Assembly (NCBI GenBank): GCA_033442325.1
Contig: JAWQFM010000001.1
Coordinates: 1,610,138-1,674,137, forward strand
Direction: 5' to 3'
Source of the DNA: Salpingoeca rosetta
Lineage: Eukaryota; Protista; Choanoflagellata
DNA length: 64,000 nt
Made by a program: the position numbers and the translations under genes. Positions 1-64,000 of this stretch are shown piece by piece; position 1 is the stretch's first letter; each line of letters opens with the position of its first letter. The notes beneath the pieces were generated by a model. It did no database searches and was not told where the DNA came from. It saw nothing but the letters and a program-made list of their open reading frames with translations.

Positions 1-397
1 GGATTCACCAAACGCACAGCGCTCCACCAAGAGACCAAAGAGTGGCTGCAGATGTGCCAGTGCGTTGACCACCGCCAGTGGCCGGAGGCGGAGAGGGCTC
101 GTTGCATCTCCATCATGGCTGCTGGTGGTCGTGGTGGTGGTGGTGGCAGTGTAATTGGTGTTCATGTTGTTGGCACAGAGCAAGCGCAGGTGAAACGAGT
201 GATGAGGGCAGTGAAGAACAGAGTCGTTGTTTGGGCTGGTGTGTTCTCAGTGCAAGCACAGAACGGACACTTGCTCTTGTTGTGTGCGTCCTTTGCACTC
301 CATCAAACCGCACACCTGGATGCGGACCGAAGATGCAGCTCTGCGGGCTCGACAACGCTGGCTTCGCCTTTCTGGCGGCTCGTTTGCACCACTGCTC

Positions 398-494
<97 letters not shown>

Positions 495-1542
495 TTTCAC
501 AAATACGAGGCGTATGAGATGCGTTGGAAGAACACAAAGAGGAGGAAGGAGGAGGAGTTGGGGGATACAGGCAGAACGTGCATCGCCGCCAGAAGATGCT
601 GCACCTTGATGCAGGTAGAACATGTAGTCCAGGGCGAGGATGGCAATGGGCTCCAAGTCAATGCCAGTCTCCTCCGATGCCTGAGTATGTGGTTGTGCAT
701 GACAGACCAGGGTGAGTGGGCAGACAGAATGGCAATGCAGCGCAGTGTATCGCAGCGCAGCGCAGTACGGTGAAGTGGTGACCGTACAGCTGCCTGCTGG
801 TGCCACTGCAGTTGGTCACACCTGTATTAAGGACGCGAGCGCGTCATCGGCGTGGGGTTGCAGTGCGGACGTGTTGTCAAAGAGCACCAGCACCAGCTTG
901 GAGAAGAGCCAGCCATGGAATGGCAGTCGCGCCATATGCGCTGGTTCAGTGACACGCTTCGTGTCGTGGTCTTGTTGATGCTGCTGCTGCTGCTCATGCT
1001 GCTCACGCTGTGGTTGCTGTTGTCGTTGCTGCTGCTTTACGGAGGTCGTGGTGAGGGTGTCGTCCAGCAACCGCTGTATGCTCCGCAGACCCGTGCTCAG
1101 CCATTTGATAAACAGCACGCTGTGCCTATGCTTAACTGTGTTTGTGTGTATGTGTGTGTATGCGTGTGCGTGTGTGTGTGCGTGTGTGTGTGCGTGTGTA
1201 TGCAGGAGTTGAGGCGTGTGCTGGTGGGTAGGGAAGCACGACAGCAACAGTCGACGAGTGCGGGTATATCACAGCACGTGCAAGATCAAGCCACGCAACG
1301 CAGCGCAGCCGCGCGGGCACGGACTGACTTGGTGGTCGCAGATGCTGCAGGATCCAATCCCTCAGCGTGCGCCTGCAGTTGAGGACGCTGTTGTGTGCAC
1401 GAAGGAGCTTGTGAGTGGTGGAACGCAAAGATAGACGACACGCATCCCACACACACACACACGCTCCACTGGCTCACGTTTGTGGATCGTCGCTGTCGGA
1501 TTCAACGATCACATTGTATAGGCTCTGCAGTGTCGGGTCCAT
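1..1542 (-). CDS. Hypothetical multi-exon protein, 3'-partial (runs off window start)
   Basis: ATG at 1542 (MDPTLQSLYNVIVESDSDDPQT) with GTGAGC donor. GT-AG spliceable exons give RTLRDWILQHLRPP, VLFIKWLSTGLRSIQRLL...ALASLIQ and ASEETGIDLEPIAILALDYMFY. No family recognised; later exon frames uncertain. Confidence 0.6.
397..492. repeat. (CG)n joined to (TG)n microsatellite, intronic
   Basis: Direct reading: cgcgcg... at 397-412 running into tgtgtg... to 492. Confidence 0.95.
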
Positions 1543-1627
1543 TACGACACGGCCACGACGCAAAGACTAGAGCTAGGCAAGCAAGGCGAGGCGCGACGAG
1601 CGGCGGCACCAGTTCACAGCTGTTCGG

Positions 1628-1638
1628 TGGCGGGAAAA
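1628..1638 (-). promoter_or_regulatory. Possible E2F-type site (TTTTCCCGCCA) in the divergent promoter upstream of TRIP4
   Basis: Plus-strand tggcgggaaaa matches the TTTSSCGC consensus and lies in a 310-bp divergent intergenic region. Motif match only. Confidence 0.3.
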
Positions 1639-1851
1639 ACGGAATGAGCGTTTGCACAAAACCGGCAAACACGTTTGAACAGAAGACGAAAGGAACAGTT
1701 CGGCCAGCCCTTGTTTCACTTCTTTCTTGTTGTAACTGCTGCTTGCAGCGTCTGCGCACACGACCTGGCCTTGATTGGAAGTACACGTTGCTTGCTGGCT
1801 TCATTTCCCCAACCAGCCCCACCACCTGTATCGATCGTCAACCCGAGCAAC

Positions 1852-5716
<3,865 letters not shown>

Positions 5717-6652
5717 ACCCGCACATACTGAATTCAGTTCCATTTGCCTGCACGCAAAATCAGCAAAGCAGGCAAGCAAGACAGCCACCAAATCCATTTG
5801 TTCGCACACGCATTCCATGCAACGTTCCAAAGGGAAGCAACGTGCATGCCAGTGACCATGGCGGTGCGGGGGTCGCCAAGGCGATGATGGGGTTCCAGTG
5901 ACCAGTGGAATCACGCCCACACACGCCATGACATTGCTGCGCGCATGCGTTGCAGTGCACATGCATGTGTCTCTCCCTTCTGCCTGTCCTATTCATGTTG
6001 TGGCGAGCTGGGCCCGCGCAACACACCACTTGCACCTTCTTCGCTGGCACGACAGTGCGTGCGGTTCTTTCGTCTCAGCCCTTCTTCGTGTGGGCTGTCT
6101 GTGTTGTGTGGTGTCTGCATCGCTTGTGAGTGGGAGGAGGTGTGTGTGTGGGAATCAGTTCACGTTTGACACCTTCACTGCTGCCATTGCCGACGAGCAT
6201 TGCGTATACAAACCACACTGCTGTTTCTTCTTCGCCTTGGTTGCGTGCAAGCAAGCCAGGACGCGTGGCTGCTTTTGGATCGCGCGCAGGTTGGTCGCGC
6301 ACACACCCCATTTTCATCTCCACTTGCTTCCCCCAAACTAGTACACTCTCTCGCTCACGCAAACAAGTAATCACACACACACACACTCACACACACACAC
6401 TCACTCACTCACTCACACACACTAGCATTTACACACAAACGCACGTACTCACGCACATAATCACATCCGAACTCTCGTTGGCACAGTGCCATTCTTCTCG
6501 CCACCAGCCAGCCAGCTTTCAGTGCTGCTGATCTCCCCACACCCCTCTAAGTTCCGTGGTGGTCCCTTGTCGCCACCCCACCACTGCTGCCACCATTGCT
6601 GCCACCATTGCTGCCACCACTGTGCCACCACCACTGTTGTCACCGCCACAGT

Positions 6653-7940
6653 ATGCTGCCGGGCTGCACGAGCCGTGCCCGGTCGCGCACGCCGCCAGTG
6701 GCACCCAGTAATGGCAGCCTGGTCGTGTGGCTGACCCTGGCCCTGCCCTTGCTTTTGGTGCACCTAATCGATGCCCAGCAAACTCCGTTGATGAAGGCGT
6801 CTGCGACCACCGTCAACAACACCAGCTACATCCGAGACGACGTGGTGACATCAACAGCAACGCCAAACTCCGGGGGAGTGGAAGCGGCGCTCTCGCTCCC
6901 CGGCATCATCGGCATCGTGGGGGCAATCACCGTTGTTGCACTGGTGGTCATCCTCGCATTCAAGTACGCCAGCGACCGTCAGTCCAAGCGCTCAATGAGC
7001 GCCACAGCACTCACAGGTATGTGAATTGGCCTGCGCACTTGCTGGAGCATCACACCACATCACACTAACACTTGACTGACGCATCTCTGGTTGCACCTCG
7101 TCCCTTTCCTCTTTGCTCTTCCTTGACCCCTCTCTGTCTCTCTCACTCGCACACACACGCACACTCACCCACGCACTCACTCGCCCACACACACACAAGC
7201 ACACTCACACACAAACACACACACACACACTCACACACACACTCACTCACTCACTCACTCACTCACTCACTCACTCACTCACTCACTCACGTCCACTTAC
7301 AACCCCTCACACACCCACACACACACACACACACTCTCTCTCTCTCTCTCTCACTCACTCACTCACTCACTCACACACCCATTCACTCACACACACAAAC
7401 TCACTCACTCCAACCCACCCACCAATAGACGCGCTGATCGAGCAGTACGCCAGTCAGGGTAGCGTGAAGGTGCGCGCAGATGGCCAAGAGAGCCACGGCG
7501 TCCTGCAGAAGCAGCGGCAGGCGACTGCAGCCAACAACATCATGCCAAACGGCAGTCTCTATACGGCACGCGCGCCACGCATGCCGTGCGACGAGGCCAT
7601 CCTCGCGCCCCTCGCGGAGGACCCAGCCATGTCCTGGGACGGCGGCGACACCGTCATCTCCGTCAAGGACGGCATCTACTGCAACATCCGCGGAAAGCGG
7701 CAAACCATGGACCCGCCCTCTGAGGCCTCCACGTCCAGCGTCGTCACCGACACCAGCTCCACGGTACTCGACGACGACAACGGCGACACCGCCAACCAAA
7801 GAAGGAAGGTGCCCGAGTACATGCCCATGTACGCACGCGCAGATGAAGAAAGCGTCATCGGGCAGCTCGACCCAGAGGTGCGCGACATTCTTCGCAACGG
7901 CCGCCCGCCACCAAGCTCCTTCCGCCTCGAGTACGCCTGA
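6653..7940 (+). CDS. Orphan type I single-pass membrane protein (exons 6653-7016 and 7429-7940)
   Basis: Signal-peptide-like LVVWLTLALPLLLVHLIDA, short S/T-rich ectodomain, TM LPGIIGIVGAITVVALVVILAF. Phase-1 GTATGT..AATAG intron restores the frame. Cytoplasmic tail of about 185 aa ends PPSSFRLEYA*. Confidence 0.8.
7240..7290 (+). repeat. (TCAC)n tetranucleotide repeat, intronic
   Basis: Direct reading. Confidence 0.9.
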
Positions 7941-8768
7941 GTACGCAGCGCAATGCGACGCGCTGGACACGTTCTCGCGGCCAGCGAACACCGACTTTGG
8001 TCCAACGGGTCAATTCAGCGTTGGGTGGCCGAGTGGCGCTGTCAACACACGATCGATGACGGTTGTGTAGTTGCAGCATGTGGGCGTGTGCTTGGTCATT
8101 TGGTTGTTTGCTGTTCCCTTGCCCCGCCCTTGCATCTACTATCTTGGGGCTTATATTGGTTATGTATGTATGTAATGTATGTATTTGTTACACGTTTTAA
8201 TATTCCCGCCTTTGCACCTGTCAGGTTGTCTGTGCACGTGTGACACCTGCGAATGCGCGTGCATTCATTGCATTTATGTGACCTTGAATGGCACCGGCTG
8301 TTGCCGCTTGGCGACGGCAGCGTTCGACCAGAGCAGCCTCAGTGTCCGTTTGTTGTCTTGTTGTGAGGAGAGAAGCAGTTAGTTTGCATGTATGCGCGAG
8401 AATGTGTGTGCATGTGTATGCGTGTGTTTGCATGTGTGCATGTGTGGATGTGTGTGCATGGATGTGTGCATGTGTGTATGTGTGTATGTGCATGTGGTTG
8501 GGCGTGCGAAGGTGACACCACATGCTAGCGGTCACAACGGTCGATTAATGTAAAATGGAAGTAACGCAGCAACGCTCAGCAGGGCACAGTGGAACACGTC
8601 ACCACACTGCAGTGGAGCAAACCAAAAGCGAGGGAGAGGGGGTCGGATGGGGCAGAGAACCAGCCAGAAGGATAAAAGAACAGTACAAGCACACACGCAT
8701 GGTGTCTGCAAGCAAGAAAGGGGGGAAGGATTAAACAACCACAGGACGACAACAGCAGCTCCGGCGCG

Positions 8769-11700
8769 CTAAATGACCACCCAGCTGTCGTCAACATCAC
8801 TTAGACTCGCTTGGCGGGAGACGCGGTGCCCGAGTGCGAGCAGAAGCCTCCTGCCTTCATCGCGCAGCGCAGTCAATTCGCCTCTCAGCGTGTCTGACTC
8901 CTACCAGCGCACGCGAACACGAAGCAACCACGAATTACCCGTGGGGGGCATGTATTTGCGCAACGGGCATGCTAGAGTCAGCGAGACAGAGAGACGGCGA
9001 CAGAACCTCGGAGAGGGAGACACAGACAGACCTTGTCCACACATGCATGCACACACCCACACCCACACCCACACACGCACACACACACACACACGCACGC
9101 ACGCACGCACACACCCACACACACTCTCTCTCACGCACGCACACACGCTCTCTCTCTCCCACGCACACACACACACACACAATTGTACCTCTAGGCTGGC
9201 GCGGGTGTCGAGGCTGGATAGCACTTGGTCGAACGTGGTGTCCCAAGCAGGCAATGCACGTAACTAACTCCCAACAACGAGTGGGCACAAGAAAATAAAG
9301 ACGGTCGGTTGAGCAGGAGTTGGTGGCTGTGCCATGAGATTGAACCGCGTAGTTGGGCAACCCTCGCAAAGTCAATGTCATGCACAACTCATCCACTAAC
9401 CGGCCAGTCTGGCTGCGAGGCAAGGTGTCCAAGCAAGGGTCGCTCCTGACGTACGATTTCCAACGACAGCAACATGAACACATAATCAGCACAGAGCACA
9501 TGAACACAGACCAGAACAAAACAAAAACCTGCACACGCAGCAGATAAACACACGCGTGCACGCACACACATTCACACACATTCGCACACGTTCACACACA
9601 CATTCGCACACGTTCACACACACACACACGATTGTGATACCTTGATGAGTTCCTTGATCAAGGCCTCGATGGTGCTGAGGGTGTCTTCAATGGATGGCCC
9701 GCTGTTCGCGTATGTCTGCGTGTGCAGTGTCGTCACACGCCCCTGAAGCGTGTCCAGCTGCAAAGCAAGCAGGGGAGGTGTCGGCATGCGACGGTGAGGG
9801 AAAGGAAGGGAGCATGAGCAACACAGGTGAGCGCATCCACGCTGACGGAAAACAACACACGCACATACGCGCGAGCACGAGGCAAGAACACCAAGCACAC
9901 GATTGAATGCAGCACCCGTCCATGTGATATGACACAACAGCCAGCACACGCACACACTTACTAAAGGAGAAAACTGCATGGCAAGTGGTTCCAGAGCAGG
10001 AAAAATGACGCTTTCGAGCGCAAGCTGCCTGAGCAAGATGAGCGTGTTTTTGACAGCCTTGGGAAAGAGTGCGAGTGAGTGCGTGAGTGAGTGCGTGCGT
10101 GAGTGTGCGTGCGTGAGTGAGTGAGTGAGTGAGTGAGTGAGTGAGCGAGTGAGCGAGTGAGTGCATGAGGGAGCGAGTGCATGAGGGAGTGTGTGCGTGA
10201 GCATTGAGACACAGAGAGAGTCACTGTCACAATATCACAGTCTACACAGACCCAGAGCACACAGCCTCACAGCACTGCAGACACGAGCGCGCACCTCAAA
10301 GTCGACAGCAACACGGATGGCGACCAGCACTTCATCGGGCAAGAACTCGGCCACAACAGCGCGGTTCCTGCGGTACGTGCCAATGTGCGCTGTGTATGCG
10401 CTGAGCATGTTGGACACGACGCCTTTGGTGATTTTCGCTTCCACAGGACGCATGCGCCGCCCAGCCACCCGCTTCAACTGCAAACAGCCACCACAGTGCA
10501 CACAAGGTGCAATCAAGGTTGTGCACGCATGTGAACTGCATTAAGACAAGATTGAAATGGAGCGTCGCCTGCTCCTGGTCTACAACACAAACAACAGCTG
10601 ACACAACAGCAGCAGCAACGGCAGCAGCAGCAGCAATCAGACATAAGGCGTTGTGCACCTTTTGCAGGGTGACGAGCAAGTTCTGGAAGAGCTTGTCGAG
10701 GTCACTGTGGTGTTTGCTGATGGTTTTGGTGATGCCAGATGCACCGGCAATTCCTTTTCCCGTCGCCAACAAATGCGTGTCCTCCTTCACGAATCATCAT
10801 GACAACGCGCAAAAATAAACACACAAAGATGGGAAGCGGAGGTACATGCGCGCGCATTTGTGCACGTGTGTGAATGAGAGTGTGTGTGAGTGTCAATATG
10901 AGTGTGCGTGTGTGAGTGTGAATGTGAGTGAATGCGAGTGTGTGTGTGTGAATGAGTGAGTGTGTGTGAGTGAGTGTGTGTGAAAACGAAAGTGTGTGTG
11001 TGTATGAGGAGAGTGTTCAGATCACGTGCATCAGGTGTCATTCCAACCTGGAAGCGGGCGAGGGCGGTGGTGATGCGATTGCGAAGCTGCATCAGCTCGG
11101 GGTACATTTGTATGATCTGTCAGCAACAGGAGTACAAGGACCTCTTTCCAGTCAGTGAGCCGCGCACATGCATATCCACGCATACAGCCACACGTGCACA
11201 CGGATACATGTAACTACACACCAACACACACCCACACACACCCACACACACCCACACCCACACACACCCACACACACACACACATGCACGCACACAAGAC
11301 ACGTGCACAGGTGCAATTTCACGTGCATGCATGCATACACACACATACACACATACACACATGCAACTGCACAGCTTGCCTTCTCAAAGGCTGGGGATGG
11401 CGGGATAGTCTTGACACGGGCGAGTGTTTCCGGCTTGACAGTATCACCATTGGAGAGAGAGCGAGACACGCTGTGTTCGAGGCGCTTGTCCAGCTTTGTC
11501 GCCACCTCCAGCAAGTACAAGCAGCGCTCGCAACCAAGCAGCGTCATGCTGTTGTTGCGCTCGTACTCTGGATGCAGCACATCCACTTTGACCTTCCCGT
11601 CCTCCGTCTTAAACACCTGTTACACCACACACACACACACACACGTCCATGTGCGCATGCGGTTGTGCATGCAATGTTGTACGCGGTTGTGTATGCAATT

Positions 11701-13649
11701 GTGTGAGCGCTAGGTCGAATGATACATTTGTGAGTGAGGATGAGGCAGCGCACTTTACTGCAGCGAAGGGCGTGTGCGCCTTTCGTACCTCAACGCTTCG
11801 AAACAAGCACTTGTCACAGAATATTTGTCCACAAAGCCTGCGACAAGCGACACGCGCATCGTGAGCCACACCAACAGCGCAGTACCTGCACAATCATACA
11901 CAATCACACACACATGCACACACACACACGCACACACGCACACATACACATATACAGCGCAGTACCTGCACAATCACACACATGCACACGCACACACACA
12001 CACACACGCATACACGCGCATACATACAATCACAAAAACAGCGCACCTGCAGTGGTGTTTCCGGAGAAGCAGGCCGAATTCCCGTGAACAACCGGGGCAG
12101 CCACGTGCATTCTTGGCGACAGCCGCAGCACAGAAATTGACCTGACACGAGCAACCAGTGCAGCAAACAGCAAACCACAAGCGCAGACAGAGGGTGAGGC
12201 GGTGATGCAAGAAACAAAACGTTGCCCCCAACAGCAGTGTTTGCCGGAAGCAGCAGCGCGAGTATCCGAACCTTTGTCCAGCTTGGATCATAGCCGAGGG
12301 CTGTACTGAGCGTTGACATGGCTGGAGATGCTTCTGTACACGCCCGACACAAGTTGGTGGCTGCCCGTCGGATGTGCTCATCGCGACGCTTCAAATGCCG
12401 TTGTCTGCACACAACACAGAGAGGGAGAAGACGGGGGGGGGGAGAGAGATAGAGAGACAGGCAGAGACAGACAGGCAGAGGCAGACAGACAGACAGGGGC
12501 AGGGAGAGACAGACAGGGACAGGGAGAGACAGAGAACGCATGCACACGCACAGAATGCACACACACATACACACATACACACACCATACAAATGCACACG
12601 CACCAAGCAGGAGACGGTGAGCGCAGCGGATGGTGCTGGGGTGGATGGATCACTCAGTGGCCACGTTAGCACGCTCTCATGGACATGCACGCATGTTGGA
12701 GGCATCAGTCTTCCTACCTGAGCTGCTGAAATCGTGTGGTGTGGTCCGTGACTGGGCCCACGCCTTGCTCTGGCTCTTCCAAGTAGCACTGAAAGCACAC
12801 GGGCTGGTGCGTTCCTGCCTCGATGATACCAGTATCATGAGCAACCACAGTGCATGTGCGTGAGCACGTGTGATGAGGTGATTGAGGTGAGGGCAAACTG
12901 ATACTCGCAAACAAGACACATCAACCAGCCAAGACGCTGCGTTTGAATGAACCACACACATGGAATACGGTGCCGTGCCACTTGACTACGTGAACGACAT
13001 GAAAACCGCATGAAAAAGGGTGAGGTTTCAAACCTGAGATTGGGTCTGGGCGGGCGCGGATGTCAAGCTTGCGCTGTTGTCTCATGCAACGCTTACAATG
13101 AATGTGGCCACACCGGCGACACCAGTGTCTTCTGTCGATGAGATCAAACCCGGCACCACACGCGCGGCACTTGTCCGTGTCAGTTGGCGCTTGCCAATGA
13201 ACCTGCCCAAAACATATATGTGTGTGTGTGTGTGTACGTGCGTGAGTGTGTTTGTGTGTGTTTGCAAGTGTGTGTGTGTGTTTGCGAGAATGTGTGTGTC
13301 CAGAGTGACAATGAGGACGATGCACATGCAGCCGCAGCAAATGCAGCAGCAGTCTGCAACAAGTGCAAACACGTCTCTGTAAACCACAAACACACACACG
13401 CACACAGACACACACTCACACAGAGACACAAACACAAACACACACACACACAACCAAGTGCAAACAGTAGCAGCTTGCCTTTGTGATTGTTTGGGCTGTT
13501 CCCTCAGTTCCCTCATGGCAACCATCCCCCAGCCTGCCTGCTTCCGCCGCATCAATCACCTCAAACTCATCCTCATCCTCCCCACCATCTCCGCTGTTGC
13601 TTGTTGTTGTCCTCCTTCCCCTGCGTCTTCGTTCGTGACTCATCATCAT
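8769..13649 (-). CDS. Double-FYVE protein, Vac1/Pep7/rabenosyn-5-like, multi-exon
   Basis: FYVE1 [32 protein letters not shown]; linker [14 protein letters not shown] resembling Vac1/rabenosyn; FYVE2 [24 protein letters not shown]; helical C-terminal exons ending DVDDSWVVI*. Confidence 0.85.
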
Positions 13650-13957
13650 CGATTCGATTTGCGAATTGCGGATCGTGTCGCGCGCGAATTACCGCAATTT
13701 GCAACACGCAGAAAAGCAACCGCCAAAATCCGCGCCAAGCAAGAGGAAGAACCACAAAAACGTGTTCCCCTCTGCGGCTGTGTGAGGTTGTGTGTGTGTG
13801 TGATGTGCGGTTGGTGGGTTGGTTCGCGTGTGATTGCTGGGTGTCCCCCACCGTCTGTGCATGCGTGCGCGCTCACGCTGCCTGGCCTGTGTGTGTGTGC
13901 TGTGTGCGCTGGGTTGATGTGACAGAAGACAAGCAAGCAAGGAAAGCAAGTGCAGTC

Positions 13958-14290
13958 ATGTCGGACACAGAGCAGAAGCTGGCAGTGGACGGCGAGGAGG
14001 CCGCCAGGAAGCAGCAGACAGACGCAATGGACGTTGCGGCAGATGATGGTGAAGCAACGACAGACGCCACAGCCGCCAATGGCGCCACAAAGGAGGAAGA
14101 CGAGGAAGCGTCAGAAAACGACGAAAGCAACGGAAATGGCGATGTTGAGGATGAGGAGCGCAGCCCATCGTCCAACGCTTCCGAGGTGGGGAGTTTGCAG
14201 TGCAGTGCAGAGCGTTTGAGGGGGGGGGGGTGCGGTGGTGGTGGTGGATTTGCACGGGCGTGGCCTTTCGTGTGGATGTGTGTATGAGAG

Positions 14291-14372
<82 letters not shown>

Positions 14373-17300
14373 TGTGTGTGTGAGTGTGTGTGTGGGAGGG
14401 TTTGTGTGTGTGTGTGTGTGTGTGTGTGTTGAATCTATTGCTTCGTCGACGCGTGCGCTCCATCTAATTATCCCCTTCGCCTGCGCTCACCTCTCGGACA
14501 GGAATCGAGCAAGGCTGGCGACAATGAAGAAGAGGGTCAAGAGGATGAGGAAGACGATGGTGATGATGAGGATGAGGATGACGAGGAGGATGACGACGAA
14601 GGTGCAGACGAAGATGAGAAGGTGAAGGAAGAGCAAGATGACCTGCACAAAGGCTACGTGTGGCCAGACCGCGAGACGCGCAACGTTGAAATCCGCCGCA
14701 AGATTGTACGTGAGCCTTGTTTGCATTTGCGTACATCAGTCGCTCGCTCAAACAGCAACTATGAGGCACACCATCATATCGTTGGCTGTGCCTGCTGCTT
14801 TTGTTCCTGTGCACGCAACACGTCAATTTGTGTGCACAAACGTAACATGAGCACGACCTCACCTACACAAGACGTCACGCACTCGCACATGCACACGCAA
14901 TCGCACATAACTCACACAACTCACTCACACACACGCACACACAATTCAAACTCACACCACACACTCACACACCTCTTCTTGCACTCTCAACACGCACTCG
15001 CTTACTCACTCACACCCACTCTCTCACACGTGGCACCAACATCAGGCCCAGGATCAGCCGAAGCGCATCCACTACCTGGTTGAAGAGACGGAGCTGTTTG
15101 ATCACCTTGTTGACCTTGAAAGCGTGCGCCGCGTTGACCCCCGCGGCAAGAAGCGCCGCCCCGGTGCCGGTGCCGCTTCCAGCGGCGGAGGTGCCTCGCG
15201 ACGCCATCGCAAGACCGAGAAGGAGGAGGACGAAGAACTTCTCAAGGAGTGCGTGTGTATGTTGTGTTTGTGCGTGCGTGTATATGTGTGTTAATGTCAT
15301 CACCATGCGTGTGTGTTTGCCGTGGCATTGTCCATCCGCTTTCTGTCGTGCTCTTGTGCGCGGTGAGTCACACGTGTTTCTTGCTCTTGACACGCAAACA
15401 GGGAGGCCGAGGTTGAAGACGACCACGTCCACTTCACTGAGTCGCCCAACTGTGCGTTTGTTTGCATTGCACACAGGTGTTTTTTTTTTTTTTTGGGTGT
15501 CCTCGCGCCCACATGTGTTTCAGACACCGCGAACACCACTGACGCTGTCATGACATGCTTGGGTTCCCTCCATGCCCGCATGCTCACACGCGCACTGACA
15601 CGCACACGTACGCTCACACGCGTACTCACACGCGTACACACTGGCACGTACACACGCGCACTGACACGCGCGTCCACACTGACACACATACACATACACA
15701 TATGTGTATCACATTGCAGACATTGCTGGTGGCAAAATGCGTGATTACCAGCTGCGCGGCCTCAACTGGCTCATTGGTCTGCACGCCAACTCTGTCGGCG
15801 GCATCCTCGCTGATGAAATGGTTCGTCAGCACTGGCTCACACAAATACAGCGCTGGCTGAGCTGGGTGCACAGACACAGTTGGAGAGAGAGAGTGTGTGT
15901 GTGTGTGAACTTTCACGCGCGAACAACCACACAAACACAAACACAAACACAAACACCCAAACACATGCACACACACACACCTCGCGCATTTGCTCACGCA
16001 TGCCTTCTTGCCGTTGGTCGACATGTTGTGTGTGGCCTTGCAGGGTCTCGGCAAGACGCTGCAGACCATTTCGCTGCTTGGATACCTGAAGAACTTCCGG
16101 CGAATGGATGGCCCCTTCCTGCTGCTCGTGCCAAAGAGCACGCTCAAGAACTGGATGCGCGAGCTGGCAAAGTGGTGCCCAACCCTCAAGGCGGTGTGCC
16201 TGACGGGCAGCAAGGAGGAGCGCCCCAAGATCATTGAGGAGCAGATTATGCCCGGGCAGTGGGACTGCGTGGTCACCTCGTACGAGATTTGCGTCATTGA
16301 GAAGTCGGCGCTGAAGAAGTTTGTGTGGGAGTATATTGTGATTGACGAGGCGCACCGCATCAAGAACGAGAAGAGCAAGCTGTCGCTCATTGCGCGCGAG
16401 ATTGAGAGCCGCAACCGCCTGCTCATCACGGGCACGCCGCTGCAGAACAACCTGCACGAGCTCTGGGCCCTGCTCAACTTTCTCCTGCCAGACATTTTCC
16501 AGTCGTCGGAGGAGTTTGACAAGTACTTCCACGCAGAGAACCTGCAGCAGGAGAGCATGGTGCACAAGCTGCACTCGGTGCTCAAGCCGTTTCTGCTGCG
16601 CCGCCTGAAGAAGGAGGTGGAGAAGAGCCTGCCGCCCAAGAAGGAGATTAAGGTGTACGTCGGCATGAGCAAGATGCAGCGCGACTGGTACAAGAACATC
16701 CTCATGAAGGACATTGACACCATCAACGGCGCCGGACGCGTGGAGAAGATGCGTCTCCTCAACATTCTCATGCAGCTGCGCAAGTGCTGCAACCACCCGT
16801 ATCTTTTTGACGGCGCAGAGCCGGGCCCGCCCTTCACCACGGACCAGCACCTGGTCGACAACTCTGGCAAGCTGGTTGTACTTGACAAGCTGCTGACCAA
16901 GCTCAAGGCACAGGGCTCGCGCGTGCTCATCTTCTCGCAGATGACGCGTATGCTGGACATCCTTGAGGACTACTCCTGGTGGCGCGGGCACAAGTACTGC
17001 CGCCTGGACGGCTCCACTGCCCACGAGATTCGCGGCGAGATGATTGATGACTTCAACAGGCCAAACAGCGACAAGTTCATGTTCCTCCTCAGCACCCGTG
17101 CCGGTGGTCTTGGCATCAACCTCTACACGGCAGACGTCGTCATCATCTACGACAGGTGTGTGTGTGTGTGTGTGGGTGTGTGTGTGGGTGTGGGTGTGGG
17201 TGGATGGGTGTGTGGGTGTGGGTGGATGGGTGTGTGTGTGTGCCTGGGTGTGTCTTGGTGTGTGGGTGTGTGGGTGGGTCTGCGTGGGTCTGCGTCTGCG

Positions 17301-20300
17301 CGCTCGTTTGTCTGTGTTTGTGTCTGTGGATTTGTCTGTCTGTTGGTCCATCTTTGTGAACCTGCCTGCCTGTGTGCTTGCTCCTTTTCGCCCCCCCCCT
17401 CCTTGACCTTCCTTCCACCTTCCATCGTATTCTCTCGTGGCGTGCAGTGATTTCAACCCCCAGATGGATCTCCAAGCTCAGGATCGCGCGCATCGCATCG
17501 GCCAAACCAAAGAGGTGCGTGCGCCCATGTCCGCGCTGTGCACGTGGACCACACACGTGGTTTCTCGCACCACCGGTCAACTACGGAGCTTCTTGCCGTC
17601 CGTTTATTTGTGCCATGACACACACGCATGCACACACACACACACATACACACACACACACACACACACAGCGCTTGTTATCCCGCCAGCATCCCTGCAA
17701 TCAAATGTCGCACTCACTCACATATTTTTCGATTCTGGACGTGCTGTGACGTGGCGTGATAGGTTCGCGTGTTCCGGTTCATCACGGAGAAGACGGTTGA
17801 GGAGCGCATCGTTGAGCGGGCAGAGATGAAGCTTCGCCTCGACGCCGTAGTCATCCAGCAAGGGCGCCTCAGCGACAAGCAGAAGCAGCTCTCCTCTGGC
17901 GACATGCTCAACATGATCCAGTTTGGTGCCGACCACATCTTCCGCACGACAGAAGGTCCGCCCATGTGTGTGTGTGTGTGCGTGTGCATGTGTGTGTATG
18001 TCTATGTGTGCGTGTTCATGTGTGTGTCTATGTGTGCGCGTGTGTATGTGTGTGTGTGTGGTGATGTGATGGTTGTGTCAGTGAGTGCGCGCGCGGTGGC
18101 GTGGTGATGGCACATGGTGTCGAGTGAACCTGCTGAAACATCAAGTCTGATGTGCTCACGTGCTTGCCTGCATACCGACTCGCCTTGATCTTGCGGCATC
18201 CTCCAGCGACGGTGACGGACGAGGACATTGACGCCATCCTGAGTCGTGGTGAAACAAAGACGGAGGAGTTCAACAAGAAGCTTGAGGCCATGGGCGAATC
18301 CAACTTGCTCAAGGAATTCACCTTTGACACCCAATCATCGTACGTCCATCGATCGTCTTGTTCATGACTCTTCTCTCGTCGCATGCGCTGCTATCTCGTC
18401 AACCCAACACACCCACTTACTCATACATACTTACACACACTCACACACTCTCTCACACTTACACGCATGCATGCACACACACACTCTCTCTCACACACTT
18501 GCACGCATGCATGCACACACACACTCACACACACACACACCTACACGCATGCATTCACACATTCTGCTCGTTTCCCGCACACCTTGCTTCACGGCGCCCA
18601 CTGGCGCTTGTGCACGGCCGGCAGGAGCATCCTGGAGTTTGAGGGCGAGGACTACCGCAAGAAGCGGGAGCGGAAGAAGCCCATGCGCTGGATTGAACCG
18701 CCAAAGCGCGAGCGCCGCCAGGCCATCAACGTCAACAAGTACTTCAGCGAGCTGCTTGGCACCAGCAACACCACAAAGGCGCCGAAGGTGGGGCTCCTTC
18801 TTTTTAATTCTTCGCTGCCGCTAATGCTCTGCTTGATTGTGTGCACTGCTGCTCACGTATACACATGACGTCGGGCGTGGCGCACACAACAACCACTCTC
18901 ACCCCTCCTGCGTCGACGCATTCAACACCCCCTCACCCCGTCTCCAAATGCGCGTGTCCGTGGTCACAGGCGCCCAAGCCGCCAAAGCAGCCCAAGATTG
19001 AGGAGTTTCAGTTCTACCCGGCGCGCCTAACAGAGCTGCTGCAGCGTGAGGTTTACGCATATCGCAAGGCTGTCGGCTACAAGGTGTGTGTGTGGGGGGG
19101 GGGTGGGGTGTGTGTGAGACAACGAGTGTGTGCGTTGTTTGTGTGCGTTGTGTGTGTGTGTGCATCGCCTCCAACGATTCGAGCACGCAACAATGCACTG
19201 ATAACACACACACACACCCTTCTGTCGCGTGTGTGCATTGATATGGTGCTGGTGCGCAGGTGCCAAAGAAGCCTGTTGAAGGTGTGTGGACAGACGAGCA
19301 AGAGGAAGAGCGGCAGAAGGAGCAGGCGCTCGTCGACACGGCCGAGCCTCTCACTGAGGCCGAACTGGTGCGTGCATGCGTGTGGTTGTGTGTGTGTGTC
19401 TGCGTGTGTGTGCGTGTGATGAACACATTGCAACACATCAAGGACGCATGTCGACAGCACACCAACGACACATTGCTCACATGCTGCACTCGTCTTTGCC
19501 GGCTTGTGGCAATGGCTGGTAGGAGGAAAAGGAGAAGCTGTTGCAGCAGGGCTTCAAGTCTTGGCAGAAACGTGATTTCCAGCAGTTTGTCAAGGCCAAC
19601 GAGCGCTGGGGCCGCGACAACATTGAGAAGATTGCACAGGAGGTGAGTCGATGCGCACCGCGCTGTCGTGGCTGTGCATTTGGTTAGGTTGGCTGGTTGG
19701 CTGGTTGGTTGGTGGGTTGGTGGGTTGGCGGGTTGGTGGGCTGTTTGTCTCTGTTTGTGTGTGTTTGTGCCATCTGACTCTAACACGTCTGCTGTTTGTG
19801 CGAGCCACAGATTGATTCCAAGACCTTTGAGGAAGTGCAAGAATATGCCAAGGTGTTCTGGAAAAAGTACAAGACCCTCTCCAATGCGGACCAGATTATG
19901 GGTGTGTGAGTGTTGTGCATCGTAGCAAGTGCCGCTGTTGCCTACGTTGTGTGCGCTCCAACGCCAATTGCACATGCCTGTTTGTTGCCTTTGTTTCGGC
20001 GTACGCGTCGTAACACCCTAACTCTTCAACACACACACACACACACTTACACACACTTACACACACACACACACTCTCTCTCTCTCTCACACACACACAC
20101 ACGCAGCTCAAATTGAGCGTGGTGAGAGCAAGATCCAGCGCCGCCTTGAGGTGCAGGAGTACCTTGACCGCAAGGTTGCCCAGTACAAGCTGCCTCTGCA
20201 GCAGTTGCATCTGCACTACGGCGGCAGCCGCGGCAAGAACTTCACCGAGGAGGAGGACCGCTTCTTGGTGCGTGCACACATGCATGCTCGCGTGCTGTTG

Positions 20301-21195
20301 TGGGTCTTGTTTAATGTCACTTCTGCTGCGTTGTCGTGTCTGTGTGTGTTTGTTGCTGATGTGTCGTTGCTGCTGCGCGTGTACGTGTGTACGTGTGTAC
20401 GTGTGTACGTGTCCGTGTGCATATGTGTTTGTTTGTGATGTTACGTTCGTTTCGTGCAGATTGTGTGTCGTGCTCTGATCCATTTGATTGTTTGTTTGTT
20501 GGTTGGTTTCGTTCTTTGCAGGTGTGCGGTCTTCAGCGCATCGGCTTTGATGCAGACAACGTGTATGAGGAGCTTCGTCGCCAGGTGTGGCCCTCTCTGC
20601 CACACGTACCACTGCAATTGCGTGCATGTTGTGTGTGTGTGTGTGCGTGTGTGTGTTTGTGTTTGGCGTGTCCTCCTGAGATTTCCTCACACACACACAC
20701 ACACACACACACGCACGCACACACACACACACACACACACCGCAGATCCGGGCTGCGCCTCAGTTCCGGTTTGACTGGTTCATCAAGTCGCGGACGGCCA
20801 CGGAGCTGCAGCGGCGGTGCAACACGCTCATCTCGCTCATTGAGAAGGAGCTCAAGGACGCCGACGCCAAGGCAAAGAAGGACCGCAAGAAAAAGGTTGG
20901 CTGCCCGCTTTTGTTTGAAGCGAGAACGAGCAAAGGATGAGGGAAGCGGGATGGGCTGGAGAAAGGTTCGCTCGTGCAATGTATTCGTGAGGAGGGGCGG
21001 TGCTCGTACACATGTGCACAGACAGCCTTCTTTTTGCTCCCGTGTACCTTATCCGCCCACGTTCCCGCGACACAAATGCCATGCAATGCAAATCCAACAC
21101 GTTCATTTGTGATGTATCATTTTTCGCATCGACAGCAGGGCAAGCGCAAGTCAGAGGCTTCGTCGTCCAGCAAGAAGTCGAAGAAGTCCAAGTAG
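13958..21195 (+). CDS. ISWI: ISWI/SNF2H chromatin-remodelling ATPase (SMARCA5/SMARCA1 family)
   Basis: [33 protein letters not shown] box, [47 protein letters not shown] exons ([39 protein letters not shown]). Confidence 0.98.
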
Positions 21196-21708
21196 ATGGC
21201 TGCTCGCGTTTGTGGGTCCACAACAACGACTGCTGTGCCCACCCTTACCCCTTTGGCTGCTGCTTCTGCTGCTGCTGCTGCTTTTCTTTCCTCCCATGCT
21301 CATCTGTCTTTATGTGTGTGTGTGTGTGTGTGTGTGTGTACATCACACATGATGAGTCCATTGTTGGTTTTGCTTTTTGTCCCCTTTTTGTTGTGGCTGG
21401 AGTGCGTGTGTGTGTACTTGCTGACACACACGTGCTTGTCGCATGTTGGTTTGTGTTGCTTGCTTTACTCTCGCTTGTGGTTTTGGGTTTGTGGTTGTTG
21501 TTCTCTTGCACGCGAGCGTGCTGTCCAGGCTTGGTTGTTGAAGTGCACATGTGTGGGATTCTTGCGTGTGCGCGTGTTTGTTGGTGTCAGTGCTGCTTGT
21601 TAATGTTGTCATGCATGAAAGTAGACAAACAACGATGACCGTGCGTGCATGTGGTCATGTGTGTGGATGGGTGTGAGGGTGTGGCGAGGAAGAGGACGTA
21701 CATGTCAG

Positions 21709-21866
<158 letters not shown>

Positions 21867-22024
21867 ACCAAACTGCCAGTAAGTGAGAAATTTTACTACG
21901 TGAAAGCGAATCGTCGTCACTTCAACTGCAACGACAACGAGCGAGAAGCAACTGTCAAACACACAAACACTCCGTCTCCCTCCTCTCGCTTGCTTGTCTG
22001 TCTGTTGTGTTGACGCCGCCAACC

Positions 22025-23047
22025 ATGGCTGATGGCAGTGGGCTCAGCGAGTGGCACCCGGACCAGGAGAAGCTTGCATACGTGTACAACTTGTTGGCAG
22101 ACTCGCAGAACCCGGAGCGGCAAGAGGCTGCCAAACATGTGCGTGTGGCGTGTGACAATGAGTGTCTGTTTATCATGTTGATGTGTGTCATGTGCATGGA
22201 TGTGTGTGCATGGATGTGTGTGCATGGATGTGTGTGCATGTATGTGTGTGCATGTGTGTGTGCCTCTGTCTGTGTCTGTACACATGTGTATGTGTGCACA
22301 TCATGCGTCGGTGTCTGTGTCTGTGCCTGTGACAGTGTATTTACTTCAGCCGTGGGCGTGCTGGGTATCAGCTTCCTTTCTGACATGCTTTGGTTCTGCT
22401 GTGCTTGTTGCCTCTGGCAGGACCTGGAAAACCTGTGTGAATCGCCAGAGTTCTCCGTGTACCTGGCATACATCTTCACATCCTCCGAAGAGGGTGGGTC
22501 AAGGGTGTGAATGTCAGGGTGCAAGTGCAGGGCTTCATCTGCACCTGGTGTTCCTTGTGTGATCAGGAGTAGCGCACGCCACGGCGCTGTTGACTTGTGG
22601 TGGTGTGCTCAAGGCCCCGTGCTCTGTCTGACTTGTTGAATGGTGCTGGTGTGAGTCTCGCGTCACCGTAGGATGCTGTTCTTGACACGCTCATCATGCC
22701 GTCTTCTGTGCTTGTTGTGGCCCTACTTGTACCCATCCCGAATGCAGTGGACACAGCGGTTCGGGCAAGCGCCGGCTTGTTGCTCAAGAACAACATCCTG
22801 AGGCGAGCAGAGACTGTAGATGCGAGCGTTGTGGAGCTGCTCAAGGAGTCCATCTTTCAGGCCCTTCTCAGTGAATCCCACCTCATCCGCACAACAGCCA
22901 GCATCATGATTGCTGCCATCGCTGTCAAGACGGGTGTCACACACTGGCCACAGCTCCTGCCCGCGCTCTTCCAGCTCATTGATTCAAACAACCCAGCAGC
23001 CCTGGACGTAAGTGTGCCCGGTTGTACGTGCTGTATGCTGCTTGTGC

Positions 23048-23082
<35 letters not shown>

Positions 23083-23797
23083 GTGCGTATGTTATCTGTG
23101 TGTGTGTGTGCGTGTCGTGCGTATGTTGTGTGTCTGTGTGTCTGTGGCCGTGTCTGTGGCCGTGACTGTGGCCGTGTGCATCTGCGTCTGCGCGCGCTGT
23201 GTGACTGCGTACTCGTGATCTGTTCAACTCTGTAACGATGCTGACGCTATGCATGGCGCGTCTGCACAGGGTGCTTTCACGGCACTGCGGCACGTCGTGG
23301 AAGACTGCCACCAAACCATGACAGACAAGAGCGGCAAGGAGGCTGCAACGAGCATCATCACAAAGGCCATGCACTTCTTTCAGCACGACGAAGAGCGTAT
23401 CCGGTGCGCCCCCTCAGCTGTCACTGTTGACTTGTTTGAGTGCCGTGTATGTGTGTGCGTGGGGGATTGTGTGGGTTTGTGTGCATGCACGCGGTTGTGG
23501 GACCTTAGAACCAGCGTGTAAGCTCTTCTGTATGGGTGGTGTGCCATGACACTCTCTCACTTTGTCTGGCTGTGTGTATGCGCTTGTGCGTGTGTGTGTT
23601 TGCGTGTGTGTGTTGATGTGGTAGTGCTGCGGCGTTACAAATATGCAATCAGTTTATCATCAGTCCGTGCACCAGCCTGCTGGAGCTCCTTCCCACCTTC
23701 ATTCAGGTACAACCCGAACGTGCCGTGTGTGGTTATCGCATACAAGGAGCGTTGATGTTACCTTGGATACCAAGTCACACACTCACACACACACACA

Positions 23798-23875
<78 letters not shown>

Positions 23876-25791
23876 GTCTGTCTCTCTCTTTCTCTCTCTC
23901 TCTCTCTGTCTCTCTCTCTCTTTCTCTCTCTCTGTCTTGCACACACACACACATGTGTATGCGAGCAGGGCATCTTTGCGCTCGCTGCAGATACGGATCT
24001 GACGGTGCAGCGGCACGTGTGCGAGGCGCTGGTGATGCTATTTGAAGTGCGCCTGGACCATATCCTCCCACACGTCCTCCCACACATTGACGACATTGTG
24101 CAGGTGTTCGCACCTGCTGTATTGGAGATGCAAGGGATTTGGTGAATGTGTGTGTCTGTGTGTGTCTGTGTGAGTGGCCCTCCTTCCTCCTCCCTTGGCC
24201 GGTCTCATGTGACTGATGTGCCTTATTGGTGGTTGCCACCGTGTGCGCGTGCAGTACATTTTGATGTGTTGCCAAAGCGAGGACACGGCGCTGGCACAGG
24301 AGGCTTGCGAGTTCTGGATTGCCGTTGCCGATGCAACAGAGAACGACTTTGTGTCGGCACACCTCGACAAGATCCTGCCTGTGCTCTTGGACCGCATGTG
24401 CTACACAGAGGACGACATTGAGTGGCTCAAGGTTTGTAAGCCTGTCTGTCAACAAGAGAGCGGAGGTGAATGCTGTTGTTGATGTGGGTCTGTCTGTACT
24501 CATGGCCCCAAATACTATCATGCACACCGCCCCACCTCGTGCGTGCGCATGTGTGTGTGTGTGTGTGTGTGTATAGACGGAGATGCGTGACGATGCTGAT
24601 GAACAGGACCGCGAACAGGACATTCGCCCCCATCACCACAAGGTAGAGCGCCCACTTTGCTTGCATGCATGAGCGGCATTCTGTGTGTGCGTGTGCGTGT
24701 GTGCGTATGCATGTGCGTGTGTGTGTGTATGTGCGTGTTTGCGATGATGCCTCTGCGTGATGGCTTGGGGTTCACCGTTTTAACAACACATGTCATGGTG
24801 TCGGGTGCAGACAAAAGCGCACACACATGCACACAGCGACGTGCAGTCTGCTGTGAACGGCTTCAACGGAGCAACCGCGAGCGACGCAGAGGATGACGAT
24901 GATGACGATGACGATGATGACCCGTTTCTCGGCGGCGCAGAACAAGATGACCTGCAATGGGGACTCAGTGCGTCACATGCAATGGCAACCTGACCTTGTA
25001 CCCTGTGCATACATGTATCTGTGTGTGTGTGTGTTTGTTTGTTTGTGTGCATGTGTGTGTGTGTGTGTGGTGACGAGGGCGTTCGCCAACAACGCCTGCA
25101 ACGCATTCGCCTGTTGCTCACACACACATGCACACCACAACACAGGGAGGAGTGCTGCTGCCGGGCTTGACTTGCTGGCGAACCGCTACCATGACGCAAT
25201 CCTGCCCACAGTAGTGCCCCTGATTGAAAGTCTTTTTCAGTCCTCCGAGTGGCCGCGTGTGGAGTCGGGCATCCTGGCCCTCGGCGCCATCGCAGAAGGT
25301 GAAGGGCATGAAAACACGAACGTTCTTGCGCCTGTCTCTGTGTGTTGGGGGTGCATGTGTGCATGTGCATGCGTGTGTGTGTGCGTGTGTGTGTGTGTGT
25401 GTGTGTGCATGCGTGTGTGTGTGTGTGTGTGCGCGGGGGGGGGGGAATGGCTCACTTGCGAGCACCACGCATGTCATACATGCTCACGCCTGTGCATGCG
25501 TTGCTGTTGTATGCAGGCTGTATGTCTGGCCTCTCCGGATATCTGCCCACCCTCATCCCCTACCTCATTGATCTCCTTCAGAACGAGCAGGTACATATGA
25601 CCACGCGCGTGGTTGTGTGTTTGTGTGTTTTGTGAGACATGGCAGAGTGTCTTGTTGCTGTTGCTGGTTACGCCAAACAATGACCAGGCCACAGTGAACA
25701 CGCACACACATACACTCACACTCACACACACACATACACGCTCACTCCTGCGCGCGCGCACGCACACACACACACACACACACAAATGCGT

Positions 25792-25834
<43 letters not shown>

Positions 25835-26148
25835 GCCATGCTTCGCCGCCTCTGCCGCCGCGCGTTGTGCTGCAGCCGCTGATTCGCTCGATCACGTCGT
25901 GGACAATGAGTCGGTACTGCCGGTGGGTGGTGACCGACCCCGAGGGGCAGAAGCTGTTTGACGACACAGTTAAGGCGCTCCTGCACACCGTCAACGACAG
26001 GAACAAGCGCGTGCAGCAGGCGGCGTGCTCGGCGTTTGCGCAACTGGAGGAAGTGGCGGAGGACAGACTTGAGCCACACCTCCCTCTCATCATCGACACC
26101 CTCATGCACGCATACAAAACTTACCAGGTCCGTGATTTGCGTGCGCTG

Positions 26149-26218
<70 letters not shown>

Positions 26219-27378
26219 GTGTGTGTGTGTGCGGTGTGCGTGTGTGTGCGGTGTGCGTGTGTGTGCGTGAATGCATTCGCGTATTTGTGCGCATACTTTT
26301 TTTTTGCGCTTGTGCTTTGCACGCCGACATGACAACCGTTGAGACGCGAAACTCATTGGCGTGCCCCGTCACGTCATGCTGCTCATGTGCATCGCCCGCT
26401 GCCAATCAACAACAGCGAAAGAACATGGTGGTCTTGTACGATGCGATTGGCACGTTGGCAGACAGCGTTGGCCCGGCACTCGCTCATCCCGTAAGCGTCC
26501 GTGCTCAGCAGTGTGCAGTCTGTGTGTATGTGTCTGTGTTTGTGTGAATGTACCGTTGTGAACGTACCGTTGTGTGTACTGCTTGCCACGAATGATTCCA
26601 CGAGCTGGGGTTGTTGTGCCCTCCTCATGCATGTGTGATTGTGTGCATGTGTCCATGCAGGAGCTGGTGGAGCGACTGATGCCGCCACTGCTTGAACGGT
26701 ATTCGCACCTCGCGGACGACGACACCGAACTGTTCGCGCTTCTCGAGGTCAGACACAATCGCACGTGGCACTGGGCGTGTTGGAGTGCACGTGTTGAAGC
26801 CAACAATGTTTCTCGCTTTGTTGCCCCCCCCCCGGCCATTCTCATCTGTGCGCGCCTCTTCTTCGTTTCCCTCCACCTGTCTGTTCGTCCCGCCCCCCAC
26901 CTGCTTTGTGTCCCTGTGTGTCTGTCGTGTTGTTTGTGTCCGCTCTCACGAAATCGTGTACTCTTGGCCCTTCACCAGTGCCTGACTGCTGTTGCTGGCG
27001 CGCTCGGAGAGGCGTATCACCCGTTTGCCCCAGACATCTTCCAGCACTGTGTCAAGCTCACACAACAGACGCTCGAGCAAGCACAGGTTGGGCATGCATG
27101 AACATTCGTGTGGGCCGTCATGCTGCTCGCTAGTGGCCAGTGATGTGTGTGTGCGTGTGCGTATGCGTATGCGTGCGTGCGTGCATGCGTGTGTGTGTGT
27201 GTGCGTATGCGTATGCATTTGCGTGCGTGTGTGTGTGTGTATCCGTGTGTGTGTGTCCATGTGTCTGTTCATGCTTGTTTATTTGCATGTGCACTCCAAA
27301 CACCAGTTTGCCCACCAGGACCCGAGCATTGATTATCCAAACCCAGACTTTTGTGTCGTCCCTGTCGATCACATCAGT

Positions 27379-27464
<86 letters not shown>

Positions 27465-27822
27465 CGTGCGCGCGCGCGCGCTTCTGCCGTTGTGAGTTGT
27501 TCTTGGACATTGCATGGGGGATTTCTGTGCTTCCCACGACTTTGCTGCTGAATGACGATGTGCACCCCACCCCCCACCTCGTTCAGCCATGGTTGAGGCG
27601 CTTCAGGAGCACATGGGCCCTTTGATCCAGCAGTCAAACCTCCTGGCGTTGCTCGAAGTGGCAATGACGGTACGTATGGACGTGCCTCACTTCTGCACGC
27701 TCGTGTGTGACATTGAAAGACGTGTACGAGTGGTGCACGGCGCGCTATCCGAAGTGTCACCGCTGTCGTCTTTCGTGGTGTTTGTGATGGTGCCCTCTTC
27801 ATACTGATGGCACACGCACACG

Positions 27823-27857
<35 letters not shown>

Positions 27858-29075
27858 GCACGCACGCACGCACGCGCACACACACACGCATATTTACACG
27901 CGTGTGCACACGTTGACGTGTTCGTGACCGCGCCTTGTGCTCCATGTGCGTGCGTGCGTGGGTATGTGTTTGCAGAACGACGTGCCTGATGTGCGGCAGA
28001 GTGCGTTTGCGCTGCTGGGTGATGTGAGCAAAGCGGCGTTCTGCCTTGTCCAGCCGCACCTAGACGACGTGTTTGCGCTCATGGCGCAGAACATGAACCC
28101 GGCCGAGGTTGCGGTCTGCAACAACGTCGTCTGGTGCATCGGAGAAATCGCCATGCAGCTCAGTACGATCACATCATGTGTTTTGTGTGCGTTTCTGTGT
28201 GTCTGTCTGTCTATGTCTGTACATGTCTGTGTGTGTGTGTGTGCGCGCGTGTGCTTTCTTGGCTCGCTTTGCTTGTCAATGACCATCGTCATAGGATGTG
28301 GGCTTGGTGAACGCTCACATTCCACAAACATGCACACACACGTACATCACACACACACCACCACCACCACCACCGCCGCCGCCGCCGCCGCCGCGTGCGC
28401 CCCTCCAACGCGGGCTTGTGTGAAACAGAGGGGCAGATACAGCCGCTGCTTGAGCGCCACGACATGTGCACGACGCTGATCCAGCTTATGACACGCCCAA
28501 TGACCGCCAAGACGCTGCTGGAAAACGTCGCCATCACAATTGGTCGCATCAGCATGTTCTGGCAGGATGCTCTGGCGCAGCACCTGAGCGAGTATCTGGC
28601 GCACTGGAGCATGGCACTGCGTGACATCACCGACAGCGAAGAGAAGGAGCACGCCTTCATGGGCATGTGTCATCTCGTGAAGCGCAACCCAAACGGCGCA
28701 CTTCGCGTGAGTGAACCTTTGTGTGTTTTTCTGTTAACGACAGGTGGTGAAGATAGAACACCCACATTGACCCGCACGCACACGCACGCACATTCGATCT
28801 CCTTTCCTCCCTCACATCCATACATCCATCCATACACACATCCTACACCCATCCATCCATCCATCCATTCACTTATGCACGTGCGTGCAGACGTTTATTT
28901 TCTTCTGCGACGCCATCAATTCCTTCCAGACTCCATCTGACGACCTCCTCCACACGTTTCACGACGTACGTGTCCATGCTCTTTCCCTTGCGAACAACAC
29001 ATGATGGCGTGTGTGTTGGTCTGTCAATCATCTGCACCTGTGAAGCGCTTTTGCGCGCGCTGTTCTCACCATGTT

Positions 29076-29157
<82 letters not shown>

Positions 29158-29250
29158 GTGTGTGTGTGTGCGCGACCTCTCCTCTCCCATGTGTTTGTGT
29201 GTCAGTTATTCGACGTGAACAGCAAAGTGAATGTCGCCATATCCAAGTAG
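22025..29250 (+). CDS. TNPO1: Transportin (karyopherin-beta2 / Kap104 family), multi-exon
   Basis: [29 protein letters not shown] with acidic H8 loop, [84 protein letters not shown]. Final exon uncertain. Confidence 0.95.
23800..23936. repeat. (CT)n microsatellite in a transportin intron
   Basis: Direct reading. Confidence 0.95.
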
Positions 29251-29723
29251 CAGTGTAATGTAATGTGTAATGTGTAATGTAACACGTCCTGTGGCGCAAT
29301 GTATCGTGATGCTCTTGTGCAGCCACCACCATCATCTTGACCACATGTTGCTGTGCGTATGTATGCTGTCTGCGCGCCTCTGTTGTGACGGCTTCGTTAT
29401 CTCCTTTTGAAAACAGCTCTGAGTACCACTCCCTTCAAAACAAGAGGTGTGTGTACGTTCGTTCCCCTTCCCCTCTTATTTCTTCCTGTTGTGCTGCTGC
29501 TGTTCAATACAGCATCTCAACCGCCCAGACCGAATGAAGGAAAGTGTGCACGTGTGCGGTGGCCTGGTGTGTCTAATCATAAGTTGACGTGCAGAGACAA
29601 GTTTCACCCAGGTGACACATGGTGGTGTCAACGTAAGAGCAAGCGGATATGCCGTGTGGCCAGATGGGCACATTCACGCACCATACACATGCACACATAA
29701 ACACGCATGCAGGGCTGAGGGCA

Positions 29724-30747
29724 TCAGTCTGCGTCAAAGTAAGCGTCTTGCTCGTCCCGTGCGCGTGCGGCGAGATCATCCAGGTCTGGGTTGTCGTCAA
29801 CAGCGCTGTAGTCAAAGAACTCTTCATCTTCCCCGCGCAGAAACCGTTCTTGCATCATGCGAGAAAACTCCTCTCGTAGTCGCTCTCGCTCCTCGTTGCT
29901 CAGCTGTGCTCGCTCCTGGTCGCGTGCCTCCTCCGACTCGTCCCCTGCGTTGTTTGCGAGGAATCGGGTGCGAGGGATTGTGATTGTGCGTGAGAGAGTT
30001 GTGTGTGGGTATGTGAGTTGTGTTTGTGTGTGTGTGTGTGTGTGAGTTGTGTGTGTGTGTGTGTGTGTGTGTGAGTTGTGTGTGTGTGTGTGAGTTGTGT
30101 GTGTGTGTGTGTGTGTGTGAGTTGTGTTTCGTGTGATGTATGTGGGTGCGTGTGTGTTTATGTATGTGTGTACGTGTGTGTGAGTGTGTGTATGTGAGTT
30201 GTGTTTTGGTATGTTTTGATGTGTGAGTGGTGTGTGTACGTGTGTACGTGTGTACGTGTGTGAGTGTGTGAGTGTGTGAGTGAGTGCGAGTGTGAGTGCG
30301 AGTGTGTGTACGTGTGTGAGTGTGTGAGTGTGTGTGAGTTGTGTGGTTATGTATGGGTGTACGTGTGTGGCATGAGAGAAACGCAAAGTGCGTGTGCGGC
30401 AAGCTTGCTGTTGACCCCACAAAACCAGAAGCTGCCCAGGATGTGTCGACGCAACAGAACACACGTACCGAGCAGCTGCTGCTCCAATGACTGCGTGGTG
30501 GCGGCCATGGTGCTGACTGCACGTGTTGGCTGCGATGCACTCGAGGGCAGTCCGGGTATACCCTTTCCGCCATCAGCGTCAGCCTCTTCCTCCTCTTCCT
30601 CCTCTTCTTCCTCCCAGCTTGCGAGTGCCGCCTGCTGTTCCAGATGTAACCGCTCGCTGCAACATCGCAGGCCAAGGTGGGCGAACGCAAAGGGATGCAA
30701 GCACATGAATGAGGAATATGGGCCGAAAAAACCAATGTCAGTCACAG

Positions 30748-30820
<73 letters not shown>

Positions 30821-31700
30821 CACGCACACAACACGCACACACACACACACACACTTTTTCAACATACGTTGTGCGCTGGCCGACGGTGTGGGCAAGAAGC
30901 TGATCAGACCAGCACTGGGTGACAGTTTGCACACGCTGCTCCACCTCAGCATCGCTCAAGTACCGGCCAACAAACTGATCATACAGCCAGGGGCAGCGCT
31001 CCTTCATGGCCTCCTCGGAAAAGAACGTGCCTTCTTGCAGCAGCTGCTGCATTCGTCGGTATCGCCTGCGTGTGTGGTTTGGGTGACGGGATTGGGCAAT
31101 GGAGCAGCGAGGTCATGAGGCTCAGCACTTATCACGGTGTGTGTGCGTGTGTGCGCGCCAAAGGGAACGAAGAGCTGTGGGAAGAGCAACCAGAAGGGGG
31201 CGCGAACACGGGCCAGGAGTCGCACATGCACACAAGTGCACGTGTGTGCACACAAGCGCACAAGTGGGTGCACACGAACATACATACACACACACACACA
31301 AACATGACATACAAACACACACACGCACACACACATGACATACAAACAACACACAAACATGACATACACACACACATACAAACCATCCCACAAACATACA
31401 CGCACACACACACAGCCACCTGTTGCGAACGGTCGTGGCACGCCGCCGTTGGTCGACTTGAAGCTTGCGCAGACCAAACTGAACAACGTAGTCGTCTGTC
31501 ATGGGCTCAAAGTAGCGCAGCGCCTTTGCCGGTAGCCGCGAGCCCCAGCGCTGCAAGAAGGTCCCTGGATTCGCCTGCAGCTGCTGCAACAACGCGGCCT
31601 TCTTCTCCTCCACAGCGGGCTCGGGGTCCCCGCGCTGTTGCGAGATGACATGCACATCATCCCGCACAGCAATGGCTTCACACACACCAACAGCGTCCAT
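29724..31700 (-). CDS. CCDC97: CCDC97 (DUF2052) family protein, multi-exon
   Basis: [39 protein letters not shown], and C-terminal [32 protein letters not shown]...[10 protein letters not shown]. Confidence 0.92.
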
Positions 31701-32080
31701 TCCTCGTCCTCGTCAGCAGCAACCTTCCGCCGTCTTGATCGTAGAAATGTTGTCGAAATCTTCCGTATTTCTTCCGCACCGGCTGCAGGCACTGGGCAGT
31801 CTGCTTTCTTGCCTTGTTGCTTGTCGCTGGCTTGCTTTGCTTGGTTGGAGGTGCAGTGGGACGAGGTCATGTGGGCCGCTTACAGGCGCATCCCGCCACG
31901 CAAGCGTATCGTGTTTGGGGTAAGTACGTTGTATCATCGTGACACTTGAGATTGCGTCGCAGTGCCGGCCGGTTGTTTTTGTTGGCTGTCTCGTCAAGAT
32001 CATTCGGTCATGCAGTTGGTTTGGTGTGTGCCGCTGTTCAAGGAGTGGCTCGCTGTCACACACACACGCACACACGCACA

Positions 32081-32139
<59 letters not shown>

Positions 32140-32611
32140 GCGCACGCATACACACGCGCGCGCACACACGCACTGATGCCACGTTCTCTGTTGTGCACCC
32201 TCGCTGCTGCATATGTGATGTGAAATTGCATTGTAGGTTTTTGGGATGCTGTTTGCGGTGTCGGGCATGAAGTTTTATGAGGATGACGGCTTCTTCCCAA
32301 GCTTTATGCGGCCGTCAACCAACGACGAGGCATCATCATCGCCATCAGCAACTGCAACTACACAGGCTTCTCAAGATAGCAAGACGGAGTCATGACATGA
32401 ACAAGGCCAACCAAGCCGGCTGTTCCTTGCCTTGCTCTACCAGCCTGCCTTGCCTTGCCTGCGCTTCATCTGTGCATATCTCCTTGTCCCTCCGTGCAGC
32501 TTTGTATTGTAATGAACAGGCTGGGAGAACATAGCCAGCCGCTGCAGTGTACACGAATGAAGTGATTGAGACGATGGGAACAGCATTTGGCAGGTCATGT
32601 CATGTGTCACA

Positions 32612-32695
<84 letters not shown>

Positions 32696-32851
32696 CAACA
32701 ACAACAACAACAACAACAACACGACAAGAAAAAACCGCTTCTTCTGATTGCGAGGAAGAAGAAGAGCATTCACACACTCACAAGCGATCGCATCATTACA
32801 ACAACACCACCAACAGCAACAGCACCGCTCACGCAGTGACCGCAGTCCGCG

Positions 32852-33724
32852 ATGCGGGAGGCGCTGGTGGCCAGCTATGTGGTGAAGCAGGGGCAGATAC
32901 ACCGAGCCTGGCGAAGGCGGTGGATGTGCCTGTACAGGGATGGCGTGATTGAGTACCAGGTGGACATGGGTAGGCCGATTCGCGGGCGCATCGACATGCG
33001 GGACGTGAAGGAGATCGTGCGTGGAAAGGACTGCGCTGACAAAGCTTGGCCGCACGCGGCACCCAAGTGGCCACGCTTCTGCTCTCAAAACACCATGTTT
33101 GCCCTCATCACGGAGCACCGCACATACTACCTGTACACATTCACCCCGCGCGACGCCTTTGCGTGGATCGCCCAGCTTGAGCGCACGCAGTTTGATCTCG
33201 TCAACGAAGCAAGCAGCTGCAAACCCCGTACCTTCTCCGTCTCCATTGCAGTAAGCCACATCCCTCTACGCACGTGTGCGCGTGTCTGTGTGTATGCGTC
33301 CAGTATTTGTGTGTGTGTGTGTGTGTGTCTGTGTCTGTGTCTGTGTCTGTGTGTGTTTGTGCGTGTGTGTGTCTGTGTCTGTGTCTGTGCGTCTGTGTGT
33401 CTGTAGGTGTGTGTGTGTGTCTGCCTGTCTGTGCGTACTGTGAGTGTGAGCGTATCTTCGCCCGCCCTCTTTCTCCCGCGCTCGCGCGCGCTCTCTTCCC
33501 CTCCCCCATGTGGCTATGCCCTGCCACTTATGACGGGGGCCTTGCTCACGCCACTTGCGCTGGTGGCACAGGACGTGAAAGACGTGCGAATACCGGCGTA
33601 CCTGCCAGAGGATGTGGCTCACGACATGACACTGGCACTGGAACGCCCGTCTGCGCACATCTCATGCTGTCGCGCCACATTCACCGCCACGCCTTCCATG
33701 TTGGCTACAACCATCACTGAGACC

Positions 33725-33758
<34 letters not shown>

Positions 33759-34492
33759 TGTGTTAGGGGGGGGCTTGAGTCACCAGCCTGAACTACGGCC
33801 AGGGAAGAGTGCCCACTATCCAATAACTGCAACTACCACTTACATACACGCACACTCACTCACTCACACACTCACTCACTCACTCACACACTCACTCACT
33901 CACTCACTCACTCACACACACACACACACACACACATACACTACACAAAACCACCAACTTGCGTGTGGCACAGGGTATTGCATGGCCAGGAAACCCCTGT
34001 GGACGCTGCAACCACACACGTCCTGTACCGGCGAGACTGCAGCCCCATCATGGCAGTCACGCTGACTGCGCTGGCCACAACCTTCGAAGGCATCAACTTC
34101 GCCGGCGTCCTCACTGTCACACACAAGGACCAGCCAGAGCCAATGTAAGCGCCGTGTCAATGTTGTAAGAGCCTGTGTGGGCGTCAACGAAAGGCACCTC
34201 CATTTTGCTCAGCCGCGCTCTGGTGCTCCAAGTGATGAACACCACCCTGCATTACAGCACATGCTTGACCCTCACTGCCACCGTCCTCGCCCCCTCCCCG
34301 CACCCTGATCTTGGTTCACCCCTTGCCCCTGTGCGCAGCCGCGTGTATCTCCCTGGGATGTTTACCTATGACCCTGCTGGGGCCACGGGAACCCAACACG
34401 ACGAGAGGTGTGTGTGCAAATGAACTGGAATTGTCCACCGCGTGTGTGATGTGGGCGTCGTAAGGCTGCGTGTTTGGTGATTCGCCGCCATC

Positions 34493-34548
<56 letters not shown>

Positions 34549-34817
34549 GGTTGACAGCGTGAGCGAAGAGCACGCTCGGGTGCACATGCACATCGTCGCT
34601 GCGGAGATGGCTGCGATTCTGCAACATGCCTCCCTCGAGGACATCAACAAGGTCTGTGACGCGCGCTGCGTTGTGATGTGCGAAAACGCTCTGCCTTTCA
34701 TGTGTTCCGTCGACACACACCCTGACTGTGCATGCAAGCTCCCCACACCCTCACAACTCACTGTCTCTCCAACACACACGGTCACACATACACGTACACA
34801 CGTCAACGAACACGCAT

Positions 34818-34882
<65 letters not shown>

Positions 34883-37548
34883 TGTCACAGCTGCACGCTT
34901 CCTTTGATTCGCTTGTGCGCGAGTGCACTGGGCGACCCCTCTTGCACATGTGGATGCACCACCAGCTCGTCTCAGCCTTCATCCACGGCAAACACCCGCA
35001 GTCGTATGCAGAATTCATTGCTGCGACAATCGCTGAGCGCCCTGCAGACCGCGGCGTGAACCTTCAGGACCCTTCGCACGCGCACACAACCGCCTACCTT
35101 GCATCGCGCACGGATAGTGATGCACAGGCGCCGCCTCAGTTCTTTGCTGCACTCGTCCACAACGTATGCACGTGTCTGATAGGTGTCACGGTTGTTGGCG
35201 AATATTATCCTGCACGTGTGCGTGTGTGTGAATGCATCCGTTGACCTACTTGCGTATGCATTTGCATATACGCGTATACGTGTACATGGTGTGCTGTATG
35301 CATGCACGTGATCATCATTCCCATCGCACGCGTCTGACGCAACCCCATCCACTGCCCTCTCCCATCTCCAAACGTTCCTCAAACCCGCCTTCCTTGCTTG
35401 TTTGCTTTGTTTGCTTTGTTTGCTTTGTTTGTTTGTTTGTTTGCTTTGTTTGTTTGTTTGTGCAGGGGATGAGGTTGGCGCAGCTGGTCGGGCTCGCCCA
35501 GTTTCGCCTGCTGCAAAGGATGGCTGAGCCTGAATCGATGGAGGAGCTCAAGTCGTGCAATCCGGCGCCGGCCGCTCTCGTCGGCGCAGACGCGTTGCGC
35601 GCAGCCCTCATGCTGTGCACCATCCACGAGGCCGAGAAGCTGCGGTGCTGCTGGCGTGTGGATCCGGCGTCCACCACACAGTCACGAACCCGTGACTCAC
35701 CAACACAGGACGCAGCAACTGCAGAGAGCGAAGCCCCTGGTGATGGCAACGATGGTGACGCCAAAGCAAAGCGCGGTGGTGAAGTGGGTGGTGTTGTTGG
35801 TGCAGACAACAGCAGCGCAAAGGTCACGGTTGGCAGTGGTTCGACGATGCACGTGCGTGTGAGAGCCACTGCTTTGGAAGATGACGACGTGGTGCGTGCA
35901 GACGCCACAGTCTCGGTGAATGTGCGGCCGCAGCCCGCCACAGCAAGCAGCGAACCAGCGACAGTGGCGCCGCCTTTCCACTTGCGAGATGATGTATCTG
36001 TCTCGTTTTCACGTGAAGGCGTGCAGTGCGAAGGCATCGGCTTTGCCGGCTCCATCACCGTCCGCCGTGCTGATAATGGCCCACCGAGGTTGGTACCGTG
36101 TTGAACCCCTGTTGCGCCCGCGTCGTGGTTGAGAACCTGAACCTGTTGTTGTCTGTTGTTTGTCTGTTCGTGCTGCAGTGGCCCTACGCCTTTTGCTTGC
36201 ACTGTCTTTATGGGTTGGTGCTGTAACAACAACAACCCCTCCCCCTCCCGCCATGTTACTTGGTCTACCAAGCGTCGATTGATCACAACCATGATTATGA
36301 TTGTGCTCCTCAGGGTTGTGCTGGTGCCTGGTGTTCGCACATACGACATTGCAGGCAAGACTGGAGGCACACGCGCTTCAGAGAGGTGAGGCAGCAGCAC
36401 TGGCACGCGTGGGATGTTGGAATCAGCACACAAACCCGGGCCATGTCACATCGCAGCACTTGCTTTGCTTTTTTCTGTTGACAGCATGTAGCTTCTCTGC
36501 GGCGCCAAAAGTCGCACACACACACGTACACACGCACACACACACACACGTACGCACACGCACGCACGCGCCCACAAATGCAAACCAACACACATGCGTG
36601 CTCACTCAAACCGCTGTCAGGGTTGGCGAGGCGGATGTCCGGTTTTTGAGCAGCGTGATCGTGTGTGAACTTGTGGCGGCCCTCCATTCCGCAACGGCAG
36701 CAGAGCTCGACGTCGTACGTGCATGTGATATATGATGAGGGTATTGGGACTGGCCGTGCTGACCCCTTGACACACACACACACACACACACTCTCTCTCT
36801 CTCACGCTCTCTCTCACATACACACACACACTCTCTCTCTCTCTCACACTCACACATACTCACACACACACACACACACACCCTCTCACACATACACACA
36901 CACCGACTCACACATGTGTCCTCACGTCAACACGCGTGCATGCATGTGCTCACTTGACAGATGAGCGCTGCGTTTGCCGAGATGAACACGGCGTTTCATG
37001 GACGGCCCACACTCGCTGCTTGGCTCCACAACCAAGTCGTGCGCAGCATGTGTGGGGCTGAACACGCGACCACATCAACCCACGACACCAAAGTGACTGA
37101 TGCCGAACACAGCGCCGACATGACTGAGGCTGCGTCTTACGCATTGTTTCTTCGCAGCACGCGAGATGTGTCACAGCTGTCGCCGCAAGCACATCTTACC
37201 GCTTACTTGGCCAGTTTGGACGCAGGCTCCCCACAGCCGCCACTCGCATTCCTCGCCACATGCTTCAGAGCGGTGCGTTTCGTGTGCGATCTGCGCGCAA
37301 TGTGCGCGCATCGTGTGGATATTGTGTGGGTAGAATGTTTGCATCGTGTGGGTATTGTGTGCCTTGCTTCCATTCCAACCTTTTTTCGCGCACGTGCATT
37401 CTCATCAGCACACATGCGCTCACCAAATCATATGCGCGTGTGTGCGTATGCGAGACAGGAAAACTTGGGGAAGGTGCTTCCATTGGCACAAGCGAGGTTG
37501 CTGGAGACGCTGGTGCGAGAAATGGACGAGCAAGGAGAGACTGCGTAG
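32852..37548 (+). CDS. Orphan protein: N-terminal PH domain plus two tandem copies of an unrecognised domain
   Basis: PH motifs YVVKQGQIHRAWRRRWMCL, GRIDM, FALITEHRTYYL, AWIAQL. Eleven exons splice in frame by GT-AG to ...EMDEQGETA*. Confidence 0.8.
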
Positions 37549-38083
37549 CCGAATCATCTCCCCAGATCACGTGCGTTGACACACACACACACGCACGCAC
37601 GCACGCACGCACACGCACGCACGCACACGCACGCACACATTCACACACACACACACACACACACATTCACACACACACGCACACTCCAGTTTGCCTTGTG
37701 GTTTAGATTACGCGCGTGAGTTTTCTGCTAGTGCTGCTGTTTCGTACTGTCCTTGATACAAGGAGTGATATGTATCCGACCAAGAACAATAGAGTCGTGG
37801 AGACATCCAACACATGTCCAATGTACACACGTGCAGGACACAAAGAAGTCAAGGGAGAACCCTGTACCCCATCAGAGAGTAACGGAAACACACAAAACGA
37901 GCAAGAGCAACTGCATGCGTTGACTTGCAGGCACTGCGATCTTGCCACGAGGGGCCACATCACGTTGAACCTTGCCCACAAACGACCACTTGCTTGTGTA
38001 CACCAGAAGACCTGAAACACACCACACCACACACACAACACATACACGCACACACACAGAGCAGATTGTGGAGGTGTTGCTGC

Positions 38084-38227
38084 TCATCTGACAGTGACGA
38101 CGGGCTCGCTGACGGGCATTGCAACAACGGCGGTGACAATGGGGAGCGAACGCTGCGGAGAGTACAGCTGCACTTTGATTGGACTGGACACCATCTCTTG
38201 CGTAATGCACTGCACACACACACGCAC

Positions 38228-38322
<95 letters not shown>

Positions 38323-40637
38323 TGCAACGTGTGACGTGGGGTGGGGCGGAAGGACGGCACAACAGGCACAGTCAGAAGAGCGCGGGGCAATATGGGGTGA
38401 TAGAGAGAGGGTGTTTGGACAGGCATGACAACTATAGAGAAGACGTACACACAGAGAATATACATGGACACGCAAACACGCACACACATGTACACATACT
38501 CAAACATGCACATTATGCACGATTTGCACGTACATGCGTGCTTCGCTTCACTGACCTGAACGTTGAAGGACTCCGTGTATGTGACGCCTGGAACAAGATG
38601 TGGAATGAGGCCAGAGGGGTTCTGAATGTCATACATGCTTTCGTCCCACGTGAGCGCGAGGCGGATGTCGGACACGGCCGTCGCACTCGTGTTTTGCACA
38701 GTCACGAGCAAGCGGAATGTCGGGCCGATGCCTTGCACTGCAGCGCCAACCTGAACCACAGAAAGAAATGGAAGGAAAGCGAAAGCAAAAGCGAGAGTGT
38801 GCAAAAGTGCGTTGGTGCGTGTGGTTGGGCACACGCGTGCAAGATAGAGAGTGTGTGTGTGTGCGTGTGCGCGTGTGTGTGCGCGTGTGTGTGTCCATAT
38901 CGTAAGTCTGAGCAACAGGCCAGTCGTGGGTACAGCAACAAAGAAAAAGCGTTGTGCACAAAGCACGGATTGGTACAAATCTCAAGCATCACGATAGGAA
39001 CTGCACCTGGAACTTGACGTCTTCGAGAGCAGATGTCGGTGCAAGCGCAGAGGTCATTGCCTTGACGTATTTGCGGGCTGGCGTTTGCCATTCGCAACAG
39101 CAACGACGCGCATGTTGATGGGTGCGCGTGCATGCACAAACAAAAGACAGCGATGAGACAAACCGTTGAGAGATACCGTGGTGACACACGAAAGGGTGTT
39201 CGCGCTTGCACGTGTGTGCGTTTTCGTGTCCGCATGTGCAGCAATTGTCAAAAACATTACAGTGCAGCAACGCAAACAAACACACATCAAACACGAGCAA
39301 GCACACATTACGCGCGACCTACACACGATCACGCATTTGCATGGCAACATACCGACGAGGACCTGCAAGACGTAGTGGTCACGGCGAAATGCCTGATGCA
39401 TCGACACGGCGTTGTCCTTCTCCCGCTGCGTCTGGTCAACATAGAGTTTGGTCTTTGTCGGCACTTTGATGCGGATGTGCTGCTCTGGTGGCGGACCTGT
39501 GCCGCAATCACGTGCGCGTGGTGGGTGTGAGTTGGGGGGGGGGGTAGATGGGAGTGGATGGTTTCAATGAAACCGAAAGAAAAGCCCCATCATGGTTGGG
39601 GGCAACGGTGTGATGTGGACACGCGTGGCGTGTGCGGAGATCGCAAGAGACGCGCTGTCTGACGGAAGAGAGGCGCTCGCTGAGTAGCAAAGCCAGGCAT
39701 TGATTTGGACACCAAGAGAGACAAAACAGAAAAGGAAGATCCCACCTTTCACGCCCTTGAGCTGGTGGAACTCTGTGGCCCTTTTCAGCCGGTGCACGAT
39801 GTAGTGGCCCTCCTGCGTGACCGTCACTGCATCACGTGACACATGGATGGCAGAGTGGGATCGGGGCACGCATGCGTTTGTTGGAGAGCGGTTGTGAACA
39901 CGTGCGGTGTTGTGTTGTGGCGTGGCCGTGCAATGGGAAATGAAATGGCGACAGCACAGCAATTAAAACAACAATCCCTGACACACAACTTGGACAACAT
40001 GGCGCAACAACAGCTGCAACAACAGCTGCAACAATTGAAGCACCAACTGAAACAACTTCGACAAGACGGGCAGATCAGAGGGCAGGACGCCATGCCGCAC
40101 CGAGTACGTAGCTGTCGCGCCAGAGACGGCCGAAACGAAGCGCAGCAACACCGCTGTCGACCTTCAACGTGCTGAGCATCTCTTTGTCGCTGTACAGGCG
40201 GATCTCGCCATTCTCAAGTCCGATTAGCGTTAACTGCCGCAGAGAGGGCAAGGAGAATGGAAGAAAGCAAGGGCGATGTGACGCGCAAAGGTGAGGGAAC
40301 AGGTCACACAGGCATTATGGTTATGCACAGACACAACAGCCTCACGGAGGCGTTAACATACGTGTGCACGCGCGTACATGTACATTACATTTACACATGC
40401 ACACGTACACATGTAAATACACACGCATACACGCGTATGTAAACACACAAACACGCGCGCGCGCACGCATACAACGCACCCTGAGCATCTTTGGCCTGTA
40501 GACCATTGGGCTGTGCGCGGTGATGGGAGCAGGCATCTTGACCTGCCACAGACGGCGACCCTGTGCAGCGGTGGTGGATGGCGGATGGCGGGTGAGTTGT
40601 GGCGTGAGTAGAAGGGTGTGGGTATGTATCACAGTGC

Positions 40638-40716
<79 letters not shown>

Positions 40717-40791
40717 GAGAGACAGAGAGAGACACACAGAGAGAGAGAGACACACAGAGAGAGAGAGACACACAGAGACAGAGAGACAGAC

Positions 40792-40838
<47 letters not shown>

Positions 40839-41902
40839 GAGACAGAGAGGGACAGAGACAGAGACAGAGAGAGAGACAGACAGACAGAGAGACAGACAGA
40901 CAGAGAGAGAGGGGGGAGGGTATTGAACTGAACCTCAGCAGCCAACGAAACCAAACAGACACACACATGCGCACACATGTGAGCACACACATGTGAGCAC
41001 ACACATGCGCGCACGCACGCACACACACACACACACACACACAGGTCTTTCATACGCACGGTTCTGTGCGGACCTTTGTGCTGAAGCAGTAGAGGCAGGA
41101 GTCTGCGCAGGAGATGAGGAGCGATTTTCCGATACGGTCAATGCCAACAGCGGGCGCAGGCAGCGAAAACGAGTGATCTGCAAGCTTTCCCCTGCTTGCA
41201 GGCAAGGGCACGGCACGATTGGAGGGAGCAGAAGCATGGAGTGGATGAGTAAACAGGCCGGAGGACGATGGAATAAAGGCAGCACGTGTGGAGGGATGGA
41301 GAGGTGGGGAGGAAGCCAGGAACTGAGCATGATGGGGGTGCAGAAGGATTCGGGCACAGAGTCACATGTATGTAAAGCCACCCAGCTCCACGTCAACAAG
41401 GGTACAACGCACCCTTTGATGTGGCACACGGTGCCATCGCGTGTGCAAGCGTGGATTCTGTAGTCGGTATCCAGGGCGCCACTCGCCGTCATGCACGCAA
41501 CGGGGCTGAGGAGGGGGGAGGAGTGTGGAGGTAGCGATGATGGAGGCAACAGTCGAGTGGATGAAGTGTGACAGCAGAGAGGGAGAGAGTATGTAATGCG
41601 GGATAAGCACGTGAAACGCACATACACACACATGCACACACATGCACATGAACAGTGGAGGCATGCTTGCTCACCCTGGGAGGGACACACGGACGACTGC
41701 GGCAAAGTTTGTTGGATTGAGAACAAACACCTGACCGTCCTCTGTCCCAAGAACGGGGCACGCCACCCCAGTGTCATCGCCACCAAGCTGCACATGCACG
41801 CACATGCATATAGCATTGGAGGTGCACGCAAGTGCATGCGTGTGTGTGTTTGAGAAAGAAGACAAAAACGGAGAGGTTCGTGCACGTGAGCGATTGAGCA
41901 AC

Positions 41903-41968
<66 letters not shown>

Positions 41969-42206
41969 CCCAAGACGGGGAGGCGGTATCGTTGACAAGT
42001 GCGTCTGGGACGTACGGCCGCAACAGCTGTGTTCACAGCACGCATGCGCACCTTTGCGAGTGTGCCGACAGTTGTGATGACAGCGGGCGTGGTGGCGGGC
42101 TGCGTCTTGACCATGTTGACGAAATCCTCCCGCATCTCAGGCGGCAGCGCTGCCCCAGCACATGTCCAGGATGTGTATACGTGTGTGTGTGTGTTTTGTG
42201 TGTGTG

Positions 42207-42246
<40 letters not shown>

Positions 42247-42921
42247 TCGAGTGAGTGGGCGGGAGTACGAAGGTGGAGCTGATGCACGGCAAGAGAGAGA
42301 AGGTGAATCGAACACCACACACACATACACACATGCACACAAGCACACACTTGGGCATGGCGTGCACACGTGTCGTGGACGTACACAGGAATTTGAGGGA
42401 CCGGGGGGAGAGCTTGACGCCGTTGCCACGAAGCGTGAGCAGCGCATTCTGCAGCACATCTGCATCCACGCGCTGCCAGGGTACACAGAGATGGTGTGTG
42501 TGTGTGCGTGTGTGTGTGTGTGTGTAGCAGGTGAGCGAGTGGAGTGAGTGGCAGAAGAGATGGTACCTGAGGCAAGGACATCAAACAAACCCAGCACTGT
42601 TGATAATTGCATATCCACGTGTGTGTGCACTTGAGACACAATAGCACGCACACGTGTGACCACTGACCTCGGCGCGACGCACACCAACCCACGTCTCAAG
42701 CTCTTGCTCATCGAGCTGGGAACAGAAACATCAAGCGAATATCCCGCAAGCAATCACGCATGAATCAACGCAACAATGCTTGGCATGCAGGCGCACATGT
42801 GAGGAATACACACACACATAAAACACACGCACCGGCAAGTCCGGAAGGATGAATTTGTAGAAGGGCTTCAAGTTCTTAAACACATAAAGGGCGTTACCCG
42901 ATGCCACCGCAATGGCTGTGG

Positions 42922-43008
<87 letters not shown>

Positions 43009-44195
43009 TCGCAAACAGCCAGGCTGTGAGTGAGCAATGCGGTGTGGAGACGACAAGTGTTCGCAGCAAAATCAGGCGACGGCACGAACGAAACAGGAAG
43101 CAAGGCGGAGGTGCAATGCAATTGTACCTGGTGCTGACGCCTCATCCGATGTGCGAAAAGAGATTGTGCCGCACGGAAACCCGAACAAGTGGATGGACTG
43201 GCACGCATCCACAACCCAATCGAGACGCGCGTGAACAAGGAAGCAAACTTGGCGCGGCAGCACATTGTGACACGGGATGCACGTGAACACACAACAAATC
43301 AAACATGCTTGCACACAGCCACAACAAATGTCGCCAGGTAGAAAAGCACGCTCGCAAGCACCGTGCGTACCAACGCTGTTGTACCTGCTGGAGTTCACCG
43401 CAGTTGAGGACTTGCAGCTTGGACTTTCCTTCTGCAAACTGCATGTTGGCTACAATCACCTGAAAGCAAGCAAGCACAGCAAACCAGCGATGGAGTCAGG
43501 AACGACCAACAAAGCCACACACGAGAAACACCAGCTTGACAACGGCAGTGCTTCTTCTGTGCAGCTTGTTCTGAGACTCTGGACTTACCTTGTTCTCCCC
43601 TTGGTTGTTGACATCAGCAAACGCTGGTTGTGGTAAATGTTGCGTGCGTGAGAGTGTGCGAGAGTGAGAGAGTGTGTGTTTGTGTGTGTGTGTGTTTGTG
43701 TGTGTGTTTGTGTGTGTTTGTGTTTGTGTGTGTGTGTGTTAGTGTTAGTGTGTGTGTTTGTGTGTGTGTGTGTTAGTGTGTGTGTTTGTGTGTGTGTGTG
43801 TGCGTGCGTTAGAGATGTGTCGAGGGAGCGCGACGTGAGCCACAGATGTGCCACTCTGCGTCAGGCTCGAGTCTAGAAAATACGCAGATCCAGAGATTCA
43901 ATTACACGCATACACACACATGCACAAACGCAAACATGCTCACATACACATGCACAAACGCACTAACATTCACACACTCACACACACACTCACTGATGCA
44001 TGAGGATGTGCAGTCCATGTCGGCGATGGGGTCGTCCACCACTTTTTGCCAAGGCTCATCCTTGACACGTTTGGTGTTCGCTGTCTTTCGGCCACCCACA
44101 CCGACCCTGGAAGAGCCCTCGCCCTGGCCCACACCACCCTGCTGTGGCTGGTTGCCAACATCACCGCCATCCCCTGTGCTCTGCACGTCAGCCAT
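38084..44195 (-). CDS. BBS1: Bardet-Biedl syndrome 1 protein (BBSome subunit), multi-exon
   Basis: [100 protein letters not shown]. Confidence 0.96.
40642..40910. repeat. (GA)n microsatellite, reading (CT)n on the BBS1 sense strand
   Basis: About 270 bp GA/GACA repeat in a BBS1 intron. Confidence 0.95.
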
Positions 44196-44550
44196 CCCGA
44201 AGCACAGCACTCAAACAGGCAGGAGTGTCTGTCTGTTGGTCGGTTTTATTTTGTTTGTGTGGTGGTTGGCTGGTTTGAATATTGGCGAATATTTTCAACA
44301 AATTCTCCTCATCCGCCATCGAAGAAAAAAAAAAAACTGCTGTGCTGGCCATTATCGTCGCTGCCACAACCAACGAACACAGCACCCACACCACTGCTTC
44401 CATCTGTTGCTGTTGTGATACAGCCTGGCTGACTTGTTGTATTGGAGTGTGGAGCCTAACCCTTGAATTGGAGTGTGGAGCACATCTCTACGGTCAACAC
44501 CACATCCGCCTTTTCACCCCACTGTCCTTCCATTGGCCAGTTTTGCTGTC

Positions 44551-47500
44551 ATGTTGACAAAGTTTGAGGCCAAGACCGCCCGTGTCAAAGGTGCGCAAGA
44601 AACAGACAGGCGCGTGCCTGCCCGTGTTTACAGCTTTAGTTGCACGGCTGCGTTGGATGCACGCACACCTGAGCAGTGTGCAACACCTTTGGGTGCCTCT
44701 GTGTCACTTGCACCCGCACGGCAGTGGTGGCTGTGATTATCATGACTTTGAGCACGCCATTGCATTCGTCTACGTGTGTGCTTGTGGCGACAGTTCCTCT
44801 CACCCTGTCACCCTGTCACCGCTCTTTGTGCGTGTGCGTGTGTGTGTGTGTTTTCGTCTGAATTAGGCGTGTCATTCCATCCCAAACGACCATGGGTCCT
44901 CGCCAGCCTGCACAGCGGTGTCATCCACCTGTATGACTACCGCATGGGCACGCTCATTGACAAATACGACGAGCACGATGGTTTGTCATCAAATTGTGGC
45001 AATGCTTGAGTCTTTGTGTGTGTGCGTATGAAATGAAGTGCGCAGCCAAGCCAAGGGGGAAGAGATGGGTCTGTGTTTGTTTGTTTGTTTGGTTGTTTGT
45101 TTGTTTGGTTGGTTGGTTGGTTGGTTGGTTTGTTGGCTGGCTGGTTGGTTGGTTGTTTGTTTGTGCGTGTGTCTATGTCTGCGTGTCTATGTCTGCGTGT
45201 CTATGTTCCTCTGCGTTTGCCCGGCAATCTCTGTGCGTGCCTCTCTTACACCCCCCCCCACTTCCGTGATTGCATATTGTTTCTGCCGACTGCGTTTGCC
45301 ATAGGTCCTGTGCGCGGCGTGGACTTCCACAGCTCACAGCCGCTTTTTGTGTCTGGTGGTGACGACTACAAGATCAAGGTTCGCGGCCCAACACACAAAC
45401 AGGCGCACGCACACACCCACAAACACACAAGCTGCTTCAGTGTGTTTGCTGTTTATTTGCTGTGTGGTCACACTTGAATTCGATCCACACCACACACCCG
45501 TCTCCCTTGAAATGGACACTGTTGTGGTAACAATCTGCCCTTCCCCTGTTTGTGCTCGCGTCTCAGGTGTGGAACTACAAGACCCGCCGGTGCCTGTTCA
45601 CCCTCAACGGCCACTTGGACTACATCCGCACAACCTACTTCCACCAGGTACATGGGATTTGCACCCGCTGCACATGCACATGCAGTCCTTTCCATGCACA
45701 TGTACCTATCTGTCAGGGCTCGCATCGTCCCGTCTCCGCCTGCCATATTCTCTCCTCCCTCTCACCACAACTGGTTTTGTGCGCTCACACGCATACACAC
45801 ATACATGCACGCATGTACGCACCCCTCCCCCCTCACACATACACTGCAGGAAACGCCGTGGATTGTGAGTGCGTCCGACGACCAGACGATTCGCATCTGG
45901 AACTGGCAGTCGCGCAACTGCGTGAGCGTGCTCACGGGCCACAACCACTACGTCATGTGCGCCAACTTCCACCCGACGCAAGACCTGCTTGTCTCTGCAT
46001 CGCTGGACCAGACGGTGCGCGTGTGGAACTTCTCTGGCCTGCGCAAGAAGGGCGTGGCCCCCGCTGGCGCCGGCCTTGGCCGCAAGGACGACGCAGACCT
46101 CTTTGGCTCGGCTGATGTCATGGTCCAGGTGTGTACACACATCCTTGGGACTGCGAGGGAGTGCGAGGGGGAGAGAGAGAGTGTGTGTGTGTGTGTGTCA
46201 GCACTGTGTGTTGGAGTTAGTATTTGCCCATTCGTTTGCACGTGCTTTTCTCACATATCATGCGATGGGCCACAATGTTTTGTGTGTGTGTGCGTGCGTG
46301 CGTGTTTGTGTGTATGTGTGCAGCACGTGCTTGAGGGCCACGACCGCGGCGTGAACTGGGCGGCCTTCCACGGCACGTCGCCGCTCGTCGTCTCCGGCGC
46401 CGACGACAGAACCGTCAAGCTCTGGCGCATGAACGGTCAGCAATAGCGCTTCTTGGCCCCCCCCCTCTCTGTGCCTTTGTTCCTTGGTGTTTTTCTTGTG
46501 CAGGATGATGAGAACGTGTGTATGCTGCCACCACCGTTGCTGTGTAGGGCTCGCCGCTCTTGCATCCTGCAGCCTTGCCTCACCTTTGCTTTGACTGGGC
46601 TTTTTGCGCCAATGCATCGCCAGATACGAAAGCGTGGGAGGTTGACACGTGCCGCGGCCACTACAACAACGTGGTCTGTGTACTCTTCCATCCTCGCCAA
46701 GACCTCGTCGTCAGGTGCGCTGCCAACAGCACAAATGCCTGCAAATGCCTGCAGCTTGCTTTTCATCACGAGGTGGCTTCTCTGCCGGCTTTGCGCTGTG
46801 CACGCGTTTTAACTTCTCAGCAATCTGCTCACACCCAACAATCTCCCCACACGCCACCCATCCGCACCACGTCTCCCCCTCCTCTCCACGTTCTTATTCA
46901 CGCGCGCGTGTGTGCAGTGCGAGCGAGGACTGCTCCATCCGGGTGTGGGACACGCAGCGCCGCGCGTCTGTGCAGACGTTCCGCCGCGAGCACGACCGCT
47001 TCTGGGTAGTTGCCGCCCACCCGGAGGTGAACCTGTTTGCTGCTGGCCACGACAGCGGGCTTGTTGTCTTCAAGCTCGAGCGCGAGCGCCCGGGTTATGC
47101 TGTGCACAACAACACGCTCTTCTACGTCAAGGACCGCTTCATTCGCACGTATGAGTTTGGCAGCTCCAAGGACGCTCCGCTCGCAAGCATCCGCCGGTTA
47201 GTACTGCGCTCTGTTGTCCGCCCGATTGGGGGGGGGGGGGGTTGAATGAGGTGCTTCTTGCGCGTGCCACGCTGATTGGCTTCAAAAGTGTGTGCATGTG
47301 TGTGCGTGTGTGTTTGTAGAGGGTGTGTGTTCTGTTTTGTTGTCTTGTGTTCTTCCTTTCAAGCTGCTGTTTGCTTCGTGTTCTCACCTGCCACACGCAC
47401 ACACACACACACACGCACACACAAACACACTTGATCATGTCCTCTCCCACCTCAATATTCATTTTTGTTGGTCCGCAGGCACGGCACGGGTGCGCCGCAG

Positions 47501-50500
47501 AATGGCATCCTGACGATGGCGTACAACCGTGCGGAGAATGCCGCCCTGCTCACGGCCGCCACCGACGGCGGTGTGTACGAGCTCTACATGCTCCCCAAGA
47601 AGGGCTCCGATGCAGACAACGCCGAGTGCAAGCGCGGCAGCGGGCGGTGCGCCGTGTGGGTTGCGCGCAACCGCTTTGCTGTGCTTGACAAGTACAACAC
47701 CATCCTGATCAAGGACCTGAAGAACGAGACGACCAAGAAGGTGACGCCGCCCGTGCAGACGGACACGCTGTTCTACGCCAGCACGGGCCGCCTGCTGCTC
47801 GGCAACGGCGAGGGCGTGACGCTGTTTGATGTTCAGCAGCGCAGGGCCCTGGCCAGCATCAGCACCAGCCGCATCAAGTATGCCGTCTGGAACAAGGACT
47901 CATCCCAGGTCGCCCTCCTGGGCAAGCACGACATCACCGTCTGCGATAAGCACCTGCGCCAGATCTGCACCATCCACGAGACAATCCGTGTCAAGGTGTG
48001 TGTCCTGTATTGTGTTTGTGTGTGAGGGTCTGCCGTGTGCCGTGTGTGTGTTTGTGTCTGTGTTTGTGAAGGCATTCGGTTGTCCCTGCAATAGCTTCGG
48101 CGCGAGTGATGTGCACACACACACATGTGTGTGTGTGTGCGGGTAGTCAGATTACACGCCACCACTCACCCGACCGCGCGGCCACACTGTCTGTGACTGT
48201 TGTGTTTTGCTCCGCCAGTCTGCCGTGTGGGAGGAGAGCGGGGTGCTGATCTACACGACGCTGAACCACCTCAAGTACGCCCTCCCCAACGGCGACTCTG
48301 GCATCATCCGCACGCTCGACACGCCCATCTACATCACGCACGTCAAGGGCGGCACCGTGTACTGCCTGGACCGCGAGGTGAAGACGGCTGCGCTCGCCAT
48401 CGACCCGACCGAGTACCAGTTCAAGCTTGCCCTCGTCAACCGCGCTTACGACCAGGTCTGCCCACCACTCGCGCTTGGAGTGGGTCGACATGCGCGTGCC
48501 TTGGTGTGTGTGTGTGTGTGTTTGCGATCATCGTGGGAGTTGCGCAACACCCGGTGTTCTGACGTGTCGGTCGCTGCGACGCGCTGCTCGTTGTTGTTCC
48601 CAGGTGCTATACATGGTGCGCAATGCCCGCCTGCCCGGCCAGTCCATCATTGCATACCTGCAGAAGAAGGGTTACCCAGAGGTGCGTCTTCTTCTAGAGC
48701 CGTGGTTGCGTTGTTTGCCCTCGTACAGCAATGCCTGCGGTGGCTGTTGAGAGGGCATCGGCTGCCCCTTGCTATTATCCTCGTCCAGTCATGTTTACTT
48801 GCTTGTCAGAGATCGCCCTTGTTCTCACCCAGTGTTCTCTCTCCTGCTCGCTTGTTCCATTTTATTTTCCACTCCTTCCCCTCCTGCAATTGTGCACGCA
48901 TTTTCAACACTTGCGCACTGGTGTCAGGTTGCACTGCACTTTGTGAAGGACAGCCGCACGCGGTTTGCGCTTGCTCTCGAGTGCGGCAACATTGAGGCCG
49001 CCAAGGAGGCCGCCAAGGAGCTTGACGACAAGAACTGCTGGGAGCAGCTTGCAGACGTTGCGCTCAAGCACGGTGACCACCAGGTCGTTGAGCTTGCGTA
49101 CCAGCGCTCCAAATCGTTTGAGAAGCTTACTTTCCTCTACCTCATCACGGGCAACCTCGAGAAACTGCGCAAGATGCTCAAGATTGCAGAGATCCGCAAG
49201 GTGTGTGTGTGGGTGTGCCTGGTGTACCTCTGTAGTTGTGTGTGTGGATGTATAGAGGTGCGCTGTGTCCTGTTCTCGGTGTGCACGCACAAAGAGCCGC
49301 TGCATTTCACTGGACTCACCACCGCACGTGTGGGGTTTTGGTGTGTTGATGGGTTGGAGCAGGATGTTGACAGCCAGTTCCAAACTGCTCTGTTGCTCGG
49401 CGACATGGAGGAGCGCATTCGTGTCCTCCAGTACGTTCCCGTAGCTACTTGTGTGTGTGTGTGTGGCTGGGGGTGTGTGTGGGTGTGTGGGTGGGTGTGT
49501 TTGTGTGTGTGTGGGTGTCTTTTGTTGTCTTTCATTTGGTGTTTCATGCGATTCCCCCCTGCCCTCCCGACATGCTAGCTTTGCATGTTTGCACTGGTTT
49601 GGTTTGCGTTGTGTGCTTATATGGCCATTCCGCTTCACCTTGTTATCACAGGAGCGTTGGCCAGGGCCCGCTTGCATACCTGACTGCGGCGACGCACGGC
49701 TATGATGACAAGGCAACCGAGATTGCGCAGACGCTGGGAATGGAGGAGGACCAGCTTCCCCCCGTGCACCCGGACAGCAAGGCGCTGCTTCCGCCTGAGC
49801 CCGTCTGCGAGAACCAAACAAACTGGCCGCTCCTCACCATCTCAAAGGTGCGTGGACGTATGTGTCTGTGTCTGTGTCTGTGTCTGTGTCTGTGTCTGTG
49901 TGTGTTCTTGGGCGCTTCTTGCGTTTTGGCCAGAGCTCACGTGCTCCCCCCCCCCAAACTCCTTTCTTATTGTCTCTTCTCCCCTTCCCTTCCACTGACA
50001 ACCCGTCCTCGTCACACGTTCCCCCCCCCAAACGCTGGTACAAAACGATCAGGGCTTCTTCGACTCGATGAAGACGCAGCAGCCTGCCGCGCTTGCTGTT
50101 GCAGACGACATTGATGCCATGGATGATGCCGAGGGCTGGGGTGACGAGGAGGACGAGGAGCTTGGCGAGGAAGCAGGTGCGCACCTGCGCATTCAGCGGC
50201 TGCTTTGCGTCATGGCATTGCTCTGCTTGTGGTGCTGGTGCGTATGCACCTTGGCCCTGCTGCGGTGCTCACTGGACCATTCGTGCTGCTCACGCTTTGC
50301 CCGCTGTCTGCTTGGTTTGTTGGCTCTCCCTTCTCCTGCGCGTGCCCAGGCCTTGGTGGCGAAGAGGAAGAGGAGGAAGGCGAGGGCTGGGGCGACGAAG
50401 ACGACCTTGATCTCGATATTGAGCTTGAAGAGCCCGAGGGTGAGGAGGAGGCTGGCGGCGACATCTTTGTTGCGCCCAGCGCCGGCACCCCGCAGTCCCA

Positions 50501-51074
50501 GATGTGGGTGAACAACTCGTCCCTCATTGCCGACCACGTCGCTGCTGGCTCCTTCGACACCGCCATGAACGTACGAATACCGTTTTATTGTGCAGGCGTG
50601 TGCGAAGGGGGGTTATGTGTGCACAAGTCGTGCATTTGTGTGTGTGTGTGTGTGTGCATGTGTGTGAGGGAGTGCGTGAGTGAGATTACTCTTGAACCCA
50701 GGTGTGGTTGCTTGTTGCTTGAGCTCACCACCATCACCTGTGTGTGTGTGTGTGCAGATTATGAAGCAGCAGCTTGGCATTGTCAACTTTGCGCCCTACA
50801 AGGACCTGTTCATCTCCCAATATGCTCGCTCCCGGGCCGTTGTTGAGGCAACAAACTCCACCCCTCCCCTCTTTTTCTACATGCACCGCAACTGGCAGGA
50901 TGCCGGCGCTCGCAGTACGTTTGTTGCCCTGTGTGCATGTGTGCGTGTGTGTGTGCGTGCGTATGCATGTGAATGTCTGTGCGTGCGCTCTGTAAGTTGG
51001 GGGGGGGGTTTCCCCTTCATTTCTGTGGACTCGCTTCCGCCCTCCTTCTCTGTCGCTCCCTCGACACACCACGC

Positions 51075-51154
<80 letters not shown>

Positions 51155-52419
51155 GCACGCACACGCACAGACGGCCTGCCTGCGGTTGGCCTCAAGTTTG
51201 GCTCCCTCGCCGAGAGCCTCCAGGTGCGCATGCATGAATGAATGGATGAATGAATGCCGCTTTGGGCAGCTTTGTCGTTGTTGCCGTCTTTTGTCGTGTG
51301 CTGTGGGCTTCGGGTTCCCTCACCTCCCTATGCGTACTCACCCCACCCCCTTCCCCCTTGCTTGCTTGCGTCTGTCTTGCCTCAGAACGCGTACGCGTCA
51401 ACAACCAAGGGCAAGTTTGCGGATGCGCTTGGGCAGATGCGGTCGATCCTGCGCTGCCTGCCCATGCTCGTCGTGTCGAGTCGCTCCGAGCTGCAGGAGG
51501 TACAGCAGCTCGCCAAGATTTGCCGCGAGTACGTTGTGGGCCTCTCCCTTGAGATTAGGCGGCGTGAGATTGCAAAGGACCCCTCCCAGGCCGCACGCGC
51601 GGCGGAGCTTGCCGCCTACTTCACCCACTGCGACCTGCAGCCCTTCCACATGATTCTTGTGCTGAAGACTGCGCAGACGCTCTTCTACAAGCTGAAGAAC
51701 TTCAAGACGTGCGCATCCTTTGCCCGCCGCCTCCTCGAGCTCGGCCCGAAGGTCGACCTCGCCACAAAGGTGCGTGCCTCTGTGTGTGTGTGTGTGGGTG
51801 GGTGTGGGTGTCTGGGTGTGTGATTGTCTTGAAAGCTGCCCGCGGTTTTCGTCGTTGGATTTCGAGCATGTCGCGTTTTGTTCCCCTTGTGCTGGTGCTC
51901 ACGCTGTGTGTTTGGGTGTGCATTATTGTTTCACCTTTTGCTCGCTCCTGTTACGCAGACGAAGAAGATTCTGCAGGCGTGCGAGAAGAACATGGTGGAC
52001 GCCGTTGAGATTGACTACGACATGCACAACCCCTTCACCATCTCCCTCAAGTCCATGAAGCCCATCTACAAGGGCAAGCCTCAGGTGCGTGTTTCGAAAA
52101 TACGTTGTGGGGCCCGTGTGTTTGCTTCTTGTCGGTGATGTGTGATGCAACAGTGTGTCTTTCACGCGTTGCGATTGTGCTTTGCTCTTTGAGGCGGGCA
52201 ACAATATTGATTTGCATTTATCGCACCCTTCCCTCGCACGCTCGGGAACTCGAATGCACGCTCACCCTCGCGTCTCCCCTTCCGCTCCCCCTTGCGCAGG
52301 TGACGTGCCCGTTCTGCTCTGCGGTGTACGAGCCCGAGTGCGAGGGCGAGACCTGCCTTGCCTGCGAGGTTGCCGAGATTGGCCGCTCCGCTGTCGGCCT
52401 CTCAAGCCTCCGGCCGTGA
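44551..52419 (+). CDS. COPA: Coatomer subunit alpha (alpha-COP), multi-exon
   Basis: [33 protein letters not shown]40 repeats, [52 protein letters not shown]-terminal CPFC...CLAC. Confidence 0.99.
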
Positions 52420-52865
52420 TTGTGTGTGCGTCCGTGCACCGCCACCGCCAGTAGCACCAGCAGCGTTGGCCATGCACCGCGTGTGCTTCTTTCTCTCCCC
52501 ACTCCCCCGTTAATGTCTTGTGTGCTTCCTTCTGCCTTCGAGCCATGCACCTTTAACATTCTTGGTGTCTGCGCTTGGATGCATGTTGCTGAGACACTGA
52601 TTGTCGTCAGCCTTACACATCAGTTTCCACTTCCACAGCCGCCATCTGACGTCTTTTGTTTGTGTGTTTAGTCGTTGTTGTTCGCGCTGAGGTGTCTGTG
52701 TCTGTGTTTGTGTCTGCGTTGTATGTTTGCTGTGTGTTTCAGCCATACACGCGCAATGTGATGAGACGCCAGCGAGGGCAGCAGCCAGCAATCAAGTGAC
52801 GTTACAGCGTTTACTGTCATCGTGATATGCTTGTATCTATCTACAGTTGAGCTTGTAGGGTCTCG

Positions 52866-52949
<84 letters not shown>

Positions 52950-52955
52950 ACAAGT

Positions 52956-54359
52956 CTATGCCTCGAGCGGTGGTGGCTTGTCGGGATCATTGTCAAACAC
53001 CTGGTGCACCCTGGCGTGAATGTGGTCGAGTTGCTCCCACGTCGCCTCCTTGCCGTAGCACTGGGGAAGGTCTGTGGGGCACGTTGGGCAGTAAGGCCAG
53101 GGCTTGTGGCACGGCACACCGCGCAGCTTGCACTTCACCTCGCCCCACTTCTCGGCCAAGTATGCGCGTGACGCCTCCTTCATGCGCTTGCGCCATTGCT
53201 GCTCCTTCTCGGACATGGCTCCCTCGCGCCACTGGTTGCGCTTGGACTTGTCCTTTGCCTCCTCGTCCAGCTTCGCCTTGACCCGGTCGTACGAGTCCGT
53301 GTCCAGGATGCCAATCACCCGCTTCATGTCGTACGAGTAGTGAATCTTGCACGCGCGCGCGTCGTAGCCCGCATCGCGGATGCGCCCATACGCATCGCAC
53401 TCCGAGCCGTACTGGAACACGTGTGGGTCCCATGGCACCTGGACTAGCGTCTGCGTGCGGTAGGCGGCCAGGTGGTCGTAGGCGAAGAGGATCATGCCCC
53501 AGTTGGGGAACCGCGCCATCTGCTCGCGCAGGCAGTCGATGGCGTCCTTGCCCATGTCGCGGCCAGGCTCCAGCGGCAGCACGTAGTTGTCTGCGTGGGC
53601 CCAGAAGTAGAATTCGAGCCGGCGCTCGAGTGCCAGCGTGGCCATGTAGTTGTGCAGCTCTGGGAAGTTTAGCTGGCGGTCTGGCACGACCACCTCTGCC
53701 ACCCGCTCCACAAGCCACACGCTGTTCGAGGCATCCCTGTCCTTGGAGTTGTCGACGATGATCATGCTGGGCACCATGATGTCGCTGGCACGCTGGAACC
53801 CTTCTACCGCCTGCTTCAGGATGGGGAAGTTGTGCTGGAACAAGATGATGAGGCGCCACTTGTCCTGCCTGCGCCGCTTCCACGGGTCGGCCTCTGCAGT
53901 GTCTGGCATACCCATCGCATTCTTCATGTGCTCCCTGGGCACGAATCCATCTTCGCCCCCCTCCACCTCGAACTTCATGCCTTTCTCCTTCTCGTCCACG
54001 CCTTTGTCCTCTTGCCGCGTCGGTGTCTTTGGACTCCGTGTGCTGGCCAGATCGTGCTCCGCCTGCTGCTGGTGCTGCTGGTGTTGTGAGACTGCGGCGG
54101 CGCCATCGTTGCTGTGTCTGTTGGCTCCGTCGTCGCTGCGCCGCGTCGCGTCAAGCAGCTGTTGCTGTTCTGCCAGCTCCTCTGCAACTGCGCGTGGTCG
54201 TCCCAGCTGTGCGAGCCACGGCGGCATGTCTGCGCCGCCAACCGGTACGCTTGGGTCACCGGATGTGGCGCTGTACATGTACGTGGCCGTGTACACCACA
54301 GCCAGCACGATGATGTACACAAACCGGGCCTCCAGCGATCTTCCTCGTACCCTCAACAT
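52956..54359 (-). CDS. jumble: Jumble: single-exon type II membrane glycosyltransferase-like protein (467 aa)
   Basis: Intronless; ATG at 54359 gives 467 aa; N-terminal TM; GT-A-like IIVDNS, FWAHAD, YGSECD. Residue 305 is Leu (CTA, 53445-53447). Length, single exon and L305 match my recollection of S. rosetta jumble (Wetzel et al. 2018, L305P mutant). Confidence 0.9.
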   Translation of the reverse strand: MLRVRGRSLEARFVYIIVLAVVYTATYMYSATSGDPSVPVGGADMPPWLAQLGRPRAVAEELAEQQQLLDATRRSDDGANRHSNDGAAAVSQHQQHQQQAEHDLASTRSPKTPTRQEDKGVDEKEKGMKFEVEGGEDGFVPREHMKNAMGMPDTAEADPWKRRRQDKWRLIILFQHNFPILKQAVEGFQRASDIMVPSMIIVDNSKDRDASNSVWLVERVAEVVVPDRQLNFPELHNYMATLALERRLEFYFWAHADNYVLPLEPGRDMGKDAIDCLREQMARFPNWGMILFAYDHLAAYRTQTLVQVPWDPHVFQYGSECDAYGRIRDAGYDARACKIHYSYDMKRVIGILDTDSYDRVKAKLDEEAKDKSKRNQWREGAMSEKEQQWRKRMKEASRAYLAEKWGEVKCKLRGVPCHKPWPYCPTCPTDLPQCYGKEATWEQLDHIHARVHQVFDNDPDKPPPLEA

Positions 54360-54983
54360 CGCTGCGTATGCGAGCACACGGAAAAGATGTGCGGTCAAAG
54401 GTGGTCTCTTTTTCACTTATTGTGCCAGTGCGTGTTCGTATCGACGTTGCTGTGCGTGTATGGTGTTGTTGTGTGTTCGCGCCTCTTGTTCGCAGGTTGA
54501 GGCAACTGTGTAGAAAATTTGCCAAAGGGCAATGTGTGCTTGTGTGTGCTTGTGTGTGTGTGAGAGAGAGTGTGTGTGTGTGAGTGTGTGTGTTTGTGTG
54601 TGTGTGCGCGCGTGTGCGTGTGTGTGTGTGTGCGTGTGTGTGTGTGCGTGTGTGACATCACATCACTGTCACAAAGCAGATCTTGCTTCGTGATGCCTCG
54701 ACTCCACTCAAGCCATATTCCTTTAGTGTAAACAACAGCAACAGCCAGCGAGAGAGCACAAAAGGAGAAAAGAGACAAGCAAGCAAGGAAACAAAGAAGG
54801 GAGGAAGCAAGATAGGGAGCGGGAGAGAGGAACGAAACGGGGAGAAAGTTAAGCAAAAAGCCACCATTGTTACACACGACAAACCGCTCACAAGCGACAC
54901 TAACTCACTCACGCATACTCACACACGCATACTTACAGACACGCACACGCACAGACACACACGGAACGTGGGCTAGCACAGCC

Positions 54984-56055
54984 TCATTCTGAGGGCTTGG
55001 TGGCGTCCTCCTTGTCTGTGGCCATCTTCGCCTTTTCCTCTTGCTCTGCCTTTGTGGGCTTGATGTCGTCCAGGGTCGGTGGCGCGGCTTCATCATGCTT
55101 CTCATCCGTCTCCATGCCAACATCCTTCCGCACCTGCACCACACTGACATCATCAACATCAACCTTGGATGGTGGTACATACACGCCCAGGCCTCCAGCT
55201 GCATCGGCCTCCTTCTGTGTGTAGGGTGTCTCAGACAGCTGCTTCAACCTGTTCAAGGGCGAGGGCGGAGGGAGGGAAGGGGCGTGCACGGGTGCATGTG
55301 CATGCGTGCGTGTGTGAGTGTGCTAACAGGGAGGAGAAGTGCCATCCAATGAAAAGCGAAGGTGCACAAGTAGGGCGCCAGCAAGCAAGCACGTGTCTGC
55401 GTGTGAGTGCACGTGTGCGTCTACATGTGTGCATGTGTGTGCAACACAGGTTGCTTGTGTAGACTTACCGGCGCTTGTGAACCTTACTCCTGCGATGCGC
55501 CTCCAGCGTAAACTCATCCACGAAATGTCTCCTACACGCAAACAGACAGCAACAATGTGAACACGTTCATCAGGAAGCAGGAACGGAAGCAGTAGACACA
55601 AAGGAAGGCAGCCAAGAAGAAACAAGAGAGGGAACAGGAGGAAGAGCACAGGGAAGGGCAGAAAGGGAAGAACACAGGGAAGGGCAGAAAGGGAACAGAG
55701 GGAAGGAAGGATTACACAGCAGCACCACACAGCAACCAAAGACAGACAGACGGACGGACGGACACCCACCCACACAGCAATCATACACAGACAGACAGAC
55801 AGACACGCACGCACGCACGCACACGCACACACGCACATGCACGCAAAAGGGGGCTTACGCGCAATGGACGCAGTAGAACTGGCCCATGCCGGGGAGATCG
55901 TAATCGACGACCTGTGTTGCGAGCTTGTTGAGCACCTTCGGCTTGAGATCGTCGTGAATCTGATCCACATCGCGCGTCTTGCGGCGCGTGCGCATGGCCT
56001 TTTGAAAGAACTTGTTGTTCTTGTGCATGCGCTTCCGTCGCTGAGGGTTACCCAT
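54984..56055 (-). CDS. ZNF593: Zinc finger protein BUD20/ZNF593 (60S biogenesis), 3 exons
   Basis: RTRRKTRDVDQIHDDL, DYDLPGMGQFYCVHCARHF, HRRSKVHKRRLKQL, PYTQKEADAAGG. Confidence 0.95.
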
Positions 56056-56203
56056 GGCGTCTGTTTGGAGAGAGTGGGGAAGGAGTAGTGCGGGGGGAGG
56101 GGGGAAGCTTGTTGTCGGTGTGCACGCGGCGTGGGTGGCAGAGCGACAGCATGAAATGCATTATTCACAGCGAGCGCAAACAACAAGAGACAAGAAGGAG
56201 ATT

Positions 56204-56483
56204 ATGAGCAGTGCTGCGGAGCGGGTGGTGGTGGAGGATGGAGCGGTGGTGTTGGCCACGGTGGTGCGTGGTGTGAAGAACATGGGCGAGGTGCTGAAGG
56301 GCGTCCGCAGCGGCGCGTTGCAGGCATGCTTTATCAAGGCCAGCATGGTCCCCGACTTGTTCGTGGCCGCCGTTGCAGCCAGGCATGCGCTGGAAGCACA
56401 AAAGGCTGAGAACATGACAACCCGCAACGTCAACACAGAAATCCTCTACTCCCTCTACCCCGGCAGACAGGTGAGAACGTGGT

Positions 56484-56520
<37 letters not shown>

Positions 56521-57374
56521 CGAGGGGGGGGGGAAAGAGTTCATTGTGTAGGGAGTGGTATTTGTTGTGTCAATTGTGTATGCTGTTGTGTTTGTGTATG
56601 CTGTTGTGTGTATGTACATGCCGCTGCTGTTGTTTGGATGACACGAAACCGTGTGCTGACACTCGTGCTGAATGGTGTGCGTATCTATTCACGTGTTGGC
56701 TCATGCGTGCAGATCACAACTGCGTTTGCGACCTTGGGTCCAGCAGAGACAGACACAGACGTGCTAGTCATGGTACTGGCCACCAGTGACAAGGACGACT
56801 CCCAGGTGCGCGAGCGTCCGTGGTGTCATGTGGTGTGGTGGTGGTGTGGGTTTGTTTGGCTTGTTGCCGGTGGACTTTGCCGGTGGCCTTTGTCGGTGGA
56901 CTGCCCCGGTTCATCTCGATACACTTTGACTACACGCTTCACACTCACACGCTCACCCCAACATATCCACACGCTCATCCGCATGCACATATGAACAGCT
57001 AAGCCAAGTACTGGATGCTATTGATGGCACCGTTGCACCAGTGTCTGAGTTGCATGAGCTGTATGATGCTGCAGCCATCGCAAAGGTGTGCGTGTGTGTG
57101 TGTGTGCGCGCATGTGTGTGTGCGTGTGCCTTTGCTTGTGCAAGGATTTGAATGAGTCTGCATGTTCCTCTGTTCACGCCCATGACAGGATGTATGTCGC
57201 ATGCCTCACGATGCACACGCTACAAGATGTATGTCGCATGCCTCACGATGCACACGCTCCCCCCCCTCTGCAATACACCACCAGCTGTATGGCATCAAAT
57301 GCGAAGGAAGGCCCGTGGACGACATTGTCAACGACGTTGTGACTAAGATGGCCCTGAAAGGACTGCGGAAATGA
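56204..57374 (+). CDS. TPRKB: KEOPS complex subunit CGI-121/TPRKB, 4 exons
   Basis: MTTRNVNTEILYSLYPGRQITTAFATLG, AIAKLYGI, VVTKMALK; about 180 aa. Confidence 0.9.
57189..57258. repeat. 33-bp direct repeat (37-bp period) in a TPRKB intron
   Basis: gatgtatgtcgcatgcctcacgatgcacacgct at 57189-57221 and 57226-57258. Confidence 0.9.
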
Positions 57375-58099
57375 CGACAAGCACTGCAACTGACATGGCC
57401 ACACACACACACACACACAGACACACACACTTGAGTTGCTGCTAGTTGACTGGTCGCAGTTGACTGTTTGGCTGTACATATGGTTCATCCATGCACCCAC
57501 TAGGCTGCATCAACTCAGGGAGAGGGAGAGCAGGGCGTGTTGTATCCAAACACATCTGGCCGCCGTGGCTCGGGAGGGAGAGGTCAGGATGAAGTGAGCA
57601 TTCTTTGCGACGTGAATAAAGTAACTGCACCGCAACAACACGGCAACGGCTGAGTGTCATTGATGGCCACAACAGGGTTGGGAGAGGAGCCGGAGGTGAT
57701 GCCATGTCACGTCACGCAGCGTCGCATCACTATGGGCAGTTGCACGTTGCTGCTACTTCAATAACTCAGCAGCACAGTACAGAGAAGCGTTTTACTTCGA
57801 GTGTGCGACCTAGCGCACAACAACAGCGGACACAGGCAGATGCGAAGGCGAGGGGAGGGGGGCAGGATGTCAAAGAGAAAGCACATTGTTGTCATGAAAC
57901 CCGCAAGGTCATAACCATGCACACAAAAAACTACACACAACAGTTGGTTCTATTATCACCACAAGTATGCAGGCAGGCAGGCAGACAGACGAGCAGATGT
58001 GCACACAAGGGTGCTACTCTCGTCGTGCGGGGTGCATTTTGAACGCAAACACACACACACACACAAATACACACACACACACACACACACGCACGCGCA

Positions 58100-58306
58100 T
58101 CAGATGAGCAGCCCCTTCTGCTTGAGTGCCTCGCGCCGTGACTGCACCGGTGTCAGGCTCGACGTCAGGTCATACTGCTCAGCCTCAAACTGTCACGTGC
58201 ATGATGATCAGTGGGGGTTTGGAAGATGGAGTGGGGAGATGGGAGTCGAGAGAGCAGGTGGTGAGCAACTTGCAAGGCGAAAGCAAGCACACACACACAC
58301 ACACAC

Positions 58307-58384
<78 letters not shown>

Positions 58385-59757
58385 GTACACACCTGGTTGC
58401 GTTCGTTCCACTCTTGCAAGGACTTTTGGTAGTTCTCCATCCAGCGCTTCTCGGCGTCCATGAGCATCTGCATGCGAGCTTGGATGCTCGTCGTCACCAC
58501 AGCACGCGCGTTATCCACACTCGTCTCCTCGCGCGCCAACAGTTCCTGTGCAGACATTGAGCATTGGGCATTGGGAGTGGTGGTGATGGGAGTGAGGTGG
58601 AGGTGACGCATAGTATGACGTGAGTGACAGAGGACTAAACGAGCTCAAGCTTTGTCATGCATGGCATTCCATTCATCACATGCAAGCAAGCAAGCAAGCA
58701 CCCAAGCCACCATGCAAACAAACACCTCCATACGTGTGTGTGTGTATACCTTGCGAGCCTGTTCAATCTCGCGCTCTTCTCGTTCGCGCTCAATCCGCTT
58801 GGCGCGCTCTGCGTCCTCCGCTGCCTTGCGCATGGCCTCCTGCTCGGCCTCGTCCTGCATCATCTTCTCCGCCTTGCGCGACTCGCCGTGCAGCAGCTCG
58901 CGAAGGCAGTCCATCACCGCGCGGTAGATGAAGATGTACTGGATCTCCGTCTGCACCATGTAGCAGCGTCGCATGCGCATCGACGCCACCACCTCGCGCA
59001 CGTCCAGGTCGCCTCCCATATCCAGGGCCTGGCGCACGAGCGTGTCAATGGCAATGTACGTGCCTGTCCGCCCAACCCCGGCCGAGCAGTGGATGACAAT
59101 GGGTGCCGTCTTGTCCTCCGTGCGCTCGTTGACGGCGTTGCGGAAGCCAAGCATCTCGTGCGTGGTCAGCGGCACACCGTGGTCCGGCCACGACGTGAAT
59201 GCAAACTGGCGAACAGTGCGAGGCGGCTCGTCGCCCCGCGTCACGCTGAACGTGCGCAGGATGTAATGCTTGTGGGGCTTTGACGACACGTGCACGACGT
59301 TGACGTCGCCGTACGTGAGTTGCAGCACGGGCGGGTTGCTGGTTGGGTCTGGCCAGTAGCGGTGGCACTTCATGCGCCCGCCCTCAACCTCGTGCGTCAC
59401 CATCACAATCGTGCACACGCGCTGGTCCCAGATCATGCGCCAGAAGTCGACAAACGAGTTTGGCACGGGCCCCTGCGTGGCAATGTAGCCGTTGGGCTGC
59501 TTGTACGCGTCTACAAAGCTGGCGTTGATGTAGTCTGTGTAAGGGTTGCCGTCCACAACAGGGAGCTTGACACGCCACTTGTCAAAGGCAAGGATGTTTC
59601 CGTAGCGGTTCTTCAGGCGGTTTGGCTCGGCAACCGCAGCATTGCACGTCTGGCGTGTGGCAGCGTAGTGTTGGCAGTGACGGCGGTAGTTGGAGGAGTG
59701 TGATGTGAGTGTGATGTGAGTGTGATGTGATCGGTGGTTGATGAGGGTGCAGATCAC

Positions 59758-59845
<88 letters not shown>

Positions 59846-60465
59846 GAGTGAGGCCTGTGGCCTGAAGTGACCTGTACTCCTGCACGTATCCGCTGTTTGT
59901 GCCGTTGTCCCAGTTTGCAACCATCTTCTCCTTGAAGCGCTCCACGGTATCGCGAAGGTACCCCGCAGTTGCACGCGCATCCTCGTGCGCCTGCCATGGT
60001 GGTGGTGTGCAATAGCACAAGCGCGTGACGTGAGCTTAGTGGAGCAGTGCGCATACTGGGACACTCAGTTGATGGTGAATGCATGCGCATGTGCATGCGT
60101 GTGCTTTGGGTGTATCTGTGCGCTCGTGCACTCGTGCATTCGTGTACACACATGTTTGCATTCGTGCATTCGGAAAGGCACGTGGCGTTCAATTATACAC
60201 GCGCGTGAATTGCTGCCAGGGAGAGGAGTGGTGCAGACGTGACGAGAGGCAAGTGGACTCACCATGTCGCCGACTTGATCGTCCACCTCGTCTTCAACAA
60301 TCTCTTCCTCGACAAACTGCGTGCAGATGCAAGCAAGCGCGTATGGTGCATGCGTGATGTTGGGTTGCGTCCATGCGAGCAGGTGGGCATTCGTGGACCA
60401 CGCTGGGACTGTTGTAGCCAACTCAGACGCAGACACCTTGTTCCAAGTCATCACATCCCCTTCAA

Positions 60466-60513
<48 letters not shown>

Positions 60514-61446
60514 ATTCAACCAACGAGTGATATGCGTGCGCACCTTGGTGGACTCTTCTTCATTGTCGTCGTCATCCTTACGTGGCTGGATGGGGCCCGC
60601 TTCCTGCCCCGGCAGCAGCTGCACTGGTGCACCGCGAATGGACGAGCGGCCCGCCCACCGCCGGCGCGTGATCTTCGGCGATGTGCGCGGCGACACGCCA
60701 TCCATTCCCTGTGCTGCGCTTTCGTTGTCGGCAGCACTACCACCGCTGCCACTGATGTCGTCCTGCTCGCCCTGTTCCGTGTCGTTGGCGCCGTCCGCGC
60801 TGTCCGGCCTGTCGACGGCCCGCGGTGGTGGTGATGGCGGCGTGGGCTCTGCATCATTGTTGGCATCGGGGCTAGTTTGTCCATCCGCATTCTCCTGGCT
60901 CGTGTCAGCAGCGTCCTTGTTGTCCTGGGACGCGGCCGGCTGTTGCTTGGGTTCACCATTGGCCAATGCTGTCGCGTCCTGCTTTGTTTCTTCCTTGCCT
61001 TGCTTCTCTTTGTCCTCCTCTTTCTGCTGCTCTTGCTGTTGCTGAGCAGCAGCATCGCTTCCGAGCTCTGCTTGTGCTGTCTCGTTGTTGGTTGCGGTTG
61101 CCTCCTCAACGGCTTGGCTGTTGTTGTCATCCTTTGATGCGCGCGAGTCTTGCTCCTCCTGCTGCACTTGCTGCTGCTGCTGCTGCTGCTGCTTTTGATC
61201 TTGCTGCTTTTCTTCTTGGTCTTGCTTTGGAAGGGGAGAGCCGTCCGTGGACAGGCCTTTCTCGCGAAGAACAACGTCGACGTCCACATGGCGTTTCTTG
61301 GCCTCCTTGGTTGCCTTTTTCACCTCCTTCTTGCGCTGCTTCTCCTCAACCTTGAGTTGCTTGGCAAGCCGCTTCTGCTCCGCCTTCTGCTGCTTCACCA
61401 GCTTCTTCTCCTCCTTTGTTGACCCCATCTTCGCCGTCGAAATCAT
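58100..61446 (-). CDS. Non-receptor classical protein tyrosine phosphatase, multi-exon
   Basis: KNRY, YINAS, YIATQGP, DFWRMIW, KCHRYWP, WPDHGVP, HCSAGVGRTG and MVQT are all intact. No signal peptide or TM. Start is 61446 or 61428 (in-frame TGA just upstream); last exon FEAEQY...KQKGLLI*. Confidence 0.92.
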
Positions 61447-61862
61447 CCTTTGTCAGTGCTGTGATGTGTTGTGATCGTGAGCGCTGTGTGCCGTCACTCC
61501 GCACCAAATTGTACAGACAGCGTTGAGCCAGCCACTTGCGCACTTGACACTGTATTCCACTTCAGCTGTTGTTGGGGGTTTGGTTTTGTTTGGTTGGTTG
61601 CCGTGCTGTGCTGTGTGGTCTGTACTGAGAGAATGCGTCGCTTGGTGCAGGGTGCAGGTTTTGTGTGCATCACAAGCAAAGCGCCATCATCCATCTGTGC
61701 ATCATCATCAATGACATCGATCATCGCAGCCATCCTTGCAATGTGACATCGCCACCATTCGCTCTGTCCTCCTGACAAACCGATAATCTTCTAATATCTT
61801 TCACCAATCATCCAAATTGCCCCCTCCTCAAACACAAACAACCAACAACAGAGAGAGAGAGG

Positions 61863-63294
61863 ATGTGAGTGCGTGCGTGGAAGTTGGCGCTGTTGTGGGT
61901 GGCAGTGGAGACAAGGCGTGGCCCGTCTGTGTGTGTGTGTGTATGTATGTGTGTGTGTGTGTATGTGTGTGTGTGTGTGAGTGTGTGGCTGTGCTGCACC
62001 ACTGGCACGACCGAGGTGCAAACGCTTCTTAAAACACACACACACACACTCACAGAGCACAACACGCATCACACCAGTGCACGCGAAAACCCACATGGCG
62101 CACACTCTCACGCGCAACACTCACTCATACACACGCACGCACCCACACAAACACACACATCCACATACTCACGCACACACACAAACACACACACATATAC
62201 ACATACGCTGCATAGGTCGTCGTCGTCGGTGATGTTCAAGACACAGGCGCATGTGTTTCAAATTGACCCGCAGACGAAAAAGTCATGGCTGCCGCTCTCC
62301 AAAACAGCGATACCCGTGAGCATTGTGAAGCAGGAGGACGGAACACACCGCATTCGCGCAGCGCCTGCTGATGGCGACGAGGTCATGTCCAGCACCCTTA
62401 GCCAAGGCATGCTCTTCACAAAGACCGCGCCCAAGTTTGGGCAGTGGACAGACACAAAGGCCGGCACTCTCTATGGCCTCGGCTTTGGCGCAGAAACAGA
62501 CACCCTGAACGTACGTGCCTTGCAGGCGCACGCGTGCATGTAGTGCTGATACTTTGTGCGCGTGTGCATATGCGCGTGTGTGTACATGCTGTATGCTGTG
62601 TACATGTGCATGTGCGTGCATGTGCGTGCATTAGCTTGGATGATGGTTCATGCTCGCAGTTTGTGCGCATGTTGTGCGCATGCTGTGTGCATGCACTGTT
62701 CCTCCTCAGCCGGGGTACATTGCATGCTTTTCCAAGCATGGACTACGCGCATGATAACGCATTGCTCTCCCGCTTTCACTTGCCTTTGCGCTTTGTGTTC
62801 GCTACTGTGTACGCTTGCATCAGTTTGCGGACGCGTTTTCAGAGGCGTTGGCAAAACTCGACGACTCCTCAACGTCAACGACACCTGCATCGTCAGTGGA
62901 CATGTGTGTTTCGATTCTTTGCTTGTGTTTTCATTTCATGCACATGTGATGCGTGCGCAGCGGTTGCTGTGTGCATGGTGTGGGTGTGCGCGTGTGTTGC
63001 CAGGTATTTTGCCTGAGTTTGGTGTCTTCAGGTTAAGTGCTTCAAGTTGCGCCCTTTCATGGGTTGGGGTGTTTGGCAGTCCCTCCAAGTATGACTTGGT
63101 TTCGACTGTCGTTCACACCGCTTGCCCTTGCCTTCCTTATATTCTTTCCATGCCGATGATCATCCTGTCCCACATGTACAGGCCACCCAAGGTTGCCCCG
63201 AAGCCAGCCACCGCAGCAAAGCCAAGACAGGAGCCCGCAAAGTGCGTGTGTACCCTGCAATGCGACAGCCCTCGCTTCACCCACACAACGCACG

Positions 63295-63353
<59 letters not shown>

Positions 63354-64000
63354 TGTGACCTCTCATCCTCGGCATTTTGTTCCTTCTTCGTTAGGGAGAA
63401 AGAGAGCGCGAAACCGAACAAGCCGTCGTCTGCGAGCACGGGTGATGCAATCGGCTCCCCCGTCGACTCACAGGAGGTGCGACACCCTGTGCTGTGATGT
63501 GCTGTGTACTTGTGAGTGTATGTGTGTACGTGTATGTGTGTATGTGTATGTGTGTGTTTGTACGTGTGTGTGTGTTAAGTGTGTGAGGTGTGCATTTTGT
63601 TCCAGATCACACCGACTGTGCCTTTTCTGTTGCTCCCACCAACCCAACCACACCAACGCACACCAACACCACGCGGCGGCCAGGTTGCAACGTTACGGTA
63701 TGAGAACGAGCGACTGCGTGCGGCGCTGGCGACAAGCAGCGCAAACGCAAAGAAGTGGGAGGAGGAGCTGCAGAACTTGCGCAACACAAACACGCGACTC
63801 AAGACCGCGCTGCAAGAAAGCGGCAAAAACGTCCTGCAGTGGAAGAAACAGGTTGGTGATGGTAGTGATGGTTGTGGTGGTGGTGGTGGTGATGGTTGTG
63901 GTGATGGTTGTGGAGGAGGAGGGTGGTTTGCAGGAATGTGCGCGATCGTTTGTGTGCGTGTGTGTGTGTATGTGTGTGTGTGTGTGCGAGTACATACCTG
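61863..64000 (+). CDS. Homer: Homer scaffold protein (EVH1 plus coiled coil), 3'-partial
   Basis: EVH1 [14 protein letters not shown]...[21 protein letters not shown]. Coiled-coil repeats [23 protein letters not shown] and [22 protein letters not shown]. Confidence 0.96.

What the first reader, a model, noticed from the sequence alone, without database searches (positions are those of the whole stretch)
6653..7940. Orphan transmembrane adaptor-like protein with a phosphotyrosine docking tail
Seen: signal peptide, about 35-aa S/T-rich ectodomain with an N-glycan sequon (NNT) and an SG dipeptide, one TM, and a non-catalytic tail containing GIYCNI (7677), EYMPM (7818) and YARA. Known: YxxM binds PI3K p85 SH2 domains (YMPM occurs in IRS-1 and polyoma middle T); YxN binds Grb2 SH2; a minimal ectodomain plus a Tyr-motif tail is the design of animal transmembrane adaptors (LAT/TRIM/PAG type). 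Inference: a pre-metazoan transmembrane adaptor.
Basis: partly seen in the sequence, partly recalled or inferred. Interest (0 to 1): 0.75.

Follow-up and report, generated by a model that had tools for sequence, protein, structure and literature searches.

The report
Small choanoflagellate membrane protein, tyrosine-motif tail
This is a real, expressed but lineage-restricted Salpingoeca rosetta gene (PTSG_00444) for a small single-pass membrane protein with a disordered tail. One tyrosine motif (YxN) is conserved in the only known relative and the other (YMPM) is not, so "phosphotyrosine adaptor" is plausible but untested, and it is not an ancestor of the animal adaptors.

Summary
**Observation: confirmed.** The window is Salpingoeca rosetta. 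The stretch is the annotated two-exon gene PTSG_00444 (291 aa): exon 1 at 6653-7016, a GT-AG intron made of CACT/CA repeats, and exon 2 at 7429-7940. The protein has these parts:
- a signal-peptide-like segment;
- a roughly 41-aa S/T-rich ectodomain with an NNT(S) sequon;
- one transmembrane helix;
- a 188-aa tail predicted to be disordered.

**Expression.** Public RNA data show sense-strand expression. It is about 8-13 FPKM in thecate and swimming cells and about 0-4 FPKM in colonies.

**Relatives.** A search of 1.84 billion representative proteins found one relative, a 329-aa Microstomoeca roanoka transcript product (E 1.8e-14). It has the same architecture. No paralogue and no animal homologue were found.

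**Motif conservation.** Conservation sits in two tail blocks: G(S/T)LYTxRAP, and SWDxGDTVISxxDGIYxN(I/V)xGKRQ, which is 75% identical between the two species.
- The YxN tyrosine (Y205) is conserved.
- EYMPM and the C-terminal EYA are not.
- In shuffled tails, YxN plus YxxM occur together 5.5% of the time.

**Verdict.** It is a lineage-specific membrane docking protein. SH2 docking at phosphorylated Y205 is plausible, but the same motif also fits a YxxΦ sorting signal. The PI3K/p85 reading and "pre-metazoan ancestor of LAT/PAG" are not supported. Interest is modest.

The parts
6470..6652 (+). Probable 5' UTR. It contains a 12-nt repeat (CCACCACTGCTG, 4.6 copies) at 6578-6631.
   Evidence: Stranded RNA reads of run X24 begin in the 6464-6527 bin, with none in 6400-6463. 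TRF result. No ATG lies upstream of 6653 in this stretch. The 5' limit is approximate.
6653..7016 (+). Exon 1 CDS (residues 1-121 plus the first base of codon 122): n-region, signal-peptide-like h-region, ectodomain, TM helix and juxtamembrane basic residues.
   Evidence: Translation. 100% match to P0001. RNA reads of X23 and X24.
6716..6775 (+). Hydrophobic h-region, residues 22-41 (VVWLTLALPLLLVHLIDA). It is either a cleavable signal peptide or, less likely, an N-terminal signal anchor.
   Evidence: Kyte-Doolittle 19-residue windows up to 2.19. AF2 helix 21-47. An equivalent hydrophobic stretch exists in P0002.
6776..6901 (+). Short S/T-rich ectodomain, residues 42-83, with N-glycosylation sequon N55-N-T-S. 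It has no Cys.
   Evidence: P0002 has sequons NTT and NSS at the equivalent place. Only 21% identical between the two species.
6902..6961 (+). Transmembrane helix, residues 84-103 (GIIGIVGAITVVALVVILAF), with small-residue (G/A/S) spacing conserved in the orthologue.
   Evidence: Kyte-Doolittle peak 3.04. AF2 helix 82-129, pLDDT 70-80. 45% identity with P0002.
7017..7428 (+). Phase-1 GT-AG intron, almost entirely (CACT)n/(CA)n microsatellite.
   Evidence: GT and AG confirmed. TRF 7162-7410, 61 copies. No RNA reads in the non-repeat part 7017-7103. No junction-spanning read was listed, because depth was too low.
7429..7940 (+). Exon 2 CDS (rest of codon 122 to residue 291, plus TGA): the disordered cytosolic tail.
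   Evidence: Translation. 100% match to P0001. X24 and X22 reads on the sense orientation, starting in the 7424-7487 bin. AF2 pLDDT below 50 for residues 126-262. Atlas model pLDDT 0.47.
7488..7577 (+). Conserved tail block A, residues 142-171, ending in G(S/T)LYT(A/V)RAP with invariant Y166.
   Evidence: 16/30 identical with M. roanoka, against 6-14% in the flanking linkers.
7632..7703 (+). Conserved tail block B, residues 190-213: SWDxGDTVIS(V/I)xDGIYxN(I/V)xGKRQ. Invariant Y205 has its codon at 7677-7679.
   Evidence: 18/24 identical. It is the most conserved 15-residue window of the whole protein.
7818..7829 (+). YMPM (Y252-M255), the proposed p85 site. It is not conserved. The following Y256 is conserved.
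   Evidence: PEYMPMYARAD aligns with PE-APHYDTPD in P0002.
7941..8000 (+). Start of the 3' UTR. Its true end was not determined.
   Evidence: X24 reads continue to the 7936-7999 bin. There is a gap at 8000-8127 and reads again from 8128.

Best explanation
**What is shown.** PTSG_00444 is a genuine, transcribed gene of Salpingoeca rosetta. It is shared only with Microstomoeca roanoka. It encodes a small single-pass type I membrane glycoprotein with these parts:
- a signal peptide;
- a mucin-like stalk of about 41 aa carrying an N-glycan sequon;
- one TM helix;
- a 188-aa intrinsically disordered cytosolic tail with no enzymatic domain.

**What is inferred.** It works as a membrane-anchored docking (scaffold) protein of solitary thecate and swimming cells. 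The working parts are two conserved linear segments of the tail, LYTxRAP (Y166) and SWDxGDTVISxxDGIYxN(I/V)xGKRQ (Y205). The single most likely mechanism is that a tyrosine kinase phosphorylates Y205 and an SH2 protein that prefers Asn at +2 then binds it. The D-G-I-Y context, with Ile at -1 and Asp at -3, suits Src-type kinases. That would make it a convergent, choanoflagellate-specific analogue of non-raft transmembrane adaptors such as LAX or SIT.

**What is judged to be chance.** The YMPM motif is taken as a chance occurrence in S. rosetta.
For: **Gene and expression**
- The two-exon model is identical to the annotated 291-aa protein.
- Stranded RNA reads lie on both exons and none on the non-repeat part of the intron.
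- Fairclough et al. 2013 (PMC4054682, supplement) give FPKM of 7.6, 9.8 and 13.4 in thecate cells and 12.2 in swimmers. Chain colonies give 0.5 and rosette colonies 0, 0.5 and 3.8. Antisense reads are zero. [quoted passage not shown]

**Architecture**
-; AF2.
- The nearest language-model neighbours are all small type I membrane glycoproteins with disordered tails: UL132, TMEM119, EVI2B, TMEM154 and vaccinia A36.

**Conservation**
- One orthologue at E 1.8e-14 with the same architecture.
- Block B is 75% identical and block A 53%, against 6-14% in the linkers.
- Y, N(+2) and a hydrophobic residue at +3 are kept, while +1 varies between C and S.

**Readers are available**
- At least 92 SH2-encoding matches in this genome.
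- These include an SH3-SH2-SH3 gene.

The kinase-context and SH2-preference statements come from general knowledge (Songyang-type specificity studies). They were not tested here.
Against: - There is no evidence of phosphorylation. The gene is absent from the only S. rosetta kinase paper supplements I could search.
- With only two sequences, conservation of N(+2) is not separable from conservation of the whole 24-residue block.
- The block runs 15 residues N-terminal of Y205. That is more than a kinase or SH2 site needs.
- The same YxN(I/V) is also a YxxΦ motif.
- Tail tyrosines are not preferentially conserved: 3 of 7, against 34% overall identity.
- The SH3-SH2-SH3 protein I looked at has no Trp at the position that, from memory, gives Grb2 its Asn+2 selectivity.
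- No junction-spanning read was obtained.
Confidence: 0.4

Rival explanations
1. Sorting-signal reading. The protein is an ordinary small membrane glycoprotein, either cargo or a receptor subunit. Its conserved Y205-x-N-(I/V) is an unphosphorylated YxxΦ signal read by the mu subunit of AP adaptor complexes for endocytosis or lysosomal and basolateral-type sorting. No pTyr signalling is involved.
For: - YCNI and YSNV both fit YxxΦ, and Φ is conservatively kept as I or V.
- The tail is disordered, as for most YxxΦ-bearing tails.
- AP-mu recognition of YxxΦ is universal in eukaryotes (general knowledge). It therefore needs no lineage-specific reader.
Against: - YxxΦ occurs in 79% of shuffled tails, so the match itself carries little information.
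- The motif lies about 100 residues from the membrane.
- It has Ile rather than Gly or a polar residue at -1.
- The invariant Asn at +2 and the long conserved flanks are not explained by mu binding alone.
- Binding to the mu subunit was not tested here.
Confidence: 0.28
2. Partner-binding module reading. Blocks A and B together (residues 142-213) form a fold-on-binding module for a cytosolic partner that has nothing to do with tyrosine chemistry. One example is a motor or cytoskeletal adaptor recognising the S-W-D-x-G-D tryptophan-acidic segment. On this reading the tyrosines are only structural.
For: - Conservation covers 24 contiguous residues, with W191, D192, G194 and D195-S199 invariant. 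That is well beyond a Tyr motif.
- AF2 hints at a beta bridge between 166-168 and 196-198, at low confidence.
- Vaccinia A36 combines W-acidic kinesin motifs with pTyr sites, and it appears among the feature neighbours. This is a resemblance from memory and a lead only.
Against: - AF2 confidence in this region is below 50.
- The W-acidic consensus (L/M-D/E-W-D/E) is only half met: MSWD in S. rosetta and DSWD in M. roanoka.
- No partner was identified.
- Two sequences cannot define a motif.
Confidence: 0.2
3. Topology variant, which is independent of the mechanisms above. The N-terminal hydrophobic segment is not cleaved. The protein would then be a two-pass hairpin with a roughly 40-aa extracellular loop and both ends in the cytosol.
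For: - The n-region is unusually long (21 residues) and basic (R8, R10, R12).
- AF2 draws a 27-residue helix at 21-47.
Against: - The h-region is followed by a small-x-small site (I-D-A|Q).
- M. roanoka probably starts at its second Met, giving a short canonical n-region.
- No signal-peptide predictor was available.
Confidence: 0.15
4. Not a real protein-coding gene: a chance ORF or a mis-joined model.
For: - No junction-spanning read was listed, and expression in the 2026 runs is low.
Against: - The orthologue (E 1.8e-14) keeps the whole architecture in one mRNA-derived ORF.
- Expression is sense-strand and cell-type-regulated.
- The frame is preserved across a canonical GT-AG intron.
Confidence: 0.02

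Closest known systems
Vertebrate non-raft transmembrane adaptor proteins LAX and SIT, and more loosely LAT, NTAL, PAG and TRIM
   Same: - Short ectodomain (N-glycosylated in SIT), one TM helix and a long non-catalytic disordered tail with tyrosine motifs.
- These include YxN of the LAT/Shc YVNV type (here YCNI / YSNV).
   Different: - No sequence homology.
- No juxtamembrane CxxC palmitoylation motif.
- No ectodomain Cys for dimerisation.
- Only three conserved tyrosines.
- Restricted to two choanoflagellates.
- Phosphorylation is unknown.
DAP10 / HCST (Pfam PF07213)
   Same: - A tiny type I adaptor with a YxxM/YxN motif (YINM).
- Weak Pfam match of 14.9 bits over the stalk and TM.
   Different: - The match is below the 22.9-bit gathering cut-off and confined to the hydrophobic TM region.
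- There is no charged TM residue for pairing with a receptor.
- YMPM is not conserved.
- The tail is about 8 times longer.
CTLA-4 YVKM and similar dual-use tyrosine motifs
   Same: A single Yxx(hydrophobic) motif can be read unphosphorylated by AP-2 mu and phosphorylated by SH2 proteins (general knowledge). Both readings fit Y205.
   Different: There is no Ig ectodomain and no homology. Neither binding mode was tested.
Vaccinia virus A36 (Pfam PF05950 Orthopox_A36R)
   Same: - A small membrane protein with a disordered tail that combines Trp-acidic motifs with Src-phosphorylated tyrosines recruiting Nck/Grb2 (from memory).
- It appears as a language-model neighbour at score 0.85.
   Different: - A score under 0.9 is only a lead.
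- There is no sequence homology.
- A36 has the opposite type of anchor (an N-terminal one).

Membership tests
Transmembrane adaptor proteins (LAT/NTAL/PAG/LIME/TRIM/SIT/LAX), a functional class | Short ectodomain, single TM helix and a long cytosolic tail without a catalytic or modular domain | tested here: met
Transmembrane adaptor proteins (LAT/NTAL/PAG/LIME/TRIM/SIT/LAX), a functional class | Juxtamembrane CxxC palmitoylation motif (raft-type members), or an ectodomain Cys for a disulfide dimer (TRIM, SIT) | tested here: not met
   The juxtamembrane sequence is KYASDRQSKRS, with no Cys. The only tail Cys are C175 and C206. The predicted mature ectodomain has no Cys.
Transmembrane adaptor proteins (LAT/NTAL/PAG/LIME/TRIM/SIT/LAX), a functional class | Several tyrosine motifs conserved among orthologues | tested here: inconclusive
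   Three of seven tail Tyr are conserved (Y166, Y205, Y256). Y252 (YMPM), Y128 and Y290 are not. Only one orthologue is available.
Transmembrane adaptor proteins (LAT/NTAL/PAG/LIME/TRIM/SIT/LAX), a functional class | Inducible tyrosine phosphorylation and SH2-protein recruitment | not testable with these tools
   No phosphoproteome entry was found. It needs bench work.
Transmembrane adaptor proteins (LAT/NTAL/PAG/LIME/TRIM/SIT/LAX), a functional class | Sequence homology to an animal adaptor family | tested here: not met
   - Pfam gave nothing above its cut-offs.
- phmmer against 1.84 billion representatives found only self and M. roanoka.
- Profile and core-region word searches found nothing more.
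- The PDB profile search found nothing.
DAP10 (PF07213) | Score at or above the Pfam gathering cut-off (22.9 bits) | tested here: not met
   14.9 bits, E 0.027, covering residues 64-103 only, which is the stalk and TM.
PI3K p85-docking YxxM substrates | A conserved YxxM motif, and a p85-type regulatory subunit in the organism | tested here: not met
   - YMPM is absent from M. roanoka.
- The best PF16454 iSH2 hit is 20.4 bits, below the 31.5 cut-off, and has no SH2 hit nearby.
- The genome search works exon by exon, so absence of p85 is not proven.
Grb2-type pYxN docking sites | Conserved Y-x-N, with a hydrophobic residue at +3 | tested here: met
   GIYCNI aligns with GIYSNV inside the 75%-identical block. 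This is a motif match only. Binding was not tested.
YxxΦ-sorted membrane proteins | A YxxΦ motif in a cytosolic tail, conserved | tested here: met
   YCNI / YSNV. The motif is uninformative on its own, occurring in 79% of shuffles. Binding to the mu subunit was not tested.

The most novel reading that the evidence does not exclude
Choanoflagellates of the S. rosetta / M. roanoka lineage invented their own transmembrane phosphotyrosine scaffold, independently of animals. It would be switched on in solitary thecate and swimming cells and off in colonies. Its conserved DGIYxN(I/V) site would be phosphorylated by a Src-type kinase and would recruit an SH2 adaptor. That would be convergent evolution of the LAT/LAX design in a unicellular pTyr network.
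Probability: 0.25. Interest if true: 0.6.

Novelty: new member of a known kind. Interest (0 to 1): 0.3.

Why it matters
Choanoflagellates carry a very large tyrosine kinase, phosphatase and SH2 repertoire, but very few substrates or scaffolds of it are known. If PTSG_00444 is a membrane-anchored pTyr docking protein specific to solitary cell types, it would give a small handle on how that network is wired at the membrane, and S. rosetta is genetically tractable. It would also be an example of convergent invention of the transmembrane-adaptor design.

As it stands, it is one of the many lineage-restricted hypothetical membrane proteins of S. rosetta. Fairclough et al. report 31% of the genes as unique to the species. 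It says nothing about the ancestry of the animal adaptors.

Tried and rejected
**Searches that found nothing more**
- Pfam on each exon separately: only a sub-threshold DAP10 match over the TM region. I rejected it as a hydrophobic-region artefact.
- More relatives: word search with exon 2, with the two-sequence profile and with the conserved core 156-216.
- One metagenome scan with the degenerate patterns [AS][MD]SWD[GC]GD and [QE]ES[HV][GE]V[LV]Q[KT]: 170 pattern hits, none confirmed.
- Six-frame search of the own genome for paralogues: only self.
- PDB profile search: only noise above E 1.
- Literature: "PTSG_00444" occurs in no main text. It is not in the supplements of the S. rosetta p38/kinase-inhibitor paper. 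The flagella proteomics paper has no held supplements. Manning et al. 2008 is not held.

**Structure**
- AF2 with the two-sequence alignment gave a disordered tail, mean pLDDT 48. I ran no fold search because a low-confidence model gives meaningless matches.

**RNA reads**
- Depth was too low to list a splice joint.
- Run X1, labelled "RNA?", reads 110 nt from exon 1 into the intron at even depth. It is therefore DNA-like and gives no support for expression.

**Readers of the motifs in this genome**
- No p85 iSH2 domain above the cut-off.
- An SH3-SH2-SH3 gene exists, but its SH2 shows no Trp at the Grb2 W121-equivalent place. That comparison is from memory, so no reader for YxN is established.

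**Steps not taken**
- Complex prediction was not used. I do not claim a specific binding pair, and unphosphorylated peptides make the test weak.
- Full-length searches used the database record P0001 by id. I never typed a joined spliced sequence or sent one to a search tool. Inside one script the two exons were concatenated, only to return a true/false comparison with P0001.

Full report
**What is there.** The window is Salpingoeca rosetta, at G000:C1:1610138-1674137. The flagged stretch is the annotated gene PTSG_00444 (EGD72425.1 / XP_004998994.1 / UniRef F2TWH9), a 291-aa "hypothetical protein".
- The sequence shows an ATG at 6653, and exon 1 runs to 7016.
- The intron (7017-7428) is a GT...AG phase-1 intron, almost wholly (CACT)n/(CA)n.
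- Exon 2 runs from 7429 to the TGA at 7938-7940.
- I searched the model exon by exon, by reference. The exon-2 search returned the database protein P0001, and I used that record by id from then on.
- I did not type a joined sequence or send one to a search. One script concatenated the exons only to report that their translation equals P0001, which it does, at 876 nt.
- The 876-nt CDS length is also the one listed in the published expression table.

**Is the observation right?** Yes, in every detail.
- A hydrophobic h-region at residues 22-41 ends in IDA|QQ.
- The S/T-rich (29%) ectodomain is about 41 residues, with the NNT(S) sequon and an SG.
- The TM helix at residues 84-103 is followed by K and R residues.
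- The tail is 188 aa. Y205 lies in GIYCNI (codon 7677-7679), Y252 in EYMPM (codon 7818-7820) and Y256 in YARA.
- AF2 on the two-sequence alignment and the Atlas model both call the tail disordered. pLDDT is below 50 for residues 126-262 and the mean is 0.47-0.48.
- Pfam finds no domain. The only hit is a sub-threshold DAP10 match (14.9 bits against a cut-off of 22.9) over the stalk and TM.
- By chance alone the motifs are unremarkable. Composition-preserving shuffles of the tail give YxN in 24%, YxxM in 23%, both in 5.5% and some YxxΦ in 79%. Many other "named" SH2 motifs could equally have been picked.

**Is it a real, expressed gene?** Yes.
- Stranded 2026 RNA-seq reads (X22-X24) fall on the 5' UTR, exon 1 and exon 2, all in one orientation.
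- Exon-2 coverage starts in the bin that contains 7429. No read falls on the non-repeat part of the intron.
- Depth was too low for a junction to be listed.
- Run X1 is DNA-like and gives no support.
- Fairclough et al. 2013 (PMC4054682, supplementary tables) list PTSG_00444 at 7.6, 9.8 and 13.4 FPKM in three thecate samples and 12.2 in swimmers. Chain colonies give 0.53 and rosette colonies 0, 0.47 and 3.8. There are no antisense reads.

**Relatives.**
- An exhaustive phmmer run of the full protein against 1.84 billion representatives gave one relative besides itself. This is P0002, 329 aa, E 1.8e-14, 35% identity. It is EukProt record EP00043 of Microstomoeca roanoka, a complete ORF from a transcriptome.
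- M. roanoka is a thecate craspedid sequenced by Richter et al.. From my own knowledge of published trees, it is the closest sequenced relative of S. rosetta.
- Nothing else was found by any route:
  - a profile word search;
  - a core-region search;
  - a metagenome scan;
  - a six-frame search of the own genome;
  - a PDB profile search.
- So "orphan" is nearly right, and there is no link to any animal protein.
- The M. roanoka mRNA encodes signal-like segment, sequon-bearing stalk, TM and the conserved tail in one frame. This independently supports joining the TM exon to the tail exon.

**What is conserved.** Identity by segment:

| Segment | Identity with M. roanoka |
|---|---|
| Ectodomain | 21% |
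| TM helix | 45% |
| Juxtamembrane | 11% |
| Block A (residues 142-171, ending G(S/T)LYTxRAP) | 53% |
| Linker | 6% |
| Block B (residues 190-213, SWDxGDTVIS(V/I)xDGIYxN(I/V)xGKRQ) | 75% |
| Next 36 residues | 14% |

- The YxN tyrosine is conserved (YCNI / YSNV). Position +1 varies, Asn at +2 is fixed, and +3 is I or V.
- EYMPM is not conserved: PEYMPMY aligns with PE-APHY.
- The C-terminal EYA and the ectodomain SG are not conserved either.
- Three of seven tail tyrosines are conserved, which is no more than the background identity.

**How it most likely works.**
- *Shown:* a small type I membrane glycoprotein with a disordered, non-catalytic tail. It carries two conserved linear segments and is expressed in solitary cells.
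- *Inferred:* it is a membrane-anchored docking protein. The favoured mechanism (0.4) is phosphorylation of Y205 and binding of an SH2 protein that selects Asn at +2.
  - The D-G-I-Y context suits Src-type kinases, and YxN(V/I) resembles the Grb2 sites of LAT and Shc. Both points are general knowledge and were not tested here.
  - The genome offers at least 92 SH2-encoding matches and an SH3-SH2-SH3 gene at C14:1457149-1458877.
  - The SH2 of that gene shows no Trp where Grb2, from memory, has W121. No specific reader is therefore established.
- *Rivals:*
  - The same motif may be an unphosphorylated YxxΦ sorting signal (0.28).
  - The 24-residue block extends 15 residues upstream of the tyrosine and contains an invariant SWDxGD. 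It may instead be a fold-on-binding module for a partner unrelated to pTyr (0.2).
- The p85/PI3K reading is not supported. YMPM is not conserved, and no p85 iSH2 domain passes the cut-off in the genome. An exon-wise search cannot prove absence.

**Comparison with known systems.** In design it resembles the non-raft transmembrane adaptors LAX and SIT. It fails membership in any animal adaptor family in three ways:
- no homology;
- no palmitoylation CxxC motif;
- no dimerising Cys.

DAP10 membership fails the Pfam cut-off. The language-model neighbours are UL132, TMEM119, EVI2B, TMEM154 and A36. They support the architectural class only.

**Verdict.** The gene is a young gene of the S. rosetta / M. 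roanoka lineage, so it is not a "pre-metazoan" precursor of the animal adaptors. At best it is a convergent analogue. It is a new (unstudied) member of a known kind, of modest interest (0.3). I did not check it, and it is not independent evidence.

Noticed in passing
window 7017-7428; also 6372-6423, 6578-6631 and 8402-8496: The single intron is almost entirely a (CACT)n/(CA)n microsatellite (61 copies). CA-rich and TG-rich low-complexity tracts flank the gene. A 12-nt repeat (CCACCACTGCTG, 4.6 copies) sits in the 5' UTR immediately before the ATG.
   Followed up: partly
L007 (G000:C14:1456400-1459600), domains at C14:1457149-1458877 (+): An S. rosetta gene with Grb2-like SH3-SH2-SH3 architecture. 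The EF-loop region of its SH2 (…ERGFLLGASKTFPTIPEL…) has no Trp at the position that, from memory, gives Grb2 its Asn+2 selectivity.
   Followed up: partly
G000:C1:1584498-1586360 (-), about 25 kb left of the window; and G000:C7:1976336-1977505 (-): There are two further multi-SH2 genes. One has the order SH2-SH3-SH2, which is RasGAP-like. The other is SH2-SH2-SH3 in a single 505-aa open frame.
   Followed up: no
G000, whole genome: No PI3K p85 inter-SH2 domain (PF16454) scores above the Pfam cut-off. The best hit is 20.4 bits at C15:441664-441849, with no SH2 hit nearby. The search is exon-wise, so absence is not proven.
   Followed up: partly
window 6400-8300, RNA runs X22-X24: Within one 2026 RNA-seq study, run X24 has six times more reads on this gene than X22 or X23 (36 against 6 and 6) at similar sequencing depth. 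This suggests condition- or cell-type-dependent expression, in line with the 2013 thecate/swimmer versus colony difference.
   Followed up: no
window 8128-8300: RNA reads reappear after a gap at 8000-8127. In run X23 they have the opposite first-mate orientation. This could be a long 3' UTR, or a separate or antisense transcript between this gene and the FYVE gene that starts near 8769.
   Followed up: no
Fairclough 2013 supplement, Cluster 1 (PTSG_10106 and others): The thecate-upregulated cluster contains several tyrosine kinases and phosphatases. It also contains a PH plus IRS-type PTB protein (PTSG_10106, about 170-240 FPKM in thecate cells and about 0.2 in chain and some rosette samples). 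A pTyr docking network may therefore be specific to solitary cells.
   Followed up: no

What the first reader, a model, noticed from the sequence alone, without database searches (positions are those of the whole stretch)
34080..37548. Unrecognised ~200-aa domain tandemly duplicated behind a PH domain, with all four introns preserved
Seen: copy 1 (about 34080-35525) and copy 2 (about 36020-37548) align. Matching segments: EGINFAGVLTV/EGIGFAGSITV, LPGMFTYD/VPGVRTYD, IVAAEMAAIL/VIVCELVAAL, GRPLLHMWMHHQLV/GRPTLAAWLHNQVV, SYAEF/SYALF, AHTTAYLAS/AHLTAYLAS, LAQFRLL/LAQARLL. Introns fall at equivalent positions with phases 2,2,0,0 (donors 34145/36089, 34408/36386, 34652/36715, 35164/37273), and internal exons are 69/72, 94/94 and 273/312 nt. 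Inference: an old genomic intragenic duplication defining a possibly undescribed beta-then-alpha domain, recruited to membranes by the PH domain.
Basis: partly seen in the sequence, partly recalled or inferred. Interest (0 to 1): 0.75.

Follow-up and report, generated by a model that had tools for sequence, protein, structure and literature searches.

The report
New conserved domain duplicated behind PH domain
A choanoflagellate gene encodes a lipid-binding PH domain followed by two old copies of a roughly 250-residue domain that matches no Pfam family or solved structure, occurs as a single-domain protein in sponges and several protists, and has lost parts of the family's otherwise invariant polar site in both fused copies.

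Summary
Window 32852-37548 (+) is one 11-exon GT-AG gene. Its 783-aa product is identical to Salpingoeca rosetta PTSG_00439 (XP_004998988.1). It has an N-terminal PH domain and two copies of one domain: 33% identity over 211 aa, E 2e-29, z = 43 against shuffles. Four introns sit in the same alignment columns with the same phases (2,2,0,0) in both copies.

Single-domain members keep an invariant polar set (H-x-S-E-R, C, H-G-R, Q) in 33 of 33 sequences. Both S. rosetta copies have lost part of it.

The duplication predates the split of four choanoflagellate genera. A second, independent tandem duplication is seen in a metagenome protein.

Best reading: a PH-targeted, internally duplicated and probably non-catalytic derivative of an undescribed enzyme-like or metal-binding domain. 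Function is untested. The scan's notes hold nothing on this family beyond the finding itself.

The parts
32852..37548 (+). Whole coding region of S. rosetta PTSG_00439. It has 11 exons: A 32852-33250, B 33572-33726, C 33974-34144, D 34339-34407, E 34558-34651, F 34891-35163, G 35466-36088, H 36314-36385, I 36621-36714, J 36961-37272, K 37459-37548 including the TAG stop. The product is 783 aa.
   Evidence: All junctions are GT-AG and the frame is open throughout. The translation is identical to database protein P0001 = XP_004998988.1 / F2TWH3.
32876..33187 (+). PH domain (aa 9-112), carrying the KQG...W-R-R-R-W basic motif in strands beta1-beta2.
   Evidence: Pfam PF00169 scores E 1e-8, 36 bits against a cut-off of 25.1. 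PDB sequence hits are the myosin X PH and the TAPP1 C-terminal PH, 1eaz. Foldseek hits to PH structures have probability 1.0 and target TM-scores of 0.6-0.75.
33572..35528 (+). Domain copy 1 (aa about 134-408): exons B to F and the 5' part of exon G. Beta half aa about 163-246, helices aa 268-407.
   Evidence: The HMM built from 18 single-domain relatives matches aa 171-386 with i-E 3e-47 and envelope 130-408. AlphaFold2 pLDDT is 83-96 over aa 210-400.
35529..35912 (+). Low-complexity, predicted disordered linker inside exon G (aa about 409-536). Its last third (aa about 505-539) is weakly predicted as the first beta hairpin of copy 2.
   Evidence: pLDDT is below 50 for aa 438-557, and strands 514-525 and 528-539 are predicted.
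35913..37545 (+). Domain copy 2 (aa 537-783): the 3' part of exon G and exons H to K.
   Evidence: The HMM matches aa 559-766 with i-E 6e-39 and envelope 537-775. pLDDT is 82-92 over aa 560-680, with the same order of strands and helices as copy 1.
34145..34338 (+). Intron C/D of copy 1 (phase 2). Its counterpart is intron G/H, 36089-36313.
   Evidence: Both map to the same HMM column, sponge-protein residue 113, and both are phase 2.
34408..34557 (+). Intron D/E of copy 1 (phase 2). Its counterpart is intron H/I, 36386-36620.
   Evidence: Both map to residue 137, inside the H-A-S-E-R motif, and both are phase 2.
34652..34890 (+). Intron E/F of copy 1 (phase 0). Its counterpart is intron I/J, 36715-36960.
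   Evidence: Both map to residue 168 and both are phase 0.
35164..35465 (+). Intron F/G of copy 1 (phase 0). Its counterpart is intron J/K, 37273-37458.
   Evidence: Both map to residue 254 and both are phase 0.
34339..34407 (+). Exon D: the LPGxxTYDPAG motif followed by the degenerate H-x-S-E-R region of copy 1.
   Evidence: The residue table shows S135 to D, R137 to S, C142 to H and H181 to T in copy 1.
36314..36385 (+). Exon H: VPGVRTYDIAG followed by A-S-E-R in copy 2.
   Evidence: The residue table shows N98 to G, H133 to R and C142 to D, with S-E-R and H181 kept.

Best explanation
PTSG_00439 is a single S. rosetta gene. Its product combines an N-terminal PH domain with two tandem copies of a roughly 250-residue domain, a beta half followed by a seven-helix half. 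That domain belongs to a eukaryote-only family that is not described in Pfam or the PDB.

Shown here:
- The ancestral form of the family is a stand-alone single-domain protein. It carries an absolutely conserved polar set (N98, Y123, D124, H133-x-S-E-R137, C142, H181-G-R183, Q193, H228, sponge numbering).
- In the lineage leading to Salpingoeca, Barroeca, Microstomoeca and Hartaetosiga, an intron-containing gene was duplicated in tandem within itself, carrying four introns along. It is found joined to a PH domain.
- Afterwards both copies evolved fast. They lost C142 and, variably, H133, S135, R137 and H181.

Inferred:
- The invariant set lies around the loop that joins the two halves and the adjacent helix ends, so it most likely forms a catalytic or metal/cofactor site.
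- The PH domain keeps the K-x-G...(K/R)-R-R signature shared with TAPP1, DAPP1 and myosin X PH domains. It probably brings the protein to phosphoinositide-rich membranes.
- The two copies probably pack as an intramolecular pseudo-dimer that mimics a homodimer of the single-domain protein.
- Because the ancestral site is eroded in both copies, the module probably binds or regulates something rather than catalysing the ancestral reaction.
For: Gene and protein: the model and splice sites are. The model is identical to XP_004998988.1.

Duplication: E 2e-29 and z 43. Intron columns and phases are identical in the two copies.

Family membership: the single-domain HMM hits both copies, with i-E 3e-47 and 6e-39. 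Relatives occur in sponges, choanoflagellates, Amoebozoa and a ciliate. One environmental member lies on a eukaryotic contig next to kinesin, EF-hand and SNF5 genes. No prokaryotic relative was found.

No known family or fold. The model quality is pLDDT 96.1 and pTM 0.93. The full-length model shows the same element order in both copies.

Site: ten polar or structural residues are invariant in 33 of 33 single-domain sequences, but are replaced in the fused copies.

Age: the copy-1 clade has support 98/95, the copy-2 clade 100/99, and the two together 93/76.

Pseudo-dimer idea: an independent tandem duplication is seen in P0006, whose copies are sisters with support 97/93.

Membrane theme: the PH domain is confirmed. 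Relatives carry other membrane devices: a CaaX-like KKKCCVIF end, a C-terminal hydrophobic tail and MGG..S starts.
Against: - No experiment or expression data were available, and no paper mentions the gene.
Clustering of the invariant residues and packing of the two copies are therefore inferred only from their positions relative to secondary-structure elements.
- Copy 2 keeps S-E-R, H181, R183, Q193 and H228, so a changed but active site is not excluded.
- PH domains with this basic motif do not all bind lipids. The closest fold hit is evectin-2, which binds phosphatidylserine, so lipid specificity is open.
- The AlphaFold database, InterPro beyond Pfam, ECOD and HHpred could not be searched. 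A remote known relative may therefore exist.
- The two sub-domains were not folded and searched separately.
Confidence: 0.6

Rival explanations
1. The fused copies are still active. PTSG_00439 would then be a phosphoinositide-targeted enzyme whose site has been remodelled (for example Asp/His in place of Cys/His), or whose single working site is formed by copy 2 alone or jointly by both copies.
For: Copy 2 keeps A-S-E-R, H181, R183, Q193, Y207 and H228. All copies keep Y123, D124, R183 (one exception), L186 and Q193. Both copies have been conserved across four genera.
Against: C142 is invariant in 33 of 33 single-domain proteins. It is lost in 6 of the 7 fused copies that could be aligned at that position, and no one replacement recurs (H, D, T, F, G, S). 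The stem branches of both copy clades are long, 0.78 and 1.1, as expected after constraint on the site is relaxed.
Confidence: 0.25
2. The domain is a very divergent member of a known fold or family that these searches missed, so it is not new.
Confidence: 0.15
3. The two halves are separate genes or an annotation chimera, and the apparent fusion is an artefact.
For: Exon G contains a long disordered linker (aa 438-557). No RNA-seq of S. rosetta could be examined here.
Against: One uninterrupted frame runs across 10 canonical introns. De novo transcriptome ORFs marked 'complete' from H. balthica (776 aa) and M. roanoka (725 aa), and the B. monosierra gene model (806 aa), have the same PH plus two-copy layout.
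Confidence: 0.03

Closest known systems
Stand-alone uncharacterised proteins of the same family: XP_062515107.1 (Corticium candelabrum), XP_065179637.1 (Sycon ciliatum), and EukProt entries from Choanoeca perplexa, Salpingoeca urceolata, Pellita catalonica and Protocruzia adherens
   Same: They carry the same domain: the HMM gives i-E 3e-47 and 6e-39 to the two S. rosetta copies. The predicted order of strands and helices is the same. They share the WGINFAG, PGxRTYDPAG, GRxxLxxWMxxQ and HTxxYL motifs.
   Different: They have one copy and no PH domain. Their H-x-S-E-R, C and H-G-R set is fully invariant, whereas it is eroded in S. rosetta. The sponge gene has introns at codon 35 (phase 1), codon 130 (phase 1) and after codon 214 (phase 0), and none is shared with S. 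rosetta.
Orthologues with PH plus two copies in Hartaetosiga balthica, Microstomoeca roanoka and Barroeca monosierra (EukProt)
   Same: The architecture is the same, at 30-39% identity over the full length. Copy 1 groups with copy 1 and copy 2 with copy 2 in the tree. B. monosierra copy 1 has exon ends at or near the same positions as S. rosetta: exact at column 113, within six columns at the other two, where the alignment is gapped.
   Different: Linker lengths differ and some carry inserts. H. balthica copy 1 still has the Cys.
3-phosphoinositide-binding PH domains (TAPP1 C-terminal PH 1eaz, DAPP1 1fao, myosin X PH2 3tfm, PLEKHA7)
   Same: The PH fold is shared, with target TM-scores of 0.69-0.75. 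The beta1-beta2 motif KQG-x5-W-(K/R)-R-R-(W/Y) aligns residue for residue with TAPP1.
   Different: The PH domain here has a conserved insertion (about aa 60-80, W-x-H-x-x-P-K-W-P) that is absent from TAPP1. Lipid specificity was not tested. The rest of the protein is unrelated.
Metagenome protein P0006 (ENA ERZ23497376, 460 aa) with two copies
   Same: It also carries the same domain in tandem.
   Different: Its duplication is independent: the two copies are each other's closest relatives, support 97/93. Both copies keep the full invariant set. No PH domain is seen, but copy 1 is truncated at its N-terminus and only 139 nt of contig lie upstream. The gene has no introns.

Membership tests
PH domain (Pfam PF00169) | Profile match above the curated gathering score | tested here: met
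   Exon A scores 36 bits and the full protein 31.2 bits, against a cut-off of 25.1.
PH domain (Pfam PF00169) | Seven-stranded beta sandwich capped by a C-terminal helix | tested here: met
   The model has strands at 5-95 and a helix at 99-121. Foldseek probability is 1.0 to many PH structures, with target TM-scores up to 0.75.
Phosphoinositide-binding subclass of PH domains | Basic K-x-G ... (K/R)-x-R signature in beta1-beta2 | tested here: met
   KQGQIHRAWRRRW aligns with KQGAVMKNWKRRY of TAPP1. The motif is conserved in all four orthologues.
Phosphoinositide-binding subclass of PH domains | Actual binding of a phosphoinositide, and which one | not testable with these tools
   This needs liposome or lipid-overlay assays. 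The nearest fold hit, evectin-2, binds phosphatidylserine.
New single-domain family (provisional name: HASER-motif domain) | Significant match to the family profile over most of the domain | tested here: met
   Copy 1 scores i-E 3e-47 over HMM positions 48-262. Copy 2 scores i-E 6e-39 over HMM positions 86-275.
New single-domain family (provisional name: HASER-motif domain) | Beta half followed by a seven-helix half | tested here: met
   The order of elements is the same in the sponge model and in both copies of the S. rosetta model.
New single-domain family (provisional name: HASER-motif domain) | Invariant polar set H133, S135, E136, R137, C142, H181, R183, Q193 | tested here: not met
   The set is invariant in 33 of 33 single-domain sequences. 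S. rosetta copy 1 has D, S, H and T at positions 135, 137, 142 and 181. Copy 2 has R at 133 and D at 142.
Any Pfam-A or NCBIfam family for the repeat | Profile hit shared by family members | tested here: not met
   There is no hit for the exons, the full proteins or the 18 relatives, apart from unrelated single-member noise.
Any solved structure (PDB) | Sequence-profile or fold match | tested here: not met

The most novel reading that the evidence does not exclude
The repeat defines a previously undescribed eukaryotic enzyme or metal-binding fold. Its site would be built from H-x-S-E-R, a Cys at a helix N-terminus and an H-G-R turn. Evolution has attached this fold to membranes several times by different devices: a PH domain, a CaaX box, a tail anchor and myristoylation. 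On this reading the choanoflagellate PH-tandem protein is a pseudo-dimeric pseudo-enzyme that turns the old module into a phosphoinositide-dependent regulator.
Probability: 0.3. Interest if true: 0.8.

Novelty: categorically new. Interest (0 to 1): 0.64.

Why it matters
If the reading holds, this is a well-folded, strongly constrained protein domain with no Pfam model, no solved relative and no literature. It is shared by sponges, choanoflagellates, an amoebozoan and a ciliate, and was not found in prokaryotes (one motif-based scan; the protein searches returned no prokaryote-named hit). The ten residues that never vary in the single-domain forms point to an unknown chemistry or cofactor.

The S. 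rosetta gene is a clean natural experiment. It shows duplication with introns carried along, fusion to a PH domain, and erosion of the site. S. rosetta can be transfected and gene-edited (my own knowledge, not checked here), so localisation and loss-of-function tests are practical. The family would also be a straightforward addition to Pfam/InterPro and a good target for structure determination.

Tried and rejected
- Pfam on each exon by reference found only the PH domain.
- The ESM Atlas gave no usable hit, either for exon F or for the sponge protein.
- The word-index search with the five-protein alignment A2 returned only the query itself. Searches with the single proteins P0006 and P0018 worked.
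- Own-genome searches found only the exons of this gene. A weak hit on contig 15 (E 0.002) lies in low-complexity, partly masked sequence and was rejected.
- An NCBIfam hit of P0006 to phosphoribosylanthranilate isomerase scored 27.7 bits against a cut-off of 270. It is absent from the other members and does not fit the predicted fold, so it was rejected as chance.
- The Dpy-30 hit concerns only the N-terminal extension of the environmental proteins P0026 and P0027.
- Literature searches for the locus tag, the accessions and the motifs found nothing relevant. The 'dphaser' hits are the software name StrandPhaseR.
- My first spliced-alignment script failed on the sponge gene. It was replaced by tblastn plus an exact junction search.
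- The antisense ORF 35315-36433 has no family hit and is taken as a by-product of base composition.
Full report
**Handling of the spliced model.** I joined the exons only inside scripts that read window.fa, and used the joined sequence only for local pairwise comparison. Searches were made exon by exon, by reference. The full-length protein used later is the database entry P0001. It was returned by an exon-profile search and proved identical to my model. The window is not human. It is Salpingoeca rosetta: P0001 is EGD72419.1 / XP_004998988.1, PTSG_00439. The assembly is 55.4 Mb in 68 contigs.

**Observation.** Reading 32800-38400 and rebuilding the gene gives 11 exons with canonical GT-AG borders and one open frame of 783 codons, running from the ATG at 32852 to the TAG at 37546-37548.

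- The two halves align at 33% identity over 211 residues, blastp E 2e-29.
- The Smith-Waterman score is 247 against 33.9 +/- 5.0 for 500 shuffles, z = 43.
- Aligned to an HMM built from unrelated single-domain relatives, the four intron pairs fall in identical columns (sponge residues 113, 137, 168, 254) with identical phases. Chance agreement of four positions and phases is negligible.
- Copy 1 has one further intron (codon 185, phase 2) without a partner in copy 2.

**One gene, not two.** The deposited annotation equals the model. Transcriptome ORFs flagged complete from Hartaetosiga balthica (776 aa) and Microstomoeca roanoka (725 aa), and a Barroeca monosierra gene model (806 aa), have the same layout of PH plus two copies. 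Genomic contigs of B. monosierra show copy-1 exon ends at or near the same alignment positions as in S. rosetta. S. rosetta RNA-seq could not be examined.

**What the repeat is.**
- The exons alone and the whole protein hit only PH in Pfam.
- A profile of exons F and J was scored by HMMER against 1.84 billion representative proteins. It found nine proteins in all, of which seven are real: the gene itself, the three orthologues or fragments of them, and environmental pieces.
- Starting from the environmental two-copy protein P0006, a word-index search found 18 proteins of 263-383 aa that carry the domain once. They come from the sponges Corticium candelabrum and Sycon ciliatum, the choanoflagellates Choanoeca perplexa and Salpingoeca urceolata, the amoebozoan Pellita catalonica, the ciliate Protocruzia adherens, and metagenomes. 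A further search from the sponge protein added only environmental sequences.
- One environmental member sits on a 1.18-Mb eukaryotic contig between kinesin, EF-hand and SNF5 genes.
- A motif-based scan of 185,579 prokaryotic species genomes found no relative.
- The S. rosetta genome has no other copy of the domain.
- None of the 18 relatives has a Pfam family. A profile of them finds nothing in PDB sequences, and NCBIfam gives only noise.
- No paper mentions the gene, the accessions or the motifs.

**Fold.** AlphaFold2 on the sponge protein with the 18-sequence alignment gives mean pLDDT 96.1 and pTM 0.93. About eleven strands occupy residues 12-117, a conserved loop spans 118-139, and seven helices span 140-274. 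Three fold searches found no match:
- Foldseek against 350,542 PDB chains: nothing at E 0.001 or better, TM 0.22 or less.

The full-length S. rosetta model (mean pLDDT 70.6) shows the same order of elements in both copies, with pLDDT 82-96 in their cores, a PH domain, and a disordered linker at aa 438-557. Its only PDB matches are PH domains. Three limits apply. The two halves were not folded and searched apart, the AlphaFold database was not available, and coordinates could not be inspected.

**The conserved site and its erosion.** In every single-domain sequence that covers the position (33 of 33), H133, S135, E136, R137, G139, C142, H181, R183, L186 and Q193 are invariant. N98, Y123, D124 and H228 are invariant wherever covered. 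These residues lie in the loop between the two halves, at the N-terminus of helix 1 (C142) and at the turn after helix 2 (H181, R183). In an antiparallel helix pair those two ends meet. I therefore infer one polar site, catalytic or metal/cofactor-binding. This is inference from secondary-structure positions, not from measured distances.

The PH-tandem proteins break this pattern:
- S. rosetta copy 1 has D135, S137, H142 and T181.
- S. rosetta copy 2 has G98, R133 and D142, but keeps S-E-R, H181, R183, Q193 and H228.
- Across the four species the Cys survives only in H. balthica copy 1.
- Y123, D124, L186 and Q193 persist in every copy that could be aligned there. R183, Y207 and H228 persist in all but one copy each.
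- The independently duplicated P0006 keeps the full set in both copies.

**History.** In a maximum-likelihood tree of 28 domain sequences, the copy-1 sequences of the four genera form one clade (98/95) and the copy-2 sequences another (100/99). The two clades are sisters (93/76). There was thus one duplication before these genera diverged, followed by long stem branches of 0.78 and 1.1. P0006's two copies are sisters (97/93), which means a second, independent tandem duplication. The sponge gene has three introns (codon 35 phase 1, codon 130 phase 1, after codon 214 phase 0), and none is shared with S. rosetta. The four paired introns therefore pre-date the duplication, but they are not shared with the one single-domain gene whose introns could be mapped.

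**Membrane theme.** The PH domain is supported three ways.
- Pfam gives E 1e-8.
- PDB sequence hits are the myosin X and TAPP1 PH domains. In the TAPP1 alignment KQGQIHRAWRRRW lies on KQGAVMKNWKRRY.
- Foldseek gives probability 1.0 to evectin-2, PLEKHA7, TAPP1, DAPP1 and other PH structures.

The basic motif is conserved in all four orthologues. From established knowledge this motif marks 3-phosphoinositide-binding PH domains, but specificity is untested. Single-domain relatives carry other devices:
- the Protocruzia protein ends in KKKCCVIF;
- P0017 has a C-terminal hydrophobic 19-mer (Kyte-Doolittle mean 2.71);
- P0015 and P0035 begin with MGG..S;
- P0026 and P0027 have a Dpy-30-like N-terminus.

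These are motif-level observations. Their recurrence suggests that the domain often works at membranes or docked to other structures.

**Mechanism proposed.** About 0.9 of my confidence attaches to the anatomy: one gene, PH plus two old copies of an undescribed domain. About 0.5 attaches to the single-domain site being catalytic or metal-binding. About 0.4-0.5 attaches to the fused copies being non-catalytic and acting as a PH-recruited pseudo-dimer. The rivals are a remodelled but active enzyme (0.25), a missed remote relationship to a known fold (0.15) and an annotation chimera (0.03).

**Surroundings.** Downstream, on the minus strand and convergent with this gene, lies a BBS1 (BBSome subunit) gene. 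I draw no functional link from this. Nearly all introns of the gene contain CA/GT microsatellites.

**Novelty and score.** The gene sequence is public but annotated only as a hypothetical or PH domain-containing protein. The repeat cannot be placed in any known family or fold with the tools used, so I rate the domain as categorically new. The caveat is that AFDB, InterPro beyond Pfam and HHpred were not searched. New domain families are still found regularly, which limits surprise. Against that stand the very confident unmatched fold, the invariant site, the patchy eukaryote-only distribution, the two independent tandem duplications and the site erosion after PH fusion. Together they make this a good target. 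Interest 0.64.

Noticed in passing
window 37872-42753, minus strand: The convergent downstream neighbour is a BBS1 (BBSome subunit 1) gene. ORF pieces hit Pfam BBS1 (E 4e-11, 3e-5) and GAE_BBS1 (E 2e-17).
   Followed up: partly
window 33290-33420, 33725-33760, 34487-34546, 34826-34880, 36770-36900, 37585-37680, 38200-38320: Long (GT)n or (CA)n microsatellites fill most introns and the 3' flank of the gene. Intron F/G also has a (TTTGC/TTTG)n run at about 35395-35460.
   Followed up: no
window 33727-33973 (intron B/C): Copy 1 has a fifth intron (codon 185, phase 2, equivalent to sponge residue 56). It has no counterpart in copy 2, whose equivalent region lies inside the long exon G. Either copy 2 lost the intron or copy 1 gained it after the duplication.
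   Followed up: partly
proteins P0028, P0017, P0015, P0035, P0026, P0027 (relatives, not in the window): Single-domain relatives carry varied targeting devices. These are a CaaX-like KKKCCVIF end after a coiled-coil-like tail (Protocruzia), a C-terminal hydrophobic anchor, MGG..S N-termini, and a Dpy-30-like N-terminal motif (Pfam E 1e-3).
   Followed up: partly
L005 (ENA ERZ23497376 scaffold_6189), 140-1522: An intronless metagenome gene has two full-site copies of the domain that arose by an independent duplication. Its first copy lacks the N-terminal beta part, and in-frame stops precede the ATG, so the gene model may be incomplete.
   Followed up: partly
window 32990-33100 (PH domain, aa about 58-80): The PH domain has an insertion that is conserved in all four orthologues (C-x-x-x-x-W-x-H-x-x-P-K-W-P) and absent from TAPP1. 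Its role is unknown.
   Followed up: no
L003 (G000 contig 15, 198072-201323): A weak own-genome hit (E 0.002) lies in CA-repeat-rich, partly masked (N) sequence and is not a paralogue.
   Followed up: yes
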